Positions 1-64,000 of a DNA stretch of 64,000 bases are shown piece by piece (position 1 is the first letter of the stretch; every line of letters starts with the position of its first letter). The notes below the pieces were generated by a model. That model was given only the letters and a program-made list of their open reading frames with translations. It did not search any database and was not told the origin of the DNA. The DNA comes from Geobacteraceae bacterium (GTDB lineage Bacteria > Desulfobacterota > Desulfuromonadia > Desulfuromonadales > BM103), in assembly GCA_024641085.1 (NCBI GenBank), contig JAHEDT010000006.1, positions 41,856 through 105,855 of the forward strand. The letters are read 5' to 3'. The position numbers and the translations under genes were made by a program.

Positions 1-2379
1 GTCAACGGCATTGGCGGGCATATCTCCACGTACGCGTCGGCGGCGACGCTCTGGGAGGTTGGCTTCAATCACTTCTGGCGGGGGCGCACGGACGATTTCC
101 TCGGTGATATGGTCTATTTCCAGGGACATGCTGCGCCGGGGGTCTACGCCCGGGCTTTCCTCGAAGGGCGTCTCAGCGAGCAGGATCTCGAGCGGTTCCG
201 CAACGAACTGGCTCCTGAAGGCGGGCTCTCTTCCTATCCTCACCCTTTCCTGATGAAGGATTTCTGGGAGTTCCCGACCGTCTCCATGGGGTTGACGGCC
301 CTGTCGGCGATTTACCAGGCGCGCTTCAACCACTACCTCGTCGATCGTGGTCTGCGCAAGGGGAGCGGCCGCAAGGTCTGGGCGATGCTCGGTGACGGCG
401 AGATGGACGAACCGGAATCCCTCGGCGCTATCACCCTGGCGGCGCGGGAGAACCTGCATAACCTGATTTTCGTCATCAACTGCAACCTGCAGCGCCTCGA
501 TGGCCCGGTACGCGGCAACGGCAAGATCATCCAGGAACTGGAAGCCGCCTTCCGCGGTGCCGGCTGGAACGTCATCAAGGTCATCTGGGGGGATGACTGG
601 GACCGTCTGCTTGAGAAGGACAATTCCGGCCTGCTGGTGAAACGCATGGACGAAGTCCTTGACGGTGAAATGCAGCATTTCACCTTGAGCAACGGCGCGC
701 GAATCCGCGAACATTTTTTCGGCAGGTACCCTGAGCTGCTCAAGTTGGTGGAGCATCACAGCGACGCACAACTCGGCAGCCTGACCCGCGGCGGCCACGA
801 CCCGGACAAGGTCTATGCCGCCTATAAGGCTGCGGTCGAGCACACGGGCTCGCCGACGGTGATCCTGGCCCATACCATTAAGGGCTACGGGCTCGGCGAG
901 GCAGGTGAGGGCAAGAACATTACCCACTCGCAGAAGAAGCTCAATGAGGACGAACTCAAAGAGTTCCGCACCCGCTTCAACATCCCGGTCAGCGACCACG
1001 AAATTGCTGAAGCCCCCTTCTACCGGCCCTCGGAGGACAGCCCCGAGATGCAGTACCTCATGGAAAGGCGCGCGGTCCTCGGTGGCTCGGTGCCGAAGCG
1101 TTTCGATGGCAGCCAGCCGATCGCCTGTCACACCGAGGAGCTGATCCGCGAATATTTCGCCGGTTCCGGGGACCGAGAGCTGGCGACGACCATGGCCTTT
1201 GTGCACCTGCTGGCCAAGCTGTTGCGCGACCCGGAACTGGGCAAGCTGATCGTGCCGATCGTTCCCGACGAAGCGCGCACCTTCGGCATGGAGGCGCTGT
1301 TCCGACAGGCCGGCATCTACAGCCATTCCGGGCAGCTGTATGAGCCGATCGACAAGGGCAGCCTGCTCTACTACAACGAGAAGAAGACCGGTGCGATCCT
1401 CGAAGAGGGCTTGAGTGAAGCCGGCTCGATGGCCAGCTTCATCGCCGCCGGGACGGCCTATTCCAGCAACGGTGTTCAGACCATTCCCTTCTACACCTTC
1501 TACTCGATGTTCGGCTTCCAACGGGTCGGTGACCTGATCTGGCAGGCCTGCGACTGCCGTGCCCGGGGCTTTCTGATCGGCGCCACCTCGGGGCGCACCA
1601 CCCTGGCGGGGGAAGGTTTACAGCACCAGGACGGTCACAGCCACGTACTGGCCATGACCCCGACCAAGGTCAAGGCTTACGACCCGGCCTTTGCCTACGA
1701 GCTGGCGGTCATCATCCATGACGGTCTGAACCGCATGTACTGCCACCAGGAGGACTGGATCTACTACCTGACGGTGATGAACGAAACCTACCTGATGCCG
1801 CCCATGCCGAAAGGGGCGGACGTCAAGGAGGGGATCATCAAGGGGATGTACCGCTTCCGCCCGGCCAGCCTTAAGAAGAGTAAGGCCAAGGCGCACCTGC
1901 TCGGTAGCGGCGCCATCCTCAACGAGGTGATCAGGGCCCAGGAGATCCTGGAGCGGGATTACGGCGTTGCCGCCGATGTCTGGAGCGTCACCAGCTATAA
2001 GGAGCTCTATCAGGACGCCATGGAGTGTGAGCGCTGGAACCTGTTGAACCCGAAGAAGCGCACCAGGGTCCCTTACGTGAGCAGCCTGCTGGCCAAGGAA
2101 AAGGGGGTTTTCGTGGCCGCCTCGGACTACATGAAGCTGTTGCCGGCCTCGGTGGCGCAATGGTTCCCGGGCCCGCTGCACTGTCTGGGGACCGACGGCT
2201 TCGGCCGCAGTGACAGCCGCGAGCATCTGCGCGACTTCTTCGAGGTCGATGCCCGGTATATTGTGGTCGCGGCGCTCAAGCAGCTGGAGAAAACGGCCAA
2301 TGTCACCAGCGACGTTGTCGCCAAGGCCATCGCCGATCTTCAGATCAATCCGGACAAGCTCAACCCGCATGTTGATTAG
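1..2379 (+). CDS. aceE: pyruvate dehydrogenase E1 component (AceE type), 5-prime end cut by window edge
   Basis: Frame 1 is open from nt 1 (VNGIGGHISTYASAATLWEVGFNHFW...) and continuous with track ORF 109..2379. GDMVYFQGHAAPGVYARAFLEGRL and the rest read as AceE-type E1. E2 and E3 genes follow. Confidence 0.93.
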   Translation, partial: VNGIGGHISTYASAATLWEVGFNHFWRGRTDDFLGDMVYFQGHAAPGVYARAFLEGRLSEQDLERFRNELAPEGGLSSYPHPFLMKDFWEFPTVSMGLTALSAIYQARFNHYLVDRGLRKGSGRKVWAMLGDGEMDEPESLGAITLAARENLHNLIFVINCNLQRLDGPVRGNGKIIQELEAAFRGAGWNVIKVIWGDDWDRLLEKDNSGLLVKRMDEVLDGEMQHFTLSNGARIREHFFGRYPELLKLVEHHSDAQLGSLTRGGHDPDKVYAAYKAAVEHTGSPTVILAHTIKGYGLGEAGEGKNITHSQKKLNEDELKEFRTRFNIPVSDHEIAEAPFYRPSEDSPEMQYLMERRAVLGGSVPKRFDGSQPIACHTEELIREYFAGSGDRELATTMAFVHLLAKLLRDPELGKLIVPIVPDEARTFGMEALFRQAGIYSHSGQLYEPIDKGSLLYYNEKKTGAILEEGLSEAGSMASFIAAGTAYSSNGVQTIPFYTFYSMFGFQRVGDLIWQACDCRARGFLIGATSGRTTLAGEGLQHQDGHSHVLAMTPTKVKAYDPAFAYELAVIIHDGLNRMYCHQEDWIYYLTVMNETYLMPPMPKGADVKEGIIKGMYRFRPASLKKSKAKAHLLGSGAILNEVIRAQEILERDYGVAADVWSVTSYKELYQDAMECERWNLLNPKKRTRVPYVSSLLAKEKGVFVAASDYMKLLPASVAQWFPGPLHCLGTDGFGRSDSREHLRDFFEVDARYIVVAALKQLEKTANVTSDVVAKAIADLQINPDKLNPHVD

Positions 2380-2574
2380 ACCAGGGGTCTGTCGATGGGC
2401 AGAAAACTCATGAAAAACCCGTGGAGGAACCGAGGTCGTCAGGTAAGGAACTGAAAACACTTGATAATATTCTTTTCGTCCCGACCTTTCCGCGTTAGTA
2501 TGCGATGGTCGCGAATGTATCAGGCTTTTGGGGTGTATACCCGTAAACCCGCAACCGGTTGATAAAGGAACGCC

Positions 2575-3912
2575 ATGACACACGAGATCAAAGTCCCTGA
2601 AGTGTCGGACGGAGTGGCCGAGGGCACCGTCGTCGACATCGCTGTCTCGGTAGGAGCGTATGTCGAAGAAGACCAGACCCTTCTGGAGTTGGAGACCGAC
2701 AAGGCGGTCATCGCTATACCGTCGCCTTTTGCCGGCAAGATCACCGAGATCAAGGTCAAACAGGGTGAGAGTGTGCCGATCGGCGCAGTCATCATGCTGA
2801 TCGAAGCGGTCGGAGCTGCCGCTGCCGGTCCCGAACCGGTGGCGGAACCCGAAGCGCCCCGCCAGGCCGTGGCCGAACCCCAGGCAAAATCGGTACCGGA
2901 ACCGCCTGTCGACGCAGCTTCCTCGGCACCCGCAGCCGAGGTCGATGAGCCTGCTGTTGATTTGAGCGCAGTGCGACGCGGCGACCGGGTGGCCCCTGCG
3001 GCGCCATCGGTGCGTCGCCTGGCCCGTGATCTCGGTGTCGATATCTACCAGGTTCAGGGGCGCGGCCCGGGCGGCCGCATCAGCCAGACCGACGTGCGCA
3101 GTTTCGTCCGAGATACCATGCAACGTATCACCGGCGGTGGTTCGGCTCCGTTGGTGCATGGTGAGTTTCCCGGCCTGCATGCCCAGCGTCCGTTGCCGGA
3201 TTTCAGTCGCTGGGGGGAGGTGAGCCGCGAGCCGCTCTCCCGGGTCCGCGAACTGACCGCCGATAACATGAGCTACGCCTGGTCGACCATCCCCATGGTC
3301 ACCCAGTACGATCATGCCCGGGTGACCGAGATCGAAGCCTTCCGCAAGGAATTCAATACCAGGGCGATCAACGAAAGCCGTCTGACCATGACCGCAATCC
3401 TGGTCAAGGTCTGCGCCGCGGCCCTCAGGGCGTTCCCGCGCTTCAACAGCAGCCTCGACCTGGCGGCGAAGGAACTGGTCCTCAAACAGTACGTGCACAT
3501 CGGCGTTGCCGTCGACACCCCCGGTGGCCTGCTTGTCCCGGTGATCCGCGATGCCGATGCCAAGGGGATCGAACGCCTGGCCGTGGAGCTCAACGAAATT
3601 GCCGGCAAGACTCGCGACCGCAAGATCAGCCCTGCTGACATGGAGGGTGGGACCTTTACCATCAGCAACCTGGGCGGAGTCGGGGGCACCTCTTTCACGC
3701 CGATTGTCTATGCTCCCCAGGTGGCTATCCTGGGCATGTCTACCGCAAAGATGCAGCCGGTATGGAATGGCCAGGAATTCGCCCCGCAACTGGTCATGCC
3801 GCTCTCTTTAACCTACGATCACCGGGTCATCGACGGCGCCGATGGCGCCCGCTTCCTACGCTGGATCTGCATGGCCCTTGAGAACCCCCTGCACCTGGTC
3901 ATGAAAGGATAA
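2575..3912 (+). CDS. aceF: dihydrolipoamide acetyltransferase (E2) with one lipoyl domain
   Basis: Lipoyl motif LELETDKAVIAIPSP, Ala/Pro-rich linker, E3-binding segment PSVRRLARDLGVD, and catalytic motif LSLTYDHRVIDGADGARFL. RBS AAAGGA lies upstream of the ATG. Confidence 0.93.
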   Translation: MTHEIKVPEVSDGVAEGTVVDIAVSVGAYVEEDQTLLELETDKAVIAIPSPFAGKITEIKVKQGESVPIGAVIMLIEAVGAAAAGPEPVAEPEAPRQAVAEPQAKSVPEPPVDAASSAPAAEVDEPAVDLSAVRRGDRVAPAAPSVRRLARDLGVDIYQVQGRGPGGRISQTDVRSFVRDTMQRITGGGSAPLVHGEFPGLHAQRPLPDFSRWGEVSREPLSRVRELTADNMSYAWSTIPMVTQYDHARVTEIEAFRKEFNTRAINESRLTMTAILVKVCAAALRAFPRFNSSLDLAAKELVLKQYVHIGVAVDTPGGLLVPVIRDADAKGIERLAVELNEIAGKTRDRKISPADMEGGTFTISNLGGVGGTSFTPIVYAPQVAILGMSTAKMQPVWNGQEFAPQLVMPLSLTYDHRVIDGADGARFLRWICMALENPLHLVMKG

Positions 3913-3916
3913 TGCC

Positions 3917-5323
3917 GTGAGCAGCCACGATACGATCCCTGCAACCGCCCAACTGGTCGTTATCGGTGCCGGTCCGGGAGGCTATGCCGCGGCCTTCAGG
4001 GCCGTTGAACTTGGCCGCGATGTCACCCTCATCGACCCCGAAGCCAACCCCGGCGGTGTCTGCCTGCACCGCGGCTGCATACCGTCGAAAGCCCTGCTGC
4101 ACGTTGCCAAGCTGGTTTCCGAAACTGAAGAATCAGCGGAGATCGGGGTGACCTTTGCCAAGCCGAAGATCGACCTGGAACGGGTGCGCAACTGGAAGGA
4201 CGAGGTCATCGGCAAACTGACCGGTGGCCTCGGCAGCAAGGTTGGCAAATTCAAGATCACCTATGTGCGGGGCACGGCGCGCTTCAAGGATGCCCACACC
4301 CTGACGGTCACGACCACGTCGGGTGCTGTCGGCGAGATGGCCTTCGAACAGGCGATCCTGGCGACCGGTTCGCGGCCAATCATGCTGCCGGGAGTCGCCG
4401 CGGACAGCAAGCGGATCATCGACTCTACCGGGGCCCTGGAGATCGCCGAAATCCCGTCCTCACTGCTGGTGGTCGGCGGCGGCTACATCGGCCTGGAACT
4501 CGGTTCGGTTTATGCCGCCCTGGGCAGCAAGGTATCGGTCGTCGAAATGACCGATGGCCTGCTGCCAGGTTGTGATCGCGACCTGGTCTCGGTGCTCAAG
4601 CGGCGTCTCGAAAAGAAATTCGCCGAGATTCAGCTCAATACCAAGGTTGCGGGGCTCAAGGAACAGAAAAACGGCGTCATGGTTACTCTGGAAGGCAAGC
4701 TGGGTGAGCCGCTGCAGAAGCGTTTCGAACTGGTCCTGGTCGCTATCGGCCGCCGCCCCAACAGCGAGCAGCTCGGCCTGGAGAACACCGCGATCAAGTT
4801 GGATGGCAAGGGCTTCGTCGAGGTTGACGGTCAGATGCGCACGAGTGAACCCCACATCTTCGCCATCGGCGATCTTGCCGGCGAGCCGATGTTGGCGCAC
4901 AAGGCCTACGGTGAAGCGCACGTGGCCGCCGAGGCCGCCGTCGGCCGCAAAGCGGTCTTCGAACCGCGGGCTATCCCGGCCGTGGTTTTTACCGACCCGG
5001 AAATCGCCTGGTGCGGCCTGACCGAAACCGAGGCGCGTGCGCAGAATATCAAGGTGAAGACTGCCAAGCTGCCGTGGCGCGGCAATGGTCGCACCCTGAC
5101 CCTCGGCCGCGACGACGGGATGACCAAGCTGATCATTGACCCGGAGACTGACCGCGTCCTCGGGGTCGCCGTAGCCGGCCCCGGGGCCGGAGAACTGATC
5201 GCCGAAGGGGTGGTCGCTCTGGAGATGGCGGCGGTAAGCGAAGACCTGCGCAAGTCGATTCATCCCCATCCGACCCTGTCTGAAACGCTCTACGAGGCGG
5301 CCGAAATGCTGTTCAAAGGTTGA
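3917..5323 (+). CDS. lpdA: dihydrolipoyl dehydrogenase (E3)
   Basis: GTG start 5 nt after the aceF stop. FAD fold VVIGAGPGGY, redox-active disulfide GGVCLHRGCIPSK, and C-terminal HPHPTLSE dimerisation motif. Confidence 0.93.
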   Translation: MSSHDTIPATAQLVVIGAGPGGYAAAFRAVELGRDVTLIDPEANPGGVCLHRGCIPSKALLHVAKLVSETEESAEIGVTFAKPKIDLERVRNWKDEVIGKLTGGLGSKVGKFKITYVRGTARFKDAHTLTVTTTSGAVGEMAFEQAILATGSRPIMLPGVAADSKRIIDSTGALEIAEIPSSLLVVGGGYIGLELGSVYAALGSKVSVVEMTDGLLPGCDRDLVSVLKRRLEKKFAEIQLNTKVAGLKEQKNGVMVTLEGKLGEPLQKRFELVLVAIGRRPNSEQLGLENTAIKLDGKGFVEVDGQMRTSEPHIFAIGDLAGEPMLAHKAYGEAHVAAEAAVGRKAVFEPRAIPAVVFTDPEIAWCGLTETEARAQNIKVKTAKLPWRGNGRTLTLGRDDGMTKLIIDPETDRVLGVAVAGPGAGELIAEGVVALEMAAVSEDLRKSIHPHPTLSETLYEAAEMLFKG

Positions 5324-5547
5324 TCGACTGGGACTTGAGGGCCGGGCCGGGGGGCTACAAAGATGCAAAACCGCGCTCTCCTGTGATCCGCGGGTTTCTA
5401 ATGAGTATGCGGTTTTGTGACTGGCGGCTTAGTCCTTCTGTGCAGCGGTCTGTTTTTTTGCTGCTCCTGTAAAGAGCGCCCGGGGTTGTGCTGGAATTTG
5501 ATTAAAGTCATTTCTCGATTGACCCCGCCGGTGTATCCTCCCTGGCC

Positions 5548-6543
5548 ATGAACAAGAAAATCAATTGGCAGAATGCCCACCACTGGAGGTTGACGATCCA
5601 GTGGCTGTTCTTCGGCTGGTGTCTCTTCCTCGGCATCCAGTTTGGTCTGTTCGTGCGCCATTTCGAGACCCTGGGCCAAACCGGATATTATCCCCGGCCA
5701 CCTGGGGTTGAGGGCTTTCTCCCGATCGGCTCGCTGGTCAGTCTGAAAACCTGGCTTTTCACCGGACATTTCGACCCGGTGCACCCGGCGGCCCTGGTGC
5801 TGTTCTTGACCTTCCTGGCCATGGCGTTGCTGACCAAAAAATCTTTCTGCTCCTTCATCTGCCCGGTTGGAACCCTATCGGAAGGAGCCTGGAAGCTGGG
5901 TGGTCGCCTGTTCGGGCGCAACTTCCGCATCTGGCGCAGCCTCGATCTTTTCATGCAGTTCACCAAGTACGCACTGCTCTTCTTTTTCGTCAAGCTGATC
6001 CTCTTCGGTATGCCGGTTTTTGCACTCAGGGAATTTATCGCGGCGCCCTACTGGGCAATTGCCGATGTCAAGATGCTGCACTTCTTCACCGAAATGTCGA
6101 CCAGCAGCATGGTGGTGATTGCCGTTCTGGCGGTGCTTTCGGTCATTTATAAGAACTTCTGGTGTCGCTACCTCTGTCCCTACGGAGCGCTGCTCGGTCT
6201 GCTCAGTATGCTCAGCCTCTTCAAGGTGTCACGCAAGGCAGAGTGCTGCACCAGCTGCGGAGCCTGCAGCCGCGCCTGCCCGGCACAGATCGACGTTCAG
6301 AATAAACATTGCGTGCATTCACCGGAATGCACCGGCTGCCTGACCTGTGTCGGCAGCTGCCCGGAACAAGGCGCGCTGGCGATGGCTTTTCTCAAGCAGC
6401 CCTTGCCGGGGATCGTATTCGTGGTGATCGTGGTGATCCTGTTTGGAGGCGGCGTGCTGGCCGGTATGCTCGGCGGCCACTGGCAGTCGAGCCTGACCTA
6501 CGAAGATTACCAGCACCTGATCCCCCTGGCGCGGCAGTTGTGA
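5548..6543 (+). CDS. membrane-bound 4Fe-4S polyferredoxin (NapH/MauN/YccM-like)
   Basis: Several hydrophobic helices. Cys motifs CSFICPVG, CRYLCPYG, CTSCGACSRACP and CTGCLTCVGSCP are typical of the NapH-like family. Confidence 0.85.
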   Translation: MNKKINWQNAHHWRLTIQWLFFGWCLFLGIQFGLFVRHFETLGQTGYYPRPPGVEGFLPIGSLVSLKTWLFTGHFDPVHPAALVLFLTFLAMALLTKKSFCSFICPVGTLSEGAWKLGGRLFGRNFRIWRSLDLFMQFTKYALLFFFVKLILFGMPVFALREFIAAPYWAIADVKMLHFFTEMSTSSMVVIAVLAVLSVIYKNFWCRYLCPYGALLGLLSMLSLFKVSRKAECCTSCGACSRACPAQIDVQNKHCVHSPECTGCLTCVGSCPEQGALAMAFLKQPLPGIVFVVIVVILFGGGVLAGMLGGHWQSSLTYEDYQHLIPLARQL

Positions 6544-6712
6544 GATTCCTCTGACCCAACATCATGCCGGCAACCACCCGGTTTTCCAAAAAATGGAACA
6601 GAGCGTATCGGCTCTGTTCGCTTGCACTGTTGATCTCTTTGCATGTGAGAATATTGCATGTCTCGGAGATGCAATCCTTTCGATGTTTCCCGTTGCGCCG
6701 TCTATAAATCAC

Positions 6713-6743
6713 AAAAGCCCTCATCTACGGATTGGGGGCTTTT
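6713..6743. terminator. bidirectional rho-independent terminator-like hairpin
   Basis: AAAAGCCCTC / loop / GGGGGCTTTT. The stem runs 6717-6722 with 6734-6739 (one G-U), flanked by an A-run and a T-run. Confidence 0.55.
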
Positions 6744-6907
6744 CTCTCTGGAACAAAAAACAGAGGATCAAACCACGCGAGGTGGCTAGTGAGACGATTT
6801 TGAGTAGGCATTTCTAAAATATTTTGCTATGGATAACTGGTTCAGGATTGATTCTCCATACACAAGCGATGCCAAAAAAGGGTTCGACATCTGTCGAGGA
6901 GACCGGT

Positions 6908-7147
6908 ATGCCTGATCGCAGAGCCCTACGAAGACCAGGGCAGCAGCCTATAGATGTGATCACGAGAGATGGGACTTATCAACATCTGGCTCCTGCAGTC
7001 CTCGATATCCTGCTCGAAAAGAATCATGTCCTGAAGTTTAGGCGATCGAGTGGTTGGGTCACTGTTGGTATGGACCCTATTCGAGTCAAGGACAGACGTG
7101 AAGCCTCTCGCCTCTTTGACGGTCCCGACAGACGATCTGCCTACTGA
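6908..7147 (+). CDS. small conserved hypothetical protein (79 aa)
   Basis: GAGGAG RBS at 6896-6901, 6 nt before ATG 6908, inside track ORF 6824..7147. The motif KFRRSSGWVTVGMDPIR recalls a family of small proteins recurrent in Geobacter-type genomes (GSU3473-like, from memory, unverified). Confidence 0.5.
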   Translation: MPDRRALRRPGQQPIDVITRDGTYQHLAPAVLDILLEKNHVLKFRRSSGWVTVGMDPIRVKDRREASRLFDGPDRRSAY

Positions 7148-7310
7148 ATACTTTAGCGCCAGACGCGTGAGACGCATAATGTCCAGACTGTTTGTCTGTG
7201 CCAAAAATCTTGTCGCATGTCGGTGTGACTCAAAGAATTATTGGACAACTGTTAACGGTTTCTTGTCATGAGCGGGCCGTTTTGGTTTGTCATCATCTAC
7301 AAACACTAGC

Positions 7311-7343
7311 GCCCTCGACCTGCCGACCGGGGGCTATTTTTTT
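7311..7343 (+). terminator. rho-independent terminator
   Basis: GCCCTCG (7311-7317) pairs with CGGGGGC (7328-7334), followed by TATTTTTTT. Confidence 0.55.
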
Positions 7344-7393
7344 GTGTCGGTATTTAAAGGAAAAAAATGGTCTGATAGTTTACTGAGAATCAT

Positions 7394-7488
7394 AGCCAAG
7401 GCGCCTCAAGAGGACCTGCAGGTTTGCGCATCAGGACTGCTCGTAAATCACCTGATGACCACCCGCCATATGGTGGCCTTGGCTTTTT
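7394..7488 (+). ncRNA. candidate structured RNA / long terminator hairpin
   Basis: A 9-bp outer stem AGCCAAGGC (7394-7402) / GCCTTGGCT (7476-7484) encloses a 7-bp inner stem CATCAGG (7429-7435) / CCTGATG (7451-7457) and is followed by TTTTT. No ORF explains it. Confidence 0.25.
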
Positions 7489-7619
7489 CAAGTCTGTTGT
7501 AAATCAGTCCCCCGGTACTCATCCTATTGGACTTTTGACCCTCCTGCGTGTATATTTTGTACAAATTTGATGTAATTGGTTTTCTTATTGGTAAACGATG
7601 TAAAACGTGTGAGGAGCAT

Positions 7620-8135
7620 ATGGCTAAGCTATTGGTTTTGGTTTTAACGATGCTTTTATTTTTTTCAAGTACTTGTCTCGCGTATGTTAGAGACTATTCA
7701 GGGTTAGCAAATGCCTGGGAATCAGATGCAAACAAAGCATATATATCTGGGAAAACAACCTTCGAAGATGGAAAGGAAATAATTAACTTATTTGTAATTA
7801 GTTTCGAAAAAGAACACGAATGTAGTCCTGTTTTCAGGATTTCATTTCTAGAAGGAAATGAATATGGGGATTTATTGAAGACTATACCAGTTAAAGAAGG
7901 TTTTATTAGATTATATGTTGACAATAAAATATTATATGATGGCCCTGTTGTAAAAATTATCTACACAAATGTTACGGAATTCGGGGCTTCTATAACAGAA
8001 GAAATTTTAAGTAAAATATCTTCTGGAAATATTTTGACAATTGAAATAGTCGACATGATGGATATTAGGTTCAATTTAAACAAATCTAAGCAAAATATAG
8101 ACAAAGCGCGTGAAATCTGCATAAAAGAAAATTAA
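7620..8135 (+). CDS. orphan secreted hypothetical protein in very AT-rich DNA
   Basis: GAGGAG RBS at 7611-7616 precedes ATG 7620. Signal peptide MAKLLVLVLTMLLFFSSTCLA. Hand-counted G+C is 20/60 (7621-7680) and 16/60 (7861-7920), against 39/60 at nt 1-60. No recognisable domain. Confidence 0.7.
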   Translation: MAKLLVLVLTMLLFFSSTCLAYVRDYSGLANAWESDANKAYISGKTTFEDGKEIINLFVISFEKEHECSPVFRISFLEGNEYGDLLKTIPVKEGFIRLYVDNKILYDGPVVKIIYTNVTEFGASITEEILSKISSGNILTIEIVDMMDIRFNLNKSKQNIDKAREICIKEN

Positions 8136-8223
8136 TTTCTTGATTCTTGAAAATTATGACGTCTGAGATGAAAACCGGCTTATTTTTGATGGAGATTTTT
8201 GGGAGAATCTTTAATCCACAATA

Positions 8224-8253
8224 AACGGCCACCTGAAACGGGTGGCCGTTTTT
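8224..8253. terminator. rho-independent terminator between convergent genes
   Basis: 10-bp stem AACGGCCACC / GGTGGCCGTT with a 7-nt loop, followed by TTT. It overlaps the TAA stop of the minus-strand permease gene. Confidence 0.7.
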
Positions 8254-8758
8254 ATTGGTCAGAGTGACACATTAACCTCTCGACTATTAATCCGGTTGGA
8301 ATGGCAAATAACAGGGTAAGGCAAGAGCGCCCGAGAGAAAATGGCCAGCCCAGAAACCCTACTTCTAGTGGAATCATTGGGAGTTTGACTGCATAGGCCG
8401 CGAGCACAATAGTTACCACTGCCCAACGGGCTCCTTGCTGACGAATGGTCATCAGCAACGGAAAGATAATATATGGCGGACCGATTAACAGCGTTCCACA
8501 TACAACAGCGATTATCAAAGCTTTCGGTCCACTGTCATCGCCAAGTAACCTGGCTACGGCATCACGACTTATCCATACTTGCACCAGCCCTACCAGGCCC
8601 ATCACCGCGGCGATCAAGATGATGACTGATATCAGAATGGACCCTCCCGTTTTTAAGGCCTGCGACGCTCTTTCTGGACTTGCCCAGCCCGCCCAGAGGT
8701 AGAGTATCAACGTCATGCTGACCAGCCACTGAGATGTGAACCATCTTAGCATTGTCAT
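8252..8758 (-). CDS. half-size permease subunit (ArsP_1/DUF318-type predicted permease, C-terminal-like half)
   Basis: 168 aa and all-hydrophobic helices. It overlaps the upstream half-gene by 4 nt. No Cys pair. Confidence 0.7.
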   Translation of the reverse strand: MTMLRWFTSQWLVSMTLILYLWAGWASPERASQALKTGGSILISVIILIAAVMGLVGLVQVWISRDAVARLLGDDSGPKALIIAVVCGTLLIGPPYIIFPLLMTIRQQGARWAVVTIVLAAYAVKLPMIPLEVGFLGWPFSLGRSCLTLLFAIPTGLIVERLMCHSDQ

Positions 8759-9237
8759 ATGACGCCCCCGATCAGCAGGCCAATCAGTAGAGCCGAAATG
8801 AACGTGATGGCATTGCGCAATAGTGCGAAGCGCCAGCCAAACACATGTGCTTCAACAGGTAATGTCACCACTCCAACCGAAACCCATGAAACAATAAATG
8901 CTGCCGCTGCAGGTGGCCAGGCTCCTGAATCAATCAACGACCCTGCTATAGGGAATGCCGCGACGGGCGGACCGATTGCGATGGCACCAATCAAACCGCC
9001 ATTCAACAGAGAGAGAAAGCGGTTTTGTGATCCGAGCCAGGTGGAGATCAACTCAGGCGGCGCAAACTCCTGTAACAGGCCGATAAGAGCAAAGATTGAG
9101 AGTAAAAGAGGCGCCATACGATAGAGGGTCTGGCCGGCAACCTGTAGACTCTTGCGGCCTTTCTCGGCGTCTCTTTTAAAGCCAATCGTGTAGAGGACAG
9201 TAATGACTGCGAGGTAGATGAAGCCAGTTTTAATCAT
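8755..9237 (-). CDS. half-size permease subunit (ArsP_1/DUF318-type predicted permease, N-terminal-like half)
   Basis: 160 aa multi-TM protein. LLQEFAPPELISTWLG and GAIAIGPPVAAFPIAGSL resemble the predicted-permease family. Translationally coupled to 8252..8758. Confidence 0.7.
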   Translation of the reverse strand: MIKTGFIYLAVITVLYTIGFKRDAEKGRKSLQVAGQTLYRMAPLLLSIFALIGLLQEFAPPELISTWLGSQNRFLSLLNGGLIGAIAIGPPVAAFPIAGSLIDSGAWPPAAAAFIVSWVSVGVVTLPVEAHVFGWRFALLRNAITFISALLIGLLIGGVI

Positions 9238-9368
9238 ATTTCAACTCAGAGAAGCCGGATAACTTGTCAGCCGTTACATAGGCAATTATTGACGATCGTT
9301 GGAATGTAAAGATAAAGTAGAATTATAACTTGCTCATTCTGCATTAAGATAAGCGTGTTCTCAACATA

Positions 9369-9407
9369 TTAGTGACCCGAGCAGGTCTCATTCTTGAGTG
9401 TCACTAA
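9369..9407. promoter_or_regulatory. inverted repeat TTAGTGAC-N23-GTCACTAA upstream of the permease pair
   Basis: 8-bp perfect arms at 9369-9376 and 9400-9407, with a nested CTCA/TGAG hairpin. It lies about 130 nt upstream of start 9237 in AT-rich DNA. Confidence 0.3.
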
Positions 9408-9416
9408 ATTCCAGAT

Positions 9417-9454
9417 AAAAAGCCCTAATCGCGCCTTCCCGATTTAGGGCTTTT
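9417..9454. terminator. bidirectional terminator
   Basis: GCCCTAA (9422-9428) pairs with TTAGGGC (9444-9450), flanked by AAAAA and TTTT. It sits downstream of the minus-strand hemerythrin operon. Confidence 0.6.
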
Positions 9455-9605
9455 CGATAAGTATGACTGCAAGTTATTCTCAGGGGCCCGAGGGATTTTT
9501 GAGGTGCCAAAAATCAATACAGAATACTGACAGAGTTGTTGTGCTCTATGCCCCTTGTCCTTGTTCCGGTCGGACTAGAGCTGTCAAGAGCTTCCCTCCG
9601 AAGTG

Positions 9606-9890
9606 TTATCCTTCATCAATTTGTACGCCTTGCCCGGCGAACTGGATGTTGGCTGCATCGTCGCAGCGAGGCGGCGAGACGGCATGGAGCCCGCCGCACG
9701 CCGGGCACTTGCCGACGAAGGTGGTCAGGGTGAAGCCGGCGCCGCATCCCTGGCAGGCTGTCGACAGTCCGCTGCCTGGCAGCATCTGGTTGCGCAACGC
9801 CCCACCATGTGCCTGAAAAACAAACTCAACCAGTTCCCTGCCTTCTGCAAAAGGACCTGCACTGCTGCCATGATTTGAACAACAACCCAT
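9606..9890 (-). CDS. small Cys-rich zinc-ribbon-like protein (94 aa)
   Basis: AAGGAG RBS 6 nt before ATG 9890. Motifs CQGCGAGF...GKCPACGG plus N-terminal MGCCSNH. Last gene of the operon. Confidence 0.6.
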   Translation of the reverse strand: MGCCSNHGSSAGPFAEGRELVEFVFQAHGGALRNQMLPGSGLSTACQGCGAGFTLTTFVGKCPACGGLHAVSPPRCDDAANIQFAGQGVQIDEG

Positions 9891-9957
9891 TTAATTCTCC
9901 TTTTATGTATGACTGCCGGTGGCGAAAAAGCGACTTAGGTCTTTCAGATGGTTCCGG

Positions 9958-10512
9958 TCATTTGTTGACCTGCTCCTCGTGCCCTTCGACCATCTTGCGA
10001 TATTTGTCTTCGAGCCCGGGGGTTCGTTCCTCGGCTACTTGGTATCCCGCCAGCATGTCGTCGCGAACCTCCTCAGGAAGAACCCGTTCCGCCAGTGGGT
10101 AGAGGATGTCGTCCTCCTTGGCAATGTGCCCGCGCAGCAGGGCAGCATAACCCCTGGCGTGTTCGATAATGATAGCGGTCTGGCCGGTTTCCGCGTCGAG
10201 GGCTTTCTGGGCGGCATCTTCCAACGCGCGGACGTGTGCGCGCCCCTGGTCGTGCTCCATATGCATGGCCTCGATCGGTGACTGTTTTTCCGGCATGCCG
10301 TTCTTGATCAACGCAGTGAACAGTACGTCCTCTTCCTTGGCATGGTGGAAGCGATCGGCATAGTTGCGGATGAAATCCACCGCATCCAGGTAAAACTGCC
10401 AGTTGCGGAACCTGCCCTTTTCGAGCAGGGCAGTATTGTGTTCCACCAGGGCAATCATCCGCAGGATCAACTGGTGCTCGTCAACCATCACCTGGGTCAC
10501 GTTGGTCTTCAT
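9958..10512 (-). CDS. hemerythrin-like (HHE cation-binding) domain protein
   Basis: Start chosen at MKTNVTQ (ATG 10512), 1 nt after the upstream TGA. His/Glu motifs DEHQLILRMI, RFHHAKEEDVLF, HMEHDQGR and HIAKEDDILYP are typical of hemerythrin-like proteins. Confidence 0.8.
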   Translation of the reverse strand: MKTNVTQVMVDEHQLILRMIALVEHNTALLEKGRFRNWQFYLDAVDFIRNYADRFHHAKEEDVLFTALIKNGMPEKQSPIEAMHMEHDQGRAHVRALEDAAQKALDAETGQTAIIIEHARGYAALLRGHIAKEDDILYPLAERVLPEEVRDDMLAGYQVAEERTPGLEDKYRKMVEGHEEQVNK

Positions 10513-10513
10513 G

Positions 10514-10972
10514 TCAGCTCTTTCTGTCACCGTTGATGCCGATGACGACAATCTCGAGCGGGACATCCTTTCCCGATTTTTGCACGGCCTGTTGAGCCAT
10601 CATCGCCAGGCCTCGACAGCAGGGCACCTCCATGATCGGCACTGTGACCGACTGAATGTCGTTCTGGCTGATCATTGCCGCCAGTTTGTCGACGTATGTG
10701 CTGGTATCGTCGAGTTTCGGGCAGGCATTGACCAGCACGCGCCCCTTGATGAAGTCCCTGTGGAATTCGGCATAGGCAAAGGGTGCACAGTCGGCGGCTA
10801 TGAGCAGGTGCGCATTCTTCAGGTACGGAGCGCTTGGCGGTACCAGGTGCAACTGGGTCGGCCACTGGCGAAGTTCAGAAGGACGGCTTTCGCCTGATTC
10901 GGTTGATGTGCTGTTCTGTCGATCAATTATGCGGGCGCTGGCGCCTGGGCAGCTGCAGGTATGTGAGCTCAT
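10514..10972 (-). CDS. Cys-rich putative metal/FeS-binding redox protein of unknown function
   Basis: Conserved-looking block LIAADCAPFAYAEFH...NACPKLDD...MEVPCCRGL. ATGA overlap with the upstream DUF1858-like gene. Confidence 0.65.
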   Translation of the reverse strand: MSSHTCSCPGASARIIDRQNSTSTESGESRPSELRQWPTQLHLVPPSAPYLKNAHLLIAADCAPFAYAEFHRDFIKGRVLVNACPKLDDTSTYVDKLAAMISQNDIQSVTVPIMEVPCCRGLAMMAQQAVQKSGKDVPLEIVVIGINGDRKS

Positions 10973-11208
10973 ACGGTTGCTCCTTCTCGGATGTTTTGAG
11001 TTTTGAGGTAATCGTTAATTTCCTGTTCGATGCGTGTTTCAATCTCGTCACCGAGAGCGTGAATCGAGACGACATCTTTCACCAGGCAGATGCCGACGCC
11101 GCAGGTGACGCAGCCGATCTCATACTTCTCCAGGATCTCGCCGATGAAGGGATGCTCTTCGATAACTTTATTGATGGCCTGCTCGCCGATGACGCTTGGG
11201 AGGTTCAT
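10969..11208 (-). CDS. DUF1858 / ScdA_N-like small redox-disulfide domain protein
   Basis: Start at MNLPS (ATG 11208), with AAGGAG 9 nt upstream. HPFIGEILEKYEIGCVTCGVG has the CxxC layout of the hybrid-cluster-protein-associated redox disulfide domain. Confidence 0.65.
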   Translation of the reverse strand: MNLPSVIGEQAINKVIEEHPFIGEILEKYEIGCVTCGVGICLVKDVVSIHALGDEIETRIEQEINDYLKTQNIREGATV

Positions 11209-11289
11209 CCTTTTTGGCTCCTTTTGTCGCGATTTTTGTACACAGCTTACGATTTCTATTGCCTGGAGAACATGACCGGGGTCAAAATA

Positions 11290-11304
11290 TAACAAATTTT
11301 GTTA
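11290..11304. promoter_or_regulatory. perfect 15-bp palindrome TAACAAATTTTGTTA
   Basis: 7-bp arms around a central T. It sits in the divergent promoter region, about 85 nt upstream of the DUF1858 gene start. Confidence 0.3.
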
Positions 11305-11557
11305 AGTATATATGCGTGTCATGGAAAAATGAAGTGTTTGTGTGGCATGAATCACGGTATCGTCACAATCGCAGCCTTGGCTGCTGTGGCATTCTGGTCG
11401 AGAGTGGCCGCTGATAATTTCAGGTTTAAGTCGTACTCGACGACGCGCATGGTAACAAACTGCTGGCCCTTGACTGAGTCGTCTTCTATGAAAACGTGCT
11501 CCAAATAGTTGTTTTGATTTGTCTCTGCAAGTTTATTCGTGTCAGGAAGATTTCCGG

Positions 11558-11587
11558 TTTACAAACCAATATGTGGTAGGCTATGAT
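11558..11587 (+). promoter_or_regulatory. candidate sigma70 promoter of nrdJ
   Basis: TTTACA (11558-11563), 18-nt spacer, TATGAT (11582-11587). Confidence 0.4.
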
Positions 11588-11607
11588 TACTAGCCTACAA
11601 TATGTAG
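11565..11607. promoter_or_regulatory. two NrdR-box-like palindromes
   Basis: ACCAATATGTGGT (11565-11577) and CTACAATATGTAG (11595-11607), centres 30 bp apart. They overlap the promoter of a ribonucleotide reductase operon. TAGGCTA/TAGCCTA also forms an inverted repeat between them. Confidence 0.5.
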
Positions 11608-11703
11608 TGGTTATGTGCGGCAAAGGGGAGGCTCTGCGCCGTGATACTGTGTATTTGCGCCTGTGCAGGACAGGCCCGGAGTGAACAAAAGGGTAGGGAA
11701 GAG

Positions 11704-13854
11704 ATGTCAGTAAATGTGATCAAGAAAACGGCTGAAACGATGGACATCCCCTGGCAGGAAGCGTCACGGGATATCTGGGACAGTAAGTACCGGCTCAAGG
11801 ATGCAACCGGCCAGCCCGTAGACGCTGACCTGCACGCAACTTACCAGCGGGTCGCCAGGGCGCTGTCGGTCGTTGAAGAAGGCGAGAAACTGCAGCGCCA
11901 TTGGTACGAGCGGTTTCTCTGGGCGCTTGAAAACGGGGCCATTCCGGCCGGGCGCATTACCTCCAATGCCGGGGCCCTCGAACACAAGCCGGCCACCTCG
12001 ACCATCAACTGTACGGTTTCGGCAACGGTTGGCGACTCGATGAACGACATCCTCGCCAAGGTGCACGAGGCCGGGCTGACCCTCAAGGCGGGCTGCGGGA
12101 TCGGCTATGATTTCTCGACTCTGCGGCCGCGCAACGCCTTTGTCAACGGCGCCGGCGCGAATACCTCGGGGCCGCTGTCGTTCATGGACATTTACGACAG
12201 CATGTGCCGAACCGTCGCCTCGGCAGGCGGCCGGCGCGGGGCCCAGATGGCGACGTTCGACATCTCCCATCCGGATGTGCTCGAATTCATCAAGGTCAAG
12301 CGCGAGAACGGTCGCCTGCGCCAGTTCAACCTGTCGCTGCTGATCACCAACGAATTCATGGAGGCGGTCAAGCAGGATGCCGAGTGGCCACTCTGCTTCC
12401 CCCTGACCGCCAAGGAAGTGCAGCGTGACGGTCTGGATCTGGAGGATCCCTCCCAGATCCTTTGGAAGGACTGGCCGGTCAAGCTCGATTATGTGCAAAA
12501 CGATGTCGGCCAGGTGGCCTGCAGGATTTACCGTACCATCCGCGCCAAGCAGTTGTGGAACGTGATCATGGCCTCCACCTACGACTTCGCCGAGCCGGGC
12601 TTCATCCTGATCGACAAGGTCAACGAGATGAACAACAACTGGTTCTGTGAAGAAATCCGGGCCACCAACCCCTGCGGCGAGCAGCCGCTGCCCCCGTACG
12701 GCTCCTGCCTGCTCGGGTCGATCAACCTGACCCGCTTCGTCGAGAACCCATTCACCGCTGAGGCCCGCTTCAACTGGGAGCGTTTTCGCGAGGTGGTCGC
12801 CGTTTTCACCCGCATGCTTGACAACGTCGTGGAGATCAACGGACTGCCTCTCGAGCAGCAGCGCCGTGAAATCTTCGGAAAACGCCGCCATGGCTTGGGC
12901 TACCTTGGCCTCGGCTCGACGATCTCTCTCCTCGGCATGAAGTACGGCGATGCCGACTCGATCGCCTTCACCGAGGAAGTCACCTTGCAGATGGCACTGG
13001 CTGGCTGGGAGCAGGCTTTGGCCCTGGCCCGCGAAAAAGGTCCTGCGCCGGCCCTCGCCGAGGAATACACTGTCACGGCCGAGATGTTGCGCAAGCGGCC
13101 GGAGATGGCGGCTGATGGCATCAGGGTCGGTGAGCGCGTCCCCGGACGTATCCTGCATACCCGTTACAGCCGCTACATGCAGCAGCTGGCGCAAAAGGCT
13201 CCGGATCTGGTTGCGGAACTGGCCGAAGTCGGCGCGCGCTTCACCCACCACACCTCAATCGCACCGACCGGCACCATCTCGCTGTCAATTGCCAATAATG
13301 CTTCCAACGGTATCGAGCCGAGTTTTGCGCATCACTATGCGCGCAATCTGATCCGTCCGGGTAAAAAGAGCAAGGAGAAGATCGATGTCTTCTCCTATGA
13401 ACTGTTGGCCTATCGTGAGCTGGTCAACCCACTGGCCATGCCGGGCAGTGACGACCCGAACAAGCAACTTCCGGAGAACTTCATCACCTCGGAGGACATC
13501 TCCCCCCGTCAACATGTCGACATCCAGGCGGCAGCGCAGAAATGGATCGACTCGTCGATCTCCAAAACTGCCAATGTGCCGAGCGACTACCCCTATGAAG
13601 ATTTCCAGGATATCTACCTGTATGCCTACCGGCAGGGGCTGAAGGGTTGTACGACTTTCCGCTACAACCCGGAGGCTTTCCAGGGTGTCCTGGTCAAGGA
13701 GAAGGACCTGGCGGAGACGTTCTACCACTTTGCCCTGGTCGATGGCACAGTGGTCGAAGCCCGGGGTAACGAAGAGATCGAGTACGATGGTGAAATCCAT
13801 ACCGCAGCCAACCTGTTCGACGCCCTCAAAGAAGGTTATTACGGCAGGTTGTAA
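11704..13854 (+). CDS. nrdJ: class II (adenosylcobalamin-dependent) ribonucleotide reductase, large N-terminal polypeptide
   Basis: Start at MSVNVIKK (ATG 11704). Active-site region ATNPCGEQPLPPYGSCLLGSINL and the overall NrdJ-like sequence. It ends 16 nt before the second polypeptide. Confidence 0.9.
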   Translation: MSVNVIKKTAETMDIPWQEASRDIWDSKYRLKDATGQPVDADLHATYQRVARALSVVEEGEKLQRHWYERFLWALENGAIPAGRITSNAGALEHKPATSTINCTVSATVGDSMNDILAKVHEAGLTLKAGCGIGYDFSTLRPRNAFVNGAGANTSGPLSFMDIYDSMCRTVASAGGRRGAQMATFDISHPDVLEFIKVKRENGRLRQFNLSLLITNEFMEAVKQDAEWPLCFPLTAKEVQRDGLDLEDPSQILWKDWPVKLDYVQNDVGQVACRIYRTIRAKQLWNVIMASTYDFAEPGFILIDKVNEMNNNWFCEEIRATNPCGEQPLPPYGSCLLGSINLTRFVENPFTAEARFNWERFREVVAVFTRMLDNVVEINGLPLEQQRREIFGKRRHGLGYLGLGSTISLLGMKYGDADSIAFTEEVTLQMALAGWEQALALAREKGPAPALAEEYTVTAEMLRKRPEMAADGIRVGERVPGRILHTRYSRYMQQLAQKAPDLVAELAEVGARFTHHTSIAPTGTISLSIANNASNGIEPSFAHHYARNLIRPGKKSKEKIDVFSYELLAYRELVNPLAMPGSDDPNKQLPENFITSEDISPRQHVDIQAAAQKWIDSSISKTANVPSDYPYEDFQDIYLYAYRQGLKGCTTFRYNPEAFQGVLVKEKDLAETFYHFALVDGTVVEARGNEEIEYDGEIHTAANLFDALKEGYYGRL

Positions 13855-13870
13855 GAAGGAGCAGACGTAA

Positions 13871-14557
13871 ATGATTAAGAAGATCGACAAGAAGATTGTT
13901 GCCTACGAGGTGGTCAATCTCGATGAGCAGCGTAAAAAGACCGAACAGGTCGAGCGGGATCAGATCGAGGACATGCATGAGAGTGTCGAGCGTCCGGAGA
14001 TGCTGGTGGGGGCTACCTACAAGATCAAGACACCGCAGAGCGAACACGCTCTGTATGTCACCATCAACGACATGGTGCTCAACCACGGGACTCTGCACGA
14101 AACCCGCCGCCCTTTTGAGATTTTCATCAATTCGAAGAACATGGCCCACTTCCAGTGGGTGGTGGCACTGACCCGGGTTATCTCGGCCGTGTTCCGCAAG
14201 GGCGGTGATGTCACCTTCCTGGTCGAGGAAATGAAAGCCGTCTTCGACCCTCAGGGTGGTTACTTCAAGCCGGGCGGGCGCTTCATGCCCTCGATCGTCG
14301 CTGAGATCGGTTTTGCCCTCGAACGCCACATGAAGATGATCGGCCTGCTCGAGGAAGTCCAGATGCCGGACGCCCAAAGGGAGATGCTGCAGGCCAAGCG
14401 GGCCGAATACGATACCTTGAAAGGCCGGCCACAGAGCGTGGAAGAGGGCGATTTCCCGGCGGACGCCAAGCTGTGCGCCAAGTGTTATACCAAGGCCGTC
14501 ATTATCATGGACGGGTGCCTGACCTGTCTGAACTGCGGTGATTCCAAGTGTGGCTGA
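13871..14557 (+). CDS. class II ribonucleotide reductase C-terminal polypeptide (NrdJb-like) with Cys-rich tail
   Basis: AAGGAG RBS at 13856-13861. C-terminal CAKCYTKAVIIMDGCLTCLNCGDSKCG matches the Cys-rich zinc-finger tail of class II RNRs. The split arrangement is known from Pseudomonas aeruginosa nrdJa/nrdJb. Confidence 0.8.
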   Translation: MIKKIDKKIVAYEVVNLDEQRKKTEQVERDQIEDMHESVERPEMLVGATYKIKTPQSEHALYVTINDMVLNHGTLHETRRPFEIFINSKNMAHFQWVVALTRVISAVFRKGGDVTFLVEEMKAVFDPQGGYFKPGGRFMPSIVAEIGFALERHMKMIGLLEEVQMPDAQREMLQAKRAEYDTLKGRPQSVEEGDFPADAKLCAKCYTKAVIIMDGCLTCLNCGDSKCG

Positions 14558-14594
14558 AAACCGGAACCTGCTGGTCGCACAGGAGGATAAGAGT

Positions 14595-15116
14595 ATGACG
14601 ACATCAAACTGGGATCTCCGCTGGATGGCGCTGGCCCAATTCGTCGCCACCTGGAGCAAGGACCGGGGCCGGAAGGTCGGCGCCGTGATTGTCGGTCCGG
14701 ATAACGAGATCCGCTCGACCGGCTATAATGGCATTCCCCGGGGGGTCAATGATGACGTCGAAGAGCGCCACGAGGCCGCCACGGGCGAGAAGTACCTGTG
14801 GGTCTCACACGCGGAACGTAATGCCATCTACAATGCCGCCCTGCTGGGAGTCCCGACCAAGAACTGCACCATCTACCTCCCATGGTACCCCTGTATAGAG
14901 TGCGCCAAGGCCGTCGTCCAGGCGGGGATCAGCAAAATCGTCTGTTTTGAACCCGACTTCTCCGACAGCAACTGGGGGAAGGATTTCGAAAAGTCGCTGA
15001 TTATTCTCGGTGAAGGCAATGTCGTGACGAAATTCATCGACCAGAAGAATTACCTGCAAGTGCTTCTTAACCGGGAAATTCTCGTCGGCAACGTTCCGGT
15101 CGGGCCATGCGCCTGA
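14595..15116 (+). CDS. dCMP deaminase (ComEB/Dcd-like zinc deaminase)
   Basis: AGGAGG at 14581-14586 precedes ATG 14595. Zinc motifs VSHAERNAI and PCIECAKAV. Confidence 0.88.
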   Translation: MTTSNWDLRWMALAQFVATWSKDRGRKVGAVIVGPDNEIRSTGYNGIPRGVNDDVEERHEAATGEKYLWVSHAERNAIYNAALLGVPTKNCTIYLPWYPCIECAKAVVQAGISKIVCFEPDFSDSNWGKDFEKSLIILGEGNVVTKFIDQKNYLQVLLNREILVGNVPVGPCA

Positions 15117-15154
15117 TAACCTGGCTGTAAAATACTCTTTAAAGAGAAAAAATC

Positions 15155-15193
15155 ATGGCCGCCCGGCGAGAACCGGGCGGCCATTGGTTTTTT
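15155..15193. terminator. strong bidirectional terminator
   Basis: 12-bp stem ATGGCCGCCCGG / CCGGGCGGCCAT, flanked by AAAAAA and TTTTTT, between convergent genes. Confidence 0.85.
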
Positions 15194-15209
15194 GATCATT
15201 GCAGAGGGT

Positions 15210-15848
15210 TTACAGCCCCAGGTCTTGGTCGATTAAAATAATTTTGATCCGCCCTTTGGGAAAACATTTCTCGATCAGCGACCAGCTGTTGCAGATGCGT
15301 TGCGGCGAGTTGCAGTCATGGCAGCGGCCTGTGCTGACGCAGGGGGTCTGCATCTTGTGCCGCCTGGTATTGAGTGGCGCGGCAATCGTGCGCACGCGGT
15401 CCATGCCTGCATGGATGTCGGGCACGAGCTTGTTCCTCCCCGCAAAGATGACAACTTTTTTCGGCCCGAAGGATATCGGGGCGGTCCGGTTGCCGATCAT
15501 GTCCAGGTTGACCAGTTTGCCATCGAGGGTCACGGCGTTGGATCCGGTTAAAAAGAGGTCGGTAACCAACGCCTGTCGTCGGCGTTCGAGAAGTACCTGC
15601 CGGTCGATTCCCGGTTCAAAGGTGGCGATGACTTCCAGCTCTTTGCGTTGAGCCAATTCGGCGAGGATTCCCGTTGTCTCCATGGTCATGGAATCTCCCC
15701 AGGCGACTGTTCGCACCTTGAGCTGCGGAAGGATTTTCTCGAAGAACAGGGCCGAGGCGTGGGTGGCATCCCTGGCGATGAAGGCGTCGAAGCCGTTGGC
15801 AACAAGAGCATTCCTGCACGCTTGCAGGGTGGTGGCAGTCTGGGTCAT
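15210..15848 (-). CDS. LUD (DUF162) domain protein, lactate-utilisation-protein-like
   Basis: LFLTGSNAVTLDGKLVNLDMIGNRTAPISFGPKKVVIFAGRNKLV and the C-terminal TPCVSTGRCHDCNSPQRICN are typical of the LUD/YkgG family. Confidence 0.8.
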   Translation of the reverse strand: MTQTATTLQACRNALVANGFDAFIARDATHASALFFEKILPQLKVRTVAWGDSMTMETTGILAELAQRKELEVIATFEPGIDRQVLLERRRQALVTDLFLTGSNAVTLDGKLVNLDMIGNRTAPISFGPKKVVIFAGRNKLVPDIHAGMDRVRTIAAPLNTRRHKMQTPCVSTGRCHDCNSPQRICNSWSLIEKCFPKGRIKIILIDQDLGL

Positions 15849-16152
15849 GATTCTGCGTCTCTTCGGGTTCTTCTGATCATTCTACAGGAGAACATAACAG
15901 CTGCTCGCCAGATTGGCAAAGCCACAATCCCGTTTGTTATTGTACACCGCACAGTACGGTGAACCACCCGTGTGGATGTTTTTAGGGAGGTGAACTTCGA
16001 CAACATGCGGGACTCGCCGTTTGAATAGGGCAGAAAGTAGAAGTGAGAATTATCATTAAACTTTATAATGAAAATATTATCAATCTAGAAAATACCTCTT
16101 TTCTCTGGTAAAAAACCGGGAAATTTTCAACTTCAGAGGAGGCTTTGAAGGC

Positions 16153-16326
16153 ATGAATGCTGAAGCTATGATCAACGTCAGTCAGGCAGTCACCCACGGC
16201 AGTTCCCGTAAGGTCAGGAACCTGAAGAGTCGTAGACAGGGCCTCGTCATGGGCTGCGAAGGCAACGAACTCAAGGTCAAGGTGGGCCAGACTATCGAGC
16301 TGTGGGCTTGCGAGGATTGCGAATAA
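16153..16326 (+). CDS. small hypothetical protein (57 aa), below the track size cut-off
   Basis: AGGAGG at 16136-16141, 11 nt before ATG 16153. The ORF reads MNAEAMINVSQAVTHGSSRKVRNLKSRRQGLVMGCEGNELKVKVGQTIELWACEDCE and ends at TAA 16324-16326. An AT-rich promoter-like region lies upstream. Confidence 0.45.
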   Translation: MNAEAMINVSQAVTHGSSRKVRNLKSRRQGLVMGCEGNELKVKVGQTIELWACEDCE

Positions 16327-16399
16327 AGCGCAACTGACCGGCTGCACAGTTCTAATTCTTCAAAGTCGTGCCGGAGCAGCTTCCCCTGCACCGCTACAG

Positions 16400-16852
16400 T
16401 TAGTCCGGAGCGCTTTCCGGGTATCGCAGGTAGGGAGATGTGGTATAGCTGAAAAAGCGGAGCCGTCCCTCGAAGGCAAGCAGATCTGACAGCCGGTCGC
16501 GGTTGACAGGATGCACGACCCGGCTACGGGCCTCGGTCTCTGTGAGCCATGCCACCTCGGGAGTTTCTGCACTCGGTGTGGGCGTGCCGGAAGCGAAGTC
16601 AGCGACGAACCCATGGATCAGCGCCGGTGGTGCGGAGAGTTTCGACCAGACCGCGGCAGCTCGCGGCGCCATAATGGTTATACCGGTTTCCTCCCGCACT
16701 TCGCGGCGCAGGGCGGAAAGCAGGTCTTCTCCCTCCTCCACACGACCCTGCGGCAACTCCCATCCGCGCCTTTCATGGCGTACCAGCAGGATGTCGCTCC
16801 GGGCGTTACGCACCAGGCAGCTGACGACCAGTATGTGTTGAGAATGAGACAC
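16400..16852 (-). CDS. NUDIX hydrolase
   Basis: Nudix box GRVEEGEDLLSALRREVREETG. Confidence 0.85.
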   Translation of the reverse strand: MSHSQHILVVSCLVRNARSDILLVRHERRGWELPQGRVEEGEDLLSALRREVREETGITIMAPRAAAVWSKLSAPPALIHGFVADFASGTPTPSAETPEVAWLTETEARSRVVHPVNRDRLSDLLAFEGRLRFFSYTTSPYLRYPESAPD

Positions 16853-16922
16853 ATGACCTCCGCAGCAGGTGGTGGTTGATTCAGCCCTCTGCCTGTCTTT
16901 TCCCCGGGCAGCTCCCGGCTGT

Positions 16923-17834
16923 TCAGGGCAGAGGAATAAACTCGGTTTCCCCGGGGACTCTCGGGAATCGCCCGGCCGCCCAATCCCGCTTGGCTTTTTC
17001 GATCAACTCCTTGCGGGTTGCCACCAGGTTCCACCAGAGGGTGCGTTTGCCCAGGGGAAGTCCGCCGATGATGATTAGCCGGGCGTCCTGCTTTGCACGC
17101 AGCTCAATTCCGGGGGCGCGGTCGAAAACTGCCATGTTGTGCAGTGGCAGATCTGTCCCTGCTGCTGCCAGTTCTCCAGCGACCAGGTAAACGGCACGCT
17201 CTTGGATGTGGTCAGGGAGGGTGACCGTGGCACCGGCTTGGAGGTTCACTTCGGCATAGAGTGTCTGTGACCAAGTCCTGACCGGAGAGGTCAGGCCGAA
17301 GGCCTCGCCGATCATCACCCGCACGGACCTGTCGTGTTCGATCTTCTCAGGCAGTTCGGCAGCATCGTAATGGTAAAACGCCGGATCGGTCTCTTCCTCT
17401 GTGGTTGGCAGGGCCACCCAGAGCTGCAGCGCGTGCAAGGTGTGCCCCTGGGCGCGAACGTCCGGAGGGGTTCGCTCGGAATGAACGATACCACGGCCGG
17501 CCGTCATCCAGTTGATAGCTTGCGGTCGGATCGGCTGGACGCTGCCGAGGCTGTCGCGATGGAGGATTTCACCCTCGAAAAGATAGGTGATGGTGGCCAG
17601 GCCGATATGGGGGTGAGGACGGACATCGATCCCCCGGCCCGGCTCGAACCAGGCCGGACCGAGGTGGTCGAAGAACACGAAAGGTCCGACCGATTTCAAC
17701 TTGGCCGCCGGCAGCAGGCGGCGCACTGAAAAGCCACCCAGATCTTTCTCCACCGGTTCAAGCAGGTTACGGAGCGAAGGGCAGGGCCCTTTATTGCAGG
17801 CAATGGTCCCGGGCTTGATCGTCATATCGTTCAT
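16923..17834 (-). CDS. pirin family protein
   Basis: Cupin metal-site region RPHPHIGLATITYLFEGEILHRDSLG and a bicupin length of 303 aa. Confidence 0.88.
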   Translation of the reverse strand: MNDMTIKPGTIACNKGPCPSLRNLLEPVEKDLGGFSVRRLLPAAKLKSVGPFVFFDHLGPAWFEPGRGIDVRPHPHIGLATITYLFEGEILHRDSLGSVQPIRPQAINWMTAGRGIVHSERTPPDVRAQGHTLHALQLWVALPTTEEETDPAFYHYDAAELPEKIEHDRSVRVMIGEAFGLTSPVRTWSQTLYAEVNLQAGATVTLPDHIQERAVYLVAGELAAAGTDLPLHNMAVFDRAPGIELRAKQDARLIIIGGLPLGKRTLWWNLVATRKELIEKAKRDWAAGRFPRVPGETEFIPLP

Positions 17835-17851
17835 GGATAGATCTCAGATTC

Positions 17852-18592
17852 CTAGGCGTTCCAGCCGCCATCGACATTGATTGTGGCACCGGTGATGTAG
17901 GATGCCTCCGGTCCGGCCAGGAAAGCAACCAGTGCGGCGACCTCGTTGGGTTGGCCGTATCGGCCGAGTGCCGTATTGCTGCGCATGTAGTCGGCATTGG
18001 GCCCGTCCTCGCGGTTCATTTCGGTATTGATCGGCCCCGGCTGCACGTCGTTGACCAGGATCTTGCGTGGGCCAAGATCCTTGGCCCAACTGCGGCTCAG
18101 GCCGGCGAGGGCGAACTTGCTGGCGTTGTAGATACTCAGCCCGGAGGTCGTGGCCCGTTCCCCGAGAACGCTTCCGATGTTGATAATCCGGCCGCCATCA
18201 GGCATCACCTTGACGACCGCCTGGGTCAGGCTGAAGACTGCATCGACGTTGACGTTCATGATCCGGCGATAGTCGGCGGCGTCGATCTCGCCGACCATGC
18301 CGCCGGCGAAGGTCCCGGCGTTGTTGACCAGGATGTCGATGCCGCCGAAATCTGCAACGACCCGACCGACAACCTGCGGCAAGGTTGCAGGCGTCTCCGC
18401 ATCAGCCTGATAGGCCTTTGCCCGTACGCCAAGTTTTTGAAGTTCGCTGGCCACCTTGGCGGCAGCGTCAGCTGAGGCACTGTAAGTAATGGCAATATCG
18501 GCTCCGGCTGCTGCCAGAAAGCGGGCGATGGCGGCCCCTATGCCGCGTGTTCCGCCAGTGACCAGGGCGGTTTTTCCAGAAAGTGGATGCAT
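17852..18592 (-). CDS. SDR family oxidoreductase
   Basis: Start at MHPLSGK (ATG 18592, AAGGAG 7 nt upstream). Motifs TGGTRGIG, NNAG and YNASK. Confidence 0.88.
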   Translation of the reverse strand: MHPLSGKTALVTGGTRGIGAAIARFLAAAGADIAITYSASADAAAKVASELQKLGVRAKAYQADAETPATLPQVVGRVVADFGGIDILVNNAGTFAGGMVGEIDAADYRRIMNVNVDAVFSLTQAVVKVMPDGGRIINIGSVLGERATTSGLSIYNASKFALAGLSRSWAKDLGPRKILVNDVQPGPINTEMNREDGPNADYMRSNTALGRYGQPNEVAALVAFLAGPEASYITGATINVDGGWNA

Positions 18593-18729
18593 GCTGAAGC
18601 TCCTTGGGGTTGAGAGTGCATGGCTTGTCGCTTGGTTCATGCTCCAGTTTAAATCCCGGGCATCAACAGTTCAACTCGAGATCATGAGAAATTTGCCGAT
18701 GGGCTTTCGTCCCGGCCCTCGCTTTAAGT

Positions 18730-18939
18730 TCAATGCCCCCGGCCGCGGAGGACCGTGACTGTCTCGCCGCCGATGCCGTAGTTGTCGGTGTCGATTTCAT
18801 CGATCACCACCACTGTGGTCTTCGGGCCGCGTTTGACGATCTCGACCAGCAGATCGGTTACGCCCTTGATCAGCGCGGCTTTCTGCTCTGGAGTAATCGG
18901 CCGTTGTTCGCGGGTCAGCTTGATGTTGACGAAGGGCAT
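18730..18939 (-). CDS. 4-oxalocrotonate tautomerase family protein
   Basis: 69 aa, with N-terminal MPFVNIKL (catalytic Pro1) and the typical length. Confidence 0.8.
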   Translation of the reverse strand: MPFVNIKLTREQRPITPEQKAALIKGVTDLLVEIVKRGPKTTVVVIDEIDTDNYGIGGETVTVLRGRGH

Positions 18940-19020
18940 TGGTCTTTCCTTTCCATCGGCTCAATGCTGTAAACCGTTTTGATTTTGTCAATCAGAGCTA
19001 TGCCGCCCCGGTTCCTTCGC

Positions 19021-19620
19021 CTACGATTTTGGCAGCCCCCATTCGTAGCGGATCGCCAGCAGGCGAACGGTGATCACCGTGCCCGCGGCGAGCAGGGCTG
19101 ATGCGGTCCTGCCGGCACCGGACTGCTCGAGTACGACCAGAAGGACGCCGCCGGCGATGCATGCGGATGCATAGATTTCACGCCGCAGGATCAGCGGGAT
19201 CTGGTTGGCGAGGACGTCGCGGAGGACGCCGCCGGCAGTGCCGGTCATCACGCCCATGAGAACCGCACCGAGCAGTCCCATCTGAAACTCGAGGGCCTTG
19301 GTCGTACCGATCACCAGGAAGGTGCCGAGCCCGATGGCATCGAAATAGAGCAGTGGCTTTTCGAATGTTTCGAAGCGTCTACGGTTGGCGAAGACGACCA
19401 GTGATGCGGCGAGGGCAATGGAGATGTATGTTTCATCCTGAAGCGAGAAGGGCGGGATGTCGCCCAGCAGCAGGTCGCGCAGGGTCCCGCCGCCGACGGC
19501 GGTGACCACACCGAGCACCAGCACGCCGAACAGGTCCATGTGTTTGCGTACGCCAACCCAGGCACCGGAGGCAGCAAACGCTGCGGTCCCGATCAGGTCT
19601 AGGAGGTAGAGGATGTTCAT
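19021..19620 (-). CDS. TRIC-type cation channel / UPF0126 (YadS-like) membrane protein
   Basis: Two-fold repeated glycine-rich TM pattern (GTAAFAASGA; GTTKALEF..GVMTGTAGGVLRDV), 199 aa. Confidence 0.85.
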   Translation of the reverse strand: MNILYLLDLIGTAAFAASGAWVGVRKHMDLFGVLVLGVVTAVGGGTLRDLLLGDIPPFSLQDETYISIALAASLVVFANRRRFETFEKPLLYFDAIGLGTFLVIGTTKALEFQMGLLGAVLMGVMTGTAGGVLRDVLANQIPLILRREIYASACIAGGVLLVVLEQSGAGRTASALLAAGTVITVRLLAIRYEWGLPKS

Positions 19621-19872
19621 GATTAGCCTTTTCGATAATGATACCGGCTCGTTCCGCTAAGGCAACCATGACATTTCGATGCGCCCAAAGCCAGGAGATT
19701 CTTCAGAGTTATGCAGAGTGCCAGCGCAGGCGTCCCTTGGTGTGCTCGCAAAAATCACACTCTGGGCATTTTTTATAACCTGCCTGCCCGTTGTGATTGA
19801 TGCCGCCGGCCGATTCAAGTACACTCAGCCATGCAATTGACCTGCAGTTAAATACGTTGGGGAGTGAGGATC

Positions 19873-20526
19873 ATGATTCTCGGTTTTGCCGGCAAGGCGG
19901 CGACAGGAAAAACCACGGCAGCAAAGCATATGGCACCTCTGCTTGATAAGGAGTGCAGGATCGTGCCGATGGCGATGGTGCTGCGCGACGAGGTCGAGGC
20001 TTTTTTGCGGGCGATTGGCGCTGATGAGTCGGTGCCCCTGGTTTACGGATGTCAGGATGACAAGGTGCGGGTCTTTTACGTCGATGAAGAGAATGCCCTG
20101 GGCCGGTGCCCTCAGTGGGCGCATTTTGTCGATGAGAACCGGGAGATTCAGGATCGTCCCGGGCAAACGGCGGTCACCGTGCGGCGTATCCTGCAGTGGT
20201 GGGGAACGGAGTACCGTCGCGCCCAGGATCCGGACTACTGGACCAAGGCCTGGGGGCGCAAGGTCGAGCAGTTCGATCTTGCCCGTTTGCATGTCCTCGT
20301 CGATGACGTGCGCTTCATTAACGAGTTGAACGTCATCAAGGAGCACGGTGGGCTGATCGTCAAGATCGAACGTCCGGGCTTCGACGGTGCGAACAATCAT
20401 GCCAGCGAGACCTCCCTGGATGAATACCAGGCATGGCACAGGGTCGTGGTCAACAACGGCACGCTCGACGCATTCAAGGCGCAGGTCGAACAACTCGCCG
20501 TCGAGTTGATGCAGCGGCGCGGCTGA
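19873..20526 (+). CDS. P-loop dNMP-kinase-like protein (phage-type deoxynucleoside monophosphate kinase family)
   Basis: Start preferred at ATG 19873 (GGAG..GAGG upstream). Walker A GFAGKAATGKTT, plus WWGTEYRR, DDVRFINE and HASE motifs as in T5-type dNMP kinases (from memory). Confidence 0.65.
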   Translation: MILGFAGKAATGKTTAAKHMAPLLDKECRIVPMAMVLRDEVEAFLRAIGADESVPLVYGCQDDKVRVFYVDEENALGRCPQWAHFVDENREIQDRPGQTAVTVRRILQWWGTEYRRAQDPDYWTKAWGRKVEQFDLARLHVLVDDVRFINELNVIKEHGGLIVKIERPGFDGANNHASETSLDEYQAWHRVVVNNGTLDAFKAQVEQLAVELMQRRG

Positions 20527-20667
20527 TTTTGACTGCCGGCAGCGATGTTTGCCCGGGGACAGGCGCAAGCTTGTCTCCTAGTTGATCGACGACAGGGCTG
20601 AATACACGGCTACCTGCAGAGACGTAATCCCCCTACAGCCTGGCCGCCCCGCTTCCGGAAAGAATCG

Positions 20668-21555
20668 ATGCTCACCTATCTCAAGCTACTGGCCACCATG
20701 GCGTTCTGGGGGGGGACTTTCGTGGCCGGTCGCCTTCTGGCCGGTGTGGTGCCGCCCTTCCACGCAGCATTCCTGCGGTTCTCCTTAGCCGTGATGCTCC
20801 TCCTGCTCATCCTGCGTTGCATTGAAGGACGTTTCCCGCCTCTTGATTTAAAACAGCTGGGCGCGGTGGGCTTGTTGGGTTTGACCGGCGTGTTCGGCTA
20901 CAATGTCGCATTCTTTACCGGCCTGCAGACTGTCTCGGCAGGTCGTGCCGGTCTCATCGTTGCCCTCAATCCGGTGGGTATTGCACTGCTTTCGGCCCTG
21001 TTCGGCGGGGAACCCTTGCGTATGGCCAGTATCGTGGGGATCGTGATATCCGTCACCGGGGCGATGCTGGTTATCAGCAACGGCGATCTCTCTCTAATGA
21101 CCAGTGGTGTCGGTGTCGGTGAACTGACCCTGCTCGGCTGCGTTCTGTGCTGGGCGCTCTATTCGGTCATCGGCCGGCGTGCCATGCGCGGGCTGTCGCC
21201 TTTGACCGCAGTGACTTACTCGGCCCTGGCCGGGACCCTGTTTCTCGCCCCGGCGGCCCTGGCCCAGGGTGTGTTAACCAGGATTTTCAGTTACGGGCTT
21301 GAAGCCTGGGCCAGTATCATCTTCCTGGCGGTGTTCGGGACTGTGCTGGGCTTCATCTGGTACTACCAGTCGATCAACGAGATCGGCGCGGTCAAGTCAG
21401 GGGTCTTCATCAATTTCGTCCCGTTGTTCGCCATGCTCTTTGGATTATTGCTGCTCGACGAGCCAGTGACCCTCACCCTGCTGCAGGGTGCAGCGCTGGT
21501 TATCACCGGGGCGTGGATCACCAACCATGGTGGTTTCTGGAAGAGTCCCGGCTGA
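20668..21555 (+). CDS. DMT superfamily (EamA) transporter
   Basis: About 10 TM helices, two EamA-like halves, 295 aa. Confidence 0.85.
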   Translation: MLTYLKLLATMAFWGGTFVAGRLLAGVVPPFHAAFLRFSLAVMLLLLILRCIEGRFPPLDLKQLGAVGLLGLTGVFGYNVAFFTGLQTVSAGRAGLIVALNPVGIALLSALFGGEPLRMASIVGIVISVTGAMLVISNGDLSLMTSGVGVGELTLLGCVLCWALYSVIGRRAMRGLSPLTAVTYSALAGTLFLAPAALAQGVLTRIFSYGLEAWASIIFLAVFGTVLGFIWYYQSINEIGAVKSGVFINFVPLFAMLFGLLLLDEPVTLTLLQGAALVITGAWITNHGGFWKSPG

Positions 21556-21574
21556 TTGACTCCGGGACTCTTCC
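21539..21574. terminator. 13-bp hairpin spanning the DMT stop codon
   Basis: GGAAGAGTCCCGG / CCGGGACTCTTCC with a 10-nt loop containing TGA 21553-21555. It lies between convergent genes. No clear T-run. Confidence 0.5.
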
Positions 21575-21596
21575 CTATCTACTCCTGGCTATCGAC

Positions 21597-22982
21597 TCAC
21601 TTGGTTTTCAGGGCGACGTAGAGCAGGCTGTCCTGCCGCTTGATGAGCAGCCTCAGGACCCCCGTCTTGGATGCTTCTGACGTGGCGGCCTTGAAACTGT
21701 GCAAGTCGTTGGTCTGCTTGCCGTTCGCTTCGAGTATGATATCGCCACTATGCACACCGGCGTCGGCCGCCGGGCCGTCCTGGTTGACATCCGTAACCAG
21801 CAGTCCTACGCCGGGTTCGAACCCGTACTGCTGGGCCATCCCACCGTCGATCTCCTTGAGGACCAGGCCAAGCTTGTCCCAGCTGCTCCCCTGGGCCGTT
21901 TGCGTGACCGATCCAGAACCTTCATCGGCCATCTTACCGATGGTGAGGCGTATTTCCCGGTTCTTGCCATCACGCTGGATCTGCATCTTGACGTTTTCAT
22001 TGACCGGGGTTGCCGCAACCAGGCGGGGCAGGTCCCGCATATCCTTGATCTCGTGGCCATTGAACGACAGGATGACGTCGCCGCGCTGCAGACCCGCTTT
22101 TGCAGCTGGTGAATCCTTGGTGACATCCGTGACGAGCGCCCCGCGCTCCTGCTCGAGTCCGAAACTCTTGGCCAGTTCGGGCGTCATTTGCTGCACTGCC
22201 ACACCGAGCCAGCCGCGGGTCACCTTGCCGCTGGTACGCAACTGGTCCAGAATCTCCTTGACCGAGTTGATCGGGATGGCGAAACCGATCCCCTGCCCGC
22301 CGGCGACAATCGCGGTGTTGATGCCGACGACCTGGCCCGCGGCATTGAACAGGGGGCCGCCGGAGTTGCCGGGGTTGATCGAGGCATCGGTCTGGATGAA
22401 ATCATCATAGGGTCCGGCGCCGATGACTCGACCTTTGGCCGAGACAATCCCGGCAGTGACCGTCTGCTCGAGGCCGAAGGGGTTGCCGATGGCCATGACC
22501 CATTCACCGACCTTGAGCTCATCGCTGTCACCGAGCGATGTCGTGGGCAGCTGCCCTTTGGTGTCGACCTTGATCAATGCCAGGTCGAGCTTTTTGTCAG
22601 CGCCTTTGACCGTCGCCGGGAAAGTGCGGCCGTCACTGAGCTTGACCTTGATTTCATCGGCGCCGTCGACGACGTGGTCGTTGGTCAGGATGTAGCCGTC
22701 CTGGGAAATGATGAACCCCGAACCGAGGGCGCCCTGGTGGCGCGGCGGCCCGGGTTGGCCGTTGAAGAAATGATTGAAAAAGTCATCGAAAGGGCTGCCC
22801 GGGCCGAACTGGGGCAGTGGCCTTTGGGTGACTGTCTTGGACGTGCTGATGTTGACGACCGAAGGTTTGTTCTGCTCGGCAAGCTGCACGAAGTCAGGCA
22901 CTTCGGCCGCGATGGCTGGTATGCTCAAGGCCAGGACGAGGCCGAGTATCAAGAGGTTGGTGCGAATTGGTCTGATAATCAT
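21597..22982 (-). CDS. degP: DegP/HtrA (Do) family periplasmic serine protease with two PDZ domains
   Basis: Signal peptide, catalytic motifs TNDHVV and GNSGGPL, two PDZ-like segments. Start ATG 22982 has GGAG 7 nt upstream. The track start 22994 is the alternative. Confidence 0.9.
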   Translation of the reverse strand: MIIRPIRTNLLILGLVLALSIPAIAAEVPDFVQLAEQNKPSVVNISTSKTVTQRPLPQFGPGSPFDDFFNHFFNGQPGPPRHQGALGSGFIISQDGYILTNDHVVDGADEIKVKLSDGRTFPATVKGADKKLDLALIKVDTKGQLPTTSLGDSDELKVGEWVMAIGNPFGLEQTVTAGIVSAKGRVIGAGPYDDFIQTDASINPGNSGGPLFNAAGQVVGINTAIVAGGQGIGFAIPINSVKEILDQLRTSGKVTRGWLGVAVQQMTPELAKSFGLEQERGALVTDVTKDSPAAKAGLQRGDVILSFNGHEIKDMRDLPRLVAATPVNENVKMQIQRDGKNREIRLTIGKMADEGSGSVTQTAQGSSWDKLGLVLKEIDGGMAQQYGFEPGVGLLVTDVNQDGPAADAGVHSGDIILEANGKQTNDLHSFKAATSEASKTGVLRLLIKRQDSLLYVALKTK

Positions 22983-23040
22983 ATGGGACTCCATTTCGGG
23001 TACGGGTTGGTGTTGCTTGCTTTCTTTGCCACTCCGGAGC

Positions 23041-24435
23041 TCAGGACGGTCGTGGCAGACTGATCGTGAGTTTTAGCCCGGGTTGGTTGTCCTCGAGTTC
23101 GATCTGGCCATGATGCAGTTTGACAATCGCAGCGACCAGGCTCAGGCCGAGACCGTTGCCGGGTGAAGAACGGCTCGATTCGAGACGGAAAAACCGCTCA
23201 AAAACCTTCTCCCTGGCTTCAGGAGGAATGCCCGGGCCAGTATCGCAGATATCGACCTGCAGCTGATCAGGCCGGTCATGCATGAACAGGCGGATACTTC
23301 CTGATGCCGGCGTGTACTTGATGGCGTTGTCCAGGATATTGGCAAAGGCCTGGAAGAGCAGGTCCCTGTCGCCCATAATCGGTCGGGAGTCGATGACCTC
23401 GGCCATAAAGGTCTGTCCTCGCTCTTCACTCAACGGCTCGTAGAGCTCGACCAGGTCATTCAGGAGGCCGGTCATGTCGACCTCTTTGAAGCCGCCTCTG
23501 CGCCCGCCCGATTCGATCTCGCTGATGCGCAGCAGGGCCTTGAAGGTTGTCAGCAGCCCATCGGCTTCGCCGATCGCCTGGTCGAGCAGTTCATCGTGGC
23601 GATCCATGGATGCGCCGTTCTCCCTCAGCATGTCGAGACGTCGACGCAGGCGGGTCAACGGGGTCCTCAGGTCATGGGCGATGTTGTTGGTGACCTGCCT
23701 GACTCCCTGCATCAGTTCCTCGATCTGCTCGAGCATCCGGTTAAGGGTCCCGACCAGCCGGTCGAAGTCGTCGTCTCCACCTGTGCGAGGAATGCGCTGT
23801 GAGAGGTTGCCATCCATGATCTGGTGGCAGGTCGCATTAATCGTTTCGATCCTGCGCATCATGGTCCGGCTCATGGCCGCGCCACCGGCCAGGGCCAGGA
23901 CCAGGGTCATCACCAGACCCCAGAAGAGAGCGTCCCTTATCAGGGCCTGGATCTCATCCAGGTCATGGACGTCGCGCCCGACCAGCAGGTGGAAATCCCC
24001 GCGCAGTTGGAAGACCCGGGCCATGGCCTTATGCTGGTCACCATCTTCGTTGGGGCCTTTTTCGATTTGAAATGATACCCATCCCTGTTCAGACTGCGGA
24101 TTCTGAGGCCACTTCTCGAGGTTGCCGGTGATTGGTTTGAAGTCCTTGTCGGTGAGCAGGTAGAGAGACGTCCCGGTTTTCTGGCGGCTCAGTCGTTCGT
24201 TGATGACCTTGCTTAATCCCGGCAGGCCGGACAGGTCATAACGTTCGGCCAACCCGGTAATCTCGGCTTCGATGGTGGCTTCAGCCTGCCGCACCATGTA
24301 GCCGGCAGTAGACCAGTAGATGAAGCCCAGCAGCAGCAGCACCGAAATGCCGAACAGCGCCATGTATACCAGGGCGAGGCGGAATGTCGAGCTCCTGCCG
24401 AGCTTAGTGATCTGCACGGAGAACATAGCCGGCAC
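23041..24435 (-). CDS. sensor histidine kinase (2 TM, HAMP, HisKA, HATPase_c)
   Basis: IAHDLRTPLT H-box, N-box NILDNAIKY, G-box GNGLGLSLV. The start is uncertain (GTG 24435 or ATG 24426). It overlaps the regulator gene. Confidence 0.88.
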   Translation of the reverse strand: MPAMFSVQITKLGRSSTFRLALVYMALFGISVLLLLGFIYWSTAGYMVRQAEATIEAEITGLAERYDLSGLPGLSKVINERLSRQKTGTSLYLLTDKDFKPITGNLEKWPQNPQSEQGWVSFQIEKGPNEDGDQHKAMARVFQLRGDFHLLVGRDVHDLDEIQALIRDALFWGLVMTLVLALAGGAAMSRTMMRRIETINATCHQIMDGNLSQRIPRTGGDDDFDRLVGTLNRMLEQIEELMQGVRQVTNNIAHDLRTPLTRLRRRLDMLRENGASMDRHDELLDQAIGEADGLLTTFKALLRISEIESGGRRGGFKEVDMTGLLNDLVELYEPLSEERGQTFMAEVIDSRPIMGDRDLLFQAFANILDNAIKYTPASGSIRLFMHDRPDQLQVDICDTGPGIPPEAREKVFERFFRLESSRSSPGNGLGLSLVAAIVKLHHGQIELEDNQPGLKLTISLPRPS

Positions 24436-25084
24436 CCCGGATGGTGTGCAGCATGGGCCGGTCGAAATGCTTGTCTATCTTGCTGCGCAGCCGGCTGATG
24501 TGCACGTCGATGACATTGGTCTGGGGGTCGAAATTGTAGTCCCAGACGTTCTCCAGCAGCATGGTCCTGGTCACGACCTGGCCGCTGTTGCGCATCAGGA
24601 ACTCGAGCAGGCGAAATTCTCTTGGCTGCAGATCGATTGCCTGTCCTTTGCGTCTGACGGCCCGGGAGAGCAGGTCCATCTCCAGGTCGCCGACTTTGAG
24701 CAGCGTCGTCTGTTCGGTGGCGGCTGCGGTGCGGCGCACCAGGGCTTCGAGCCGGGCGAGCAGTTCTGAAAAGGCAAAGGGCTTGGCCAGGTAATCGTCG
24801 CCACCGGAGCGCAGCCCCTCGACCCGGGCATCGACTTCGCCGAGTGCGCTGAGGATCAGCACCGGCGTCAGGTTGCCCGCCGAGCGCAACGCCCGGATAA
24901 TTGCCAGCCCATCCAAGCCGGGCAGCATGCGGTCGACAACCAGCACCTCGTAGGGTTGATCCAGGGCCATGAACAGCCCGTCCCGCCCATCATGTGACAG
25001 GTGCACGGCATGACCGCACTCGTTCAACCCCTTGGCCAGGTATGCTGCGGTATCGGTGTCGTCTTCGATCAATAGAATACGCAT
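24404..25084 (-). CDS. OmpR-family response regulator
   Basis: Start at MRILLIEDD (ATG 25084). Receiver domain plus winged-helix C-terminus (LTRTMLLENVWDYNFDPQTNVIDVHISRLRSKID). Confidence 0.9.
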   Translation of the reverse strand: MRILLIEDDTDTAAYLAKGLNECGHAVHLSHDGRDGLFMALDQPYEVLVVDRMLPGLDGLAIIRALRSAGNLTPVLILSALGEVDARVEGLRSGGDDYLAKPFAFSELLARLEALVRRTAAATEQTTLLKVGDLEMDLLSRAVRRKGQAIDLQPREFRLLEFLMRNSGQVVTRTMLLENVWDYNFDPQTNVIDVHISRLRSKIDKHFDRPMLHTIRGAGYVLRADH

Positions 25085-25124
25085 CTTGTGACTCCGTGGT
25101 CGGTGAAGCGCTCTCGCCACAGGG

Positions 25125-25442
25125 TTATTGTAAACGCCTGTTCCCTGGTCGGCAAACCGATTCCTCTTCGGTGATGCCAATCATCAGCCCCTGGCGCGCG
25201 AGCTTGCCGGCCAGGTCGAGGACCAGGTGCCCATGGTCTGACCCGCCCGGGGCACGCAAGTGGACATAGAGATCACGATCCGTCGTGCAGAAGATCGCAG
25301 CGGTCCAGTCACTCACCTCGATTGCCGTTTGAAATACCCGGTGCTGTTTGAGCAGGCCGTCAATCTGGATGGTCGCCAGGTACCGGCCATCGCGGACATC
25401 TATGTTGAGTTCGACGCAGCTGGCGGTAAAAGATTGTTGCAC
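25125..25442 (-). CDS. hypothetical protein (105 aa)
   Basis: GTG start with AAGGGAG 7 nt upstream, immediately after the TAA of the preceding gene. No recognisable domain. Confidence 0.5.
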   Translation of the reverse strand: MQQSFTASCVELNIDVRDGRYLATIQIDGLLKQHRVFQTAIEVSDWTAAIFCTTDRDLYVHLRAPGGSDHGHLVLDLAGKLARQGLMIGITEEESVCRPGNRRLQ

Positions 25443-25453
25443 AGTTGACTCCC

Positions 25454-25897
25454 TTAAGCCTTTTGGAAAGTGAATTCGTCCGTTAACAACTGGCCGCCGG
25501 CGATGATTTCAGCTTCCAGCCGGTAATGTCCCGGGGGCAGGTGCATGGTATCGATCAGGTACCCCCCTTTCATCGGCAGGGCCCTTTGCATCATCTGGTG
25601 GCCGGCCTGATTGATCACCGTCGTGACAACCTGCGCATTTTTAACGATTTTTCCTTTGGGGTCGCTGATGAACATGACCATGGCCCCAAGCGGTTGATTC
25701 GGACCGGTCAGGGCAAACTGCAGGCCGAAATCACCCGTCACAAATGCCAGGTGATAGTCGTCGGACTGGTTCTGTTGAACCGTCGCTTCCTCAATATTGT
25801 CCTCCAATTCGTTGACCGGGTTGGCCAGGGCGCTGGCAGGCAGAGCCATGGCGGTGACACAAAGTGCGGAACAGACTGCCTTGATCACTTTTTTCAT
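25454..25897 (-). CDS. periplasmic hypothetical protein with signal peptide
   Basis: GAGGAG RBS precedes ATG 25897. Signal peptide MKKVIKAVCSALCVTAMALPASALA. The remainder looks beta-rich and has no recognised motif. Confidence 0.65.
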   Translation of the reverse strand: MKKVIKAVCSALCVTAMALPASALANPVNELEDNIEEATVQQNQSDDYHLAFVTGDFGLQFALTGPNQPLGAMVMFISDPKGKIVKNAQVVTTVINQAGHQMMQRALPMKGGYLIDTMHLPPGHYRLEAEIIAGGQLLTDEFTFQKA

Positions 25898-26222
25898 GGG
25901 AGTTCTCCTCGGGAGCAGGCTCTGTGGAGCGCCACAGAAGTTCAATTTGTGATCAGTATATACGGCTCCCATTACCGGAGCCTTTCCGGAACATTACAAA
26001 TTGGCAAGGTTGTCGGGATCAAGGGGCCGGCCCGGGCAATACCCTGCAGCCATCAGGGAGACGCACTTCATTGGTGAGCAGTTTGGGCCATCTTTTCACC
26101 GGTACCGGACATCTTCAGATCACGTATTTATGCTTGACAAACATGACTCAAATGGTAACCATTAGAATGGAGAACATGTCTTTTTCATGTTCGACCTCCT
26201 GAGAAACACCGAGAAACCCGTT

Positions 26223-26258
26223 GCCCCACAGTCACCCTCCTGACTGTGGGGCTTTTTT
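26223..26258 (+). terminator. strong plus-strand rho-independent terminator with no upstream plus-strand gene
   Basis: 12-bp stem GCCCCACAGTCA / TGACTGTGGGGC, 6-nt loop, then TTTTTT. On the minus strand no T-run follows. Confidence 0.8.
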
Positions 26259-26392
26259 CATGCCTGTCGCCTTGATGGACCCGCATAACTGAACGCGCAA
26301 ATTTTTGCTGTGACCCATATCGTCCGTCAGCTCTCTTAGAGCAAAATAGTAAAAATTAGATAATCTTTAAAAGCTACTGCATGGATAAGTGA

Positions 26393-29071
26393 GTGAGTAC
26401 GCACTCCCCCCGCGGCCCGGAGCGTCTATCGGTGAGTAACAAGGATTTTTATCGTCAGCCGGTCGATGACATCTTCATTCTCCTGGACTCACGCCCCACA
26501 GGGTTGTCCGCCGAAGAGGTCCGTGGCCGTCAGGCTGCTTATGGCTTCAATGAGCTCCAGACTGAAACGTCTGTCAACCCCCTGATTATATTCATCAACC
26601 AGTTTAAAAGCTTCATCATCTACATCCTGCTGTTCGCAGTCGTCTTTTCTCTGCTCATCGGCGAATATGTCGATACCATCATCATCCTGACGATCCTGCT
26701 GGCCAACGCGGTGATCGGCTTCTTTCAGGAGCTGAGCGCCCACCGTTCCCTGGAGGCCCTGAAAAAAATCAGTACGGTGCAGGCCACCGTGGTTCGTGCC
26801 GGCAGGGTTGGCAAGGTGGCCGCCCGGCAACTGGTCCCCGGTGATATCGTCCAGCTTGAAGCTGGCGACAAGATCCCGGCCGATCTGCGGATCATGGAGT
26901 CTGTGCTACTCAAGGTCGAGGAGTCTGCCCTGACTGGAGAGAGCTTTCCGGTCGATAAGAGCAGCAGGTTGATTGCCAGTGAAGTCCCCCTCGGCGACCG
27001 TAAAAACATGCTGTTTTCCGCCACCTCGGTAGCAACCGGTCACGCGAGGGCAATTGTCGTAAGGACCGGAATGCAGACCGAACTGGGCAGGATCACAACC
27101 CTGATCAAGGAGGCCGAAGAAGAGCTGACGCCTTTGCAGAGGCGTCTCGACCGATTCGGTAAAAAACTTGGATTCGCGATCATTTTTATCTGTCTCATGG
27201 TCTTTATCCTCTCCTTCTGCAGGGCTCTGGCCGGTGAAACCTTGTCCATGGAGGTGGTCGTGGCTTTCGCCTTTGTCGCCATCAGCCTTGCCGTGGCTGC
27301 GGTCCCGACCGCCCTACCGGCAGTGGTGACCATTGCGCTGAGCATCGGGGTCAAACGACTGCTGGCAAAACAGGCCCTGGTGCGCAACCTTTCCTCGGTG
27401 GAAACCCTGGGCAGCTGCGACGTCATCTGCACCGACAAAACCGGCACCCTGACCGAAAACCAGATGACCGTCCGCCAGGCCTGGACCCTGGCCGGAGAAA
27501 TGACCCTCTCCGGAACTGGTTATGAGCCGGCGGGCGCAGTCACCGGATCGGTTCCCCGGGAACTTTTCCTCTGTGGCCTGCTCTGCAACAATGCAAGTCT
27601 CTACACAGAAGAGCACGGTTGGCAGATTGCCGGCGACCCGACCGAGGCCGCGCTATTGACCAGCGCCGCCAAGGCCGGTGTCCATGGCGAGGCGCGCAGG
27701 GTGGACGAGTTCCCATTCGACCCGGACCGCAAGTTGATGAGTGTGCGCTGCGCCTGGCAGGGCGGTGAGCAGATCTACACCAAAGGGGCCCTGGACCGGT
27801 TGCTCGAATGCTGTACCCTGGTACTCGAAGGCGAACGGCAGGTCCCTCTGACCACCGCTCATGTGGAGCTTATCGAGAGGCAGCATGCCTTGTATGCCGC
27901 GAAGTCGATGCGGGTCCTTGCTTTTGCAACCCGGCGCATCAGTGCGGAAGACGATTTCCGGGAGGTGTCTCTGACATTTATCGGCCTGCAGGCGATGATT
28001 GATCCGCCACGGCCGGACGTGATCGAGTCGATCGCCAGGACCAGGCAGGCGGGCATCCGGGTGATCATGGTTACCGGAGATTACGGCGAGACGGCCAGGG
28101 CTATCGGCAGGGAGGTCGGCATCACGGGTGCCCTGATCAGCGGGGCGGAACTGGAACAGATGGACGATGCCGCTCTGTGCAAGGCCCTGGAAGAGGGCAC
28201 CAATCTCTTTTCAAGGGTCGCCCCGGAGCATAAGTACCGTATCGTCGGAGCCCTGCAGAAGATGGGGCACACCGTAGCCATGACCGGGGACGGGGTCAAT
28301 GATGCCCCGGCCCTGAAAAGGGCCAATATCGGTGTGGCGGTGGGCAGCGGCACCGAAGTGGCCAAAGATGCGGCTGACTTCGTGCTGCTCGACAATAGCT
28401 TTACGCACATCGTCAACGCCATCGAAGAAGGGCGCGGCATCTATGACAACATCCAGAAATCGATCATGCTGCTGCTTTCCGGTAACCTCGGCGAGGTACT
28501 GATCATCTTCCTGGCCGCACTGTTCGGTATGAATCTACCCCTCACTGCCATCCTGCTCTTGTGGATCAACATGGTGACCGACGGCGCTCCGGCACTGGCC
28601 TATAGCGTCGACCCCTACGGTCGGAATATCATGCAGCGTCCGCCGAAGCCGCACGACGAGGGGCTCCTGCCCCGGCCCAAACTGGCCCTGATCAGTGTTC
28701 TCGGCTGTGTCGGCACCGCTATCGCCCTGACCTTGTTCGACTGCTCCGGCGGCAATTCGATCGAGCCTGGCGAGGTGCTGCGCGCCCAGACCATGGTCTT
28801 CAATTTCGTAGTGCTCTATGAAGTGATCCTGATTTTCGTCATCCGCAGCGGTTACCGGGTGTCCTTCTGGGCCAACAAGTGGGTCTGGGCCGCCGCCACG
28901 CTCTCCGTGGTTCTACAGGCGATTCTGATGTACACCCCTCTGGCCGAGGTCTTCAGGATTGTTCCGCTCGGTTTGGTCGATATCGCAGCACTGCTCGGTG
29001 CCGGTCTGCTGTTCGGGCTGGCCGCCCTGCTGTATCAGGTGGTCGCGCGCAGCATATTCAAGATGACCTGA
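26393..29071 (+). CDS. cation-transporting P-type ATPase (type II, Ca2+/Mg2+-ATPase-like)
   Basis: Motifs TGES, CTDKTGTLT, PEHKYRIV and TGDGVNDAPALK, about 10 TM helices. Start is GTG 26393 or GTG 26432. Confidence 0.9.
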   Translation: MSTHSPRGPERLSVSNKDFYRQPVDDIFILLDSRPTGLSAEEVRGRQAAYGFNELQTETSVNPLIIFINQFKSFIIYILLFAVVFSLLIGEYVDTIIILTILLANAVIGFFQELSAHRSLEALKKISTVQATVVRAGRVGKVAARQLVPGDIVQLEAGDKIPADLRIMESVLLKVEESALTGESFPVDKSSRLIASEVPLGDRKNMLFSATSVATGHARAIVVRTGMQTELGRITTLIKEAEEELTPLQRRLDRFGKKLGFAIIFICLMVFILSFCRALAGETLSMEVVVAFAFVAISLAVAAVPTALPAVVTIALSIGVKRLLAKQALVRNLSSVETLGSCDVICTDKTGTLTENQMTVRQAWTLAGEMTLSGTGYEPAGAVTGSVPRELFLCGLLCNNASLYTEEHGWQIAGDPTEAALLTSAAKAGVHGEARRVDEFPFDPDRKLMSVRCAWQGGEQIYTKGALDRLLECCTLVLEGERQVPLTTAHVELIERQHALYAAKSMRVLAFATRRISAEDDFREVSLTFIGLQAMIDPPRPDVIESIARTRQAGIRVIMVTGDYGETARAIGREVGITGALISGAELEQMDDAALCKALEEGTNLFSRVAPEHKYRIVGALQKMGHTVAMTGDGVNDAPALKRANIGVAVGSGTEVAKDAADFVLLDNSFTHIVNAIEEGRGIYDNIQKSIMLLLSGNLGEVLIIFLAALFGMNLPLTAILLLWINMVTDGAPALAYSVDPYGRNIMQRPPKPHDEGLLPRPKLALISVLGCVGTAIALTLFDCSGGNSIEPGEVLRAQTMVFNFVVLYEVILIFVIRSGYRVSFWANKWVWAAATLSVVLQAILMYTPLAEVFRIVPLGLVDIAALLGAGLLFGLAALLYQVVARSIFKMT

Positions 29072-29137
29072 ACGGCTTCTGAGTCCGATTGAGGTCGCAG
29101 CCTTTGTCAACACCTCTCCAGAGCTTTTTGTGCTGAG

Positions 29138-29776
29138 TTATCCAAGGAATGACGAGACCACCCTGGAGAGGGCGTTGCCCAGAGTCAGATGCTGCGCCCC
29201 ATCCAAATGGACACCATCCAATTCGCTTGTGGTGATGACGGTTCCCGAGTCGAAGAACATACATCCTGTTTCTTCACAGACTTTTTGCAATGCGGCGGCC
29301 AAACCTGCACACTTGTTTTCCGCACCCTCGAATTTGGGTGCGACTGGTCCCTTAGGCATGCGGATGGCTGGCGGCGCGACCACCAGTATCCGTGGGATGG
29401 GCATGCCCGGCTCGATCGGTGCACTGCGGATCGCCGAGACCAGCACGGCGATGCCCTGGGCAGAATGCCAGGCATTATGCTGGTGCATGGACTGGAAGTC
29501 GTTCGTGCCCAGCAGGAGAATAACCAATTCTAGTGGCGAGTGACTTTCGATTTTTTGCGCCAGCCCGACGAGACCGTTTCTTCCTGCCTTGTAGGGGTCA
29601 TCCCATACGGTTCGGCGGCCATTGAGACAATCTTCGATGACCCGGACTTGCTGCCCTGAATTATCCAGGGCCGCTTCCATGACTCCAGGCCAGCGTTGAT
29701 CAAAAGCATAGCGTTGGCGCGTGAGGGGGATTATCCCCCATGACAGGGAATCAGCATAAACCAAAATTTGTTTCAT
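29138..29776 (-). CDS. SGNH/GDSL hydrolase (arylesterase/acyltransferase-like)
   Basis: Block I VYADSLSWG, GTND block, and C-terminal DGVHL. Confidence 0.85.
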   Translation of the reverse strand: MKQILVYADSLSWGIIPLTRQRYAFDQRWPGVMEAALDNSGQQVRVIEDCLNGRRTVWDDPYKAGRNGLVGLAQKIESHSPLELVILLLGTNDFQSMHQHNAWHSAQGIAVLVSAIRSAPIEPGMPIPRILVVAPPAIRMPKGPVAPKFEGAENKCAGLAAALQKVCEETGCMFFDSGTVITTSELDGVHLDGAQHLTLGNALSRVVSSFLG

Positions 29777-30114
29777 GGAATCTCCGGTATGTGCGGCAGG
29801 GCATCAGCTGGCCTGCGCTGTTGAAAAGAGCCCTTGCTGGAGACAGTCTGCTCCAATATCCGACCCTGGCCTAGTAGTTATTGTACCGGTGCGAAGCGGA
29901 GAAATCCAACCGGTTTGAGCACCCTGAGCGATCATAAAAATGTCTGCAGGGAATTACGGCTCACCAGGATATTGGCTATGCATGGTTCCCTGTTCGATGG
30001 GATCAAAAAAGAGAGCATTTTAGCCGTGGGAGCGACGTCCGGGAGGAGGGTCGCTTGATCCCGGCAGCCCGCGGTCATTCCCCGCCCACTGTTGTCGAGC
30101 AGCAGTTCAGTGAC

Positions 30115-30621
30115 TTAACGAGCGATTCCCCGGCTGAGGAGCGCGGCCCGCAGTGCTTCAACCCGCTCACGGTTGACACCGAAGTCTGAATACCCAAGAC
30201 GCGCAGCAGAGCGAATCGCAATGATCCCTTCGGAAGGGCGCAGGTTAAGCTCAAGGTCGTCAATGAATCCCAGCAGGGCACTTCGACACTCGGCGTGAAG
30301 ATAGCCCGGCGCCTCGCTGACGATGTGGGTGCGCGGCAATTCGGCCACTTGCTCTCGTGCGGCTTGCCAGGCCTCGGTGGCAGGCGCGGCAAGCTGCAGG
30401 GGTGCGATGCGATGATTATTGTCCTGGGCATCACTGGAAACACAGTTCGGAGAGGACGGACAGGGTGCCAGCCCGGAGTCAGAGACGCCGAGGTTGGCAG
30501 GGCTGTTTCCCGTGCAGGCAGCTAGGCAAAGGGCAGCAAGAGGTATGGCAAGTCCGATGAGGAGCCCCCTGAACAATGGCTTGACGTTCTGTATGAGGGT
30601 AATCCGGGTGAACAGTTGCAT
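30115..30621 (-). CDS. DUF1499 family lipoprotein
   Basis: Start preferred at MQLFTRI (ATG 30621). Lipobox LAAC and a PNCVSS motif typical of DUF1499. Confidence 0.75.
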   Translation of the reverse strand: MQLFTRITLIQNVKPLFRGLLIGLAIPLAALCLAACTGNSPANLGVSDSGLAPCPSSPNCVSSDAQDNNHRIAPLQLAAPATEAWQAAREQVAELPRTHIVSEAPGYLHAECRSALLGFIDDLELNLRPSEGIIAIRSAARLGYSDFGVNRERVEALRAALLSRGIAR

Positions 30622-30672
30622 ATGCAGTCCCTGCCTGGTGCGATGAGACAGCGGCACTTGGGGTGCCGTGAA

Positions 30673-31503
30673 CTAGTGAGACATCAGCACAGGTACAGTC
30701 ATCGATTCCAGGATGGTTCGGGTCGCGCCGCCCAGCACCCATTCCTTGAGCCGCGAATGGCCGTAGCCGCCCATGACGATCAGGTCGGCGGAAAGGTCGG
30801 CTGCACGCGAAAGCAGCTCATTCCCCACATCGATCTCGGCGCCGGGATCCAAGGCCACGTCCACGCGCACACCATGACGCGCAAGATAGAGGCCGATATC
30901 GGCGCCGGGAATCTTGCCGTGCTCCCCGTATCCGGGGCCGACCGCCATGATCTTGACCTTGTCTGCACGCTGCAGCAGTGGGATCGCGTCGATGACGGCC
31001 CGGGTTGCCTCGCGGCTGGCATTCCAGGCGACCAGAATGCGCTTGCCGATCCTGGGGAAACTGCCGACGTTGGGCAGGATCAGCACCGGCCGCCCGGCAG
31101 CAAGGACTACGCGTGCCGCAAAATCTGCAGGGATATCAATGTTGTCCTCAGCATCACCCTGGCCGATCACGATCAGGTCGGCGTATCGCGCATGCAAGGT
31201 CACTGCGCCGGCGGGGTCGTCGTGGGCGGTCCGCCACTCAACATTCCTGAGCCCCGCTGTCGACGTCAATCTGGTGAAATCCGCTTCGGCGCGCGCCATT
31301 TCCAACGCGGCAGCTTTCTGCTGGGCTTGTATGATCTCACCACCGACTTGGGCCATCAGATAGCCCGGGAGGACAAACGGTGCCAGTGCGTAGAGTGCGA
31401 CCAGATGGGCATCGTATTGTATGGCCAGGCCAATGGCGACTTCAAGACGCGCTGCGCAGCGCTTGCCGGGATCGATGTGAACAAGGATCGTCTTGTAGCT
31501 CAT
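30673..31503 (-). CDS. universal stress protein, tandem UspA domains
   Basis: Two USP repeats, each ending in a G-x2-G-x9-G(S/T)-like motif (LIVIGQG..; LIVMGGYGHSRLKEWVLGGATR). Confidence 0.85.
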   Translation of the reverse strand: MSYKTILVHIDPGKRCAARLEVAIGLAIQYDAHLVALYALAPFVLPGYLMAQVGGEIIQAQQKAAALEMARAEADFTRLTSTAGLRNVEWRTAHDDPAGAVTLHARYADLIVIGQGDAEDNIDIPADFAARVVLAAGRPVLILPNVGSFPRIGKRILVAWNASREATRAVIDAIPLLQRADKVKIMAVGPGYGEHGKIPGADIGLYLARHGVRVDVALDPGAEIDVGNELLSRAADLSADLIVMGGYGHSRLKEWVLGGATRTILESMTVPVLMSH

Positions 31504-31720
31504 GGGATTTATCTCCTTTTGCCTGGTCGGTCGCTAGTTTCCTGTCTCCCTGTACAATAGTTAGCTGTTTCTAATATTTATAGCAGGCCAACACGCCATG
31601 TCAAACCGTCGTCATGCCAGGGAGAATTACGCACGTGAGCAAAAAAAAACTTAATTCGCTCAGCTTTGACGCGTCCTGGTTCCCGTTATTTCATTGATGA
31701 GAGGATTTATTAACCGAAGC

Positions 31721-31907
31721 TTGCTGGGCCGTGCATTGATTACCGCTTGGTATGCCTTGGTGAGGGCATTCGGTAACCAGAATCCAGAATCCGGAATAAG
31801 TCCCGACAGCCAGGTGACGCCGCGCGTTTTTTCTGCCTACTGGATACTGTATTCTGGATACCCCGAGGCTTGCCGCGGGGCAGTGAGGACCGGCAAAGCC
31901 CCGCTGC
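31721..31907 (+). repeat. copy A of a ~190-nt structured intergenic repeat
   Basis: It shares a 27/31 5-prime block and a 31/32 core (CAGAATCCGGAATAAGTCCCGACRGCCAGGTG) with 50010-50204. An 18-position interrupted hairpin pairs 31777-31794 with 31840-31857. Confidence 0.6.
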
Positions 31908-31920
31908 TGACGACTCACCG

Positions 31921-33126
31921 TCAGCCGATGACTTCCATGACCCGCTCGGCAATATGCTCACCGATGCTCAATGATGCCGTCGCCGCCGGTGACGGGGCGT
32001 TGAGGACGTGGACCATGCGCGCTTCGCTGAGGATGCGGAAATCATCGACCAGGCGCCCTTGGGCGTCGACCGCCTGGGCCCGCACACCACTGCCGCCGGG
32101 GACCAGGTCGCTGCTCCTGATCTCCGGCATGAGGCGCTGCAGACTTTTGACGAAGAGCCTCTTCGAAAAAGAGCGGCCATGCTCCTCGATCCCCACCCGC
32201 CAGAAACGGGCGGCCAGTTTCCAGAATCCAACGAAACTCATGGTCTCTGCCAGGTCGCGCAGCGAGATGTCGCTGCGACGATAACCCTCGCGGCGCCAGG
32301 CCAGCACGGCGTTGGGGCCGGCTTCGACAGTGCCGTCGATCATGCGGGTGAAATGGACGCCGAGAAACGGCATCTGCGGATCGGGAACCGGGTAAATGAG
32401 GTGCTTGACCAGGCTGCTGCGCTGCGGCTTGAATTCATAGTATTCGCCGCGGAACGGGACGATGCGTACGTCAGGGAAAAGCCCGGCAGACCTGGCGACA
32501 CGGTCGGCATGCAACCCGGCGCAGTTGACCAGGCCTCGGGCCTGGGCGATGTCACTGCCGACCTGCAGGAGGTAGGTGTCGTGCTCCTTGCGGATCTGTG
32601 TGACTGGTGTGCCCAGCAGAATAGTCCCCCCTCGTGACTGGAAGAGCTCAGCCATCTTCCGGGCAACGCCGATGTAATCGACGATGCCGGTCTGCGGCAC
32701 AAACAGCCCCGCTATTCCCCTGGCATGCGGCTCATGTTTGCGCAACTCGGTGGCGGTCAGTCGCTGCAGGCCGTCTAGACCGTTGGCGTGACCGCGGCGC
32801 TCGAGTTCTTCCAGGGCTGGCAGCTCCGATTCGTCAACCGCGACGACGATTTTGCCGCAGCGCTGGTGGGGGATGTCGTGTTCGGTGCAGAAGCGGTAAA
32901 GCGCTTCCCGTCCGGAGGTGCAGGTGGCGGCCTTGAGAGAGTCCGGTCGGTAGTAGAGACCGGCGTGGATCACGCCGCTGTTGTGGCCGGTCTGGTGGGT
33001 CGCCAGCTGGTCTTCTTTCTCGAACAGGACGATCTTCAGGCCGGGATCGCGCGATGCGATGGCCAGGGCGGTGGCACACCCGACGATACCGCCGCCAATA
33101 ATGGCCAGGTCCGCAGATAATTTCAT
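31921..33126 (-). CDS. lhgO: L-2-hydroxyglutarate oxidase-like FAD oxidoreductase
   Basis: DLAIIGGGIVGCATA FAD fold and C-terminal VLNAPSPAATASLSIGE, typical of LhgO/YgaF. Confidence 0.82.
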   Translation of the reverse strand: MKLSADLAIIGGGIVGCATALAIASRDPGLKIVLFEKEDQLATHQTGHNSGVIHAGLYYRPDSLKAATCTSGREALYRFCTEHDIPHQRCGKIVVAVDESELPALEELERRGHANGLDGLQRLTATELRKHEPHARGIAGLFVPQTGIVDYIGVARKMAELFQSRGGTILLGTPVTQIRKEHDTYLLQVGSDIAQARGLVNCAGLHADRVARSAGLFPDVRIVPFRGEYYEFKPQRSSLVKHLIYPVPDPQMPFLGVHFTRMIDGTVEAGPNAVLAWRREGYRRSDISLRDLAETMSFVGFWKLAARFWRVGIEEHGRSFSKRLFVKSLQRLMPEIRSSDLVPGGSGVRAQAVDAQGRLVDDFRILSEARMVHVLNAPSPAATASLSIGEHIAERVMEVIG

Positions 33127-33259
33127 GGGTCGTCATCCTTCGCTTTGCCAAGGGCCGGGCGCGGTCCGGTCAGGCACGCTTGCAGAGGTTTTGATCCTGG
33201 CCGGGAGGCTGTGGCGTGTTACTATTCTACCTTGTTTCTACTGTAGCAACAGGGTCGTG

Positions 33260-34228
33260 TCAAACCTTCCGGCAACTGCTCTCATCAGCCTGTTCGACAG
33301 CTTCCGCTCGCAGGTCAATGGCCCGGATCAGGGCATGGACGGCCCGCGTGTAGGGAAATTCGTCGTCGTTGATGGCATAGCGCAGCACACCCCCGGAAAT
33401 GACGTCGATCTCCGTACGCCGCCCGGCGGTCACGTCCTGAAGCATGGAGGTCCTGTTCATGGCGGTACGGACGAGGTTATCGCCCATCAGCTTCCATATG
33501 GCATGGTAATCGAGAGGCACGCCGGCCCTCACTGCTGCGGCAACCGTTTCTCGGCCCAGGTGCTGCATCAATTCCCGGGCCGGAGGATTGTTGCCGGCCT
33601 CTCCGTTGCGCATGCCGGTCAGTGCGGTGACGGTGTTGAGCATTGCGTTGATGGCCAGCTTGGTCCAGATTGCTGGCCGGGGGTCGTCGACCCGTGCGAC
33701 CTGCAGGCCTGCGCTCCGCAGCAGTTGAGTGATCCATTCGATGTCTGTACCGCCGGTCCAGGGTCCAATGGTGATCTGCCCGTCGCCGCCCCAGCCGACA
33801 ATTCCCGGGGCGATGCCGAAGGCCCCGTAGGTCGCGACCCCGGCGGCGGCTCGTTGCGGGCCGAACAGCCCGGCCAGTACCTCGGCGTTGCCCAGGCCGT
33901 TCTGCAGCGTCAGCACCATGCCGTCGGCCGTCAGTATGCTGCCGAGCGGTTCAAGCTCCGCTGTGCTGTAAGCCTTGACCAGAACGATGACCAGGCGCGA
34001 CGGGGCCAATTGCGCCGGGTCATCGGATATCGCATGCAGCCGGTAGCGTCGCGTGGCGCCATCACGGTCCTTGTCGAGGGTGATACCGTTCTCACGCAGA
34101 GCCTGCAGTTGCCGTCCCGGACGCTGGAAGGCCTGGACTCTGTACCCTGCTTCAAGCAGGCGCGCGGCGAACAGGCTGCCTAGGGCGCCGCAGCCGGCAA
34201 TGGTGATCGTCAATGACGCGTCTTTCAT
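33260..34228 (-). CDS. ketopantoate reductase (PanE/ApbA) family protein
   Basis: Start at MKDASLTITIAGCGALGSLFA (ATG 34228). N-terminal Rossmann fold plus an ApbA C-terminal domain. Confidence 0.82.
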   Translation of the reverse strand: MKDASLTITIAGCGALGSLFAARLLEAGYRVQAFQRPGRQLQALRENGITLDKDRDGATRRYRLHAISDDPAQLAPSRLVIVLVKAYSTAELEPLGSILTADGMVLTLQNGLGNAEVLAGLFGPQRAAAGVATYGAFGIAPGIVGWGGDGQITIGPWTGGTDIEWITQLLRSAGLQVARVDDPRPAIWTKLAINAMLNTVTALTGMRNGEAGNNPPARELMQHLGRETVAAAVRAGVPLDYHAIWKLMGDNLVRTAMNRTSMLQDVTAGRRTEIDVISGGVLRYAINDDEFPYTRAVHALIRAIDLRAEAVEQADESSCRKV

Positions 34229-34265
34229 TCTGTAAACCCGCTTCTTCGTTTGGCGGCACATCTGC

Positions 34266-35495
34266 TCACGAAGCCGGAGCCGCATCTGCCGTGGCAAGTA
34301 CGTGGCTGGCATCCTGCTCCCTGATCGGCCAGTGCAGCCAGGCGGCCACAAGTCCCAACACCAAACCGGTCAGCCATATGCCGAGGTACGACCCGAACCG
34401 GGCGTACAGGTACCCACCCAACCAGACTCCACAGAAGCTGCCGATCTGATGACTCAGGAAGACCACCCCGTACAGAAAGGCCATGTACCGGGTCCCGAAC
34501 ATGACGGCGACCAGTCCGGTCGTCGGCGGCACGGTCGCCAGCCATAAGAAACCCATAACGGCACTGAAGATGAGAATGCTGGCCAGTGAGACCGGCATCA
34601 CCAGAAACAGGGCGATGGCCACTGCCCTGCCGAGGTAAATGCAGGACAGGATATAGGCCTTGGAGCGGCGGCCGCTCTGCACCCCGGAAATGTAGGCGCC
34701 GACGACATTGCACAGGCCGATCAGGCCGATGCTCCAGGCCCCGATCCTGGCGTCGAAGCCGAGGTCGACCACATACCCCGGCATATGCACGGTGATGAAG
34801 GCAACATGGAATCCGCAGACGAAGAAGCCGAGCACCAACAGGGTGTAGGAAGGGACGCGGAACGCACGTCTCAGGATCGTAGCCAGAGGCAGCTTGAGGT
34901 CGGCGGCGCTGCTCTCCGCTGCGCCGCTGTAAGGTGCGAGGGGCAAAGCCAGCACAGCCATCAGGAGCGCCGACAGGCTCATCCACTGCAGAGCCTCGAA
35001 CCAGCCCAGCCATTCAACGGCCTGCTGCATGAACGGCACGATGAGGAACTGGCCGAAACTGCCGGCCGATGTGCCGAGCCCGAGTGCCCATCCTCGCCTG
35101 TCGGGCGGTACGGCCCGGGCCAGCGCGGGCAGGACAATGCCGAAGGAGGTGCCCGCAATCCCCGCCCCGAGCAGGATCCCTGCCATTGCGATCATGCCGG
35201 CCTCAGTGCTGGCGTAGGCCATGCCGAGCATGCCGGCGGCATAGCAGAGAACCCCCACCAGCAGCACCATCAGATTGCCGTAACGGTCCGCCAACCCGCC
35301 AGCGAACACGGCGATAATCCCCCAGGACAGGTTCTGGATCGCCAGGGCCATGGACATGACATCGCGGCCCCAGCCGTGGCTCTCCGAGATTGGCTTGAGA
35401 AAGAGGCCGAACCCGGCTCGGTAGCCGAAGGAGAGCATCAGCAACACGCATGCGCTGATCAGCAGGGGGGCGACAGGAGCTAGTCTTGCTTTCAT
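34266..35495 (-). CDS. MFS transporter
   Basis: Start at MKARLAPVAPLL (ATG 35495). 12 predicted TM helices. GGLADRYG-type loop motif. Confidence 0.85.
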   Translation of the reverse strand: MKARLAPVAPLLISACVLLMLSFGYRAGFGLFLKPISESHGWGRDVMSMALAIQNLSWGIIAVFAGGLADRYGNLMVLLVGVLCYAAGMLGMAYASTEAGMIAMAGILLGAGIAGTSFGIVLPALARAVPPDRRGWALGLGTSAGSFGQFLIVPFMQQAVEWLGWFEALQWMSLSALLMAVLALPLAPYSGAAESSAADLKLPLATILRRAFRVPSYTLLVLGFFVCGFHVAFITVHMPGYVVDLGFDARIGAWSIGLIGLCNVVGAYISGVQSGRRSKAYILSCIYLGRAVAIALFLVMPVSLASILIFSAVMGFLWLATVPPTTGLVAVMFGTRYMAFLYGVVFLSHQIGSFCGVWLGGYLYARFGSYLGIWLTGLVLGLVAAWLHWPIREQDASHVLATADAAPAS

Positions 35496-35736
35496 GGTGA
35501 TCTCTCTGCTCAGGAAGTGGTCCAAGACGCTAGCAGCAGAGCGACTGGATGACAACTGAAATCTGGCATTTCCCCTCGCCGCGTCGGATGCCGGATCTGG
35601 TCCGCAAACAAAAATATACGGTTGCCCCCTGATGCCAGAGCAATTCGGTTTTCATGGATGGTCTGTTATGCGCCCCAGATTAGAATAGCTGGTAAGCATG
35701 GCGTGGGGCAATCTCAGTCCCATGTTTGATAAAGTG

Positions 35737-35764
35737 TTGACAATATAGGATTCCGAGTTAAGCT
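35737..35764 (+). promoter_or_regulatory. candidate sigma70 promoter of the peroxiredoxin gene
   Basis: TTGACA (35737-35742), 16-nt spacer, TAAGCT (35759-35764). Confidence 0.3.
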
Positions 35765-35819
35765 GGCCATGCTGGCTAGGGCTCAGGAAACAAATACCAA
35801 CCTTAAAGGAGGTGCTGTC

Positions 35820-36437
35820 ATGAGTGATTGTTGCGAAACTTATCTCAAATTGGGTCACCAGGTCCCAGATTTTGAGATTGATACTTACGATCCAACTGTG
35901 AAAAATTTCGGTAAGATAAGCCTTGAGGGGCAAAAAAAAGCGGGCAAATGGACCATCCTGTTCTTCTATCCCGCTGACTTCACGTTTGTCTGAGCGACGG
36001 AATTTGCTGCTCTGTCAGAGCAGTACGCGCGCTTCAGTAAAATGGGTGCTGAAGTTGTTACCGTCAGCACCGATACGCAATATGTACACCTGGCGTGGCA
36101 GCGCCATGAAAAAGAACTTGCCAACGTGAAATACCCCATGGGAGCAGACCCGACCGGGAACTTGTCCCGCATGTTCGGCGTGTATGATGACTCTTCCGGC
36201 CTGGCTCTAAGGGGTACCTTCATCATTAATCCCTCAGGAATATTGATGAATTCCGAAATCAACTTTTACAACATGGGCCGGAATATCGACGAGTTGATGC
36301 GTAAATTCAAAGCGAACCTCTACCTGGCGAAAAAGAAGGATGAAGGCTGTCCGTCGAAATGGCAGGAGGAGGGAGACCAGACCCTCAAGCCTTCTCCCGA
36401 GATGGTCGGCAGGGTCCACGAAGCGTTGAACGAGTAG
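35820..36437 (+). CDS. 2-Cys peroxiredoxin (AhpC/Prx1 type) with selenocysteine (TGA 35991-35993) at the peroxidatic position
   Basis: AGGAGG at 35807-35812, 7 nt before ATG 35820. Track ORFs 35769..35993 and 36042..36437 are in the same frame. Read-through gives FFYPADFTFV-U-ATEFAALSEQY (canonical FYPxDFTFVCPTE), then RGTFIINP and the resolving-Cys motif DEGCPSKW. Confidence 0.85.
36006..36024 (+). promoter_or_regulatory. SECIS-like hairpin
   Basis: It starts 12 nt after the UGA. Stem G-U plus CUGCUC/GAGCAG, apical loop UGUCA containing GU. Confidence 0.55.
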
Positions 36438-36491
36438 CGGCTGAGCAAAGTTACAGAGATGATGCTCTGCAACGAGCGCCACAGGATGCCC

Positions 36492-36524
36492 AATGGCCTG
36501 TCCTTTCTGGATAGGCCATTTTTT
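36492..36524 (+). terminator. rho-independent terminator of the peroxiredoxin gene
   Basis: AATGGCCT / AGGCCATT stem, then a T-run to 36524. Confidence 0.8.
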
Positions 36525-36629
36525 ACGGGCCTAAAAACAAAAGAAAAGTACAACAAAACTTAAGTCATTGACGAACACCTCTGCGTTAAGCCGATTTTTT
36601 AGGTTGTTGTGCCTTAGGTTGTTGAGCCG

Positions 36630-36663
36630 AAAAAACAAGCCCCCCCGGAACCGGGGGGGCTTG
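36630..36663 (-). terminator. rho-independent terminator of uraA
   Basis: 13-bp GC-rich stem CAAGCCCCCCCGG / CCGGGGGGGCTTG, followed on the minus strand by TTTTTT (A-run 36630-36635). Confidence 0.85.
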
Positions 36664-36689
36664 TTGATTTGGGTACTGCCTCTCCAGGG

Positions 36690-38009
36690 CTACTGTTCCC
36701 GTCCCTTTGGCAGGATCAGGTTGAGCAGAACGCCGATGACCCCGGCCAGGCCAATGCCGCCAAGTTTGACCACCGCCAGATCGAAACTCATGCCGCCGAT
36801 ACCGAATACCAGGATGACGGCGACGATCGTCAGGTTGCGCGGCTGCATCAGATCGGTGCCTGCCCTGACCAGGGTGTTGATGCCGATGACGGCGATCGCG
36901 CCGAACAGCAGCACCATGATGCCACCCATGACCGGCACCGGAATGGTATTGAGAAATCCGCCCAGTTTGCCAACAAAGGCCAGCAGGACCGCTGTGATGG
37001 CCGCCCAGGTCATGATGAACGGGTTAAAGGAGCGGGTCAGAGCCACAGCCCCAGAGACCTCGGAATAGGTGGTGTTGGGCGGGCCGCCGAGGCAGGCGGC
37101 CAGGCTGGTGGCGAGGCCGTCGCCGAGCAGGGTTTTGTGGATGCCCGGATCATCGACGTAGTCTTTGCCGGTGATGCTGCCGATGGCCAGAATGTCGCCG
37201 AAATGTTCGATGGCCGGTGCGATCGCGACCGGCACGATGAAAAGGATGGCCTCGAGGTTCCAAACGGGCAGGGTGAATTCTGGCATGGCCAGCCACGGGG
37301 CGTCGAAGACCTTTTGCATCGAGATCAGGGTTGGTCCAGTCCAGTTCTGCAGCGTGCCGGGGTCGAACGTGGCCTGGATCGAAGCTGAGATCCCCGCCGC
37401 GTCAAGAAAAAAGGAGGCGAGATAGCCGGCGGCGATGCCGCAGAGGATCGGAATCAGCCGGAACATGCCTTTACCGAGCAGTGAGACCAGAACAGTGACG
37501 ACCAGGGCCGTTCCGGCGATGATGAAAGCCGTGGTTTGCGGAACCAGCCATGCGGCACCGTCACCGGTGCGCCCAGAAGCCATGTGCACCGCGACCGGAG
37601 CCAGGACCAGGCCGATGACCATAATGACCGGTCCAGTGACAATCGGCGGCAGGACCCGGTGCAATATATCGGAGCCGAAAATACGGATGGCAATGCTGGC
37701 TATGACGTAAAAGAGGCCCGCGGCAGCCAGGCCGCACATGGTGCCTGGGATGCCCCACTGCTGAACACCGTAGATGATCGGTGCGATGAAGGCGAAACTC
37801 GAGGCCAGGAAAACCGGAACTTTGCCGCGGGTGATGATTTGGAAGAGCAGGGTGCCGGCACCCGCTGTGAAGAGTGCGACGTTGGCATTGAGACCGGTCA
37901 ACAAGGGGACCAGGACCAGGGCGCCGAAGGCGACAAAGAGCATTTGCGCCCCGATGAGCATCTGTTTCGGGCTGAAGCTAAAGCGATTCTCCTGAGAGTT
38001 ACCAGACAT
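36690..38009 (-). CDS. uraA: uracil/xanthine permease (NCS2 family)
   Basis: Start ATG 38009 with an AGGAGG RBS. NCS2-type 14-TM protein. It sits downstream of upp, as in the E. coli upp-uraA operon. Confidence 0.85.
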   Translation of the reverse strand: MSGNSQENRFSFSPKQMLIGAQMLFVAFGALVLVPLLTGLNANVALFTAGAGTLLFQIITRGKVPVFLASSFAFIAPIIYGVQQWGIPGTMCGLAAAGLFYVIASIAIRIFGSDILHRVLPPIVTGPVIMVIGLVLAPVAVHMASGRTGDGAAWLVPQTTAFIIAGTALVVTVLVSLLGKGMFRLIPILCGIAAGYLASFFLDAAGISASIQATFDPGTLQNWTGPTLISMQKVFDAPWLAMPEFTLPVWNLEAILFIVPVAIAPAIEHFGDILAIGSITGKDYVDDPGIHKTLLGDGLATSLAACLGGPPNTTYSEVSGAVALTRSFNPFIMTWAAITAVLLAFVGKLGGFLNTIPVPVMGGIMVLLFGAIAVIGINTLVRAGTDLMQPRNLTIVAVILVFGIGGMSFDLAVVKLGGIGLAGVIGVLLNLILPKGREQ

Positions 38010-38206
38010 TGAATGACCTCCTGAAAATATTTTTGTAGCCGTCACCTAAAAGGATTGACAGGCAATAAACGTTTCCCAACACGTGGCTGCAGCAGCGCCA
38101 GAAAAAAAGCAAGCATCATGCGGGGACCGCACCATTAATTTACGTTCGCGGTTACCGCGTTCAACATCATTGAGTCGTTTTGGCCGTTGAGGGTTGGCCT
38201 GTCGAA

Positions 38207-38833
38207 CTATTTGGTGCCGAAAATCTTGTCGCCTGCGTCACCAAGGCCGGGCAGTATGTAGCCGACTTCGTTTAAACGCTCGTCGATGGCCGCCACATAG
38301 ATGTCAACATCCGGATGGCTCGCCTGCAGGGCGTTGATCCCTTCCGGGGCCGCTACCAGGAAGAGCCCCTTGATCTTTTTGCAACCGGCATCTTTGAGCA
38401 TGTCGATTGCGGCGATCACGCTGCCGCCGGTAGCCAGCATCGGATCGAGGATCATCGCGATCCGGTCGCCCATCTGACTGGTGAATTTCTTATAGTAGGC
38501 GACCGGCTCCAGGGTCTCTTCGTTGCGGTACAGGCCGACCACGCTGACCCGTGCGCTCGGGATCAGGTCGAGGACGCCGTCCATCATGCCGAGGCCGGCG
38601 CGCAGGATCGGCACCACGGTAATTTTTTTCCCCTTGATGCTGTCGACCGTTACCGGTCCGGCCCAACCTTGGATGCTTTCCTGCTCCGTTTCCAGGTCGC
38701 TGGTTGCTTCATAGGTCAGCAGGCGGGCGACTTCCGAAGCCAGTTCGCGAAAATCCTTGGTGCTGATTCCTTCGCGGCGCATCAGGCCGAGTTTGTGGCG
38801 TACCAACGGGTGCTTGATTTCATGGACCGACAC
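38207..38833 (-). CDS. upp: uracil phosphoribosyltransferase
   Basis: GTG 38833 with AAGGAG 6 nt upstream gives (M)[23 protein letters not shown] motif [12 protein letters not shown]. 208 aa. Confidence 0.9.
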
Positions 38834-38990
38834 GATTTTCTCCTTGGGGGGTGGACTTCGTTGCTCAAAAAAACAAGACAAGCTAACATGGCACATACTT
38901 TTCGGCAAGCAATTGAATGATGATGTAAGGTCACGGGAAAGTTGCTTCACCCGTAGCCTTGATGGAGACAAATCTGCTATCGTGGTTCCC

Positions 38991-39416
38991 ATGAGTAACT
39001 TGTGCACATCAATCACTGCGGAAATGCCGTTGCTGGTCACGGCGGCCATCATCTTTGCCGGCGAGAAAGTTCTGGTCACCAGGCGTCCGGACAACAAGCG
39101 CCACCCTGGACTCTGGGAATTCCCCGGCGGCAAAATCGACTCCGGAGAGAGCCCGGAGATGGCTTTGGCTCGAGAAATTCGAGAAGAACTCGGTGCCGAA
39201 ATCGGGGTCGAAGGGATCTTCGAGGCGGTTTATTATCGTTACGATTGGGGTCCCGTTCTGGTCCTTGCCTACACCTGCCGGCTCCTGACCGGGCCCCTCC
39301 ATAACATCGGTGTTGCCGAGCATTGTTGGGCCCACCCTCGCGACCTCGTTGATTTCCCTTTTCTTCCTGCAGACCAGCCGATTATCAACCGCCTGATCGG
39401 CTGTGGCGCTTCCTGA
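38991..39416 (+). CDS. mutT: MutT-type NUDIX (deoxy)nucleoside triphosphate pyrophosphohydrolase
   Basis: Nudix box [23 protein letters not shown]. Start is ATG 38991 or ATG 39024. The longer track ORF overlaps upp antisense. Confidence 0.8.
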
Positions 39417-39686
39417 GAACCCTTTCTGTGAATTTTTTTCAAGATTTTTAAAACGGTATTTTTGTTGTTTCGTGGATTCTCATTGAAGTGGGTAAAGCCG
39501 TAGTATTCCCGGTTAAATCCCTGTATAAATTGATAAAATTCCCCAATATATGGGATTTTTTATAATCTGTGGTCTGGTAAATCGGATACTTTTTAAGGTT
39601 ATCCTTGACAATAATAAAACAGCGTATTACTTTATTGATGGTTTGTTTCCAACTGGCTTTCCCTTGGTTGCAATAAGGAGTGACCG

Positions 39687-40451
39687 GTGCCTTCCAGAGA
39701 TAAGGAGTCCTACTCCATACAGGCCGTTGAAAATGCCCTCGATGTTCTGGAGGCCCTCAGCGAGATTGACGATGATGTCCGGATCAGTCAATTGAGCGAA
39801 AAGCTGGCCATGAACAAAACGAGTGTTTTTCGTCTGCTGGCAACATTTGAAAATCGTGGCTACGTCGAACGGGAGGAGCGCTCGGGAAAGTATCGACTGG
39901 GGCTTTCCGCCTATGAAATAGGCCAGAAATTCCTCTCCCGTATGGGGTTGCTGAGACATGCCCGGCCGGTTGTCGAACGGCTGGCACGCGGTTGCAACGA
40001 GGCTGTGTATATTGCCGTGCGTCGTCGCCATGAAGTCCTCTTGCTGGATATGGTAGATACCACGCAGAAGGTGAAAATCGTCCCTCTGGTTGGCGGCCGT
40101 TACCCCCTCGAGACGACAGCTGCCGGTCAGGTTCTTCTTGCCTTCCAGGAGCCTCCTGAGCGCCATGTCACCGACACGGCCATGGCAATGGTCAACCAGC
40201 TTGCAAGGATCCAAAGCCGCGGTTTCGCCCTGGATAGCGGCGCCTTGGGAGAGGGGATCGCCAGCGTGGCGGCCCCGATTTTTGGTGGTGGCGGAAAGCT
40301 GCACGGTGTCCTCTGTGTGGTCGGGCCGGAATTCAGGCTTTCGCAAGAATTTATAGAAAACCAGATCCTGTCACAACTGCTTGATACGTGCGGCATCATC
40401 TCCTCCAAACTGGGTTGGCATTCTTCCTACATCCCCCGCACTCAGGCCTGA
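39687..40451 (+). CDS. IclR family transcriptional regulator
   Basis: AAGGAG 6 nt before GTG 39687. N-terminal wHTH SIQAVENALDVLEAL...LSEKLAMNKTSVFRLL and a C-terminal IclR effector domain. Confidence 0.85.
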   Translation: MPSRDKESYSIQAVENALDVLEALSEIDDDVRISQLSEKLAMNKTSVFRLLATFENRGYVEREERSGKYRLGLSAYEIGQKFLSRMGLLRHARPVVERLARGCNEAVYIAVRRRHEVLLLDMVDTTQKVKIVPLVGGRYPLETTAAGQVLLAFQEPPERHVTDTAMAMVNQLARIQSRGFALDSGALGEGIASVAAPIFGGGGKLHGVLCVVGPEFRLSQEFIENQILSQLLDTCGIISSKLGWHSSYIPRTQA

Positions 40452-40761
40452 TCGGCTACCTGTCCGGGCCTGTCGGTATCCCCGATGGGCCAGCGCTGTC
40501 GGACCCGAGTCTCCCGGGGCGAATGCCCGCCAGTTGCAGAAACACCTCTTCCTGGTCTAACGTGTGCAGAATTAATCTCGAATTCCCTCCAGAGGAGCGT
40601 AACCCCGCGAGCGCGATCCAATGCACCGCTCATTTGGGGGAATTGAACCCGCGATTCGTCATGAAAGAGATTGCTCTGTTTGTGCGATGGATGATAATTT
40701 ATCTTTGAACGTGCAGAGCTGTGCCACAGTATCTATCCACCATAAGACCCTGTATTCATCT

Positions 40762-42675
40762 ATGCCACTGATCAAGCATTTGCAGGAAACGGAGCCTTTC
40801 AGCCAACTACCCGAGTCGGTTTTCGTCGCACTGCGTGAGGCTGCGATACAAAAAAAATATCCGGCCAACTATGATATTTTCAAACAGAACGACCCGCCGA
40901 CGGGTTTTCTCTACGTGATCAAAGAAGGACTGGTGGCGATCACCCTGGTTTCGCCGGGGGGGATCGACATGGTGGTCGATTACCGCAAGGAGGGACAGTT
41001 CTTTGGCGGGACCCCGATCTTCACGGGTGAGCCATACTCAGGCGGTGCCCGTACCGTCAAACCAACAGTGTGCTATCTGATCCCCGAGGAAATCCTCCAT
41101 GAATTACAGAAAAACACACCGCAACTCGGTCGTTTCTTCACCCGGACGGTCCTGTCCCGGGTGCGCAAGCTCTACTCGGAGATCGTAGCGGAGCATTCCG
41201 GGGCGGCCTTAACCCAAATGGAAGCCTATCCGTTCAAGAAACGGCTTTCCGAAATCATGTCCTCTCCCGTGGTGACCTGCTCCCCGGAAACACCGGTGGG
41301 AGCGGTTGCCCGTAAACTGACTGAACACGGCATCAGCTTCCTGGCGGTGGTCAACCCTGACAACGAACCGCTCGGGATTATTTCCGGCAGCGACCTGGTT
41401 GCCAAGGTCCTGGCCCCGCAGGATGTTGACGCCAGGGCGATGACGGCCCATGATGTCATGCGTCCCGGGCCGCGCACCATGACCCCGGAGACCTTCATGT
41501 ACGAAGCGATGGCGCTAATGAGCCGCCATGGTCTCAATCACCTGCTGGTCGTTGACCGCAATCAACTGGTCGGTGTCGTCACGCCGCGCGATTTGATGCG
41601 CTACCGTTCGCAGAAAGCCCTGCTGCTGCTCGGCAACATCCGCGAGGAGAAGAGCCTCGAGGGGTTGGCGCTGATTCACAAGGAAATCGTGAGGGTTGCC
41701 CGTACCTTGCTCTCCGAGACCCGCAGCACCCAGGAAGTCATGGAGATATTGACCCATATTCATCATGCGATCATCAGCCGTACCTACCAGCTATGCCTTG
41801 ACGAAATGGCCCTTGAAGGGCTGACCGTCCCGGATGTTCGCCACTGTTTCCTGATCATGGGGAGTGCCGGTCGCCGCGAGATGCTGCTGCACCCTGACCA
41901 GGACAACGGTTTTATCTTCGAAGATTTCCCCGCAGAGCGCCAGGCAGAAGTCGATGCTTTTTTCCAGCCCTTCAGTGAAAAGCTCAACCTCGCTCTTGAC
42001 CGGGTCGGGTATCCCCTCTGTGATGGCGATGTCATGGCCCGCAATCCAGCCTGGCGTGGCCGTCTGGTCGATTGGCAGGAACGTCTCAACAGCTGGCTGC
42101 TCGACCCTGAGCCGACTCATGTGAGAAATTCTTCGATTTTCTTCGATTTCCTGCCGTTGGTGGGCGATGTTGACCTGACCCACACTTTGCGAGATATGGT
42201 TGCCAGGGGGATCGAAACACACCAGGGCTTTCTGTACCACATGATGACCCTTGACCTGCGCTACAAGGTGCCGCTCGGTCTTTTGGGCCGTTTCCAGATA
42301 GAAAAAGAGGGTGCCCATGCCGGTATGCTCTCTGTCAAATATGGCGGCTCTGTCTACATTGTTGACTGCGTGCGAATGTTTGCGCTTGAAAGAGGTGTCC
42401 AGGCCATTTCCACCATGGAGCGCCTCCAGACGCTGGTGGCCGAGAACGTATTCGCTACCGAGACCGCAGAGCATATACGGGCGGCCTTCGAAGCCCTGAT
42501 TTTCTTGCGCCTGCGCCATGAGATCTGCCTGATCGAGGCCAGTCGGCCCCCCTCGCATTTTCTTGATCCTTATGCTTTGAGTAAAACCGAGCAGGACCTC
42601 CTGAAAGAGTCTTTTCAGGCCGTCGCGAAACTCCAGGATGCCTCCAAGCGCCACTTCTCCCGAGCACCCTTCTGA
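40762..42675 (+). CDS. cyclic-nucleotide-binding + tandem CBS + DUF294 nucleotidyltransferase-like protein
   Basis: cNMP-binding beta-roll (FGGTPIFTGEPYSGGART), two CBS motifs, then the DUF294/DUF294_C region (FLIMGSAGRREMLLHPDQDNGFIF). The start is uncertain (ATG 40762 or 40687). Confidence 0.82.
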   Translation: MPLIKHLQETEPFSQLPESVFVALREAAIQKKYPANYDIFKQNDPPTGFLYVIKEGLVAITLVSPGGIDMVVDYRKEGQFFGGTPIFTGEPYSGGARTVKPTVCYLIPEEILHELQKNTPQLGRFFTRTVLSRVRKLYSEIVAEHSGAALTQMEAYPFKKRLSEIMSSPVVTCSPETPVGAVARKLTEHGISFLAVVNPDNEPLGIISGSDLVAKVLAPQDVDARAMTAHDVMRPGPRTMTPETFMYEAMALMSRHGLNHLLVVDRNQLVGVVTPRDLMRYRSQKALLLLGNIREEKSLEGLALIHKEIVRVARTLLSETRSTQEVMEILTHIHHAIISRTYQLCLDEMALEGLTVPDVRHCFLIMGSAGRREMLLHPDQDNGFIFEDFPAERQAEVDAFFQPFSEKLNLALDRVGYPLCDGDVMARNPAWRGRLVDWQERLNSWLLDPEPTHVRNSSIFFDFLPLVGDVDLTHTLRDMVARGIETHQGFLYHMMTLDLRYKVPLGLLGRFQIEKEGAHAGMLSVKYGGSVYIVDCVRMFALERGVQAISTMERLQTLVAENVFATETAEHIRAAFEALIFLRLRHEICLIEASRPPSHFLDPYALSKTEQDLLKESFQAVAKLQDASKRHFSRAPF

Positions 42676-42729
42676 CCTCCAATGGGTCGACAGTGCCCGA
42701 CAGAATCCGACCAACATAGGCTGAGGGCA

Positions 42730-42750
42730 CCCCCTCTCAGGGGGTTTTTT
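42730..42750 (+). terminator. rho-independent terminator
   Basis: CCCCCT / AGGGGG stem with a 3-nt loop, then TTTTTT. Confidence 0.7.
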
Positions 42751-42782
42751 GCGCCGCGGGTCAGGTTTTCTCCCTGGCAGGA

Positions 42783-42811
42783 TTGACAAACCTCATCTTT
42801 GTGAAATAAAT
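42783..42811 (+). promoter_or_regulatory. candidate sigma70 promoter of pepP
   Basis: TTGACA (42783-42788), 17-nt spacer, ATAAAT (42806-42811). Confidence 0.4.
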
Positions 42812-42928
42812 GCCTGAAGGCAAAGGCGCTCGTTCACTTGATCTACAGGGCAGGTCGATCTGCTGGAGTTGACCGGCAAGCCTGTTATCACGTGTGCGCA
42901 GCAGCGGAACAATTTATAGGGACGCTCC

Positions 42929-44332
42929 ATGTTCGCCGTCGAAATCTACCAGAAACGCCGCCGTCGCCTGGTGAAGCAGGTTGAGAGTGGCTTGATCCTG
43001 CTGCTCGGCAACGTCGACTCGCCGTACAATGCCTGCGACAACTGCTACCCTTTCCGCCAGGACAGCAGTTTCCTCTATTTCTGCGGACTCGACCGGCCAG
43101 GTTTGGCGCTGCTGCTCGATGTAGATGAAGAGCGCGAAACCCTGTTCGGCAATGAGCAGACCGAGCAGCATCTCATCTGGAGCGGTGCGCAGCCGTCGCT
43201 GCAGGATCAGGCAGGTCAGGCCGGGATCGGCACGGCGATGTCCCTCGATGCGCTCAGGGACGCCATGCGCACGGCGCTCACCGCTGGCCGCACCATTCAT
43301 TGTCTGCCGACCTGCCGGGCTGAAAACGTCCTGTCGCTCGCCGGATTGCTGGACCAGCCCGTGTCCGCTGCCAGGGCGTTGGTTTCCAAAGCCCTGATCC
43401 GGGCGGTTGTCGAACTGCGATCGGTCAAGGGCCCGGAAGAGATTCGGGAATTGGACGCCGCGGCCGATCTGGGGTGGCAGCTGCATACGGCCGCGATGAG
43501 TATGGCCCGGCCTGGGGTTTACGAATGGCAGGTTGCCGGAGAATTGCAGGCGGTTGCGGCCCGCGCCGATCGACAACTGGCCTTCCCGCCGATCGTGACC
43601 ACCCGGGGAGAAATTCTGCATAACCACCAGCGGGGCAACCCGTTACGCCCTGGGGACCTGCTGCTCGTCGATTGCGGGGTCGAAAGCCGTCTGCACTATG
43701 CTTCGGATCACACCCGCACACTCCCGGTTGGTGGATCGTTCACATCAAGACAACGCGACATCTACCTGGCGGTCCTGGCCTGCATGGATCGTGCACGGTC
43801 CTTGATCCGGCCCGGGATTCCTTACCTGGAGGTCCACCGGGACGTCTGCCGGACTCTGGTCACTGCCCTGCAGGACCTGGAATTGATGCGGGGAGATGCC
43901 GAGCAGGCCGTTGCTGAAGGGGCCCACGCCCTCTTCATGCCCCACGGGCTCGGTCACATGCTCGGTCTGGATGTCCATGACATGGAAGACCTCGGTGAGG
44001 ATTATGTCGGCTACGACGACACTATCCACCGCTCAAACCAGTTCGGCACCTCTGCTCTGCGCCTTGGGCGCGAGCTCAGGGAAGGCTTCGTACTGACGGT
44101 GGAACCGGGTCTTTATTTCATCCCGGCGCTGATTGAGAAGTGGAAAAATGCAGATCGGCATGCAGAATTCATAAATTATACTAAACTGTCAGAGTACTTG
44201 GACTTCGGCGGCCTTCGTCTGGAAGATGATCTCCTGGTAACCGCAGGGGGAAACCGTCTGCTCGGCAAGCCGATCCCGGTCGGAATTGACGAGATAGAAA
44301 GTCGAACAGGTGAATCCCCTGGCAATCTTTAG
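42929..44332 (+). CDS. pepP: Xaa-Pro aminopeptidase (M24B, PepP-like)
   Basis: AMP_N-like N-terminus. Metal ligands occur in DCGVESRLHYASDHTRT, HGLGHMLGLDVHD and LTVEPGLYF...LRLEDD. Confidence 0.87.
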   Translation: MFAVEIYQKRRRRLVKQVESGLILLLGNVDSPYNACDNCYPFRQDSSFLYFCGLDRPGLALLLDVDEERETLFGNEQTEQHLIWSGAQPSLQDQAGQAGIGTAMSLDALRDAMRTALTAGRTIHCLPTCRAENVLSLAGLLDQPVSAARALVSKALIRAVVELRSVKGPEEIRELDAAADLGWQLHTAAMSMARPGVYEWQVAGELQAVAARADRQLAFPPIVTTRGEILHNHQRGNPLRPGDLLLVDCGVESRLHYASDHTRTLPVGGSFTSRQRDIYLAVLACMDRARSLIRPGIPYLEVHRDVCRTLVTALQDLELMRGDAEQAVAEGAHALFMPHGLGHMLGLDVHDMEDLGEDYVGYDDTIHRSNQFGTSALRLGRELREGFVLTVEPGLYFIPALIEKWKNADRHAEFINYTKLSEYLDFGGLRLEDDLLVTAGGNRLLGKPIPVGIDEIESRTGESPGNL

Positions 44333-44429
44333 CTGACTACACTACATTTAATCCAGGTATGACCTGAATCCGTCATCGTGGCCCATTCAGGGCGTGCCTG
44401 CCAGCCAAATTGAAGAGGAGGCTTTTATA

Positions 44430-46022
44430 ATGCGGAAAATAACGACACGATTGCTGCCTGTCCTGTTGCTGTTAATTTGCTTCAGCCAGGCACAGGCCAA
44501 GACTCTGGTTTACTGTTCCGAAGGCAGCCCTGAAGGTTTTGCTCCGGCACTCTATACGGCCGGAACGACCTTCGATGCGAGCTCAAGAACTGTGTTCGAA
44601 GGTTTGACACACTTTATTCGCGGCACCACCGAGATCGAACCCGGTATGGCCGAAAGCTGGGAGGTCTCTGCCGACGGCAAGAGCTACACCTTCAAGCTGC
44701 GCAAAGGCGTCAAGTTCCACTCGGCCAAGCATTTCAAGCCCAGTCGCAACATGAATGCCGATGATGTTATCTTCACCTTCGAACGGCAGTGGAAAAAGGA
44801 GCATCCCTTCTACGCCGTATCTGGCGGCAACTACGAGTATTTCAACGGCATGTCGATGCCCGACCTGTTGAACAGCATCGAAAAAGTCGATGACTACACG
44901 GTCAAGTTCAACCTGAACCGTCCGGAAGCTCCTATGCTTGCCAACCTGGCAATGGACTTCGCCGTGATTCAGTCGGCAGAATACGCTGACAAGATGCTGA
45001 AGGCCGGCACCCCTGAAAAGGTCGACCAGTGGCCGATCGGGACCGGTCCATTCGTTTTTGAGGGGTACAAGAAGGATGCCCAGATTCGCTACACGGCGTT
45101 CACGAATTACTGGAAAGGCAAGGCGCCAATCGACAAGCTGGTGTTCGCCATCACCCCCGATGCCTCGGTGCGCTACGCGAAACTCAAGGCCGGCGAGTGC
45201 CAGGTGATGCCTTATCCGAACCCGGCTGACCTGGCGGCCATGAAAGCCGACCCGAAGATCAACCTGATGCAGAAGGAAGGGCTCAATGTGGGGTACCTGG
45301 CGTATAATACCTTGACGAAGCCTTTCGACGACGTCAGGGTCCGCAAGGCTCTGAACCACGCTATCAACAAGTCGGCGATTATCGACACCGTCTTCCAGGG
45401 GGCCGGCAAGCCGGCCAAGAACCCGATTCCGCCGACCATCTGGTCCTACAATGATGCCACTGTGGACGACGCTTTTGACCTGGCGACCGCCAAAAAACTG
45501 CTCGCCGAGGCCGGATTCCCCAATGGCTTCGAGACGAAAATCTGGGCGATGCCGGTGCAGCGTCCCTACAATCCAAACGCCCGCCGCATGGCCGAAGTCA
45601 TCCAGGCCGACTGGGCCAAGGTCGGCGTCAAGGCCGAGATCGTGTCCTACGAGTGGGGTGAGTATCTGAAGCGTTCCAAGGACAAGGATCGCGACGGCGC
45701 CGTGCTGCTCGGCTGGACCGGTGACAACGGCGACCCGGACAACTTCCTCGCCGTGCTGCTTGGCTGCGACGCAGTGGGCGGTGCCAACCGCGCCCAGTGG
45801 TGCAATCAAGAGTTCGAGGCCCTGATCCAGAAAGCCAAGGTGGTGGCCGATCCGAAGGAGCGTACCAAGCTCTACGAGCAGGCCCAGATCGTCTTCAAAG
45901 AGCAGGCCCCGTGGGCAACCATCGCCCACTCTATGGTCTTCGAGCCGCTCAGCAAGGATGTCGTCAACTACAAGATCGACCCCTTGGGCGGGCATATCTT
46001 CTACGGGGTCGACCTGAAGTAA
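44430..46022 (+). CDS. dppA: ABC transporter substrate-binding protein, family 5 (dipeptide/oligopeptide)
   Basis: GAGGAGG RBS precedes ATG 44430. Signal peptide. SBP_bac_5-like sequence throughout. Confidence 0.87.
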   Translation: MRKITTRLLPVLLLLICFSQAQAKTLVYCSEGSPEGFAPALYTAGTTFDASSRTVFEGLTHFIRGTTEIEPGMAESWEVSADGKSYTFKLRKGVKFHSAKHFKPSRNMNADDVIFTFERQWKKEHPFYAVSGGNYEYFNGMSMPDLLNSIEKVDDYTVKFNLNRPEAPMLANLAMDFAVIQSAEYADKMLKAGTPEKVDQWPIGTGPFVFEGYKKDAQIRYTAFTNYWKGKAPIDKLVFAITPDASVRYAKLKAGECQVMPYPNPADLAAMKADPKINLMQKEGLNVGYLAYNTLTKPFDDVRVRKALNHAINKSAIIDTVFQGAGKPAKNPIPPTIWSYNDATVDDAFDLATAKKLLAEAGFPNGFETKIWAMPVQRPYNPNARRMAEVIQADWAKVGVKAEIVSYEWGEYLKRSKDKDRDGAVLLGWTGDNGDPDNFLAVLLGCDAVGGANRAQWCNQEFEALIQKAKVVADPKERTKLYEQAQIVFKEQAPWATIAHSMVFEPLSKDVVNYKIDPLGGHIFYGVDLK

Positions 46023-46043
46023 TCCCGTTTTTAAAGTAATATC

Positions 46044-46077
46044 GGCCGGGAAAGAGCGCACCCTTTCCCGGCCTTTT
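46044..46077 (+). terminator. intercistronic hairpin / partial terminator after dppA
   Basis: 11-bp stem GGCCGGGAAAG / CTTTCCCGGCC, then TTTT. This is usual after SBP genes. Confidence 0.7.
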
Positions 46078-46094
46078 CAGCCGGTTGTGATGTT

Positions 46095-47105
46095 ATGCTC
46101 AACTTTTTTCTCAAACGCATCGGTGTCGTCATCCCGACGTTCATCGGTGTGACTCTGCTGACCTTCTCCCTGATCCGGCTGATTCCCGGCGACCCGGTGG
46201 AGCTGATGGCTGGCGAACGCGGGATCGACCCGGCACGCCACGCCCAGCTGCTGGCCGAGATGGGGCTCGACAAACCGCTTCTGGTGCAGTACTGGAATTA
46301 TCTGGTCGGCATTTTTCATGGTGACATGGGAACCTCTCTGGTGACCCGAGAACCGGTGGTGAAGGAATTCTTCACACTTTTTCCGGCGACCCTCGAACTG
46401 GGGCTCTGCGCCATTATCATTGCTGTCCTGATCGGTCTTCCGGCCGGAATCATCGCCGCAGTGCGGCGCGGCAAGGTGACTGATTACACGGTGATGGGGA
46501 TGTCCCTGACCGGTTACTCGATGCCGATTTTCTGGTGGGGCCTGCTGCTGATCCTGCTCTTCTCCGTGAGACTTGGCTGGACTCCGGTCTCCGGGCGCAT
46601 TTCAGAGATGTTCTGGGTCGACGAGGTCACCGGCTCCATGCTGGTTGACGCCTTCCTCTCCGACGAAAAAGGCGCCCTGCTTTCCACTCTGCATCATCTG
46701 ATCCTGCCGGCCATCGTGCTTGCGACCATCCCATTGGCGGTGATTGCGCGCATGACCCGTTCGGCCATGCTTGAAGTCCTGCGCGAGGACTATGTGCTGG
46801 TGGCGCGCGCCAAGGGGCTGGCGATGCCATTGGTGATCTGTGTGCACGCCCTGCGCAATGCCCTGATCCCGGTGATTACCGTCATCGGCCTCCAGGTCGG
46901 GGTGCTGATGGCCGGGGCAATCCTCACCGAAACGATCTTTTCCTGGCCCGGGATCGGCAAGTGGTTGCTGGACTCGATTCGTCGTCGCGACTACCCTTCG
47001 GTACAGGGAGGGATTCTACTGGTCTCCTGCCTGGTGATCCTGGTCAACCTGACAGTTGACCTCTTTTACGGCGTGGTCAACCCGCGCATTCGCCACAACC
47101 GTTGA
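46095..47105 (+). CDS. dppB: peptide ABC transporter permease
   Basis: N-terminal MLNFFLKRIGVVIPTFIGVTLLTF and an EAA-loop region, 336 aa. Confidence 0.9.
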   Translation: MLNFFLKRIGVVIPTFIGVTLLTFSLIRLIPGDPVELMAGERGIDPARHAQLLAEMGLDKPLLVQYWNYLVGIFHGDMGTSLVTREPVVKEFFTLFPATLELGLCAIIIAVLIGLPAGIIAAVRRGKVTDYTVMGMSLTGYSMPIFWWGLLLILLFSVRLGWTPVSGRISEMFWVDEVTGSMLVDAFLSDEKGALLSTLHHLILPAIVLATIPLAVIARMTRSAMLEVLREDYVLVARAKGLAMPLVICVHALRNALIPVITVIGLQVGVLMAGAILTETIFSWPGIGKWLLDSIRRRDYPSVQGGILLVSCLVILVNLTVDLFYGVVNPRIRHNR

Positions 47106-47120
47106 CGGAGACGCCGACTG

Positions 47121-48020
47121 ATGAGTGAAATGGTTCAGACCGCAGTCGCCGAGTCAGTGCCCCCGGGACCTCTGCAAGAGTTCTGGGGGTATTTCCGCGA
47201 GAATCGAGGCGCTCTGATCGGCTTCAGCTTCATCGTGGCGGTGCTCCTGGCCGCACTGTTCGCCAACCAGTTGACCCCGCACAGCCCCTACGAGCAGTAC
47301 CGCGACTACATTCTCACCCCGCCCGCCTGGCAGGACGGAGGGTTGTGGCGCTTTCCCCTGGGGACCGACGAGGTCGGACGCGATATCCTCACCCGGCTGA
47401 TACACGGTGGACGCATGTCGCTGTTCATCGGCATGATGGTCGTTTCCCTGTCTTTACTGCTGGGCACCATGATCGGCCTGATCGCCGGCTACGCCAAGGG
47501 GATGACCGATACGCTGATCATGCGTGCCATGGATATCATCATGGCTTTGCCCAGCCTGTTGCTGGCCCTGGCCATTGTCACCATCCTGGGCCCTGGACTG
47601 ATCAACGCGGCGATCGCTATCGCGATCACCTATCTGCCGCACTACGTGCGGATCACCCGCGCTTCGGTGATTACCGAAAGTTCCAAGGATTACGTGACGG
47701 CATCGCGCGTTTCGGGGGCCGGGGTCTGGCGGCTGATGTTCATCACCATTCTGCCGAACTGTATGGCGCCGCTGATCGTCCAGGCCTCGCTCGGTTTTTC
47801 CAATGCGATCCTCGATGCCGCAGCCCTCGGTTTTATCGGTCTGGGCGCCCAGCCGCCGAGCCCCGAATGGGGCTCCATGCTCTCCGGCGCCCTGGAATTC
47901 ATCCAGCGAGCCTGGTGGGTCGTCACCTTCCCGGGGCTGATGATTTTGCTCACGGTGCTCGCCTTCAACCTGATGGGGGATGGCCTGCGCGATGCCCTGG
48001 ATCCAAAGATGAAACGCTAA
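47121..48020 (+). CDS. dppC: peptide ABC transporter permease
   Basis: OppC_N-like N-terminus and BPD_transp_1 core, 299 aa. Confidence 0.9.
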
Positions 48021-49003
48021 TGGCACTGTTGGAAATTGAAAATCTAAGCGTCGAGTTCGGCAGCGAGGACCGCCCCTTCAAGGCGGTTGACCAAGTGTGC
48101 CTGAGTATCGACAAGGGTGAGGTGGTCGGTATCGTCGGTGAATCCGGCTCTGGTAAGTCGGTCACCGCAAAGGCGCTCATGGGACTGGTCGATTGGCCCG
48201 GAAGGGTCAGTGCCGAACGTCTGGAATTCAACGGTAAGGACCTGTTGAGCCTGTCGGAAAAGCAGCGACGACAGATTACCGGTTATGACATTGCGATGAT
48301 TTTCCAGGAGCCGATGACCAGCCTTAACCCCTGCTTTACCGCCGGCTACCAGATCATGGAGGCCTTGAAGATTCATGAGGGGGGCAGCAAGGCAGCACTC
48401 AAGGCGCGTGCCCTTGAACTGCTTGAACAGGTCGGCATCCCAGATCCTCAGGCACGGCTCAAGGCTTTCCCACACCAGCTCTCTGGGGGGATGAGCCAGC
48501 GCATCATGATCGCCATGGCGATCGCCTGCAACCCGCGGCTGCTGATCGCCGATGAACCGACGACCGCCCTCGACGTGACCATCCAGGCACAGATTCTCGA
48601 CCTTTTGCTCTCTCTGCAGCAGCGGGGGCAGATGGCACTGATGCTGATTACCCATGATCTGGCACTGGTCGCGGAAGCGGCCCAGAGGGTTGTGGTCATG
48701 TATGCCGGACAGGTGGTTGAAGCCGGCCCGGTGCCGGAGATTTTCGACCTGCCGCGTCATCCATACACGGCAGCTCTGCTGGAGGCGCTCCCGGAACGTT
48801 CACTGGGGCATTCCCGTTTACAGACGATACCCGGCGTGGTGCCGGGTCAGTTCGACCGGCCGACCGGATGCCTGCTCAACCCGCGCTGCCAGTTTGCCAC
48901 CGAGCGCTGTCGCCAGGAAGCCCCGCAGCTGTCAACCCTGGCCGATGGCCGCCAGGTGCGTTGCCACACGCCGCTGGATGATGAAGGAAAACCTCAGGGA
49001 TGA
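48020..49003 (+). CDS. dppD: peptide ABC transporter ATP-binding protein
   Basis: TAATG overlap with dppC. Motifs [16 protein letters not shown], and the oligopeptide C-terminal domain. Confidence 0.9.
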
Positions 49004-49983
49004 ATACCAAGACCGATCTGCTCGAAGCCCGTGACCTGACCCGCTTCTACGATGTGTCGCAAGGGCCTTTCAAACCGCACGCGGTGGTCAAGGCCCTTGA
49101 CGGGGTCACTTTTAGCGTTGCTACCGGAAAGACCCTGGCGGTGGTTGGCGAATCGGGATGCGGCAAATCAACCCTGGCGCGGCAGGTGACCATGATTGAG
49201 CGGCCGACCAGCGGCCAGCTGCAGTTCGACGGTTTCGACCTGGCCAATGCTTCGGACCAGCAGCTGAAAGAAGCACGTCAACGGGTGCAGATGATCTTCC
49301 AGAATCCCTTCGGTTCACTCAACCCGCGCAAAAAGGTCGGCAGCATCATCGGTGAACCATTGGTGATCAACACCGGTCTGTCCAAGTCCGAACGGGAAGA
49401 GCAGGTGCGATCGATGATGGGGCTGGTTGGGCTGCGCCCGGAATATTACGGCCGCTATCCGCACATGTTCTCCGGTGGTCAGCGCCAGCGGATTGCCGTT
49501 GCCCGGGCGCTGATGCTGAGGCCGAAGCTGGTGGTTGCCGATGAACCGGTCTCGGCGCTCGATGTGTCCGTTCAGGCACAGGTGCTCAACCTGCTGATGG
49601 ATCTGCAGAGCGAGCTCAACCTGGCCTATCTGCTTATCTCCCACGATCTTTCAGTGGTGCGACACATCGCCGATGACGTGATGGTGATGTACCTGGGCAA
49701 GGTCGCGGAATATGGCGAATCAGAGCAGGTTTTCAGTAACCCGCGCCATCCCTACACCCGGGCTCTGCTCGCGTCGACTCCCCATCTCAAGCCTCAGAAC
49801 CGCCAGGAGCACATCGTTCTCAAGGGCGAAATTCCTTCACCGCTGGCCCCACCTGCAGGATGCGTGTTTCATACGCGCTGCCCCTACGCCAACGAACGCT
49901 GCAGGACAGAAATCCCTCAGCTGAGAACATTGGCCGATTCTCGTAAGACCGCCTGCCACGGAGTCGAGGAGGGGCGGGTTTAA
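49000..49983 (+). CDS. dppF: peptide ABC transporter ATP-binding protein
   Basis: ATGA overlap with dppD. Motifs GESGCGKST and FSGGQRQR. Confidence 0.9.
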
Positions 49984-50009
49984 TCGACAAGAGGTTCATG
50001 TCCCTCAGT

Positions 50010-50204
50010 TTGCTGGACCTTGCAGTGATTGCCGCTTGGTTCGCGCCTTATGGAGGGAATCCAGTACCCGGAATCCAGAATCCGGAATAAGTCCCGACGG
50101 CCAGGTGGGATCGCGAGTTTATTTGTCTGTTGGATACTGAATTCTGGGTTCTCCGCGGCAAGCCACGGGGCAGTTCATTCGACAGGGGGGGCATTCCCCG
50201 CTGC
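50010..50204 (+). repeat. copy B of the ~190-nt structured intergenic repeat
   Basis: Same 5-prime block, core and hairpin (50068-50085 with 50130-50147) as copy A. It starts 27 nt after the dppF stop. Confidence 0.6.
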
Positions 50205-50532
50205 CTGCGGCAGCCCAGTCCCCTGGATTTTGAGCTAATCACCTACCGGCCCCCCCCTCTAAGAAGGCCCTGAGCACTAAATTTATGCGGATTGGCCCGT
50301 GAATTTTTGCGAAAATTGACTCAGTTTCTGATAGACTTCAAATTATTGTTATGCAGGTATGTGGGTTATAACCCTTTAGACAAGCACCACCCGGTCCTTA
50401 CTGCACTCGTGCGGCAGTCCGGTTGTGTGCCGTGCTCCTCCGGCAGGCCTTGCTGGGCTGTCCGGTTATTCGTTGAACGGTTTGCTGCCGCTGCCGCAGC
50501 AGGGTTTTTCTCAAAACAGAGGGAGGTTGCAT

Positions 50533-51012
50533 ATGCAGAAACTGATTCGCATCGAACCGGCCAAATGTGTTGGCTGCAAGACCTGTGAACTGGCCTGTTC
50601 CTTCAAGAACGTCGGTGAGTTCGCTCCCAGTCGCACACGCATCTACAACGAAGTCTTTCTCGAGGACGCCAAGTTCATCACTGTGACCTGCATGCAGTGC
50701 GATGAACCGTGGTGCGAGAAGGCCTGCCCCAAGACCGCCATCACCAAAGACATGGCAAGCGGCGTCGTCACCGTCGACGATGTCAAATGTGTCGGCTGTC
50801 GGACCTGTGTCAGTGCCTGTCCCTTCGGCATGATCAAGTACGTGGACAGTACCGGCAAGGCGGACAAGTGCAACCTCTGCGGCGGCGACACTCCCGAGTG
50901 CGTAGCTTTCTGTCCGACCCACTGCCTGACCCTGGGTGAAGAGGACAAGCCGCTGCGGCAGAAAGTGCTGCGTTTCGTCGAAACGATGAAAAACGGGCAG
51001 ATGGAGGTTTGA
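50533..51012 (+). CDS. aorA: 4Fe-4S polyferredoxin subunit of aldehyde oxidoreductase (AorA-like)
   Basis: RBS GGGAGG precedes ATG 50533. Motifs [32 protein letters not shown] and CNLCGG...C. Confidence 0.85.
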
Positions 51013-51013
51013 T

Positions 51014-52819
51014 ATGAGCAAGGGATATAAAGGCAAAGTATTGCGTGTTGATTTGTCGTCCGGCACCTGCAAGACCGAGGCCCTCAATGCAGAGTGGGCC
51101 AAGTCCTATCTCGGCGGACGCGGCCTGGCTTCCAAATACCTGACCGAGGAGATTTCGCCCGACGTCGATCCGATGAGCCCGAAGAACAAGCTGATCATGG
51201 CAACCGGGCCCCTGACCGGAACCTATGGTGCGGCCAACGGCCGCTACATGGTCGTGACCAAGTCGCCGCTTACCGGCACTATTGCCAGCTCCAACTCCGG
51301 CGGCTACTTCCCCAGCGAGCTGCGGTATGCCGGTTTCGACATGATCATCTTCGAAGGCAAGGCGGCCCGGCCGGTCTATCTGCAGATTCACAACGACCGT
51401 GCCGAACTGGTCGGTGCCATTCATCTCTGGGGCAAGTCGACCAATGAAACGGAAGACGCGATCCGCAACGAGTTCCACGGCGATGCCAAGGTGGCCTGCA
51501 TCGGACCTGCCGGAGAAAACGGCGTGTTTTACGCCAACATCATGAACGACAAACACCGTGCCGCCGGCCGCAGCGGCGTCGGTATGGTCATGGGCAGCAA
51601 GAACCTCAAAGCGGTCGCCGTGCGCGGCACCGGCGGAGTCCGGGTCGCCGACCCCAAGGCTTACCGGGATGCCGCGCTCGAATCCTACGGCCTGCTCAAG
51701 GAAAACCCGGTCACCGGTGAGGGGCTGGGGGCCCTGGGGACTGCAGTGCTGGTCAATGTTATCAACCAGAGTGGGGCTCTGCCGACCCGCAACGCCCAGA
51801 CCGGGACCTTTGAAGGGGCGGAGAAGATCTCCGGCGAAACCCTGGCCGCGACCTACCTGAAGCGCAACAAGAGCTGCATGGGGTGCATCATCGGCTGTGG
51901 CCGCGTCACCAAGCTGTCCGACGCCAAATACTCCGGCGATGGTGAGGGCCCCGAGTATGAATCGCTCTGGGCCCTCGGCGCCGCCTGCGGGGTCTCCGAT
52001 CTGGCTGCGATTACCAAGGCCAACTACATCTGCAACGAGTACGGCATGGACACCATCACCGCCGGCTCAACGGTCGGCTGTGCCATGGAACTCTACCAGA
52101 GAGGCCTGATCAGCGAAAAGGAAGCCGGCATGCCCCTGGAGTTTGGCAACGGCGAGGCCCTGGTCAAGCTGATGGAGTTGACCGGCAAGGGCGAGGGCTT
52201 CGGCAAGAAGATAGCACTCGGTTCCTACCGACTGGCCGAGAGCTACGGCATGCCCGAACTGTCGATGACCTCCAAGAAGCTGGAATTCCCTGCCTACGAC
52301 CCGCGCGGCATTCAGGGGATGGGCTTGGAGTATGCGACCAGCAACCGCGGTGCCTGCCATGTGCGTGGCTACCTGATCTCGCCGGAAATCCTCGGTATTC
52401 CTGAAAAACTTGACCCGCACGTGACCGAGGGCAAGGCGACCTGGCTGAAGATCTTCCAGGACTTCACCGCGGTGGTCGATTCGGCCGGCGTCTGCCTGTT
52501 CACCACCTTCGGCATCGGCGTGCCGCAGTTTGTCAAATTCTGCAACGCGGCGAACGGCACCAGCCTGAGTGACGAGGATCTGCTTGCGGCCGGCGACCGG
52601 ATCTACAACCTCGAGCGGATGTTCAACCTCAAGGCGGGTATCGACCCGTCCCAGGACACCCTGCCGAAGCGCATCCTCGAAGAGCCCCTGCCGGACGGCC
52701 CGGTCAAGGGCGATGTCTGCAGACTGTCGCAGATGCTTCCGGAATACTACAAGGAGCGCGGCTGGAGCGCCAAAGGGGTCCCGACTGAAGCGAAGCTGCA
52801 GTCCCTCGGGCTGGCTTAG
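51014..52819 (+). CDS. aorB: tungsten-type aldehyde:ferredoxin oxidoreductase catalytic subunit
   Basis: N-terminal [12 protein letters not shown]...YLGGRGL and the AOR family sequence through 601 aa. Confidence 0.92.
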
Positions 52820-52840
52820 TTCACACAGGCTCCTGAACAG

Positions 52841-52878
52841 GAGAGGGGCCCGCATTTGTGCGGGCTCCTCTCTGTTTT
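52841..52878 (+). terminator. 14-bp hairpin plus T-run between aorB and aorC
   Basis: GAGAGGGGCCCGCA / TGCGGGCTCCTCTC (one G-U), loop TTTG, then TGTTTT. Confidence 0.7.
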
Positions 52879-52893
52879 GAAAAGAGGTGGCGC

Positions 52894-54117
52894 ATGGCAG
52901 AGACTTACGAATACGTCGTGATCGGCAACAGTGCGGCGGGGCTGCAGGCACTGCGTACCCTGCGCAGGCATGACCGGCAGGCCTCCGTGGCGATCATCGA
53001 CCGGGAAGACCATCCGGCCTATTCCCGGGTATTGACCCCATATTACGTCGGCGGCAAGACCGGCCGGGACAACCTGTTCATCGTCGATCGTGACTACTAC
53101 CGACGCGAGCATATCACCACCCTGTTCGGCCGCAACGTCGTTGCCCTCGATGCCGATGGCCACCGGTTGGAACTGGACGACGGCCAACAGGTCGCTTTCG
53201 GCAAACTGCTGCTGGCGATCGGGGCCGAGGCACGTAACCTGGCCATCACTTCAGCGCGGGCCTGCACCTTGCGACACATGGCCGATGCCGAAAAGCTCGA
53301 AGCTCTGATGCAGAATGCCAGCAGCATCACGGCGATCGGCGCCGGCCTGGTCAGCCTGCCCCTGCTCTCGCATGCGCCGGAGTCCGCCGAGAAACACCTG
53401 GTGGTCGGATCCAACCGGATCTTCAGCCGGGTGGTGGACGCGGAAGCCTCGGCCATTCTCGAGGAGATGTTCCGTGGGAGCGGTCTGCAGTTGCACAAGC
53501 AGGACGACATCGTGACCATCGACGAAGGCGAAAGGCTGCAACTCACCCTGGCCTCCGGTGGCCATCTGGTGACTGACATGCTGATCATCGGCAAGGGGGT
53601 TGAACCGAACATCTGGCTGGCCCGCGCGGCCGGCCTTCGAGTGCACGACGGCATCCTGATCGATGACTACTGCTGTACCAGCCACGCCGACATCTACGCC
53701 GCCGGCGATGCCGCGGAATGCAAAGATTTCGTGACCGGCGAACCGACCATCCAGGGGAACTGGATGACCGCTGTCGAGCAGGGGGAGAATGCTGCCCTCA
53801 ACATGCTGGGAATGACCTGTGCCTACGAGGGAAGCCTGAAAAACAACATCACCGAGGTGTTCGGTGTCGACATCGCCGCCATCGGCTACTGTCAGGATGA
53901 TGCGTCCCAGACTGCCAGCACCTTCGATGCTGCTACCGGCCGCTACCGCAAGATCTTCCTCAACGAACGGCGCCGGGTGATCGGGGCAACCCTGATCGGT
54001 GAAACCAACGATGCGGGGCTCTACTACCACTGGGTTCGCACCCGCCACACCTTCCCCGGCGAGCAGGCGCTGCACCGAACCAATACTTACGCGAGCTTCC
54101 TCAAGGGGCTGGCATAG
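52894..54117 (+). CDS. aorC: FAD/NAD(P)-dependent pyridine nucleotide-disulfide oxidoreductase (AorC-like)
   Basis: Start at MAETYEYVVIGNSAAG (ATG 52894). A second dinucleotide fold and the motif IYAAGDAAE. Confidence 0.85.
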   Translation: MAETYEYVVIGNSAAGLQALRTLRRHDRQASVAIIDREDHPAYSRVLTPYYVGGKTGRDNLFIVDRDYYRREHITTLFGRNVVALDADGHRLELDDGQQVAFGKLLLAIGAEARNLAITSARACTLRHMADAEKLEALMQNASSITAIGAGLVSLPLLSHAPESAEKHLVVGSNRIFSRVVDAEASAILEEMFRGSGLQLHKQDDIVTIDEGERLQLTLASGGHLVTDMLIIGKGVEPNIWLARAAGLRVHDGILIDDYCCTSHADIYAAGDAAECKDFVTGEPTIQGNWMTAVEQGENAALNMLGMTCAYEGSLKNNITEVFGVDIAAIGYCQDDASQTASTFDAATGRYRKIFLNERRRVIGATLIGETNDAGLYYHWVRTRHTFPGEQALHRTNTYASFLKGLA

Positions 54118-54147
54118 GCTGCGTCCTGGCGCGCAGGAGGTATGACG

Positions 54148-54429
54148 ATGCTGCAGCTGCAGTTCTTCGGTCTGATCCGGCTTCTGTTGAAACGGGAGGC
54201 CCTCGAATTGGCCTGGACCGAAGGCGATACTGTGCAACGGGTGCTCGACAGGGTCCAGGTGCAGGTCGCCGTCCCTTTTATACAGAAGCTGATTGATGAC
54301 CAGGGGACGCCCCACCCCGGTACCATCATCCTGGTCAACCGCAGGAACATCCTGCACCTGCAGGGTTTGCAAACGCCCCTTGCCGATGGCGACACCCTGG
54401 CCTTCTTTCCCCCGGGGGCCGGTGGATGA
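54148..54429 (+). CDS. MoaD/ThiS-family ubiquitin-like sulfur carrier
   Basis: It ends in PPGAGG followed by the stop (C-terminal Gly-Gly). ATG 54148 is 7 nt after AGGAGG; the track start is 54142. Confidence 0.8.
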   Translation: MLQLQFFGLIRLLLKREALELAWTEGDTVQRVLDRVQVQVAVPFIQKLIDDQGTPHPGTIILVNRRNILHLQGLQTPLADGDTLAFFPPGAGG

Positions 54430-55103
54430 GCGCCACCGGCGCCGAACGTTACGCTCGCCAGGTTCTTCACTGGGGAGCCGAGAAGCAGCAGCAGATTCAA
54501 AACTCATCCCTGCTGGTTGCCGGTGTCGGCGGCCTCGGCGCCACGGTCAGCCAACTACTGGTCCGGGCCGGAATAGGTCATCTTTACCTGGTTGACGACG
54601 GCGTTCTCGACTGGCCCGATCTGAACCGGCAGACCCTGTATGGCGAGAAGGATATCGGCCGGGCCAAGCTGTCTCTGGCCAGGGAACGCCTTAACCAGAT
54701 CAATTCAGCGACCCGGATCATCGAACTGCACGGCAGAATCGATGACGCTTTCCAGGTTCCCGCCGGGGTGGACGGCGTGGCCGACTGCCTGGACAATTAC
54801 CGGAGTCGCTTCCTCCTCTATCGGGCCCTGGCGGCGGGAACCTATTTTGTCCATGGCGGACTAGATGGTGACAACGGTCAGGTGCTGACCCTGCTGGCCG
54901 GGCAGTCACAGCCCTTCGACGAGGTCTTTGCCGGTGCTCTTCAGCCTCAAGGGAGCATCCCGGTGACGCCGGACAACGTCGTGGTGATCGCCGGATTGAT
55001 GGTCAACGAACTGTTCAACGTCCTTTGGAAAACACCGAAAATGCTCGATCGCTGCCTGGTTGTCAGCCTGGCCGATTTCAGTATGGCGTTCCTCGAGGTT
55101 TAG
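54426..55103 (+). CDS. ThiF/MoeB/HesA-family E1-like adenylyltransferase
   Basis: ATGA overlap with the MoaD-like gene. Motif VAGVGGLGATVSQLLVRAGIGHLYLVDDGVLDWPDLNRQ. Confidence 0.85.
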   Translation: MSATGAERYARQVLHWGAEKQQQIQNSSLLVAGVGGLGATVSQLLVRAGIGHLYLVDDGVLDWPDLNRQTLYGEKDIGRAKLSLARERLNQINSATRIIELHGRIDDAFQVPAGVDGVADCLDNYRSRFLLYRALAAGTYFVHGGLDGDNGQVLTLLAGQSQPFDEVFAGALQPQGSIPVTPDNVVVIAGLMVNELFNVLWKTPKMLDRCLVVSLADFSMAFLEV

Positions 55104-55307
55104 TTGAATCGTCGGCTACTTCCCCGCCTGACCGCGGTCGCACAACCTGTTGCCGACACCTTCCAAGTCGCAGAAAATTCCAGTAGACAATTATCGGCCC
55201 GGAGGCTTCACCATAAGTGTGCAGGCTTGGTTTGCAGACGAATCCTGCTGTCAGTTTGCAAGGGATGCTCACAGGCAAAGGTTGTATAAGGCTCTATGTT
55301 GAAGCCT

Positions 55308-56216
55308 TTAGGTGGCCGGTCGAGCCAGCGTGGGTGCTTTGTACCAGCTGCTTATCCCGACGCCGCTGAAAACCAGGCCGCATGCCAGCCACTGTGCCGT
55401 GTTGAGGGTTTCACCCAGGACCAGCATGCCGAGCAATACACCGAACACCGGGATCAGGTTGACGTATCCGGCGGCCTGGCTGGCAGGAATGCGACTGACG
55501 CTGAAGTTGTAGCAGCCATAAGCGCCGAGAGTGATGAAGGTGCCGAGATAGGCCACCGCCAGCAGGGGGCCGGTGTCCCAGTGGGTGGGGAAGCCGATGT
55601 CCGGGAGGAGCAGGTAGGGAAAGAAAAACAAGCTGCCGACAAATGCCTGGAAGGCGGTCAAAAAGAGCGGTGGATAGTTGCTGGTAAGATGCTTGAGTGA
55701 CACCGTATAGCCGGCCGCACAAACCATTGCCAGAAATTCGCAGAAGTTGCCAAACAGGGGGTTGGGAGCACTCGCACTGGTCTCGCTGGCCAGGCCCAGC
55801 CATACGGCGCCGATAATCGCCAGCATGAAACCTGCCAGGGTCTGGCGGCTGATCTGCTCTTTAAGCAGCCCACAGGCGAGGACTGCAACCAGCAACGGCA
55901 GCATGGCGGTTATCATGCCGGCCTGAGAGGCGCTGGTCAGTTCCAGAGCCTTGGCCTCGAAAATAAAATACAGGCACGGTTCGCAAATGGCCATGATCAG
56001 GAGGTATTTGAGGTCACGGCGGCGCCAGTTGAGTTTGCGGAAGGAGGGTACGAATATGATGAAACAGAGGCTGGCAATGAACATTCTGCCGAAGATCACC
56101 TGCATCGGGTGGTAGCCGCGAAAGGCCAGCTTGAGTGCCACAAAAGAACTGGCCCAGAGCAGCATGGCCATGACCAGGCTGAAAACGGGCAGCAGTCGGC
56201 GGGTCTTTTCAGTCAC
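55308..56216 (-). CDS. DMT superfamily (EamA) transporter
   Basis: 10 TM helices, duplicated EamA pattern, 302 aa. Confidence 0.85.
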   Translation of the reverse strand: MTEKTRRLLPVFSLVMAMLLWASSFVALKLAFRGYHPMQVIFGRMFIASLCFIIFVPSFRKLNWRRRDLKYLLIMAICEPCLYFIFEAKALELTSASQAGMITAMLPLLVAVLACGLLKEQISRQTLAGFMLAIIGAVWLGLASETSASAPNPLFGNFCEFLAMVCAAGYTVSLKHLTSNYPPLFLTAFQAFVGSLFFFPYLLLPDIGFPTHWDTGPLLAVAYLGTFITLGAYGCYNFSVSRIPASQAAGYVNLIPVFGVLLGMLVLGETLNTAQWLACGLVFSGVGISSWYKAPTLARPAT

Positions 56217-56419
56217 AGGGAACTCCGGATCGTGCTTTTTACTCTATCAGCCACCGTGAGCGAACCAGGCAGCGTTTCCAGCGGTCCTTTGTAGTTGCAT
56301 TGCCGGCATAAGACAACAAGAATATCGGGCGGCACGGCTGATTCGGACATTTTTACTGACACAGGACGCCTCGTCATGTTACAAAACCGGCGTTTTCCAT
56401 CGACAGGTAAGAAAGCAAG

Positions 56420-57133
56420 ATGACCAAGCTCACCGATAAAGGTCGCGGTATCCGCGACATGTTCGACCGGATTGCCCCACGGTACGATCTGCTGAACCGG
56501 GTTTTATCCCTCGGCATTGATCGGCGCTGGAGACGGTTCGCGGTTCGGCAACTGGACATCCCGCGGGGTGGCATGGTGCTGGATATTGCCACCGGTACAG
56601 GTGATGTGGCGCTGGAGATCGGCCGCCAGACGGATGCGTCGGTCAAAATTGTCGGGTCTGATTTCACTCAGGGGATGCTGGTCCTAGGCCGCGACAAGAT
56701 CGCCGCATCACCTTATCGGGACCGGATTCTGCTGGTGAATGCTCCCTGTGAGTCGATGCCCCACCCGGACGGCATATTTGACGGGATTACCATTGCCTTC
56801 GGCATCCGCAATGTGGTTGATCGGCAGCAGGGCCTCTTTGAGATGGCCCGAGTACTCAAACCGGGCGGGCGGGCGGTGATTCTCGAGTTTGCAACACCTC
56901 GCAACCGGTGCTTTCGGGCGGTCTATTATTTCTATTTCCGCCGCGTCCTGCCCTGGCTGGGCGGCCTTTTCTCCCAGCGTAGCGCCTACCAGTACCTGCC
57001 CGATTCCGTTCTTGAATTCCCTGATCGCGAAACATTCAAAGGGATGATGGAGCAGGCCGGGTTTGTCGATGTCAGGGTCTTCGACCTGACCGGCGGGATT
57101 GCCGCCGTGCACGTCGGGTCGCGCGCTGCCTGA
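56420..57133 (+). CDS. ubiE: demethylmenaquinone/ubiquinone C-methyltransferase
   Basis: MFDRIAPRYDLLNRVLSLGIDRRWRR and the SAM motif VLDIATGTGD. Confidence 0.9.
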   Translation: MTKLTDKGRGIRDMFDRIAPRYDLLNRVLSLGIDRRWRRFAVRQLDIPRGGMVLDIATGTGDVALEIGRQTDASVKIVGSDFTQGMLVLGRDKIAASPYRDRILLVNAPCESMPHPDGIFDGITIAFGIRNVVDRQQGLFEMARVLKPGGRAVILEFATPRNRCFRAVYYFYFRRVLPWLGGLFSQRSAYQYLPDSVLEFPDRETFKGMMEQAGFVDVRVFDLTGGIAAVHVGSRAA

Positions 57134-57241
57134 CGAAACCTCTCGCCGCCATTCTCCTTATGTGTCACCGCACCTCCGCGCCTTGGCGTGAATCAATGGC
57201 TTCGGTTTTGTTGTGCCTTTGTTGGAGGTATAGGCTCGAAA

Positions 57242-60200
57242 CTATTTAGAGCTGCTTTCCCCTCCCCAGAGGATCTCCGGGTTTTCAAACAGCTTGAAAG
57301 GCAACTGCAGGGTGCGCTTGAGCAGACCGAGGGTCGGTTCGGTGAGCGTATCCAGAGGCATGGCGTTGACCGAGACATCGTCGGTCGTTCCCTTGATCGA
57401 AAAGTGTGCCGTCAGGAGCGCCCGGTCGTCTCCGGTCAGGAGCCATCCGGCGACCGGAATGTGCGACACGATCTTGTCAACCGTGCCAAGGGGATGGATG
57501 GCCAGGCTCAGGTCGAGCTGCTTGTTCAACAGGTTCAATTGCCCGATATACGCCTGGTTCATCGCCTCGCTCTGAATTTTCAGGTCATCACTCCTGAGTA
57601 TCCCCTTGTCCAGCTGCAGATTCGCTGACAAGGTGGCAAATGGCATCCCTTCACGGTCCATATCCGGCAGTTCCAGGGCAAATATCTGAGAGACGTTCAA
57701 CAGCGAAAACACTTTGCTCAGGAACTGGAACTGGTGCAGGACGCCATCGTGAATCTGGATATTGAAATTGCCGTAGGATGAGGGGAGGTAGTTGGCACCG
57801 GTCTCCCCGCTCAGGTAAAAATCGCCGCGCAGTTTACCGCGTACGATGTTTTTCTGGTTGAGCAGCTCCCGGTAGACTTCCAGTGCGTCCACATCCTCAG
57901 CATGGCCGGAAACCCTGAGACGGGTCGGAGCCTCTCTGGAAAAATCGCTGATGATCTGGGCATTGCAGAAGCCCTCGCCGACCGAAAAGTCCAGGGGGTG
58001 GATCGTCAGGCGCTCCGGAGTCGGGATAATGACTCCGGAGGCATCGTGAAAGCTCATGCCGTACAGGTCGCCGCGCTTGGCCAGTGCGTTGATTCTTATG
58101 GTTGTACGGGTACTCTTCTCTTCGGTCTTGTTCGAGACGTCAGCGGTCTGCTGTTGCTCAATTTCGGGGCGATCCGTCCATAAGCTGATCACCTCGCCGA
58201 TATTGGCAAACTCAGACGTGATATCAAGGTTCACGTCATACGGCGCGAGAAAGTCAATCGTCCCGCGCACCGTGGCCTGAGTGCCGCCATCGAGGCGGAC
58301 ATCGACCGGGGCGAAGGTCAGCCCGTGGCGATCAATCTCCAAATGGCCATCGATGTCGCGTAGCTGGGCTTTTTCAGAATGGAAAACCAGTTCGCTGGCA
58401 CGAATCGCGGGGGCCCGAACGTCAAGGATCAAATGCGGCTCATTGAAATCATCAATTCTTGCCTGGACGGTGAGGGGCGACTGCCCCAGATGAACGTGGA
58501 GGTTGTCCGCGGCCAGGCCGTTGGCGGTCAAACGGACGCGACCGTTAATCTGCTCGAGGTCGGCAATATGCTTGGTCGCGCGCAGGCCGGCATCGCGCAG
58601 GGTGAGGGTCAACTCCGGGCGGTTGTTCTGGGGCCTTCCCTGCTGGTGTAAACTCAGGTCTGCCTGGCCATGCAACTGCAGCATTTCCAGCAAAGGCACG
58701 GTATCGGCCACCCTTCGCAGGTCCTCGATGCTCAGTAAAGCGTCGACAGTCAGGCTATCGGGGTCATCGAGCAGGATGGAGCCCGAGAGATGCCCTTTGG
58801 CAACCGACCATTTGAGGGAACCATGGTCAAGGCTGATTTTTTCCGGTGTCAGCGTGGCATGCAGGGCCAGTTTATCCTCCGGGCCTGATGTGAAGTGCAT
58901 ACCGGAGGGGTGGTTGATGACAAGTTGTGACAGGTCGGCCAGCAGATCGAGGCTGATTTTGCTGAGCGGACCTTCCAGGTGTCCCTTGATACTGACCTGG
59001 CCGCTGGTCTCGGTGGCATGGGATGGAATCCGCCATTCTTCGAGCAGTTTGTCCAACCGAAAGTCGCCGCTGAAATCCAGCGAAGTCAAAGCCACCGCAT
59101 CCCGGTCATATTCTCCCCTCCCATCCAGTGACAGGTGGAGGTCACCGATCTGAGCCAGGACGCCGTTGATCTGCCAGAGAGTGCCGGTCAAGTCGAAGGG
59201 CAGAGCGGTGACCTCGGCCTGGTGGTCCTCTCCGAGATCCCAGGCCATCTCCCTCAGGACTCCTTTGATTTGGCCGAGGCGCCATGTTATCCCTTGCTCC
59301 TTGGTCTCGAACAGGGTGAATTCTGCCCGCTCCAGGTCCACAGACCCCTGGTCCTGAAGCTTTTGCCGGACCACTTCCCATGATGATCCCCGGCCATCGG
59401 GGAGCCAGCTCTTGAGCCGGGATGTGGGCACACTGCTGTTGAGCAGCGTGACGTTCACTGCAAAGGGCTGGCCGTCCGGGGTCCATCCGAGGCTGCCAGT
59501 CAGCCGGGATTCGTCAACCTGTAATGACAGGTTACTGATTCCGGGGTGGTCGCCGCTGATCTGCAGCCGGCCTGAAGCGGCCAGGCTGCTGAACTGGATC
59601 GGTTCTGCATAGGCCTGCCCCGGTGAAATGATAATCTTGCCCGGTGAAAGTGCTCCATGAAATTGGAGGCTGGCATCCGGAGACCCTTCCACCTGCAGGT
59701 TCAGGTCGCTTGAACCGGCTATGGAAGAGATGACGGTCTGGCCGGCAAGCAAGAGCCAGCCCGCACTGAGGTCGAGATCTTTCACCTTCAGACCAAGCTT
59801 GAAGTACGGTGTCAAGCGGTTGCTCTCGTTGAGCTGCAGGGAGCCCGTCCCCTCGATCTGCCAGGCGCTTTTAGCCTGTTGCTCTGGCACCTGCAGCATC
59901 CCACTCATGGTCAGTTGCACAGCCTTGTCGAGTCCGATGGCCGACAGAACGCCGTTGAGTACTGTAATGTCAATCTGTTGTGCAGTTCGGTCTGGGGAGG
60001 GCAGGTCGATACGCACAACCCCGCCGAGGATTTCCAGCTGAGCAATGCTGATTGATTGCAGCAGAGCCTGGTCAATCTTAAGCGGTACCGGGCTGCTGTG
60101 CAGGCCATCGCCATCGGCTGGCGCTTTGAGGGACGATCTTACCTGGACGATCGGCTGCATCAGACTGATCTTGGCAAACTTGATCTCACGCTTCAGCAGC

Positions 60201-60508
60201 CCCCGCCACTGCAGGTTGATGAGGATGTTGGCGGTATCGACCTGCATGGTTGAACTGTCGTCACCGACCTGCAGGTCGGCAAAGCGCAGAGCCAGGTTGG
60301 TGTCGTGCAGGTTGTAACGAATGTCACCTATCTTTACGGGCAGTCCGAGGAGGGTGGCCAGTCTTGATTCGGCCTCTTTCCGATAATCGTTGAGGTCAAG
60401 GCTGACCAGGAAGTAAGCGATCCATGCGATCACCAGGGCGATTCCTGCCAGGCTGCCGAAAAGCAGCAGGCGTCTGCCTGACAAGCGCTTGGGCGCTGGT
60501 TCTGTCAT
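57242..60508 (-). CDS. AsmA/YhdP-like large envelope protein (1088 aa)
   Basis: A single N-terminal TM anchor, then long beta-rich repeats. The C-terminal region (DGVLHQFQFLSKVFSLLNVSQIF...) resembles the AsmA-like/YhdP C-terminus. Confidence 0.75.
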   Translation of the reverse strand: MTEPAPKRLSGRRLLLFGSLAGIALVIAWIAYFLVSLDLNDYRKEAESRLATLLGLPVKIGDIRYNLHDTNLALRFADLQVGDDSSTMQVDTANILINLQWRGLLKREIKFAKISLMQPIVQVRSSLKAPADGDGLHSSPVPLKIDQALLQSISIAQLEILGGVVRIDLPSPDRTAQQIDITVLNGVLSAIGLDKAVQLTMSGMLQVPEQQAKSAWQIEGTGSLQLNESNRLTPYFKLGLKVKDLDLSAGWLLLAGQTVISSIAGSSDLNLQVEGSPDASLQFHGALSPGKIIISPGQAYAEPIQFSSLAASGRLQISGDHPGISNLSLQVDESRLTGSLGWTPDGQPFAVNVTLLNSSVPTSRLKSWLPDGRGSSWEVVRQKLQDQGSVDLERAEFTLFETKEQGITWRLGQIKGVLREMAWDLGEDHQAEVTALPFDLTGTLWQINGVLAQIGDLHLSLDGRGEYDRDAVALTSLDFSGDFRLDKLLEEWRIPSHATETSGQVSIKGHLEGPLSKISLDLLADLSQLVINHPSGMHFTSGPEDKLALHATLTPEKISLDHGSLKWSVAKGHLSGSILLDDPDSLTVDALLSIEDLRRVADTVPLLEMLQLHGQADLSLHQQGRPQNNRPELTLTLRDAGLRATKHIADLEQINGRVRLTANGLAADNLHVHLGQSPLTVQARIDDFNEPHLILDVRAPAIRASELVFHSEKAQLRDIDGHLEIDRHGLTFAPVDVRLDGGTQATVRGTIDFLAPYDVNLDITSEFANIGEVISLWTDRPEIEQQQTADVSNKTEEKSTRTTIRINALAKRGDLYGMSFHDASGVIIPTPERLTIHPLDFSVGEGFCNAQIISDFSREAPTRLRVSGHAEDVDALEVYRELLNQKNIVRGKLRGDFYLSGETGANYLPSSYGNFNIQIHDGVLHQFQFLSKVFSLLNVSQIFALELPDMDREGMPFATLSANLQLDKGILRSDDLKIQSEAMNQAYIGQLNLLNKQLDLSLAIHPLGTVDKIVSHIPVAGWLLTGDDRALLTAHFSIKGTTDDVSVNAMPLDTLTEPTLGLLKRTLQLPFKLFENPEILWGGESSSK

Positions 60509-61878
60509 GACAATGTGCCACCTGTGGGATAGTCCCGGACAAACGGGGCCTTGTCCCCCGGCAGTGGCAGCAGGATGGTGAATCTGCTGCCCTGGCCGGG
60601 AACGCTTTCCACCTGGATCTGGCCACCGTGGAGGATGACGATTTCCCTGGCCAGGCTCAGGCCGAGGCCAATGCCACCTGTCGTACGGCGGTCACCGCTG
60701 TCTAGTTTGTGGAAGGGCTTGAAGATGGCATCGAGCTCATGCTGGGGGATGCCGATCCCCTGATCAATGACACAGATCGTGGTCTGATTGCCGTTGCTCT
60801 GGGCGGAGAGAGAGATTCGTCCGCCCTTGGGGGAATAACGGCAGGCATTGGTCAAAAGTTGCAAGATGACCTGGGTCAGTTCCTGGCGGTTGCCGTAGAC
60901 TTGAACGCCCGGTTGACATGCGATCTCGATCTCATGATGCGCTTTGCAGTCCCGGTTGCTTCCCCTGGCCTTTTCAAGCAGGCCCTGTACCTGGAGGTAT
61001 TCGTAGTCGACTCTGGCCCGGTCGATTTTAAGGCGCCGGACATCCAGGAAGTTGTTGACGAGCTCGTTCAGCTTCTCGGCTTCTTTGAAGATGATATCGA
61101 GATGTCGCCTGTGCTGGTCGGGGATTGCCTGCTCGTTTATGAGAAGTTCGGCAAAGCCGCTGATGGCCGTCAGGGGGGTGCGCATTTCATGGCTGACCGC
61201 GGAGAGCAGGTCGTGTTTGATCTTTTCCAGCTCTTTGCGCTCAGTGATGTCTATGGCGACTTCAAGCCTCACCAGGCGGCCATCCGGCCAGCGGATTGCT
61301 TTGTCGAAGCATTCGTACCAATGGTTGTTCTTGGTATTGAGAAATTCCCAGGTGATCGAGGAGCCGTCTGCGCCGTTGCTGATGAGTTGCGGGTTCGTGC
61401 AGAAATCACAGGGTTGATCAATCCCCTGTTGCAGATACTTGTAACATTTGAGGTCCTGCCAGCCCGGGCCGAAAAACTCCTCGGCAAACCGGTTGACATA
61501 GAGCAGCTGGTAGGTTTCGAGGTCGGCAACGTAGACGACCGCGTTCATCGAATCGAACAGGATATTCAATTGCGCGAAGCGATCCTGGATGTCCTGCCGG
61601 ACTTTGCCCGCTTGCTCGTCGAGGCCCTCTTCCCTGGTGCGTAACATCTGCAGGCAATGGCTGAGATAGAGATAGAGCAGGGTGGCCGTTACCAGCACAA
61701 AGAGCCACCCCTTGACGGTCTGAGCCCTGGTCAGCTGGTCTGGACTGCTGACGAACCATGCCAGAACCGTGTCCGAGAAGTAGATCCACAGGCAGGCGAA
61801 GACGGCATATAAGGCAACGGTGCGTGCCGCCGCGCGTCTGTGCAGGGTTTTTCTTTCCTGGTTCTCAATCGTGGGCAT
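60505..61878 (-). CDS. sensor histidine kinase (2 TM, PAS-like, HisKA, HATPase_c), no adjacent regulator
   Basis: H-box SHEMRTPLTAISGF and G-box GGIGLGLSLAREIV. ATGA overlap with the AsmA-like gene. Confidence 0.85.
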   Translation of the reverse strand: MPTIENQERKTLHRRAAARTVALYAVFACLWIYFSDTVLAWFVSSPDQLTRAQTVKGWLFVLVTATLLYLYLSHCLQMLRTREEGLDEQAGKVRQDIQDRFAQLNILFDSMNAVVYVADLETYQLLYVNRFAEEFFGPGWQDLKCYKYLQQGIDQPCDFCTNPQLISNGADGSSITWEFLNTKNNHWYECFDKAIRWPDGRLVRLEVAIDITERKELEKIKHDLLSAVSHEMRTPLTAISGFAELLINEQAIPDQHRRHLDIIFKEAEKLNELVNNFLDVRRLKIDRARVDYEYLQVQGLLEKARGSNRDCKAHHEIEIACQPGVQVYGNRQELTQVILQLLTNACRYSPKGGRISLSAQSNGNQTTICVIDQGIGIPQHELDAIFKPFHKLDSGDRRTTGGIGLGLSLAREIVILHGGQIQVESVPGQGSRFTILLPLPGDKAPFVRDYPTGGTLS

Positions 61879-62036
61879 GATGGAGTGGACTCTGACATTT
61901 TACGGATATGGCCCCGGACCCGCGCCTGGCAGCGAATTCTCGCTGCTCGCCGGCCTCACCGGATGTCAGAGCCCCCGGCTTGTATCTAACAAACTAACGG
62001 CCATTATACCTATATTTGCAAACATACGGCAGAATT

Positions 62037-62936
62037 TTATCCACCTTGCCGCCCGGAAAACTTCCGGGGGAAACCCAACGTCTCCATGAGATCCTGCAAC
62101 TCCGCCGGCAGCGGGGAGTCAATCAAGACGTTCATGCCGGTTGCCGGTTGCTGAAAAGTCAGTTGATGGCAATGCAGGAAGACCCTGTGCAGCCCTGGCA
62201 TGGTTACGCCGCCGTAGCGCGTGTCACCGAGGATTGGCCAGCCGGCCTCAGCAAGCTGTCTGCGAATCTGATGGCGGCGCCCGGTGACCAGCTCAAGTTC
62301 AAGCAGGGTGTGGCTGCCGGCCGCAGCGATCGGCCTGAACCTGGTCAGGGCGTCTTTGCGGCTTCCTTTGGCGGGGACCAGAGAGGTCAATTCGCCTGGC
62401 AAGCTTATGTCGCCTGCAACCATTGCCAGGTAAAGCTTGGTTGCCTGACCGGCCATGATCATCTTGCCCAGTTGGCTGGCCGCTGCCCGTCCCTTGCCGA
62501 TCAGGACCGCTCCGGACGTGCCGATATCCAGCCGGTGGATCGGTGCAACCCGAAAGGTCTCCCCGCGCAGGCGCAGGAAGTCGCCGACGCGTTGCAGCAG
62601 GTTGTCACCATGGCCAAGGGCGCGGTGCACGGCAAGTCCCGCCGGCTTGTCGATGACCATGCACTGCACGTCTTCGTAAAGGATCTGTCCGGGCTGGAGG
62701 TGCGACTGCTCAAGGCACTCACACCAGCGCAGGGAGTTTCTTACCGAGATCGTGTCACTGGTATGGACCACTTGCTCTGCGGCAGCACTACAGCTGTTCA
62801 CAGAGACGCGCTGTTTTTTACAGAGTTGCCGCAGCAGGGCTCGCGGAGCAGCAGGGACTCTTAATGCAAGCGCATTGATCAGTGCCAGGTCGGCCTCTCG
62901 CCGGTTGATTCGCCACTCGGTCATGGTCGCCATCAT
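62037..62936 (-). CDS. RluA-family pseudouridine synthase
   Basis: Catalytic motif HRLDIGTSGAVLI and RHQIRRQLA. Confidence 0.85.
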   Translation of the reverse strand: MMATMTEWRINRREADLALINALALRVPAAPRALLRQLCKKQRVSVNSCSAAAEQVVHTSDTISVRNSLRWCECLEQSHLQPGQILYEDVQCMVIDKPAGLAVHRALGHGDNLLQRVGDFLRLRGETFRVAPIHRLDIGTSGAVLIGKGRAAASQLGKMIMAGQATKLYLAMVAGDISLPGELTSLVPAKGSRKDALTRFRPIAAAGSHTLLELELVTGRRHQIRRQLAEAGWPILGDTRYGGVTMPGLHRVFLHCHQLTFQQPATGMNVLIDSPLPAELQDLMETLGFPRKFSGRQGG

Positions 62937-63258
62937 ATCATGCCCTTAATCAGTAGGTTTGTGGTGGACAAACGCATGCCAGGGTTCGACCTGGACAAGC
63001 ATGTAAAAACCTGGGACCAACCCGCAGGCACTCCGGAAATTTTCGAGCAGCCTGACTGAACGATGATTTTTTTCTTCCGGCAAGCAGCTCTATGATTCAG
63101 AATAGTCTCTAGCAGATTTCTGGGCAACTGTCCTCGGGCAAAAGGCCCTGGCCGGAATGCATGAAATCTCCTTTACAGCATAGTCATAGCTTGCTAACAT
63201 CGCCGGCTACTTATTGTAAAATAAGTGCGGGCAGACCGCAGTATCAAAGCCAATCCCC

Positions 63259-64000
63259 ATGAAAATAAAACGCATTGAAATTACAGGATTTAAGTCGTTT
63301 GTCGAGCGCACCGTGCTCGACTTCGACGATGGCATCACTTCGATCGTCGGCCCGAACGGCTGCGGCAAGAGCAACGTCGTCGATGCCATCCGCTGGGTCA
63401 TGGGCGAGCAGAGTGCCCGTAATCTGCGTGGCAAGCTGATGGAAGACGTCATCTTCGGAGGCAGCGAGAGCCGCAAGCCGCTCGGTATGGCCGAGGTGAG
63501 CCTGATCATGGACAATGCCGCCGGTATTGCGCCCGCGGCGTTCCGCGAGTATGCAGAGATCCAGGTCACCAGGCGGCTCTACCGCAACGGTGAAAGCGAC
63601 TACCTCCTGAACAAAACCCCCTGCCGGCTGCTCGACATCACGGAGTTGTTCATGGACACCGGGGTGGGTACCCGAGCTTATTCGATCATCGAGCAGGGCA
63701 AAATCGGCATGATCATCAATGCCAAACCCGAGGACCGGCGCAGTCTTATCGAGGAAGCCGCCGGAGTCACCAAGTTCAAAGCACGCAAGAAATCAGCTTT
63801 GCGCAAGATCGATGCGACGGGCCAGAATCTGCTGCGCCTTGGCGACATCGTCAATGAAGTACGGCGGCAGATGAACAGCCTCAAACGTCAGGCCCAGAGA
63901 GCCGTCCGTTTCCGTGAATTCCGCGAGGAACTGCGGGAGCTGGAATTGCAGTTCGGTCTGCGTCAATACAATGCGCTGAATGAAAAGGCCGAGCAGGTTG
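63259..64000 (+). CDS. smc: chromosome segregation protein SMC, 3-prime end beyond window
   Basis: ATG 63259 opens MKIKRIEITGFKSFVERTVLDFDDGITSIVGPNGCGKSNVVDAIRWVMGEQSARNLRG. The frame is open to the window end. It is absent from the track because no stop lies in the window. Confidence 0.9.
   Translation, partial: MKIKRIEITGFKSFVERTVLDFDDGITSIVGPNGCGKSNVVDAIRWVMGEQSARNLRGKLMEDVIFGGSESRKPLGMAEVSLIMDNAAGIAPAAFREYAEIQVTRRLYRNGESDYLLNKTPCRLLDITELFMDTGVGTRAYSIIEQGKIGMIINAKPEDRRSLIEEAAGVTKFKARKKSALRKIDATGQNLLRLGDIVNEVRRQMNSLKRQAQRAVRFREFREELRELELQFGLRQYNALNEKAEQV

Follow-up and report, generated by a model that had tools for sequence, protein, structure and literature searches.

The two related segments of about 190 nt found in the window, i.e., the whole 64,000-nucleotide stretch of DNA analysed here, very probably represent fossil copies of a non-autonomous, gene-less element of the IS200/IS605 family (PATE/MITE). 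End homology, copy number, sharp ends, a target hexamer, empty sites, a strand bias and the lack of covariation were all observed directly. The preliminary description of the region left the choice between a small RNA and a REP/MITE-like repeat; it is the second that suits the segments, in the form of a tnpA-less derivative of an insertion sequence of the IS200 group.

Both segments, called copy A and copy B, were grouped in repeat family D3, and their homology was confirmed by BLAST of copy A against the genome (E 7.7e-33; 76-79% identity between the copies over ~190 nt). The two conserved blocks first quoted (27/31 and 31/32 matches) were correct, whereas the extent was not: the intervals 31721-31907 and 50010-50204 missed ~26 nt on the 5' side and included ~23 nt of non-repeated flank on the 3' side of the unit given in Table 1. 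The "distal GC hairpin" described before has to be replaced, since only its 3' arm belongs to the true terminal hairpin and the partner sequence is unrelated flank; the true hairpin is flipped in copy B. The interrupted 18-position hairpin does exist in both copies, with its two mismatches at equal positions, only the 5' arm in copy A had been placed at 31777-31794 and is shifted to the coordinates of Table 1. Copies A and B show 86.5% and 87.0% identity to the family consensus, respectively. Copy A has lost the final TTCATT, its TEM reading TGAGGA, and is a fossil. A third copy in the window, suggested by a fuzzy match to the 5' end at ~20584, was rejected as a chance match.

Table 1. Position of the elements, their parts and further features discussed in the text (window coordinates unless a contig or locus is named)
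Feature	Position	Strand	Remarks
Host target hexamer (transposon-adjacent motif), copy A	31689..31694	+	TTTCAT; family consensus TTNAAT
Copy A, putative ~195-nt tnpA-less IS200-type element (PATE)	31695..31884	+	nhmmer match C111:73544-73738, model positions 1-195
Copy A, decayed left-end subterminal hairpin	31715..31728	+	CGAAG-CTTG-CTGGG; consensus CGCAG-CTTG-CTGCG; 3/5 pairs left
Copy A, central long imperfect hairpin	31778..31857	+	arms 31778-31795 and 31840-31857; CCAGAAT / ATTCTGG heptamers, T-rich apex
Copy A, right-end subterminal hairpin	31861..31880	+	CCCCGAGGCTTGCCGCGGGG (CCCCGNGGCTTGCCGCGGGG); alignment of 52 right ends
Host target hexamer, copy B	49979..49984	+	TTTAAT; includes TAA stop (49981-49983) of upstream ABC-ATPase ORF 49000-49983
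Copy B, 195 nt	49985..50179	+	terminates in TTCATT; nhmmer match C111:91834-92028
Copy B, left-end hairpin	50004..50017		4/5 pairs kept
Copy B, central heptamer hairpin	50068..50147	+	arms 50068-50085 and 50130-50147; aligned with copy A
Copy B, right-end hairpin, reverse-complemented ("flipped")	50151..50170	+	CTCCGCGGCAAGCCACGGGG; loop CAAG instead of CTTG; G.T becomes C.A
Left-end-like remnant	50180..50205	+	CGACAGGGGGGGCATTCCCCGCTGCC; immediately right of copy B; common to G001 and G002
Second, unrelated repeat (partial)	57170..57223		full examples in G000: C35:24266-24419, C104:13507-13662, C5:16619-16793
Single-copy RAYT-like genes, outside the window	C117:12401-13054 and C117:44360-45319		217 and 319 codons, stop to stop
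Heptamer hairpins without IS200-type ends	L033 (G026:C15), L035 (G004:C32), L040 (G016:C45), L037, L038

The whole genome assembly (G000; 3.51 Mb in 152 contigs) was searched with BLAST and iterative nhmmer, which gave 72 non-overlapping nhmmer loci, 60 of them at least 100 nt long and 47 full-length. Instead of the two copies known at first, the family has about 60-70 copies dispersed over the genome, with a median identity of 78.5% between pairs and of 88% to the consensus. The distances from left to right end fall into two classes, one of ~46-49 nt (seven copies at exactly 49) and one of 179-202 nt, and the 49-nt form carries a single hybrid hairpin. Nearly all copies (58/60) are intergenic, and all four possible orientations to the neighbouring genes occur at similar frequencies (17/16/14/12).

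A second dispersed repeat of ~160 nt, unrelated to this family and containing ...ACTAACGCAAAGACGCGGAGACGCAGAGAGCAATGCC...CCTCTGCGCCTTTGCGCCTCTGCGTTAAAC, has more than 40 copies in G000, and the congeneric genome G001 contains it, too (Table 1). Several of the IS200-type copies adjoin seemingly related repeats with CACCAAGACACGAAGCGATCAC / GCCTTCGTGTCTTCGTG motifs.

The element is made up of three parts. A left end of ~42 nt, composed of CGACGAGAGGGTTSATT and the hairpin CCCCGCAGCTTGCTGCG, is followed by an internal non-coding module of ~115 nt, which is mostly a long hairpin of CCAGAAT heptamers, and by a right end of ~33 nt that consists of GATA, the hairpin CCCCGTGGCTTGCCGCGGGG and CAGTTCATT. 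The family boundaries are abrupt: on the left, TT-N-AAT is followed by CGACGAGAGGG and on the right the similarity stops at ...GGGGCAGTTCATT. In the 47 aligned left junctions TT-N-AAT is conserved just before the element and the information drops to zero further out, and in the 52 right ends it is zero straight after TTCATT. Among 42 full-length copies the target hexamer (TAM) most often reads TTTAAT (11), TTCAAT (9) or TTGAAT (7). Comparison of the aligned termini, CGACGAGAGG... and ...CAGTTCATT, reveals no inverted repeat, and the flanks of the 47 left and 52 right junctions show no target-site duplication. In classical MITEs the termini are inverted repeats, and DDE transposases produce a duplication of the target site. 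The present family resembles such MITEs (Correia, RUP, ERIC, Nezha, Chunjie) in being intergenic, ~100-200 nt long and of high copy number, with a long hairpin and lineage-specific bursts, but it has neither inverted termini nor target duplications.

The two subterminal hairpins, CGCAG-CTTG-CTGCG on the left and CCCCGTGG-CTTG-CCGCGGGG on the right, are both found on the plus strand and share an identical loop. In ~6 of the 52 right ends the hairpin is reverse-complemented (copy B and the copies at C4 ~26070, C98 ~124330, C148 ~5205, C117 ~17550 and C147), a reversal that, as judged from the alignment, took place in the DNA itself as a flip of the palindrome. The number of heptamers differs between copies, indels of 7 nt in the heptamer region are seen all over the family, and 63 of the 67 occurrences of the heptamer motif in G000 lie within it. 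The intact set of both hairpins, TTNAAT and TTCATT is kept in only 9 of the 42 full-length copies. Most copies, including A and B, have damaged ends and are read as fossils.

A small protein was also considered, either from plus-strand frames with a Shine-Dalgarno-like GAGAGGG followed by TTG/ATG or from a minus-strand frame of 43 codons. It was rejected because no start codon is conserved and indels of 1, 2, 7 and 14 nt among the copies shift the frame. That indels between copies A and B are no multiples of three had been recognised before.

To place the ends, the right-end 22-mer GCTTGCYGCGRGGYAGTTCATT was scanned over one genome per species. It was found in more than 119 contigs among the matches listed, and in very many phyla, the hosts being Thermodesulfobacteriota, Bacteroidota, Planctomycetota, Nitrospirota, Omnitrophota, Patescibacteria, Binatia, Gammaproteobacteria and an archaeal MAG. 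In several of these contigs an ORF ending in ...Y(V/I)xxQG...LH..QLxLF stops just before the hairpin. Four complete elements (L120, L155, L163 and L180) consist of TTTAAT, the left end, an ORF of 147-148 amino acids and the right end; on the left they read TTTAAT followed by C..GGGT..ATTCCCCGCAGCTTGCTGCG, and on the right they terminate in GATACCCCG.AGCTTGCTGCGGGGTAGTTCATT. The ORFs of L163 and L120, the two that were scanned, match the Pfam family Y1_Tnp (PF01797, "Transposase IS200 like") with E values of 7e-39 and 6e-36. The genome G022, from the same bacterial family, contains a full-length element as well. This element (L187, G022:C60:67521-70877, positions 1403-1941) has one in-frame TGA in tnpA, which possibly makes it a pseudogene.

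The left-end hairpin motif of copy A is found upstream of tnpA in the full-length relatives as well, and its right-end hairpin matches the right end of the tnpA-bearing IS200-type elements. Since both ends are shared with elements that carry a transposase gene, the unit in the window is bounded by the LE and RE of an IS200-group element. Between them, the transposase gene is replaced by the ~115 nt of hairpin-forming sequence.

IS200-group elements carry tnpA only and are ~0.6-0.7 kb long, e.g., IS200 of Salmonella and E. coli. With this group the family shares LE and RE homologous to those around a Y1_Tnp gene (L120, L155, L163, L180 and G022), subterminal hairpins at both ends on one strand, the lack of inverted termini and of target duplication, and insertion 3' of a short specific motif. 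It differs in having no transposase gene and ~115 nt of unrelated hairpin sequence between the ends. The searchable literature contained no record of the CCCCGCAGCTTGCTGCGGGG hairpins, the TTNAAT target or the TTCATT terminus, and no description of these PATE end sequences.

PATEs were first named in Haloquadratum walsbyi (PMC3119063), and PATE-like elements are described from Geobacillus stearothermophilus (PMC10055086). Like these, the present elements are short, gene-less and multi-copy, have kept only LE and RE, are presumed to be mobilised in trans and outnumber the autonomous copies: among the 120 right-end matches listed, 9 adjoin tnpA and 71 lack it but have a left end no more than 400 nt away, the tnpA-less elements falling into size classes of 44-47, 80-97 and 112-275 nt. 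In contrast, the known PATEs derive from tnpB-bearing elements of the IS605/IS1341 type and often have omega-RNA scaffolds, whereas here the parent is tnpA-only and G000 has neither TnpB nor a cognate tnpA.

PATEs with the same ends in other phyla (L070, L113, L133, L074, L073 and L084) contain different internal cargo, often again ATCCAG...CTGGAT hairpins or a repeat of the GTCATTCCGGCGAAAGCCGGAATCCAG type. Intergenic (GAATCCA)n / (TGGATTC)n heptamer hairpins that lack IS200-type ends occur in other genera of the same family and order (Table 1), and the cargo of the PATE may stem from the capture of such a hairpin.

The distribution of the copies in close relatives indicates that the element was mobile. 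G000 contains ~65 copies, the congeneric G001 ~8, and the congeneric G002 (99% complete) none. Copy B is missing at the orthologous site in both G001 and G002; in G001 the locus reads GGGTTTAAT and then continues directly with the sequence that lies right of the element in G000. In G002 the two flanks of the C79 site join directly, without an insert, and in G001 the C63 and C27 sites are empty. In the reverse case, a copy of G001 is missing from the orthologous locus of G000, thus insertions went on after the species had split.

The target hexamer is present in the empty orthologous sites, which identifies it, on comparison of the loci, as host DNA. At C63, G001 has TAC-TGA-GT where G000 has TAT-TGA-AT followed by the element, and the hexamer often provides the stop codon of the upstream gene. 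At the site of copy B, G001 reads TTTAAT-TGATACGGGGTGAATTCCCCAG. The left-end-like remnant to the right of copy B is probably what is left of an older element, with copy B as a later insertion beside it. This order of a new copy directly before an older left end without AAT was seen twice, the second case being C27 (pair ending at ~50094, minus-strand reading), where a 194-nt copy is followed by a short-form copy without the AAT of the hexamer. The C27 tandem fits a re-use of the retained TTNAAT target before an existing element. Because of the comparison of stop codons at C63, the site of copy B in G001 and the two tandem arrangements, the left boundary of the element was placed after TTNAAT and not before AAT, with an ambiguity of 1-3 nt, and insertion is read as occurring 3' of TTNAAT. 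Insertion next to this motif by an element that itself terminates in the similar TTCATT corresponds, as far as the junctions tell, to the TAM/TEM logic of the IS200/IS605 family (PMC5027513; PMC10055086). The target motif is usually quoted as 4-5 nt (PMC5027513) and comprises 6 nt here.

The top strand of the element preferentially lies on the G>C strand, namely in 38 of 52 copies when a context of +/-20 kb is used (p = 0.0012) and in 39 of 52 with +/-40 kb (p = 0.0004), GC skew serving as a proxy for replication direction in a fragmented assembly; skew is uncorrelated with gene strand in G000. This matches the bias for the lagging-strand template reported for the IS200/IS605 family (PMC5027513).

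Single copies might have been co-opted in cis while the family as such is still mobile DNA, e.g., copy B as 3'-UTR stabiliser or terminator of the ABC-ATPase gene and copy A as an influence on the divergent promoter region. Copy B begins at the stop codon of ORF 49000-49983, ~11 copies start no more than 8 nt from the stop of a co-oriented upstream gene, and the apex of copy A contains a weak stem with a T-run behind it. However, the proximity to stop codons is explained by the hexamer, as TTTAAT and TTGAAT contain TAA and TGA, respectively, and the orientation to the neighbouring genes is random. Moreover, copy B lacks the terminator-like site, which is weak (5 bp) in copy A, and the relatives manage without the copy B insert. 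We regard such a function as unlikely.

The remaining question is whether the hairpins are maintained as RNA. Covariation was tested with 33 copies, a structure folded from the consensus and 500 shuffles. The fraction of paired cells (87.8%) equals the shuffled mean (87.8%), the covariation score was 0.088 compared to 0.089 in the shuffles and was reached by 341 of the 500, and all five covariation measures correspond to the shuffled controls. RNAalifold yielded almost no consensus structure for the family because slippage of the heptamers blurs the alignment, hence the use of the consensus-folded structure. In ~1,670 cells at Watson-Crick pairs of the consensus (42 copies), the departures were 80 G.T, 79 A.C and 118 others, and only 5 cells were compensatory. 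The outer helices of the central hairpin show an excess of G.T over A.C (29 vs 12, p = 0.01), which could hint at weak selection on the top strand; the right-end hairpin shows the opposite trend (11 vs 22).

The changes between copies A and B from A-T to G.T at position 3 and from G-C to G.T at position 18 are real, but the earlier conclusion that this pattern is tolerated only in a plus-strand RNA does not follow: G.T and A.C are equally frequent in the family, the flips of the right-end hairpin turn G.T into C.A, and hairpins of the top strand as single-stranded DNA would tolerate G.T just as well.

A multi-copy family of structured sRNAs transcribed from the plus strand, whose long hairpin would act in trans on mRNAs or proteins, is very improbable in the light of these data. 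It could draw on the somewhat better fold of the plus strand (copy A -68.6 vs -56.7 kcal/mol for the minus strand; z -1.4 vs -0.5), on the three G.T pairs of the consensus structure and on the G.T excess in the outer central helices, and in Salmonella the left end of IS200 is a known source of regulatory RNAs. However, the predicted fold energies of the copies are unremarkable (z of -1.4 to -1.7 for plus and -0.5 for minus), neither copy contains a promoter-like site, and the T-run after the weak stem in copy A is the only terminator-like site. Covariation in the 33-42 copies analysed does not exceed the shuffles, derived G.T and A.C mismatches balance each other, and a lack of significant covariation had been named at the outset as evidence against an RNA. 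A scan against Rfam gave no match over the whole window at the gathering threshold and none for both copies at E values up to 10. In addition, the flips create C.A mismatches, the copies are randomly oriented to the genes beside them, and the family is absent from the congeneric G002.

No cognate transposase was detected in G000: tblastn with two TnpAs of the family gave a best E value of 1.6, no pair of LE and RE lies 0.3-10 kb apart as expected for an autonomous copy, and a search with PF01797 revealed no IS200-type tnpA in G000, G001 or G002. The cognate enzyme may be lost, or missing from the 152-contig assembly; in either case this bears on the present mobility and not on the origin of the family. 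G000 does have two Y1_Tnp-domain (RAYT-like) genes, both on C117, that score 60 and 45 bits and thereby exceed the Pfam cut-off, while G001 has one and G002 gives no match. Each of the two genes in G000 lies between inverted repeats of its own, namely GGGGACACTC...GAGTGTCCCC in the first and GGGGTCAGGTCTACACATTTCAC with its complement (GGGGTCAGGTCTACAC-type) in the second. As these flanking hairpins differ and neither gene has hairpins of the CCCCGCAGCTTGC type, the resident genes were rejected as partners. The hairpin type of the first gene is also found elsewhere, e.g., beside the copy at C117:17544.

The presence of these two genes in a genome without canonical IS200 tnpA, the REP-like size of the 46-49-nt form with its one GC hairpin and conserved tail, and several copies on C117 itself would agree with a domesticated REP/RAYT-like system that is moved or maintained by a resident Y1-like gene of C117 and serves the host, e.g., in mRNA stabilisation, termination or protein binding. 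REP/REPIN sequences and their RAYTs (PMC2817692, PMC3333891) likewise comprise dozens of GC-rich extragenic palindromes with a conserved tail and a Y1-related mechanism. But REPs flank a single-copy RAYT, whereas here both RAYT-like genes carry other hairpins, and the ends of the family match bona fide mobile IS200 elements, with a defined LE/RE polarity and target hexamer. The copies also decay without compensation, and neither G002, which lacks Y1_Tnp and copies alike, nor G001, with one gene and only ~8 copies, favours such a system; we judge it highly unlikely.

That the PATE encodes an omega (guide) RNA for a TnpB or IscB nuclease can be considered largely refuted and as good as excluded. 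PATEs of other IS200/IS605 elements often have omega-RNA scaffolds beside the right end (PMC10055086), and a structured stretch of ~150 nt lies before the right end here, but the zinc-ribbon domain of TnpB (PF07282) is found nowhere in G000 although it was detected in the control genomes, the parents are tnpA-only elements of the IS200 type of ~0.55 kb, and there is no covariation.

Under the preferred reading of the copies as decayed IS200/IS605-family PATEs, a Y1/HUH TnpA supplied in trans would bind the single-stranded form of the top strand at both subterminal hairpins, excise this strand as a circle ("peel and paste") and paste the circle 3' of TTNAAT on the lagging-strand template, without duplication of the target. 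A burst would have generated the ~60-70 copies in the lineage of G000, which now diverge by ~12% from the master. After this burst the transposase would have been lost, and neutral decay of the copies is the most economical reading of what followed. The conservation of sequence and "structure" would then be inherited from the master copy and not be the result of selection.

A further scenario is that an IS200-type element, with ends nearly invariant in more than 15 phyla (including CPR and an archaeal MAG), persists mainly as PATEs, and that the copies in the genus of G000 were moved by a non-cognate Y1/RAYT-like enzyme, or that the heptamer hairpin was recruited as a host module (protein-binding site, top-strand or RNA hairpin). 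We think this quite unlikely; if true, the family would be in transition from an IS200 PATE to a domesticated REP-like system.

Taken as a whole, the finding is an ordinary mobile repeat and not a new structured RNA, and it opens no new question. For the annotation of this genome, it calls for masking the ~60-70 segments and the 46-49-nt forms as relics of mobile elements instead of listing them as sRNAs, small ORFs or regulatory motifs. Its value for the biology of mobile DNA is modest: it provides a clean case of a tnpA-only IS200 lineage that yields PATEs, with a 6-nt target, TTNAAT, that frequently falls on a stop codon, with a bias for the lagging-strand template that is measurable even in a draft genome, and with one IS200 end sequence that is nearly unchanged across very distant phyla.

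Follow-up and report, generated by a model that had tools for sequence, protein, structure and literature searches.

A split-annotated member of the TxxU selenocysteine peroxiredoxin family, with a predicted SECIS hairpin directly downstream of its in-frame UGA codon

Peroxiredoxins that contain selenocysteine (Sec) in a TxxU motif are an experimentally supported family of prokaryotic selenoproteins within PF00578, for which the motif PxxxTxxU has been given and WP_011365628.1 has been listed as an example (2026 review, PMC13188914). In a census from 2006, 12 members were counted, including those of Geobacter metallireducens, Syntrophus, Syntrophobacter and Anaeromyxobacter (PMC1794560). Anaerobic delta-proteobacteria are among its hosts, G. 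metallireducens included (PMC1794560, PMC13188914). Its members have Sec at the peroxidatic position (PMC1794560, Tables 1 and 3; PMC13188914) and a SECIS element directly downstream of the UGA (PMC1088965). A further Sec-containing peroxiredoxin is PrxU of Eubacterium acidaminophilum, a thioredoxin-dependent enzyme represented by the model NF040737 and credited to Sohling et al. (2001), as cited in PMC13188914. The first-pass annotation of the locus described here had noted that such proteins were already known, and the long-established TxxU family bears this out (PMC1794560, PMC1088965, PMC13188914). The gene is therefore nothing new in kind, TxxU Sec-peroxiredoxins having been known since 2001-2006, and the main value of its description is a corrected annotation. 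A literature search on selenocysteine, peroxiredoxin, AhpC and Geobacter in combination returned nothing.

The gene lies in a stretch of 64 kb, and "the window" is used below for the whole of this DNA. In all likelihood, judging from the sequence comparisons set out below, positions 35820-36437 constitute one monocistronic gene for a typical 2-Cys peroxiredoxin, with Sec as its peroxidatic residue and a SECIS element downstream; the three alternatives considered below, taken together, have only a slight chance of being right. The gene can be classed as a previously unannotated member of the TxxU family, with which it shares PF00578, the PxxxTxxU motif, Sec as the predicted peroxidatic residue and a putative SECIS element directly after the UGA. 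Two open reading frames on the forward strand, 35769..35993 and 36042..36437, had been put forward as the halves of a single split gene. They do share one frame, with the TGA at 35991-35993 as the sole stop between them, and translation of 35820-36437 gives 205 codons with this single internal stop. Around the TGA, the read-through product reads WTILFFYPADFTFV before the stop and ATEFAALSEQYARFSKMGAEV after it, followed further on by LRGTFIINP and DEGCPSKW.

The signals flanking the reading frame are those expected from the first-pass annotation, which had reported a strong ribosome-binding site and a terminator (Table 1). The AGGAGG is indeed present in front of the start codon, and no Shine-Dalgarno sequence was found when it was sought before the upstream in-frame ATG 35769 and before the internal ATG 36042. 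Direct folding of the terminator yields -26.6 kcal/mol with z = -4.5, and 0 of 200 shuffled sequences fold as well, although a simple consensus terminator scanner made no call at this position. Of the 37 long ORFs in the window, 18 end in TGA, which makes it the most frequent ordinary stop. This indicates that the organism uses the standard code and that TGA is not generally a sense codon.

Table 1. Features of the predicted peroxiredoxin gene, in positions of the window
Feature	Position	Strand	Remarks
Shine-Dalgarno sequence AGGAGG	35807..35812	+	7 nt 5' of ATG 35820; read from the sequence
CDS, predicted Sec-containing 2-Cys peroxiredoxin	35820..36437	+	205 aa and TAG stop (36435-36437)
Active-site motif PxxxTxxU (P51, T55, U58)	35970..35993	+	P51, T55 and flanking residues invariant in 20 sequences
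UGA, predicted to be read as selenocysteine (U58, peroxidatic residue)	35991..35993	+	aligned with the peroxidatic Cys of homologues
Putative SECIS hairpin	36005..36025	+	core stem G36006-U36024 to U36013-A36017; apical loop G-U-C 36014-36016
Conserved active-site Arg codon (R131, LRGTF)	36210..36212	+	invariant column
Resolving Cys codon TGT (C177, E-x-C-P-x-x-W)	36348..36350	+	C177, P178 and W181 invariant
Intrinsic terminator	36492..36524	+	12-bp stem, 5-nt loop, U-run

To assign the protein to a family, profile searches were run with Cys put in place of the internal stop. Residues 12-142 match the AhpC-TSA family, which has a thioredoxin fold (PF00578; E = 1.3e-34, 119.2 bits against a cut-off of 26). 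The closest solved structures are the AhpC proteins 5y63 and 1we0 (E of about 1e-46), and 1yep is an AhpC relative as well. A homologue search among 5.8 billion proteins returned thousands of matches, the best full-length ones being 62-73% identical. When 20 sequences are aligned, the residue opposite the TGA is Cys in 17 of the 19 homologues, Arg in one and Trp in one. The proposal that the TGA stands where the family has its peroxidatic Cys is thus confirmed by alignment with 17 full-length Cys homologues. P51, T55, R131, C177, P178 and W181 are invariant columns. The invariance of P51, T55, R131 and C177 implies that the protein has the PxxxTxxC/U active site of a typical 2-Cys peroxiredoxin together with its catalytic Arg and its resolving Cys, and the hallmarks downstream of the TGA, said earlier to be intact, indeed are so. 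C177, in the C-terminal arm, is invariant in 20 of 20 sequences and aligns with VCPANW of AhpC 5y63. By its domain, its active site and its resolving Cys, the protein is classed as an AhpC/Prx1-type typical 2-Cys peroxiredoxin. The Ala that follows the Sec codon had been regarded as a departure from the usual Pro; it turns out to be invariant in the subfamily to which the protein belongs, Cys forms included (FTFVCATEF). A Cys-Cys pair at the N-terminus (MSDCC) was considered as an extra redox site and rejected, as it is unconserved among close Sec orthologues (MSDCQ, MNDYN, MSESG).

Compared with its described relatives, the protein takes a position of its own. Its scores fall below the cut-offs of both relevant equivalog models, i.e., 193.5 bits against 272 for AhpC (TIGR03137) and 178.2 bits against 270 for PrxU (NF040737; E = 2e-52, residues 7-202 aligned), which points to an AhpC/Prx1-type enzyme that is an orthologue of neither. 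Like PrxU, it is a Sec-containing AhpC/Prx1-type protein by prediction, and thioredoxin is likely to be the reductant of both. It differs from PrxU in its score and in its host, which is Desulfuromonadales-like instead of belonging to the Firmicutes. With AhpC, it shares the 2-Cys layout, a resolving Cys in a C-terminal xCPxxW and the same active-site Pro, Thr and Arg. However, AhpC has C-P-T-E-L at the active site and depends on AhpF, whereas the protein described here would have U-A-T-E-F and no ahpF neighbor. Altogether, the sequence comparisons place it in a separate Prx1/AhpC-type subfamily, neither PrxU nor AhpC equivalog. The published Sec-peroxiredoxin family is broad, comprising any peroxiredoxin with T/SxxU, whereas this subfamily is characterized by FTFV-U-ATEFAAL[A/S]EQ and a near-invariant 18-nt SECIS sequence.

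A candidate SECIS hairpin had been proposed at 36006-36024, twelve nucleotides after the UGA. The structure is found as described, with a basal G-U pair, a CUGCUC/GAGCAG stem and a loop UGUCA that can tighten to a 3-nt GUC loop. An optional extra pair, U36005-A36025, brings the spacer after the UGA to 11-12 nt. RNAfold recovers the hairpin within the minimum-energy structure of a 61-nt fold (-22.7 kcal/mol, z = -2.5). RNAalifold, applied to 30 orthologues, recovers it too, as an 8-bp helix in which columns 16-23 pair with columns 27-34, i.e., 36006-36013 with 36017-36024. Counted over the orthologues, 98.3% of the cells of these 8 bp are paired. The first base of the loop is an invariant G, and the loop reads GUC in the delta-proteobacterial clade and GGC in most other phyla. 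A small apical loop with a G, directly downstream of the UGA, is the common feature of bacterial SECIS elements (PMC1088965), and the resemblance to such elements that had been claimed for this hairpin is in keeping with it.

Changes within the stem are few. They comprise one compensatory change from U-A to G-U (in the orthologue L044), two compatible changes from U-A to U-G and an alternation of G-C and G-U at the base. In covariation tests, values as high as those observed are obtained in 18-45 of 500 shuffles. This thin covariation results from the fact that the stem hardly varies, five of its pairs never varying at all, and the support for an RNA structure consequently comes mainly from constraint at synonymous sites. 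A covariance-model search had also been suggested for the hairpin. Rfam, whose models may not include one suited to this element, gave no SECIS match in the whole window at the gathering threshold, nor in 35950-36100 at a permissive E-value. Three weak matches in the latter region (mir-7637, HrrF and HIV-1 SL4; E = 2-10) were discarded as chance.

In E. coli, the SECIS element of fdhF obeys an 11-nt spacing rule and contacts SelB through a G and a U in its loop. The spacer of 11-12 nt found here agrees with that rule. As in fdhF and bacterial SECIS elements in general, the hairpin is situated within the coding region, 11-12 nt after the UGA, and has the conserved G in its loop. Unlike their consensus, it has no evident bulged U in its stem of 8-9 bp, and its loop is only 3-5 nt long.

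Constraint at the RNA level can be separated from constraint at the protein level by means of the codons that make up the hairpin. These are codons +5 to +10 after the TGA, which read GCU GCU CUG KCA GAG CAG in a codon alignment of 34 distinct Sec-form genes. Codon use at these positions is nearly uniform, as GCT occurs in 31/34 and then in 34/34 genes, followed by CTG in 34/34, GCA in 24/25, GAG in 34/34 and CAG in 33/33. Synonymous entropy amounts to 0-0.5 bit for the hairpin codons, with a mean of 0.10 bit, compared to a mean of 1.31 bits over 103 other conserved codons. When the gap-dominated columns of the tail are left out, no other run of six codons in the gene varies as little as the hairpin (0.117, the median being 1.27). 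As a control, 26 metagenomic Cys-form genes were used that encode exactly FTFVCATEFAALAEQ and thereby the same peptide, AALAEQ. In these controls, the same six codons show entropies of 1.75, 1.59, 1.40, 1.37, 0.62 and 0.62 bits, and the hairpin sequence is absent from most of them. Since the Cys forms vary their codons freely while encoding the same peptide, it is as RNA that the hairpin is constrained, and this constraint goes together with the TGA.

The conservation of the TGA itself was determined in an ortholog scan with one genome per GTDB species, which returned 39 loci from which the aligned codon was extracted. Every one of the 34 distinct Sec-form sequences has TGA at this position. 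They come mostly from separate species, have no other stop or frameshift and show protein identities to the gene in the window down to approximately 62%. The taxa named in their records are delta-proteobacteria, Geobacteraceae, Desulfuromonadales and Geothermobacteraceae, and further Planctomycetota, Holophagae/Acidobacteriota, Gemmatimonadota and Nitrospirota. Moreover, the 131-aa C-terminal fragment falls, at 90% identity, into a cluster with 39 members, and all 15 of the members listed have a length of 131 aa, so that the same split recurs in close relatives. Selection on both halves was estimated from Nei-Gojobori proportions against ten closer relatives with an identity of at least 81%. 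In the 57 codons upstream of the TGA, pN is 0.06-0.18 and pS is 0.38-0.85; in the 147 codons downstream, the values are 0.02-0.08 and 0.47-0.81. The ratio pN/pS is thus roughly 0.05-0.25 on either side, as exemplified by the comparison with L009 (0.064/0.71 for the N-terminal and 0.038/0.49 for the C-terminal part). These low ratios indicate strong purifying selection on both halves, which is not what a decaying pseudogene would display.

These data bear on the first alternative, namely that a Cys codon (TGY) has mutated to TGA and that the gene is dead or dying. Such a reading would account for the two ORFs given by gene callers. It could also draw on the relative L001, which has Arg at the site and has lost about 25 N-terminal residues, and on the absence of visible Sec machinery from the 64-kb window. 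However, it is hard to reconcile with an identical TGA in 34 distinct orthologues from several phyla that are otherwise free of stops and frameshifts, with the low pN/pS upstream and downstream of the TGA, or with a synonymously constrained hairpin that accompanies the TGA and that most Cys forms lack. The pseudogene explanation is accordingly very improbable and appears essentially refuted by the comparative data. The first-pass annotation had named other disruptions in close relatives as the sign of decay to look for. Such a disruption is present in a single lineage, L001, as against 34 distinct Sec-form sequences that are intact.

A second alternative, with a still smaller probability, holds that the UGA terminates translation and that a 57-aa N-terminal peptide and a separate 131-aa C-terminal protein, started at ATG 36042, are produced. 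Automatic annotation calls exactly these two fragments, and in general some stopping at the UGA competes with Sec insertion. Yet ATG 36042 lacks a Shine-Dalgarno sequence, and the 16 codons between the TGA and this ATG are in frame and conserved as protein, with a pN of 0-0.03 versus the closest relatives, a result that a two-gene reading does not predict. In addition, neither fragment would have a complete thioredoxin fold or active site. Both would also lack the catalytic residue, in spite of the invariance of P51, T55, R131 and C177. The third alternative, which is just as improbable, is that a near-cognate tRNA (for Trp, Cys or Arg) or a reassigned code allows the UGA to be read, with no part for selenium and with the hairpin merely as a stimulator. 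In its favor, Trp is present at the site in five database proteins (P0010, P0011, P0021, P0034 and P0041), and downstream hairpins can stimulate read-through in other systems. However, the Trp calls are most simply gene-caller artefacts in which code 4 or 25 was used for the translation of TGA, and in the window TGA is the most frequent genuine stop. An enzyme with Trp or Arg as its peroxidatic residue would be inactive. In addition, the hairpin is placed like a bacterial SECIS and has the small G-containing loop of one, and the selenoprotein family is a documented one.

Given the preferred reading, i.e., a single gene with Sec at the UGA, established knowledge on Sec decoding and on 2-Cys peroxiredoxins suggests how it would be expressed and how its product would work. 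During translation, the hairpin located 11-12 nt after the UGA would act as a bacterial SECIS. SelB, in complex with GTP and Sec-tRNA(Sec), would bind the small G-containing apical loop and bring Sec to the ribosomal A site, where the UGA is located, after which the ribosome would continue to the TAG at the end of the gene. The finished enzyme is expected to use the U58 selenolate, held in place by P51, T55 and R131, to attack the peroxide, leading to a selenenic acid. This intermediate would then be resolved by C177 of the partner subunit, resulting in a selenenylsulfide. Finally, a thiol reductant would reduce the selenenylsulfide and regenerate the enzyme; thioredoxin is the most likely candidate, as no ahpF is adjacent.

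The genomic surroundings of the gene were inspected for functional partners and for the Sec machinery. The gene is monocistronic, with a divergent MFS transporter gene (34266-35555, minus strand) on one side and a convergent xanthine/uracil permease gene (36690-38045, minus strand), followed by a uracil phosphoribosyltransferase gene, on the other. Its immediate neighbors are thus an MFS transporter and a Xan_ur permease gene, and no ahpF is found next to it. Both neighbors are shared only with L003-L008, contigs whose flanking genes are 100% identical and that probably represent the same organism as the window, so there is no conserved operon. Other genes in the window, of the usual housekeeping and transport types, encode the E1, E2 and E3 components of pyruvate dehydrogenase, ribonucleotide reductase, a DegP-like protease, a P-type ATPase, an Opp-type ABC transporter, aldehyde:ferredoxin oxidoreductase and an AsmA/YhdP-like protein. 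In Pfam scans of 30 ORFs, comprising all but one of those of at least 300 aa in the 64-kb window, no SelA, SelB or SelD domains were detected; the one ORF of this size outside the scans is annotated as ApbA in L003. ARAGORN and Rfam found no tRNA-Sec in the window, and a tRNA search of 37 related loci was negative as well. A 101-nt 'tRNA-Pro' reported by ARAGORN at 20192-20292 is located inside an ORF and is probably a false positive. A scan of the window for other selenoproteins, defined by a single in-frame TGA flanked by high-GC3 coding sequence, yielded none, as it returned only spurious off-frame signals and, at 47103, a normal boundary between genes. The Sec machinery is nevertheless expected in the source genome on taxonomic grounds, because Geobacter and Desulfuromonas species are Sec users (PMC1794560, Table 3).

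In public records, the gene is mis-annotated. NCBI, JGI and Logan calls present it as fragments of 57 aa and 131 aa or have the UGA translated as Trp, which is in line with the remark of the first-pass annotation that gene callers typically truncate Sec-peroxiredoxins. As a result, both the capacity for peroxide defence and the selenium dependence of carrier genomes are under-counted. This concerns Desulfuromonadales-like, Planctomycetota, Acidobacteriota, Gemmatimonadota and Nitrospirota genomes. Besides the corrected annotation, the analysis delimits a sharply defined subfamily whose near-invariant 18-nt SECIS could serve as a simple search pattern. It also provides a Cys-form control by which RNA-level and protein-level constraint are cleanly parted, and hints of recent replacements of Sec by Cys and by Arg.

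The peptide AALAEQ, which occurs subfamily-wide, is exactly what the hairpin encodes. It is conceivable, and put forward here tentatively, that the FTFV[C/U]ATEFAALAEQ subfamily descends from a Sec ancestor and that the SECIS hairpin GCUGCUCUGGCAGAGCAG has left its imprint on the protein as AALAEQ. If so, Sec would have been converted to Cys repeatedly; the census of 2006 recorded only Cys-to-Sec events for peroxiredoxins (PMC1794560, Table 1). Alternatively, the peptide may have been 'SECIS-ready', and Sec forms may have arisen convergently from Cys forms by a change from TGY to TGA together with a few synonymous changes. With either history, an 18-nt SECIS that is near-invariant across several phyla would offer an unusually clean system in which to study co-constraint between SelB and SECIS.

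Several variants were encountered among the relatives. Sec and Cys forms are interspersed in a neighbor-joining tree that has no support values, a pattern with which a Sec ancestor would be compatible. Two Cys forms have a remnant of the hairpin, as L063 combines TGT with all 18 nt and L071 deviates by one mismatch; by their sequences, both look like recent Sec-to-Cys conversions. In L001, a JGI metagenome locus in a cluster of four sequences, the TGA is replaced by CGA (Arg), with the SECIS nucleotides intact. Its first approximately 25 residues are gone in every frame, and this copy is probably in decay or has been repurposed.

In a neighbour-joining tree (computed without support values) of the window gene and the homologous loci L009-L073, members of the FTFV[C/U]ATEF peroxiredoxin subfamily that have Sec are interleaved with those that have Cys. 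The SECIS hairpin translates exactly into AALAEQ, a peptide that is conserved throughout the subfamily. Among 26 metagenomic Cys-form genes encoding this same peptide, there are two that retain the hairpin at the nucleotide level, perfectly in L063 and with one mismatch in L071, both with TGT at the peroxidatic codon; the remaining 24 each have at least two mismatches to it. L063 and L071 look like recent Sec-to-Cys conversions carrying a fossil SECIS. In addition, the Planctomycetota MAG contig L024 encodes a Sec-form copy as well as, approximately 840 bp downstream, a Cys-form paralogue with TGC and without the hairpin, and thus has Sec and Cys peroxiredoxins in tandem.

Coordinates of the features discussed in the window and in homologous loci
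Sequence	Position	Feature
Window	6001-10000	Region of low G+C
Window	19864-20526	ORF
Window	20192-20292	tRNA-Pro (cgg) call, ARAGORN
Window	35820-36437	Sec peroxiredoxin
Window	35826-35834	D-C-C, residues 3-5 of the peroxiredoxin
Window	51014-54117	Tungsten-type aldehyde:ferredoxin oxidoreductase (AFOR_N/AFOR_C), then Pyr_redox_2/Rubredoxin_C reductase
L001 (JGI 3300021511, Ga0190284_1000357)	6502-7098	Peroxiredoxin orthologue, CGA variant
L024 (JBFWRP010000026.1)	3166	TGA of Sec-form copy
L024 (JBFWRP010000026.1)	4005	Cys-form paralogue
L063	781-825	Cys form, hairpin perfect
L071	7073-7117	Cys form, hairpin with one mismatch

Five database proteins of the subfamily (P0010, P0011, P0021, P0034 and P0041) have Trp at the peroxidatic position, for which the simplest explanation is translation of TGA by metagenome gene callers using genetic code 4 or 25; if so, these entries would be additional hidden Sec forms. 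The orthologue in L001 has CGA (Arg) where the Sec TGA is expected. Its 18-nt SECIS sequence is still intact, while the N-terminal stretch of approximately 25 residues is absent in all three frames, and its 90% cluster counts four members from different samples. This is probably a decaying or repurposed peroxiredoxin copy.

The Cys-Cys pair near the N-terminus of the window protein is frequent among Cys-form homologues (xCCG, CCCC) and is not kept across close Sec orthologues, which start with, e.g., MSDCQ, MNDYN or MSESG.

Elsewhere in the window, the 101-nt tRNA-Pro called by ARAGORN, with its anticodon at position 40, lies within an ORF and was not reported by Rfam, and is probably a false positive. 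The low-G+C region has a G+C content of 0.475-0.484, compared to approximately 0.59 for the remaining window, and contains short ORFs with a low GC3 (0.26-0.54); it may be an acquired island. The aldehyde:ferredoxin oxidoreductase and the reductase that follows it fit an anaerobic lifestyle of the host.
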